This document shows positions 1 through 22,782 of a stretch of 22,782 nucleotides of DNA, in pieces; the stretch's first letter is position 1, and each line of letters opens with the position of its first letter. Source of the DNA: Chiloscyllium plagiosum (lineage: Eukaryota). The notes under the pieces were generated by a model, which saw only the letters and a list, made by a program, of their open reading frames with translations, was not told where the DNA came from and did not search any database. The DNA lies in NCBI RefSeq assembly GCF_004010195.1, contig NC_057749.1, positions 12,364,833 through 12,387,614 on the forward strand, in the 5' to 3' direction. The position numbers and the translations under genes are program-made.

Positions 1-3000
1 GAAGTTAGACTAATAGAACATGTAGCATTGCAGCTCAGTGAAGGCCCTTTGTGGATCCGCTCAGCTAATAGAGGAAGTTAGACTCAGAGAACATGGTGCA
101 AAACAGTGCAGGAGAGGCCCTTTGTGGAACTGCTCGTCTAATAAAGGAAGTTTGACTAATACAACATAGGGCATCACAACGCAATACAGGCTCTTTATGG
201 AACCGCTCGGCTAATACCGGAAATTTGACAAATACGACATAGAACATGATAGCTCTGTACAGGCGGTCGATGGAACTGGTCGTCTAATAAAGGAAGTTAG
301 ACCCATAGAACATGGGGCATCACAGCACAATACAGGCCCCTTATGGAACCGCTTAGCTAATCAAGGAAGTTTGATAAATACAACGTGGAATATTACAGCG
401 CACTACAGGCCCTTTATGCAACTGCTTGGCTAATACCGGACGTTAGATTAATACAAAATAGAACATTACAGCACAGTGCAGGACCTTTATGGAAATGCTT
501 GGTGAATAAAGGAAGTAAGACTCATGAAAAATAGCACATTACAGCGCAGACGTTTGACAAATATAAGATAGAGCATGACAGCGCTGTACAGGCCGTCAAT
601 GGAACCACTTGCCTATAAAGGATGTTCGACTCATCGAGCGTGGGGCATTAAGATGCAATATTGGCCCTTTATGTAACCGCTCAGCTAATAAAATAAGTTT
701 GACTAATACAACATGTAACATCACAGCGTAGTACAAGCCCTTTATGCAAATTCTTGGCTAAAACCAGAAGTTTGACAAATACAACATAGAACATTACAGC
801 CCTGTACAGGCTATCTATGGAACCGCTCTCCCAGTTAAGGAAGTTAGACTCATAGAACATGTGGTATTACAGCACAATACAGGCCCTTCATGGAACCACT
901 CGGCTGATAATGGACACTAGACTAATACAACATAGAACATTACAGCACAGTACAGGCCCTTTATGCAACTGCTTGGCTGTTAGAGAAAGATAGAATAATA
1001 CAAAATAGAACATTACAGCGCAGTGCAGGCCCTTTATGGAACCGCTCGGTTAATAACAAAGTTAGACTAATACAACGTAGAACATTACAGCAATGCACAG
1101 TCCGTCTATGGAACCGCTTGCCTATAAAGGAAGTTAGACTCATAAAACATGGAGCATTACAGCGCAGTACAGGCCCTTTATGGAACTGCTCGGCTGATAA
1201 TGGATGCAAGACTAATACAACATAGAACATCACAGCTCTGGACAGGCCCATTATGGAACCGCTCAGCTAATAAAGAGTGGTAGTCTCAGAAAACATAGAT
1301 CATTACAGTGTAGTACAGGCACTATATGGAACCACTCGGCTAATACAGGAAGTTAGACTCATACAACATGGAGTATTAAAGCACAGTACAGGACTTTTAT
1401 GGAAATGATTGCCTAATAAAGGAAATAAGACACATTCAATATGCAGTACAGGACCTTTATGGAAATGCTTGGCTAATACAGGAAGTTAGACTGATAGAAC
1501 ATGGAGCATTGCAGCACAGTACAGGCCCTTTATGGAACCACTTAGCTAATACCAGACATTAAACCAATACAACACAGAACATTACAGTGCAGTACAGGCC
1601 TTTTATGGAACCGTTCAGCTAATAAAGATAGTTACACACGTAGAACATGACAGCACAGTACAGGCTCTTTATGGAACTGCTTTACTTTAAAAGAAGTTAG
1701 ACTAACGCAATATAGCACATTACAGCGCAGTACAGGCCCTTTATTTAACTGCTCAGCTAATATAGGATGTTAGACTCATAGAACAAAGAATATTACAGCA
1801 CAGTACAGAGCTTTATGGAACCATTCAGCTCATGAAGAAAATCAGCCTAATACAACATATCATATTACAGAGCAGTACAGGCTCTTTATGAAAACGTTCG
1901 GCTAATAAAGAAAGTTACACACATCGAGCTTTAAGAACATGACAGCGCAGTACAGGCCCTTTATGGAATCGCTCAGCTAACACAGGAAGTTAAAATAATA
2001 GAACATAGACCATCACAGCGCAGTCCAGGCCCTTTATAGAACCGCTTGGCTAATATAGAAGTTAGATTCATAGAACATAGAATATGACAGCGCAGTCCAG
2101 GCCATTTATGGAACTGCTCAGATAATAAAGGAAGTTAGACAAATAGAACATAGCACATCACAGTACAGTACAGTCCCTTTATAGAACCGCTCGGCGAATA
2201 AAGGACCCATGGAACATAGAATATGACAGCGCAGTACAGGCCCTTTATGGAACCCCTGAGCTAATAAAAAAAGTTGCACACATAGAACATTAAGAACATG
2301 ACAGTGCAGTACAGGCCCTTTATAGAACCACTCGTCTGATAAAAGAAGTTAGACTAATACAACACAGAACATGACAGTGCAGTAGTGGAGCTTTATGTAA
2401 CTGCTCGGCGAAGAAAGTAAGTTAGACTCATCAAACATAATGCATCACAGTGCAGTGCAGGTCCTTTATAGAACCGCTTTGCAAATAAAGGAATATAGAC
2501 TCATAAAACATAGAACATGACAGCGCAATATAGGTCCATTGTGGAACCGCTCGGCTAATAAAGGAAATTAGAGTCACAGAACATACAACATTACAGCACA
2601 GTACAGGCCCTTGATGGAACCACTCGGCTAATACAGGAAGTTAGAGTCATAGAATGTACAGCATTACAGCGCAGTACACGTCCTTTATGAAACCGCTCGG
2701 TTAATACCGGACATTAGACCAATACAACATAGAACTTTACAGCACAGTACAGGCCTTTTCTGGAACAGCTCGGCTAATAAAGGAAGCTGGAGTCATAGAA
2801 CATACAGCATTACAGCGCAGTACACATCCTTCAGGGAACCACTCGGCTGATAATGGACATTAGACCAATACAACATAAAAATTTACAGCACAGTACAGGC
2901 CCTTTATGGATCAGCTCGGCTAATAAAGGAAGTTAGAGTCATAGAACATTCAGCATTACAGCGCAGTACAGGCCCTTGATGGAACCACTCGGCTCATACC

Positions 3001-6000
3001 GGATATTAGATCAATACAGCATAGAACATTACAGCGCAGTACAAGTGTTTTAGGGAACCGCTCAGCTAATAAAGGAATATAGATTCATAGAATGTAGAGA
3101 ATCACAGCACAGTACAGGCACTTTATGAAACAACTCGGCTCAAACCGGACATTAGACCAATACAACATAGAACATTACAGCACAGTACAGCCCCTTGGTG
3201 GAACCGCTCAGCTAATAGAGGAAGTTAGATTCATAAAACATACAGCATCCCAGCGCAGTACAGGCCCATTATGGAACTTCTCAGGTAATATTGGACATGA
3301 GCCCAATACAACAAAGAACATTACATCGCAGTAGAGGTCCTTTATAAAACCACTCAGCAAATAAAGATTCATAGAATGTAGAGCATTTCAGCGCAGTAAA
3401 TGTCCTTTGGGGAATCGCTCGACTACTAAAGGGAATTGGACTTATTGACCAGAGAACATTACAGAGCAACACAGACCCTTTATGGAACTGCTCAGCTCAT
3501 AAAGGATGTAAGACTAATGCAACATAGAACATTACAGCGCAGTACAGGCCCTTTATGGAACAGCCCGGCTAATAAAGGAAGTTAGACTCATAGAACATAC
3601 AGCATTACAGCGCAGTACAGGCCTTTTATGGACCTATTCGGCTACTAAAGGCAATTAGACTCATTGGACATAGAACATTACAGCGCAACAAAGACTTATG
3701 ATGGAACTGCTCAGCTAATAAAAGAAGTTAGACTAATACAATACAGAACATAACAGCACAATATAGGCCCTTTATGGAACTGCTCAGCTAATAATGCAAG
3801 TTAGACTAATACAATAGAGAAGCGCAGCACAGGCCCTTGATCGAAACGCTCAACAAATAAAGGAAGTTAGACTCATAGAACATACAGCATTACAGCGCAG
3901 TACACAACGTTTATGAAGCCGCTTGGATAATAAAGGAAGTAAGACTCATAGAACATACAGCTTTACACTGAAGTACAGGCCCTTTATAGAACCACTCGAC
4001 TACTAAGGGCGATTAGACTCATTGAACTAGAACATTACAGCGTAACAAAGGCCCATGATGGAATTGCTCAGCTAGTAAAGGAAGTTAGACAAATACAATA
4101 CAGAACATAACAGCACAGTATAGGCCCGTTATGGAACCACTCGGCAAATACCGGGCATTAGACCAATACAACGTAGAACATTACAGCGCAGTACAAGTCC
4201 TTTAGGGAACTGATAGGCTATTCGAGGAAGTAAGAGTCATAGAACATACAGCATTACAGCACAGTACAGGCTGTTTATGGAGCCGCTTGGAAAATAAAGG
4301 AAGTTAGACTCATAGACCATACAGCTTTACAGCGCAGTACAGGCCCTTTATGGAACCACTCGATCACCAAAGGCAATTAGACTCCTTGAACATAGAACAT
4401 TACAGCGCAGCAAAGGCCCATTATGGAACTGCTCAGCTAACAAAGGACATAGAACATAACAGCACAACACAGCCCCTTGGTGGAACCGCTCAGCTAATAA
4501 AGGAAGTGAAAGTCATGGAACAAACAGCATTACAGCGAAATACAGTCCCTTTATGGAACAGCTCGGCTAATAAAGGAAGTTAGAATCATAGCACATACAA
4601 CATTACAACCGCTCAGCTAATAAAGGAATATAGGTTCAAAGAACGTAAAGCATTTCAACGCATTACAGGTCCTTTGTGGAATCGCTCGACTCATTGAACA
4701 TAGAACATTACAGCGCAACAAAGGCCCATTATGGAACTGCTCAGCTAATAAAGGAAGTTCGACTAATACAACACAGAACATAACAGCTCAACACAGACCC
4801 TTGATCGAAACGCACAGCAATTAAAGGAAATTAAACTCATAGAACATACAGCATTAGAGCGCAGTACACGCCGTTTATGGAACCGCTTGGATAATAAAGG
4901 AAGTTAGTCTCATAGAACATACAGCTTTACACTGCAGTACAGGCCCTTTATGGAACCACTCGACTACTAAAGGCAATTAGACTCATTGAACATAGAACAT
5001 TACAGCGCAGCAAAGGCCCATTATGGAACTGCTCAGCTAATAAAGAAAGTTTGACGAATACAACACAGAACATAACAGCACAACGCAGGCCCTTTATGGA
5101 ACCACTCGGATAATAACGGACATTAGACCAATACAACATAGCACATTACAGTGCAATACAGATCTATTATGGAACCGCACGGCTAATAAAGGAATGTAGA
5201 TTCATAGAACATACTGCATTACAGCACACTACAGGCCGTTTATGGAGCCACATGGAAAATAAAGAAATATACATTCATAGAAAATACAGCATTACAGCAC
5301 AGTACAGGCCCTTCATGGAACCACTCGGATAATAACGGACATTAGACCAATACAACATATCACATTACAGAGCAATACAGATCCTTTATGGAATCGCACG
5401 GCTAATAAAGGAATGTAGATTCATAGAGCATGCAGCATTGAAGCACACTACAGGCCGTTTATGGAGCCGCTTGTATAATAAAGAAATATAGATTCATAGA
5501 ACATGCAGCATTGATGTACAGTACAGGCCCTTCATGGAACCACCCGGATAATAACGGACATTAGACCAATGCAACACAGCACATTACAGCGCAGTACAGA
5601 GCCTTAATGAAACCCCTCGAAAAATAAAGGAATATATATTCATCGAACATAGAGAATTACAGCACAGTACAGGCCCTTTATGGAACAGCTCGGCTAATAA
5701 AGGAAGTTAGATTGATAGAACATACAGCATTACAGCGCAATACAACATATCACATTACAGTGGCGGTGCAGGCCAATTATGGTACCATTTGGCTAATACA
5801 GGACATTAGACCAATACAAAATAGCACAATACAGCGCAGTTCAGGTACTTTATGGAACAGGTCGGCTGATAAAGGAAGTTAGACTGACAGAACATACAGC
5901 ATTACAGTGCAGTACAGGCCTGTTATGGTACTATTTGGCTTATATTGGACATTAGACCAATACAACATAGCACATTACAGCACAGAACAGGTTCTTTTTG

Positions 6001-9000
6001 GAACCACATGGCTAATAAAGGAATATAGATGCATAGAACATAGAGAATTACAGGCCTTTTATGGAACTACTCAGCAAACAACGGACATTAGACCAAGACA
6101 ACATAGCACATTACAGCGCAGTATAGGCCCTTAATGTTCCCAATCGGCTAATACCGGACATTACACCAATACAACATAGCACATTATAGTGCAATACAGA
6201 TCCTTTATGGAACTACACGGCTAATAAAGAAATGTAGATTCATAGAACATACAGCATTACAGCACACTGGAGGCCATTTATGGAGCCGCTTGTATAATAA
6301 AGAAATATAGATTCATATAACATACAGCATTACAGCCCTTTATGGAGACAATCAGCTAATAACGAATATTAGACCAATACAACATAACACATAACAGCAC
6401 AGTACAGATCCTTTATGGAACCGCTCGGCTAATAAAGGAATGTAGATTCATAGAACGTACAACATTACAATGCAGTACTTGTCCTTTATGGTACCCATTT
6501 GGTTAATACCGGACATTAGACCAATACAACAAAGCACATTACAGTGTAGTACAAGGTCCTTTATGGAACAGCTTGGCTAATAAAGCAAGTCCGACTGATA
6601 AAACGTACAGCATTACAGAAAAGTACCGGCCCTTTATGGTACCATTCAGTTTATATCGAACATTAGTCGAAAACAACATAGCAAATTACAGCGCAGTACA
6701 GGTCCTTTATGGAACAGCTCGGCTATTAAAGGAAGTTAGTCTGATAGAACATACAGCATTACAACGCAGTACAGACCCTTTATGGTACCATTCAGTTTAT
6801 ACCGGACATTAGTCGAATACAACATAGCACATTACAGCGTAGTACTGGTCCTTTATGGAATAGCTCGGCTACTAAAGGAAGTTAGACTGATAGAACACAC
6901 AGCATTACAGCGCAGTACAGGTCCATCATGGTACCATTTGGTTTATAGTGGACAGATGACCAATACAACATAGCACATTACAGCGCAGTACAGGTCCTTT
7001 ATGGAACCGCATGGCTAATAAAGGAATATAGATTCATAGATCGTCGAGAATTACAGCACAGTACATGTCCTTTATGGAACGGCTCGGCTAATATAGGAAG
7101 TGAGATTCATAGAACATACAGCATTACAGCACAGTACAGGCCCTTTATTGTACTATTTGGCTAATACCGGACATTAGACCTTTGCAACATAGCACGTTAT
7201 AGCGCAGTACTGGTCCTTTATGGAACCGCTCGGCTAATAAAGCAAGTTAGACTGATAGAACATAAGCATTTCAGCGCAGTACTGGTCCTTTATGGAACCG
7301 CATGGCTAATAAAGGAATATAGATTCATAGAACGTAGAGAATTACAGCACAGTACAGGACAATTATGGAACAGCTCAGCTAATATAGGAAGTGAGATTCA
7401 TATAATATACAGCATTACAGCGCAGTACAGGGCCTTTATGAAACTGCTCGTCTAATAAAGGAATATAGATTCATAGAACGTAGAGAATTACAGCACAGTA
7501 CAGGCCGTTTATGGAGCCGCTTGGATAATAAGGAAATATAGATTCATAGAACATACAGCGTTACAGTGCAGTACAGGCCCTTTATGGAACCACTCGGATA
7601 ATAACGGACATTAGACCAATACAACATAGCACATTACAGCAAAGTACAGGGCCTTTATGGAACCGCATGGCTAATAAAGGAATATAGATTCATAGAATGT
7701 TGAAATTACAGCACAGTACAGGACCTTTAAGGAACCATTTGGCTAATACCAGACATTAGACCTTTTCAACATAGCACATTACAGCGCAGTACTGGGCCTA
7801 TATGGAACTGCACGGCTAATAAAGGAATGTGATTTATAGAACATACAGCATTGCAGCACAGTATAGGCCTTTTATGAAGCGGCTTGGATAAGAAAGAAAC
7901 TCGGATGCACAAAACATACAGCATCACAGCACAGTACAGGCTGTGTATGGAACCACTCGGCAAATAACGGACATTAGACCAATACAACATACCACATTAC
8001 AGCGCAGTACAGGTCCTTTATGGAACCGCACGGCTAATAAAGGAATGTGGATTCATAAAGCATGCAGCATTACAGCACAGTACAGGCCCTTCATGGAACC
8101 ACTCGGATAATAACAGACATTAGACCAATACAACATATCACATTACAGCGCAATACAGATCCTTTATGGAAACGCACGGCTAATAAAGGAATGTAGATTC
8201 ATAGAACATACAGCATTGAAGCACACTACAGGCCGTTTATGGAGCTGCTTGTATAATAAAGAAATATAGATTCATAGAACATACAGCATTGATGTACAGT
8301 ACAGGCCCTTCATGGAACCACCCGGATAATAACGGACATTAGACCAATACAACACAGCACATTACAGCGCAGTACAGGGCCTTAATAGAACCCCTCGGAA
8401 AATAAAGGAATATATATTCATTGAACATAGAGAATTACAGCACAGTACAGGCCCTTTATGGAACAGCTTGGCTAATAAAGGAAGTTAGACTGATAGAACA
8501 TACAGCGTTACAGCGCAATACAACATATCACATTACAGTGGCAGTGCAGGCCAATTATGGTACCATTTGGCTAATACAGGACATTAGACCAATACAAAAT
8601 AGCACAATACAGCGCAGTTCAGGTACTTTATGGAACAGGTCGGCTGATAAAGGAAGTTAGACTGACAGAACATACAGCATTACAGTGCAGTACAGGCCTG
8701 TTATGGTACTATTTGGCTTATATTGGACATTAGACCAATACAACATAGCACATTACAGCACAGAACAGGTCCTTTTTGGAACCGCATGGCTAATAAAGGA
8801 ATATAGATTCATAGAACATAGAGAATTACAGGCCTTTTATGGAACTACTCAGCAAACAATGGACATTAGACCAAGACAACATAGCACATTACAGCGCAGT
8901 ATAGGCCCTTAATGTTCCCAATCGGCTAATACCGGACATTACACCAATACAACATAGCACATTATAGCGCAATACAGATCCTTTATGGAACTACACGGCT

Positions 9001-11504
9001 AATAAAGAAATGTAGATTCATAGAACATACAGCATTACAGCACACTGGAGGCCATTTATGGAGCCGCTTGTATAATAAAGAAATATAGATTCATAGAACA
9101 TACAGCATTGATGCCAGTACAGGACCTTTATGGGACCACCTGGATAATAACAGACATTAGACCAATACAACATAGCACATTACAGCGCAGTACAGGGACC
9201 TTATGGAACCCCTTGGAAAATAAAGGAGTGTAGATTCATAGAGCGTAAAGAATTACAGCACACTACAGGACCTTTATGGAACAGCTCGGCTAATATAGGA
9301 AGTGAGATTCATAGAACATACAGCATTACAATGCAGTACTTGCCCTTTATGGTACCATTTGGTTAATACCGGACATTAGACCAATACAACAAAGCACATT
9401 ACAGTGTGGTACAAGGTCCTTTATGGAACAGCTCGGCTAATAAAGCAAGTTCGACTGATAAAACGTACAGCATTACAGAAAAGTACCGGCCCTTTATGGT
9501 ACCATTCAGTTTATATCGAACATTAGTCGAATACAACATAGCAAATTACAGCACAGTATAGGTCCTTTATGGAACAGCTCGGCTATTAAAGGAAGTTAGT
9601 CTGATAGAACATACAGCATTACAACGCAGTACAGACCCTTTATGGTACCATTCGGTTTATACCGGACATTAGTCGAATACAACATAGCACATTACAGCGT
9701 AGTACTGGTCCTTTATGGAATAGCTCGGCTACTAAAGGAAGTTAGACTGGTAGAACACACAGCATAACAGCGCAGTACAGGCCCTTCATGGTACCATTTG
9801 GTTTATAGTGGACAGACGACCAATACAACATAGCACATTACAGTGCAGTACAGGTCCTTTATGGAACCGCATGGCTAATAAAGGAATATAGATTCATAGA
9901 ACGTCGAGAATTACAGCACAGTACAGGTCCTTTATGGAACGGCTCGGCTAATATAGGAAGTGAGATTCATAGAACATACAGCATTACAGCACAGTACAGG
10001 CCCTTTATTGTACCATTTGGCTAATACCGGACATTAGACCTTTGCAACATAGCACGTTATAGCGCAGTACTGGTCCTTTATGGAACCGCTCGGCTAATAA
10101 AGCAAGTTAGACTGATAGAACATACAGCATTACAGCGCAGTATCGGTCCTTTATGGAACCGCATGGCTAATAAAGGAATATAGATTCATAGAACGTAGAG
10201 AATTACAGCACAGTACAGGACAATTATGGAACAGCTCAGCTAATATAGGAAGTGAGATTCATATAATATACAGCATTACAGCGCAGGACAGGGCCTTTAT
10301 GAAACTGCTCGTCTAATAAAAGAATATAGATTCATAGAACGTAGAGAATTACAGCACACTACAGGCCGTTTATGGAGCCGCTTGGATAATAAAGAAATAT
10401 AGATTCATAGAACATACAGCGTTACAGCGCAGTACAGGCCCTTTATGGAACCACTCAGATAATAACGGACATTAGACCAATACAACATAGAACATTACAG
10501 TGCAGTACAGGACTTTATGGAACCGCTTGGCAAATAACGGAATGTAGATTCATAGAACATACCGCATTACAGCACACTACAGACCATTTATGGAGCCACT
10601 TGGATAATAAAAAAATATAGATTCATAGAACATACAGCATTACAGCACAATACAGGCCATTCATGGAACCACTCGGATAATAACGGACATTAGACCAATA
10701 CAACATAGCACATTACAGCAAAGTACAGGGCCTTAATGGAACTGCACGGCTAATAAAGGAATATCGATTCATCGAACGTAGAGAATTACAGCACAGTACA
10801 GGACCTTTATGGAGCCGCTTGGAAAATAAAGAAATATAGATTCATAGAACATACAGCGTTACAACGCAGTAAAGGCCTTTATGGAACCACCCGGATAATA
10901 ACGGACATCAGACCAATACAACACAGCACATTACAGCGCAGTACAGGACTTTATGGATCAGCTTGGCAAATAACAGAATATAGATTCATCGAACGTAGAG
11001 AATTACAGCACAGTACAGGCCCCTTATGGGACAGCTTGGTTAATAAAGGAAGTTAGACTGATCAAACATACAGCATTACAGAGCAGTACAGGCCCTTTAT
11101 GGTACCATTTGGCTCATACCGGACATTAGACCAATACAACCTAGCACATTACAGCGCAGTACAGGGCCTTTATGAAACTGCTCGTCTAATAAAGGAATAT
11201 AGGTTCATAGAGCATAGAGAATTACAGCACAGTACAGGCCCTTTATGGAACAGCTTGGCTAATAAATGAAGTTAGACTGATCGAACATACAGCATTACAG
11301 TGGAGTACAGGCCCTTTATGGCACCATTCGGCCAATACCGGACATTAGACCAATACAATATAGCACATTACAGCGCAGTACAGATCCTTTATGGAACAGG
11401 TCGGCTAATAAAGGAAGTAAGAGTGATTGAACATACAGCATTACAGCGCAGTACAGGCCCGTTATGGTACCATTCAGCTAATACCGGATATTAGACCAAT
11501 ACAA
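1..11504. repeat. 73-bp tandem satellite array (~155-160 diverged monomers), truncated by window start
   Basis: Approximate consensus AAGGAAGTTAGACTCATAGAACATACAGCATTACAGCGCAGTACAGGCCCTTTATGGAACCGCTCGGCTAATA. GTAC recurs at 2893, 2966 and 3039 (73-bp period). A second monomer type replaces the first part with ACCGGACATTAGACCAATACAACATAGCAC. Confidence 0.97.
5291..10500. repeat. Higher-order ~2.8-kb direct duplication inside the satellite (about 5291-7640 and 8069-10500)
   Basis: Shared private variants at offset 2778 (TACAACATATCACATTACAGTGGC at 5741 and 8519; near-identical ORFs at 5907 and 8685). Offset becomes 2860-2861 further on (GGTTAATACCGGACATTAGACCAATACAACAAAGC at 6501 and 9361). 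Confidence 0.9.
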
Positions 11505-12586
11505 TGTTAACAGTGAGGTTACCTCATGACCTTTTCCACATAGTTTAGACTGGTCTCTTGTTATGATGTACTGTTAAAAGGGAACTTACCTAGCTAAGGC
11601 ATTTTGGCCTGGTTTGATCATGGTTTCCCACTTTCATGTGCATGTAGCTTAATTAGTCAAGTGTACTCAGACCTGTCAAGTAGTTTCTCTTCCTCTACAA
11701 ACTTTTGCCATTTTTTTGCTGCTTATCTGATTAAGGATATGTGGTGTTTTTTGTAATCTCAGTACCAATTTCTGTATAAGGACAGCTTGTTTGCAGCAGT
11801 AAGGGGAGTAGCCTGAAAGAGCTGTTCGTGCTAAGAGCTGGCGCTCCTACTCTGCTAATGGTTTTAAAACCTTGGCTCAAGCCTGGCTTGTGGGTATCTG
11901 TTATATTGTAACATTGATGCCATTGGTAAATAGAGGTAATAATTTAAACTAAACTGTCTGCAAAACTTTTATATTCCACACTACCACAGAGTACAATCTC
12001 TGTGACGAACCAAGAGAGACTTAGAGGTCTGGTCCATTAGGGATTCCCTGAGCCATCTCGAATAGGTACTTTAACATTGTGTGTGAATTTTAAAAGGTCA
12101 AGTTACATAAAAATCCTGTTCTTTTACAATTCTTGTTAAAGTCAGGAGTTTTGTAAGTAGGTTTTTTATTATGGTGGGCAGACTGATGTGGTTCACTTTT
12201 GTCCCAGGTAGCAGTGCTCAGAAGCAAATCTGAATTTGTGGTTGTGTGATTTAAATCTTCACATTTGTCATGACTCTGGGAATAATGGGTTTTGATTTCC
12301 AGTCCACTACCCCTGTGGGTTGGAACAGTTGCCTCATTGAGGTATTTACCTGGTGAGCTGGCTGCTAACCTATTTGCAGCCCATTTGGACCAACACGTGC
12401 AAAGCCTGATTCTGTTGTAAAGTTTGCAGCTTTTCAGTATCACAACTTGTTTCTTTGTCTACTAAATTAGGAGTGATACTTCATTAGTGTTGCAGTATTG
12501 TTTCTTGCCCTTCATGAGGCTACACTAGCTATGCAGCTGGAAGTTTATGGATTCTGTATGTAGAATATCAGAGGAGATAGATTACA

Positions 12587-12617
12587 GTCATTGAGATGTA
12601 CAGCAAGGAAACATACC
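12587..12617 (-). mobile_element. Very short CR1/HER1-type 3' tail remnant
   Basis: GTCATTGAGATGTACAGCAAGGAAACATACC resembles the CR1 end at 18270 (CATAGAGATGTACAGCACAGAAACAGACC). Confidence 0.45.
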
Positions 12618-12861
12618 TAAGGGTGCGAGAACAGAGCTGTGGGGTGGCAAGTAAGAATTCTTTGGGGGCACCATCCTCATTTTAAACATGCTGTGCAGCA
12701 GGGTGAGCCAAGAGTTGAGAACGGGCTTGCCATCTTCCTCTATGCTTTTTGACACCGTTTCTCTGTCACAGTTAGCCCCCTAATACAAAGAGCCATTCTC
12801 TCTTTGGGGCTACGATTATTGTGCCTCATAGCTGGTTCGTTGTTCTTCGTAAGGTATCCTT

Positions 12862-13003
12862 TTAAGATGTTTAATAAATGAATAGGAAAGGTTTGGAGGG
12901 ATATGGGCCAGGTTCAGGCAGTTGGGATTAGTTTATTTTGGGATTATGTTCGGCATGGACTGGTTGGACCGAAGGGTCTGTTTCTGTGCTGCATGACTCT
13001 ATA
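12862..13003 (+). mobile_element. CR1/HER1-type LINE 3' end fragment
   Basis: GAATAGGAAAGGTTTGGAGGGATATGGGCCA...CGGCATGGACTGGTTGGACCGAAGGGTCTGTTTCTGTGCTGCATGACTCTAT. It has the terminal stem-loop GGACC-GAAG-GGTCT and a tail repeat, and is homologous to the reverse complement of 18270-18350. Confidence 0.85.
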
Positions 13004-13011
13004 AATCAAAA

Positions 13012-13980
13012 AACAATATAGCATATTACATCACAGTACAGGCCTTTTATGGAATAGCTCGGCTAATAAAGCAAGTTAGACTGATAGAACGTACAGCATT
13101 ACAGCGCAGTACCGGCCCTTTATGGTACCATTCGGCTCACACCAGACTTTAGACCAATACAACATAGCACATTACAGCACAGTACAGGCCCTTGATGTAA
13201 CTGCTCGGCTAATAAAGGAAGTTAGAGTCATAGAACATGGAGCATTACAGCACAGTACAGGCTCTTTATGCAACCACTTGGCTAATACCGGAAGTTTGAC
13301 AAATAGAATATAGAACATTACTGCGCAGTACAGGCCCTTTATGCAACCGCTCGGCTGATAATTGACAGGAGACTAATACAACATAGAACATCACAGCTCC
13401 GAACAGGACCATTATGGAACTGCTCGGCTGTTAAAGGAAGTTAGACGAATTCAAAATAGAATATCACAATGCAGTAGAGGCCCTTTATGGAAACACTCGG
13501 CTCAAAGGAAGTTCGCCTCAGAGAACACAGAACATTACAGAGCTATACAGGCCATTTATGGAACTGATTGGTTATTAATGGACATTAGACTAATATGACA
13601 TCGAACATTGCAGCGCAGTATAGGCCATTTATAGAACCGCTTGCTTGATAATGGAAGTAGGACTCATAGAATGTGGAGCATTACAGTGCAGTACAGGCTC
13701 TTTTGTGGAACTGCTTGGCTAATGAATGAACTCAGGCTAATACAACATAGGACATCACAACGCAGTACAGGCTTTTTCTGGAAAAGCTTGGCCAATAATG
13801 GAAGTAAGACTCATAGAACATAGAACATTACAGCACAATACAGATCCTTTATGAGACCACTCGGCTGATAATGCACACTAGACTAATACAACTTAGTACA
13901 TTACAGAGCAGGACAGGCCCTTTATGCAACTGCTTGGCTGTTAAAGGAAGGTAGAATGATACAAAATGGAACATTACAGC
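13012..13980. repeat. 73-bp satellite array, second segment (~13 monomers)
   Basis: Same monomer and orientation as 1-11504. Confidence 0.96.
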
Positions 13981-15579
13981 AACCTCCCCACGCACTAACA
14001 ATGCCAACTCCCTGAACACCAACTTCCCCAATTACAAACAATGCTCACTCCTAGTACACCATCCTCCCCAACCACTAACAATGCCAACTCCCTTTACACC
14101 AGCGCCCACAGTCATGAACCATGCTAACTCCCTGTACACCATCCTCCCCAATCACTGACAATGCTAACCCGCTGTACACTAACCTCCCCAGTTACTAACA
14201 ATGCCAACTACTTGTACACAAGCCTCCCCAATCAATAACAATGCTAACTCCCTGTACACAAGCCTCCTCAATCAATAACAATGCTAACTCTTTGTACAAC
14301 AGCCTCCCCAATCACTAACAATGCTAACTCCCAGTACACCATCCTCCCCAATCAATAACAATGCTAACTCCCTGTACACAAGCCTCCTCAATCAATAACA
14401 ATGCTAACTCTTTGTACACCAGCCTCTCCAATCACTAACAATGCTAACTCCCAGTACACCATCCTCCCCAATCAATAACAATGCTAACTCCCTGTACACC
14501 AGCCTCCCCAATCACTAACAATGCGAACTGCCTGTACACCTGCGTCCACGGTCACTAACCAAGCTAACCCACTGTACACCAGCCTCCCCAATCACGAACA
14601 ATGATAACTCCTTGTCCACCAGCCTCCCCAATCACTAACAATGCCAACTCCCTGTACACCAGCCTCCCCAATCACTAAGAATGCTAACTCACTGTACGCC
14701 AGCCTTCTCATTCAAATAGATTGCTAACTCCCTGTACGCCAGTCTCACTAATCACTAACAATGCCAATTCCCTGTACACCAGCCTCCACGATCAGGAACA
14801 ATGCGAACTCCCTGTACACCATCCTCTCCAATCACGAACATTGCTAACTCCCTGTCAAACAGCCTCCCCAATCACGAACAATGCTAACTCCCTGTACACC
14901 ACCCCTCCCAATCACTGACAATTCGTTCTCTCTGCACACCATCCTCCGCAATCACTAACAATGCTAACCCCCTGTACACCATTCTCCACAGTCACTAACA
15001 ATGCTAACTCCCGGTACACCAGCCTCCTCAATCAATAACGATGCTAACACCCTGTACACCTGCCTCCCCAATCAATAATAATGCTAACTCTCTGTTCAAC
15101 AGCGTCCCCAATCACTAACAATGCTAACTCGCTGTACACCACCCTTCCCAATCACTAACAATTCGAACTCTCTGTACACCACACTCCCCACTCACTAACA
15201 ATGCTAACTCCCTGTACACCAGCGTCCACGGTCACTAACCAAGCTAACCCACTGTACACCATCCTCCCCAATCACTAACAATGCTAACCCCCTGTACACG
15301 AGCCTCCCCAATCACTAACAATGCTAACTCCTTGTACACCACCCTCCCAAATCACTAACAATTCGAACTCTATGTACACCACACTCCCCACTCACTAAAA
15401 ATGCTAACTCCTTGTACACCAGCTTCCACGGTCACTAACCAAGCTAACCCACTCTACACCATCCTCCCCAATCACTAACAATTCTAACTCCCTGCACACC
15501 AGCCTCCCCAATCACTAACAATGCTAGCTCCATATACACCAGCCTCCCCAATCACTAACAATGCCAGCTCCCTGTACAC
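13981..15579. repeat. 40-bp C/A-rich tandem satellite (~40 copies), truncated by gap
   Basis: Unit AGCCTCCCCAATCACTAACAATGCTAACTCCCTGTACACC stays in register from 13981 to 15541 (39 x 40 bp). Confidence 0.97.
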
Positions 15580-16079
15580 NNNNNNNNNNNNNNNNNNNNN
15601 NNNNNNNNNNNNNNNNNNNNNNNNNNNNNNNNNNNNNNNNNNNNNNNNNNNNNNNNNNNNNNNNNNNNNNNNNNNNNNNNNNNNNNNNNNNNNNNNNNNN
15701 NNNNNNNNNNNNNNNNNNNNNNNNNNNNNNNNNNNNNNNNNNNNNNNNNNNNNNNNNNNNNNNNNNNNNNNNNNNNNNNNNNNNNNNNNNNNNNNNNNNN
15801 NNNNNNNNNNNNNNNNNNNNNNNNNNNNNNNNNNNNNNNNNNNNNNNNNNNNNNNNNNNNNNNNNNNNNNNNNNNNNNNNNNNNNNNNNNNNNNNNNNNN
15901 NNNNNNNNNNNNNNNNNNNNNNNNNNNNNNNNNNNNNNNNNNNNNNNNNNNNNNNNNNNNNNNNNNNNNNNNNNNNNNNNNNNNNNNNNNNNNNNNNNNN
16001 NNNNNNNNNNNNNNNNNNNNNNNNNNNNNNNNNNNNNNNNNNNNNNNNNNNNNNNNNNNNNNNNNNNNNNNNNNNNNNN
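15580..16079. other. Assembly gap of exactly 500 N
   Basis: Run of N. The round length suggests a placeholder scaffolding gap of unknown true size. Confidence 0.99.
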
Positions 16080-16633
16080 AACCGCTTAACATATGTTCTT
16101 AATAACTTAGGTGGCAATAAAATGGCTTCTTGATGCAAATAATATGACAAAATGGCTTCAAGGCTGCAAATTGACAATTCTGCTTTTGCTGCATATTTGA
16201 CTAACCACAGTCTTCTTCAATAGAGATTAACAGTCAATGCTCCCTTTACAGCATAGAAATAACTAGACATGACATTACTGGCCATCCTAACCTACCTTCA
16301 GATGCAGGTGCAAAGGCCCGGTTAGTGAGGTAAGGGTGGCCTGAGTGTTGGAAAACAGGTTGGTTCCCAGGCAATATCATTGGACCAAATAACTGTCAAA
16401 TAAAGCAACATCGTGTATTGATTGGTAATTGTCCGAATGTACTATGTGATCATAGCCTGTACCTTTTTAAGAAAAGTATAAAAATGTCTGTTTTAAACCA
16501 TTTGCACAGCTCCTTTGAGGAACACAGAACGGTGTAACCTCTGTGTTTCCAGATGCTCTGTACCCAGCTGTATGAAGAAATAAAAAAGGAAGTCTTAAAG
16601 AACAACCAATTGTGAGTGCTTATTGAACGATCA
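16080..16633 (+). mobile_element. Possible LTR (U3-R-U5-like layout), 5' end lost in gap
   Basis: Two ~30-bp repeats AAAATGGCTTC...TGCAAAT (16119, 16149), ATTGG at 16421, TATAAAA at 16477, a hairpin at 16519-16550, AATAAA at 16579, ending in ...TCA at 16633. Motif order only; no family recognised. Confidence 0.35.
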
Positions 16634-16825
16634 TGGAACAGAGAGACCCCCGCCCCCTACCCCACCCCAGGGATCCAGATCTTCAAAGTGAGACACATAT
16701 GAACAAAGGATTCAGTTGTGAACTTCAAATCAATCAATCTGCAGACTTGCTAAATAAACAGCATTTTGGCTGGCATATTTACAACAATATAAATTTAGGG
16801 GCAAGTGGTCAGAAGCAGACGTTTT

Positions 16826-16930
16826 CAGGGGGAATAAATGTAAACATCATCCTGATGGTCATCTTTGTGTGCGGCTTTATCTAGCTGTGTGTAAGTCCAC
16901 ACTGTGTAAATACCAAGTGTCATTCCATAC
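16826..16930 (+). mobile_element. Short, old Tx1-like LINE ORF2 fragment
   Basis: CCTGATGGTCATCTTTGTGTGCGGCTTTATCTAGCTGTGTG...ACCAAGTGTCA aligns to 20522-20593 (CCTGATGGCCACCTTTGTGTGTGGCTGCATCAAGCTGTGCG...ACCAAGTGTCA). Confidence 0.75.
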
Positions 16931-16940
16931 TATGGTTCTA

Positions 16941-17090
16941 TAACAAAAATAAAATACTGTGGATGCTGTGGAGAAATTCAGCAGGTTTGGCAGCATCTGT
17001 GGAGTTGGGGGAAAGAGTTAATCTTTTGAGTCGAGTATGACATCTTCAGAACAGTTCTGAGGATGTGTCATACTAGACTCAAAATGTTAA
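16941..17090. mobile_element. Penelope-like remnant with head-to-head inverted termini and decayed hammerhead-like motif
   Basis: Imperfect palindrome 17018-17090 centred on 17053. The arms read CTGAGGA/CTGAAGA...GACTCAAAA, interpreted as a decayed CUGANGA...GAAA. The lead-in TCAGCAGGTTTGGCAGCATCTGTGGAG resembles a common shark repeat (from recall). Confidence 0.55.
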
Positions 17091-17364
17091 TGCTGAAGTT
17101 CTACTTCTTAAGTGTTATGAAGAATGGATTAGGCCATGTTACCTCAATGTCCATTCAATTGGATCATACCATACAAACTGTCCTTTATGAAAAGGGTTAT
17201 GCAGGAAAACATCTTTAACCACAAATCTATCAATCAGGGATTAGTCCATATGTGATCTGCTTGAAGTCCGGCAGGGAAAGGAGAATATGGATCCTGTCAC
17301 ATGGTTCCCAAACGTATTGCCAAAGTCATTTTTCACAATGCTTCATTACCATAAAGTTTGTTCA

Positions 17365-17565
17365 AACTTTATTTTTATTTCAAAAATATACTTTATTAGT
17401 AAAACGTCTCTTTGTGTATGTACATTGATACAAAAACAGTACAGTTCTGTACAGCTGCATATCAAATAAACAAAACGTTGAACTTTGACTCTCTCTCTTA
17501 CACATTAATATTTACATATATTTGAGGCAGTAGGAGGATTCGATAACTGAATGGACCCCCATTTA
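17365..17565 (-). mobile_element. Tx1/L1-like LINE 3' UTR with polyA signal and A-rich tail
   Basis: Minus strand reads GGGGGTCCATTCAG...TGCCTCAAATATATG...AATAAAGTATATTTTTGAAATAAAAATAAA, resembling the start of the 3' UTR at 21363-21415 (GGGGGCCC...CGCCTCAGCTAAATATATAG). Confidence 0.6.
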
Positions 17566-18097
17566 CAAATTCTGAACAAACATCTAGACATAACCTGGCT
17601 GATGGTGAGAAACAATCCCTGCATCAGCCTGTGCATAGACCCGTGGTACACAAAAACCAAATGTCACTATGTACTGAGGTTCTACCTGTCCATGGTGTTG
17701 TAAAGGATAGGTCTGGCCTTGTTGTTGCGAAATGCACTGAGTAGTTGGACCGTTCCGTATCACCTGTCCTTCGTGCAAAAATTAGATAACATATACCTTT
17801 GCCCACAAGTCCATCAGGACGTGGTCAGCACTTAGTGTCCTCAAAATCCTGCAAGAAACAGAGAGGTTGGATCTTGTTGAGTTGTTCCCTGAGCAGACTG
17901 TTAAAGTAATTTGGCAGAATGCCTCATCGCTAGAAGTTTCAAGACATTGCTTGGCTGGTGGTGAGAAAGGCAATATCTCTTCACATATGCCTCGACTCTT
18001 TGCGTCACTGCATGCTGCTTTCGAAGCAGCTGTAGGTGGCTAGAGACTGTCACACATCTCCCTATGGAACATGCCATTGCAAAGGAAGTCTGGGCAT

Positions 18098-18252
18098 AAG
18101 TCACACGACATCAAGTTATAGTCCAACAGGTTTATTTAAAATCTTTTGGAGCCTGATGAAGGTCAGTGCTCTGAAAACTTCTGATTTCAAATAAACTTGT
18201 TGGGGTATAACCTTGTGAATTCTGACCCTGTCCATCACCAGCACCTCCACAT
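18098..18252. mobile_element. Short Penelope-like insertion with inverted termini, hammerhead core and 12-bp flanking direct repeat
   Basis: Left arm TTATAGTCCAACAGGTTTATTT is inverted relative to right arm AAATAAACTTGTTGGGGTATAA. CTGATGA at 18153, GAAA at 18173. CAAAGGAAGTCT at 18080-18091 and 18253-18264. Homologous to 22271-22390. Confidence 0.75.
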
Positions 18253-18269
18253 CAAAGGAAGTCTAGAGG

Positions 18270-18658
18270 CATAGAGATGTACAGCACAGAAACAGACCCT
18301 TTGGTCCAATTCAATGCCGACCAGATATCTTAATCTAATTTAGTCCCATTTGCCAACGCTTGCCTTTGGTTGGTCATTCCATACACACATCACCCTCTGC
18401 GTGAAAACGTTGCCCCTTTGGTCCGTTTTAAATTTTTCCCCCTCTCATCTTAAACCTATGCCTTCTAGTTCTAGACTCCCCCACCCCAGGGAAAAGATCT
18501 TGTCTACGTACCCTATTCATACTCTTCATAATTTTTTAAACCTCTATAAGGTGACTCCGATGCTCCAGGGAAAACAGCCTCAGCCTATTCAGTTTCTCCC
18601 TATAGCTTAAATCCTCCAACCCTGGCAATATCCTTGTAAGTCTTTTCTGAACCCTTTT
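18270..18658 (-). mobile_element. CR1/HER1-type LINE 3' fragment (ORF2 C-terminus plus 3' UTR, internally deleted)
   Basis: Minus-strand translation from 18658 gives KRVQKRLTRILPGLEDLSYREKLNRLRLFSLEHR, a typical CR1 ORF2 C-terminal motif. It ends in GGACCAAAGGGTCTGTTTCTGTGCTGTACATCTCTATG. Confidence 0.9.
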
Positions 18659-19224
18659 GAAAGATGCAGTTGTTTTTGTTAAGGTTTGCCCCGATCAGCT
18701 CCATGACAAAGGACTCTATGGGTTTAACCCGAGGAGGCACACCAAGGCAGTGTGTCTGGAGGATCATCAACTCAGTGAAAGACCCTTTTTGGTCTGCCTG
18801 AAACTTATTGGTCTTCCAGAGCAAGGAGTTGACCTCAACCAAGTGTTCCATTCCCATCAATGTTGAGTTCACTGATGAAGTAACATCACAAACCCACGTA
18901 AACCAGATGCTTTCACAATAACCTTATAGTCAGCATCATTCCTGATTTGTCAGCTTTAGCATTTAGTAGTAACCCGGCAAGAGTCAGCTGTTTCAGAGGA
19001 ACAAAAGAGAAAATTATTTGAAACATGGACGTAGAAACCAGTTTGAAAGGAAAATGCTGGAACTCAAGGGAAGCTGCTGAACGTTTTGATTAGATGGGTT
19101 TTGTTTCAATATCCTTTTGTGATTTTTGTTGTTCCTGTCCTGTTAGAGCCAGCAATGGATGGTGTTGAATCATTCAGTTAAAAATCACACAACACCAGTT
19201 TATAGTCCAACAGGTTTATTTGGA

Positions 19225-19261
19225 AGCACTAGCTTTCAGAGTGCTGGTCCTTCATCAGGTA
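19225..19261 (-). ncRNA. Minimal hammerhead-ribozyme-like motif (degenerate stem II)
   Basis: Minus strand: TAC CTGATGA A GGACCAGCACTCT GAAA GC TA GTG. Confidence 0.5.
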
Positions 19262-19295
19262 GTTCTGAAGTAGGTTCATATCACACCGCAGGTGA

Positions 19296-19540
19296 CCCCA
19301 CTACACTATACACTCTCTCACATGCACTCACACACAAGCACACATACACACACTTACATACACACTCACACAGACCCCCTTTCATTCACATGGCCTCTCT
19401 CATACACATAAACATAGACATAGACACCCCACACCCAAGCAGATACCTTCTCACAGGCTTACACCCTATCATACGCACACAAACACACTCTCTCTCATGT
19501 GTACTCATATACACACACTTATCTGTCTTCTGCACACAAG
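19296..19540 (+). repeat. Degenerate (CA)n/(CT)n low-complexity tract
   Basis: CACACAAGCACACATACACACACTTACATACACACTCACACAG and similar runs. Confidence 0.85.
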
Positions 19541-19592
19541 TCTATGGGGTGAATTTGTACTTGCGGAATTATATTTGCAGATACATTCTGTT

Positions 19593-21339
19593 CTGGGGAC
19601 GGTGATTTACCCTGATCAAACTTGTGCTATACCGGGCAGAAAGATCGCTGAGAGTCTCGCACTCCTCAGGGATATGATGGCCTACGTGCAGGACAGAGGG
19701 TTAGACACCTGCCTCATCAGCCTGGACCAGGAGAAAGCCTTTGACAGGACATCACACAGATATATGAGATGTTCTCTCTAAAATGGGCTTTGGGGAGGGA
19801 ATCTGCAATTGGAACAGACTGCTCTACACCAACATTGTCAGTGCAGTCTCAATCAATGGGTGGGAATCAGATAGCTTCCCAGTCAGATCTGGAGTCAGGC
19901 AGGGTTGCCCTCTCTCTCCTGTCTTGTTTGTGTGCTGCAAGTCCATCATGAAGGATGCGAGCCTGAGAGGGGTGACTATTCTTGGCAGTGGAGGCCTGCA
20001 GGTTAAGGTCTCCCTGTACATGGATGACGTCGCCGTTTTCTGCTCGGACCCGCTGTCCGTGCACAGATTCACGTGATCATATGTGACCAGTTCGAACGGG
20101 CCTCAGGGGCCAAGGTAAACTGAGGCAAGATCGAGGCCATGCTCTTCGGGAACTGGGCCGACCAATCCTCGATCCCCTTCACCGTCAGGACCGACCACCT
20201 GAAGGTGCTGGGTATTTGGTTTGGGGGGGCTGGGCGTGCACAGTCTTGGGAGGAGTGTATCAGCAAAGTGAGGCAGAAACTGGGCAGATGGAAGCTACAG
20301 TCGCTCTCCATCGTGGGAAAAAACCTGGTCATCAGGTGTGAGGCACTGTCGTTGCTGTTATCCGTGGCACAGGTCTGGCCTATTCCCAGAACCTGTGCCG
20401 CTGCAGTTACCCGGGCCATCTTCCAATTTATATGGAGGTCAAAGATGGACCGGGTCCGAAGGGACTCGCTGTACAAAGATCTGGGCAACGGGGGAAAATA
20501 TACACCCAATGCCAGCCTCACCCTGATGGCCACCTTTGTGTGTGGCTGCATCAAGCTGTGCGTGGATCCCCGGTACGCAAACACCAAGTGTCACTACGTA
20601 CTGAGGTTCTACCTGTCCCCGGTGTTGCAAAGGATGGGCCTGGCCTCGCTGCTGCGGAACGCTCCGAGTAGTTGTGCTGTTACGTATCACCTGTCCTTCG
20701 TGGAGAAGTTTATGAAGAAAAACATTTTTGACCACAAGTCCGTCAGGAAGTGGTCAGCATGTAGTGTTCTTGAGACCTTTCGGGAAAAGGAGAGGGCGGA
20801 TCCTATCGAGAGGTGCCCTGAGCAGACTGTCAAAGCCATTTGGCAAAATGCCTCATCGCCAGAACATTCCAACAAGCACCAAGACATGGCTTGGCTGGTG
20901 GTGAGAAGGGCTCTGCCTGTGAGATTCTTTATGCACACCTGGACTCTCAGCCGCTCTGCATGCTGCCCTTGAAGCGGCTGCGGGGGGGAGCGAGACTGTC
21001 ACAACCTTCTTCTGGAATGTGCCTATGCAGAAGAAGTCTGGAGAGGAATGCAGTGGTGTTTGTCGAGGTTAGTCCCGGGCAGCCCCGTGACGCGGGACTC
21101 GGTGCTTTACGGTCTATTCTCTGGTACGTACACAGAGATGAACATCAACTGTGCCTGGAGGATCATCAACTTGGTGAAGGACGCTCTCTGGGCGGTCTGA
21201 AACCTGTTGATTTTCCAGCTGAAGGAGTTGACCCCGACTGAGTGTTGTAGACTGGCACATTCCAAGGTCCAGGACTACGTGTTGAGGGACGCGCTGAAAC
21301 TTAGGGCAACTGCCGCGGTGGGGAAAGACCACTGTGTAA
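19593..21339 (+). pseudogene. Disrupted ORF2 reverse transcriptase plus C-terminal Cys-rich region of Tx1-like LINE
   Basis: IYPDQTCAIPGRKI, LISLDQEKAFDR, GVRQGCPLSPVLF, YMDD, LKVLGIWFG, and a degenerate zinc knuckle at ~20965-21020. Frameshift near 19780, TGA stops at 20074, 20121 and 20970. Probable natural stop TAA at 21337-21339. Confidence 0.92.
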
Positions 21340-21499
21340 CATCTGCCTGTCTGAGAAGAACAGGGGGCCCCTCGCAGTCTTTTGGGCTTTGCTGACGCCT
21401 CAGCTAAATATATAGACTTATGACTGATAAACGTACAAACCTGTATATACAAATGATAAATTCTGATCTCTGTATGCAAAGAAATTGAATAAAAAAAAA
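19593..21499 (+). mobile_element. 5'-truncated Tx1-like (L1 superfamily) non-LTR retrotransposon with polyA tail and TSD
   Basis: RT motifs are present (see nested pseudogene). AATAAA at 21488 and A-run at 21491-21499. Direct repeat TTTGCAGATACATTCTGTT (19574-19592) / TTTGCAGCTACATTCTATT (21501-21519). Confidence 0.93.
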
Positions 21500-21676
21500 G
21501 TTTGCAGCTACATTCTATTTTGCTCAAAAAATACACAACCTGCACGCAGTCAAACTATGTAATATTTTGTAAATTTCACTTTGGAAATAGAACCAGTCTG
21601 AGTCTGACTAATTCAAGATTGGGATAGAGAGAGAGAGACAGTAACCTCTCACGTTTAATGCATTGTCTGAGCTGAG

Positions 21677-22059
21677 ATAGAATCGTAGAATCCCGACAAT
21701 GTGGAAACTGCCCCTTTGGCCCAACAAGTCCACATCAACCCTCCAAAGAGCAACCCATCCAGACCCATTCCTCTACCTTATTACTCTATATTTACCCCTG
21801 ATGAATGCACCTAACCTACACATGCCTGAACGCTAAGGGCAGTTTAGCAAGTCTAATTCACGACACCTGTACATCTTTGGATCGGGGGAGGAAACCGGAG
21901 AACCTGTAGAAAACCCCCACAGACGTGGGGAGAATGTGCAGATGTTACACAGTGGTCTTTCCCCACCGCGCCTTGACGGCAGCTGCCCCAGGGACGGCAG
22001 CTCGTCCCTCAGTTGCCCGAAGCTGGAATCGAACCCAGTGCTAACTACGGAGACTCCAT
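21677..22059 (-). mobile_element. HE1-type tRNA-derived V-SINE, with deletion in the tRNA head and a foreign insertion
   Basis: Minus strand has B-box GGGTTCGATTCC (22025-22036), the V-domain-like core CTCCGGTTTCCTCCCCCGATCCAAAGATGTACAGG, and a CR1-like tail GGGCCAAAGGGGCAGTTTCCACATTGTCGGGATTCTACGATTCTAT. Confidence 0.88.
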
Positions 22060-22269
22060 GATGTCACTTTTTAAAATATAAAACCTTAAGTTAACTTGAG
22101 AATGTGACTTAAAAGAAGTCTGTGATTTATATATTCATGAACCAAAAACTGTAACCCATTCGAAAAGATAAATGGCTTAACATCAATGGAGGATTGTTTA
22201 ATAAATCATCTGTTATATGACACTAATCTTTTGCTATAAATCCTATGTCTTATGGTCCTGCTCCACACC

Positions 22270-22304
22270 CACCTGATGAAGGAGCAGCGCTCTGAAAGCT
22301 ACAG
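22270..22304 (+). ncRNA. Minimal hammerhead-ribozyme-like motif
   Basis: CAC CTGATGA A GGAGC-AGC-GCTCT GAAA GC TA CAG. Core and stem II are intact; the 3' arm of stem I is CAG where the left copy has GTG. Confidence 0.55.
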
Positions 22305-22404
22305 CTTCCAAATAAACCTGTTGGACCAGACCTTGGTGTTGGGTGATTTTTAACTTGTCCACCCCAGTCCAACACTAGCTCCTGCACATCCTGGATCATT
22401 CAGT

Positions 22405-22537
22405 CAGAGCTCAGGCCTGAGCAGCGCCTAGGCCCCGTCACCACGGTAACGGGCAGCAGGCAGTGCGCAGGCGCAGAGGATCGCGGGCGAGTTTCCGGTC
22501 GGGCACCGGCTTCGGGAGGGTTCAGCCGCTCAGCGCC
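22405..22537 (+). promoter_or_regulatory. CpG-rich TATA-less promoter/5' UTR with RFX X-box, NRF1 and ETS motifs
   Basis: GTCACCACGGTAAC at 22437-22450 fits GTNRCC(N0-3)RGYAAC. TGCGCAGGCGCA at 22464-22475 is NRF1-like. TTTCCGGT at 22492-22499 is an ETS core on the minus strand. GC and CpG rise sharply from here to the window end. Confidence 0.7.
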
Positions 22538-22752
22538 ATGTGGAGAACCGCCGCGGTGGCGGCACTGCTGGCCATCACTCTCCACCTGCTCATCTCCTAT
22601 TACCCGATGGATACTCCTGTGGAGGCCGTGCGAATCCTGTCCGATTACCTGTTCGGCCAGAGGGTGGTGCGGGAGCCCGAGGAGCTGGTGGCTGAGGCCT
22701 GGGACTCGCTCATCAGAGCACCGAGCAATGGCTGGAGCAGAGTGGCTGTAGG
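22538..22752 (+). CDS. ADPGK: ADP-dependent glucokinase family, first coding exon (continues beyond window)
   Basis: GCCATG Kozak start. Hydrophobic N-terminus MWRTAAVAALLAITLHLLISYY. AEAWDSLIRAPSNGWSRVAVG matches the recalled human ADPGK segment AAAWDALIVRPVRRWRRVAVG. Splice donor GG|GTGAGG at 22752/22753 (phase 2), so the TGA at 22754 is intronic. Could be the adpgk2 paralogue. Confidence 0.87.
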
Positions 22753-22782
22753 GTGAGGGGAGGAGCGACGGAGAGAGGGGGG

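What the first reader, a model, noticed from the sequence alone, without database searches (positions are those of the whole stretch)
1..13980. The 73-bp satellite appears to be built from a CR1 LINE 3' tail
Seen: about half of each monomer (e.g. 3521-3553 AACATAGAACATTACAGCGCAGTACAGGCCCTT; 13812 CATAGAACATAGAACATTACAGCAC) resembles the CR1 ends in this window (18270 CATAGAGATGTACAGCACAGAAACAGACCCTT, and the reverse complement of 12972-13003). On the minus strand it reads AAGGGCCTGTACTGCGCTGTAATGTTCTATGTTCTATG, with a TTCTATG tail repeat. A possible stem GGUUC-CAUAAA-GGGCC lies where CR1 has GGACC-GAAG-GGTCT. Known: CR1-clade RTs recognise a 3' stem-loop plus terminal repeat, and HE1 SINEs borrow the HER1 tail. 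Inference: a LINE recognition tail was amplified into a satellite. Minus-strand transcripts might be retroposable or act as RT decoys, and plus-strand transcripts would be antisense to CR1 and HE1 RNA ends.
Basis: partly seen in the sequence, partly recalled or inferred. Interest (0 to 1): 0.7.

Follow-up and report, generated by a model that had tools for sequence, protein, structure and literature searches.

The report
Shark satellite from broken LINE tail
Half of each 73-base unit of this satellite DNA is identical to the very end of an abundant scattered repeat, likely a CR1 jumping gene of a shark, but it is cut in the middle of the hairpin that such genes need for copying, so it is likely an ordinary transposon-derived satellite and not a working decoy.

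Summary
The origin holds; the proposed function does not. The 73-bp array is real but split by a 1.5-kb insert (11505-13002). Laying one monomer on DNA contigs of three organism labels shows that 3521-3553 is the terminus of an abundant dispersed element: summed depth is 26-151 times that of the other half, one side has unrelated flanks (778-890 contigs), the other one shared continuation. The match stops inside the hairpin loop, so the monomer keeps only the 3' strands of the donor's stems. The substitute stem is weak (pair probability median 0.005, no covariation); monomers fold like shuffles (mean z 0.1). One single-cell RNA run gave no satellite-spanning read, a weak test (about 2 expected). 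Donor as LINE rather than SINE is inferred from tail homology. It is a new member of a known kind (chicken CR1 HinfI repeat, cetacean L1 satellite, reptile SINE satellites). The scan noted the same satellite earlier on another piece of this genome (e1-9388643), with the same reading.

The parts
1..11504 (.). 73-bp satellite, left block (runs off the window start); monomer variants mixed, with weak dimer periodicity
   Evidence: neighbour identity 0.71 at lag 1, 0.76 at lag 2
13013..13980 (.). 73-bp satellite, right block, in phase with the left block across the insert
3521..3553 (-). Donor-derived half of one monomer: last three loop bases, 3' arm of the hairpin, 3' strand of the lower stem and the 7-nt terminal repeat of a dispersed CR1-type element (33 nt here, 37-38 nt where two repeat units survive)
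   Evidence: depth and loose ends; one search reads over 13084-13120; regional consensus
3554..3588 (.). 35-nt half of the monomer of unknown origin, likely old flanking DNA
   Evidence: depth 26-151 times lower than the tail half; loose ends behind 3561 continue as satellite
5287..7629 (+). First copy of a recent internal duplication of about 38-39 monomers (second copy about 8065-10490), 98% identical in three blocks
   Evidence: offsets 2778, 2860, 2861
11505..13002 (+). Non-satellite insert inside one monomer, ending in a CR1-type 3' terminus
12878..13002 (+). 3' end of a CR1-type LINE of another subfamily (end of ORF2, intact GAAG-loop hairpin, terminal repeat); comparator, not the donor
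18270..18694 (-). 3' fragment of a CR1-type LINE (ORF2 C-terminal remnant plus tail); comparator, not the donor
21680..22050 (-). tRNA-headed SINE with exact B box at 22025-22035 and a third tail type; the name HE1 is recalled, not tested against a library
13981..15579 (.). Unrelated 40-bp C-rich satellite that abuts the array, followed by an assembly gap

Best explanation
This is a 73-bp satellite whose unit joins the last 33-38 bases of an abundant dispersed element, likely a CR1 LINE, cut inside its hairpin loop, to 35 bases of other DNA; it likely arose when one extremely truncated insertion and its flank were duplicated and then amplified as DNA, and it is likely inert with respect to the LINE's reverse transcriptase. 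Shown: the tandem array; identity of half the unit with the donor terminus; the break in the loop; loss of the fold; decay at CpG; a recent 2.8-kb block duplication; presence under three organism labels. Inferred: that the donor is an autonomous CR1 LINE and not a SINE carrying its tail; that the 35-nt half is target-site flank; that unequal crossing-over or slippage drove amplification; that the array is neutral heterochromatic DNA.
For:: summed contig depth at 3538-3540 against 3568-3570 is 26x, 114x and 151x in X1, X9, X17 (ratios). Loose ends before 3521 are unrelated (778, 890, 884 contigs; agreement 0.41-0.42); loose ends behind 3553/3554 share one continuation (352+227, 407+294, 375+283 contigs; agreement 0.72-0.74) that supplies the missing 5' hairpin arm. 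The donor tail has the same layout as the in-window CR1-type tails (and read side by side), and protein P0003 carries an ORF2 C-terminal stretch directly followed by that in-window tail type. Minus-strand MFE z mean 0.10, 5 of 124 below -2, empty alifold consensus. Tail half not significantly better conserved than the rest (0.84 vs 0.81, p=0.15). CpG columns diverge 33% vs 16%. No B box in the array. In zebrafish L2-clade LINEs an intact stem and the cognate loop are both required (PMC4176376, passages).
Against: The donor was seen for only 31 bases beyond the monomer, so its ORF2 was never observed; it could be a SINE. The satellite persists under three organism labels, with one 80-nt stretch identical in organism C, which could reflect constraint, slow evolution or close kinship. 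The loop requirement comes from L2-clade elements, not shark CR1. Summed contig depth is not a copy number. Only the 124 exact-length monomers were folded.
Confidence: 0.76

Rival explanations
1. The array is a source of small RNAs or antisense transcripts that target the 3' end of the donor family in the germ line. This needs only sequence identity, not the hairpin.
For: Plus-strand transcripts would be complementary to 33-38 nt of the donor end, about a piRNA length. The satellite is shared by three organism labels.
Against: Monomers average 83% identity to the donor 33-mer and only 2 of 162 are within one mismatch. The tail half is not significantly more conserved than the rest (p=0.15). 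No read over the satellite-only parts among 1112 laid in X19 (weak: about 2.4 expected at the DNA ratio, P(0)=0.09); depth ratio 29-fold under DNA in X21, whose RNA status is a guess.
Confidence: 0.1
2. Minus-strand transcripts keep a substitute stem-loop, bind CR1 reverse transcriptase and are retroposed or act as decoys.
For: The consensus can form five pairs (-3.4 kcal/mol isolated); one column varies from a G-U to an A-U pair in 31 of 124 monomers; the terminal repeat lies at the right distance.
Against: Loop is 6 nt, not the donor's GAAG; 102 of 124 monomers lack the first loop base. The 5' strands of both stems are missing. No covariation and median pair probability 0.005, 0.001 in three-monomer context. 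Both terminal repeat units exact in 1 of 124. No Pol III B box.
Confidence: 0.04
3. The whole monomer comes from the donor: the 35-nt half is a diverged piece of the 3' region brought next to the tail by an internal deletion, or the donor is a SINE.
For: The last 8 letters of the donor continuation match the first 8 of the non-tail half at 6 positions, both differences being transitions (read by eye). SINEs with LINE tails are common in sharks (HE1/HER1 in the table of PMC3747384).
Against: A 6-of-8 match somewhere in 24 offsets has chance about 0.10. No high-copy depth over the non-tail half at 88% or 82% likeness. Local alignments to in-window tails stop at the loop.
Confidence: 0.08
4. The resemblance is chance, or the LINE took its tail from the satellite.
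For: Within the window alone the signal is modest (1 of 300 shuffles for one tail, none for the other).
Against: 33 of 33 identity at the exact terminus of a high-copy element. The donor's tail continues into a complete hairpin and upstream box shared with other CR1-type subfamilies, while the satellite breaks mid-loop.
Confidence: 0.02

Closest known systems
Chicken HinfI (SCR1) tandem repeat, Li and Leung 2006, known here only through the review PMC9659126 (passages and Table 1)
   Same: A tandem repeat whose unit contains the 3' UTR region of a CR1 LINE.
   Different: The chicken unit includes part of ORF2; here only the last 33-38 nt are kept, cut within the hairpin loop, in a 73-bp unit.
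Common cetacean satellite from the 3' part of L1, Kapitonov et al. 1998, via PMC9659126 (passages)
   Same: Satellite monomer similar to the 3'-terminal part of a LINE.
   Different: L1 is a poly(A)-type LINE without a hairpin-plus-repeat tail; different clade and host.
SINE-derived satellites (sSat1-3) of squamates, Vassetzky et al. 2023, PMC10702118 (part 1 of 5 and passages read)
   Same: Units of about 70-290 nt from part of a retroposon, some with 30-44 extra nt of unknown origin; repeated independent origins; modest copy number.
   Different: Those derive from tRNA-SINE head, body or LINE-derived region; here no SINE head or body is present, and subtelomeric position is untested.
CR1 3' hairpin plus microsatellite (PMC8665684, passages) and ZfL2-1/ZfL2-2 stem-loop recognition (PMC4176376, passages)
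   Same: The donor has a hairpin followed by a short terminal repeat; the satellite keeps the repeat and the 3' arm.
   Different: The satellite lacks the 5' arms and cognate loop, which the L2 assays found essential; for CR1 the hairpin's role is described as hypothesised.

Membership tests
Transposon-derived satellite DNA | Long head-to-tail array of a fixed unit | tested here: met
   about 170 units, 124 of 161 intervals exactly 73 bp
Transposon-derived satellite DNA | Unit contains a segment of a dispersed mobile element | tested here: met
   terminus of a high-copy element with unrelated flanks on one side and a shared body on the other
Transposon-derived satellite DNA | Heterochromatic, centromeric or subtelomeric location | not testable with these tools
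   no genome held; neighbouring second satellite and gap are only suggestive
CR1 LINE (the donor) | 3' hairpin followed by a short terminal repeat | tested here: met
   continuation completes a GGCC-GAAG-GGCC hairpin (read by eye, not folded by a tool); 7-nt repeat
CR1 LINE (the donor) | Tail follows an ORF2 with endonuclease and RT | tested here: inconclusive
   Not seen for the donor (searches gave nothing usable). Seen for the homologous in-window tail type: P0003; 2 of 16 scanned hits carry RVT_1
HE1 SINE / cited in-window CR1 ends as donor | Near-identity of the monomer half to that tail | tested here: not met
   22/36, 24/35 and 26/35 against 33/33 for the dispersed donor
Substrate or decoy of a stringent-type LINE RT | Intact stem with the cognate loop | tested here: not met
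Substrate or decoy of a stringent-type LINE RT | Internal Pol III promoter (B box; motif recalled) | tested here: not met
   0 of 4 window matches lie in the array; Rfam 0 matches
Substrate or decoy of a stringent-type LINE RT | Transcripts covering the monomer | tested here: inconclusive
   none in X19 (about 2.4 expected), trace in X21, X20 no test
Substrate or decoy of a stringent-type LINE RT | Dispersed single monomers ending at the terminal repeat | not testable with these tools
   no genome held; the loose-end table cannot separate them from donor copies

The most novel reading that the evidence does not exclude
A satellite built from the extreme 3' end of a major CR1-type family serves as a germ-line small-RNA source aimed at the one segment that every copy of that family, however truncated, must carry; hairpin-truncated CR1 ends would be a recurring seed for such arrays in sharks.
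Probability: 0.08. Interest if true: 0.65.

Novelty: new member of a known kind. Interest (0 to 1): 0.25.

Why it matters
It is a clean, base-resolved example of a satellite seeded by a LINE end, in a lineage whose satellites I found little described, and the break at the hairpin loop hints at how such seeds form. It also warns that short probes or k-mers from this satellite will mostly report the dispersed family. It does not show a new mechanism. It would matter more if gonadal small RNAs came from the array, since that would be host defence aimed at the part of a LINE that all copies share.

Tried and rejected
No whole genome was held, so genome-wide searches for dispersed monomers and a full donor were impossible. 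Pattern scans for the tail in metagenome, viral and prokaryote collections gave 0, 0 and 0 and then 2 matches whose flanks do not continue as the element; plasmids no match. The run search listed no RNA holder; this is not evidence. X20 laid no reads on either stretch, control included: no test. Word-index protein searches with a satellite peptide and with the ORF2 remnant found nothing (weak); the Atlas gave unnamed clusters only; Pfam has no model for the ORF2 remnant. BLAST self-comparisons printed no rows; the duplication came from the k-mer spectrum. Clustering monomers gave weak groups (silhouette at most 0.15), so no strict higher-order repeat is claimed. Motif searches in papers and in supplements of PMC11406177 (2 files) and PMC13343379 (1 file) found no relevant sequence. 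The sequence look-up in earlier findings returned nothing. Rejected: HE1 or the cited in-window ends as donor; the substitute stem as a conserved structure; chance.

Full report
Observation. TRF reports a 73-bp period over 1-11471 and 13013-13980 and a separate 40-bp satellite at 13975-15579. An anchor motif gave 162 sites; 124 of the 161 intervals are exactly 73 bp, and these 124 monomers average 82% identity to their consensus. All column and folding statistics below use these 124; monomers with indels were left out. The array is split by non-satellite DNA at 11505-13002 and resumes in phase. Neighbours are 71% alike and second neighbours 76%; three blocks between 5287 and 7629 recur 2778-2861 bases later at 98%. 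So the unit is old and the array still grows by DNA-level block duplication.

Test inside the window. Against the non-satellite DNA the best local hit of the circular consensus is the tail at 18254-18302 (score 33). One of 300 dinucleotide shuffles reached 33 (null mean 22). The 12972-13000 hit scored 19 and is not significant alone. Global identities of 3521-3553 are 26/35 to the 18270 tail, 24/35 to the 12972 tail and 22/36 to the tail of the SINE at 21680. The in-window ends are therefore relatives at best.

The real donor. No genome is held. The run search listed 24 runs, 18 holding part of the array in 8 studies and three organism labels. I laid one near-consensus monomer (3511-3592) on three DNA contig sets and one RNA run. 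Summed depth over the tail half is 26, 114 and 151 times that over the other half in X1, X9 and X17 (ratios; the tool warns this is no copy number). It rises at about 3521 and falls at about 3553. Before 3521, 778, 890 and 884 contigs run on into long unrelated A+T-rich sequence (agreement 0.41-0.42), with a further repeat unit next to the junction. Behind 3553/3554, 579, 701 and 658 contigs run on into one shared sequence beginning CGGCCCTC (agreement 0.72-0.74). No alternative letter was listed within 3521-3553 at the 3% threshold. This is the signature of the 3' terminus of a dispersed retroposon read on the minus strand, and the monomer half matches it at 33 of 33. extends the match to 37-38 nt (13084-13120). 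The continuation is absent from the window. The satellite itself is in all three organisms: whole-monomer contigs and joints going back about 73 bases; one contig of organism C matches 80 nt with no difference.

What the donor is. Read with the window, the continuation completes a GGCC-GAAG-GGCC hairpin and an upstream GCCGAC box whose complement can pair with 3534-3540 as a lower stem (by eye). The in-window tails have the same layout, with an A-U pair where the donor has G-C, and fold with z -2.95 and -2.21. Those in-window tails are LINE ends: the 18539-18694 remnant finds 101 proteins, 2 of the 16 I scanned carry RVT_1, and P0003 has that ORF2 stretch directly followed by a match to 12888-13016. 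A hairpin plus short terminal repeat is the described CR1 3' structure (PMC8665684, passages), and galeomorph sharks are reported to lack L2 while CR1-group elements make up 22-34% of elasmobranch genomes (PMC13343379, abstract and passages). That the host is a shark, and that the SINE at 21680-22050 is HE1, rests on recall, the HE1/HER1 entry in PMC3747384 (passages) and earlier scan notes. The donor's own ORF2 was not seen; attempts to fetch it failed. CR1 LINE is thus likely, a SINE with that tail not excluded.

Structure. The monomer stops matching inside the loop: it keeps the last three loop bases and only the 3' strands of both stems; 102 of 124 monomers have a different first loop base. 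In three-monomer context the median is 0.001 (7 of 123 above 0.5). Minus-strand monomers fold like their shuffles (mean z 0.10; 5 of 124 below -2) and alifold gives no consensus pairs. Against this, one of three monomers folded individually (13812-13884) reaches z -2.1 with such a hairpin. The tail half is not significantly more conserved than the other half (0.84 vs 0.81, p=0.15); CpG columns diverge twice as fast as others (33% vs 16%), and both terminal repeat units are exact in 1 of 124. No B box lies in the array and Rfam finds nothing. In zebrafish ZfL2 LINEs, deleting the stem-loop, disrupting the stem or changing the loop abolished retrotransposition (PMC4176376, passages); by analogy the monomer would not be recognised.

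RNA. On 12860-13150 run X19 (single-cell poly(A), about 2% read) laid 1112 reads. Depth reached about 700 on the CR1-type end, a positive control. Thirty-eight reads covered the tail half of the monomer and stopped near its edge, as donor reads would; none covered 13020-13079 or 13130-13150. At the DNA ratio only about 2.4 were expected (P(0)=0.09), so this excludes only abundant poly(A) transcripts of monomers at least 82% like these, in one sample. X21 (RNA status guessed) showed the satellite-only part 29-fold under the DNA ratio. X20 gave no test. Small RNAs and gonads were not sampled as far as the records show.

Mechanism. Most likely a donor copy was inserted after reverse transcription of only about 38 nt, ending in the hairpin loop; this and 35 nt of flank were duplicated, then amplified by unequal exchange, before the three organisms split. 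The truncation, flank capture and amplification route are inferred. An internal-deletion origin for the 35 nt rests on a 6-of-8 match with chance about 0.10 and is kept as a minor rival.

Comparison and novelty. Satellites from LINE 3' regions are known: chicken HinfI from CR1 and the cetacean satellite from L1 (review PMC9659126, passages and Table 1; primary papers not seen), and squamate SINE-derived satellites with units of 70-290 nt, some with extra DNA of unknown origin (PMC10702118, part 1 of 5 and passages). I found no description of this shark satellite in searches of the open library, in passages of PMC11406177 and PMC10620051, or in the supplements searched. Subscription journals, bioRxiv supplements and repeat libraries were out of reach and may hold it. 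Earlier scan notes, read after I had stated my reading, report the same 73-base satellite on another piece of this genome with the same verdict and a separate 76-bp array from a CR1/HE1 tail; they are unchecked leads, not independent support.

Verdict. Real feature, correct origin in outline, different donor subfamily, recognition structure lost. New member of a known kind; interest 0.25.

Noticed in passing
window 11505-13016: A 1.5-kb insert sits in phase inside one monomer, ends in a CR1-type 3' terminus and is followed by about 14 nt resembling the left flank (possible decayed target-site duplication). Its upstream part is low-copy in X1 (depth 62 against millions). It may be one LINE-driven insertion of a chimeric transcript.
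   Followed up: partly
window 5287-7629 and 8065-10490: Recent internal duplication of about 38-39 monomers at 98% identity.
   Followed up: partly
window 13970-14000: The 73-bp array passes directly into the 40-bp C-rich satellite at a point where the two units share a few similar letters, as a recombination junction might.
   Followed up: no
window 12586-12620: A further, more decayed CR1-type tail fragment on the minus strand inside the insert.
   Followed up: partly
window 19600-21340 and 17550-18000: Two fragments of another LINE family (RVT_1 at E 9e-10, weak zf-RVT), L1/Tx1-like by recall, the longer one inserted in a different repeat.
   Followed up: partly
window 21680-22050: tRNA-headed SINE on the minus strand with an exact B box and a third type of hairpin tail.
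   Followed up: partly
window 22538-22756: G+C-rich region with an ATG-started frame and hydrophobic N-terminus, probably the first exon of a host gene only about 7 kb from the satellites and gap; no Pfam match.
   Followed up: no
continuation vs window 3554-3561: Six of eight letters match between the end of the donor continuation and the start of the non-tail half; chance about 0.10.
   Followed up: partly
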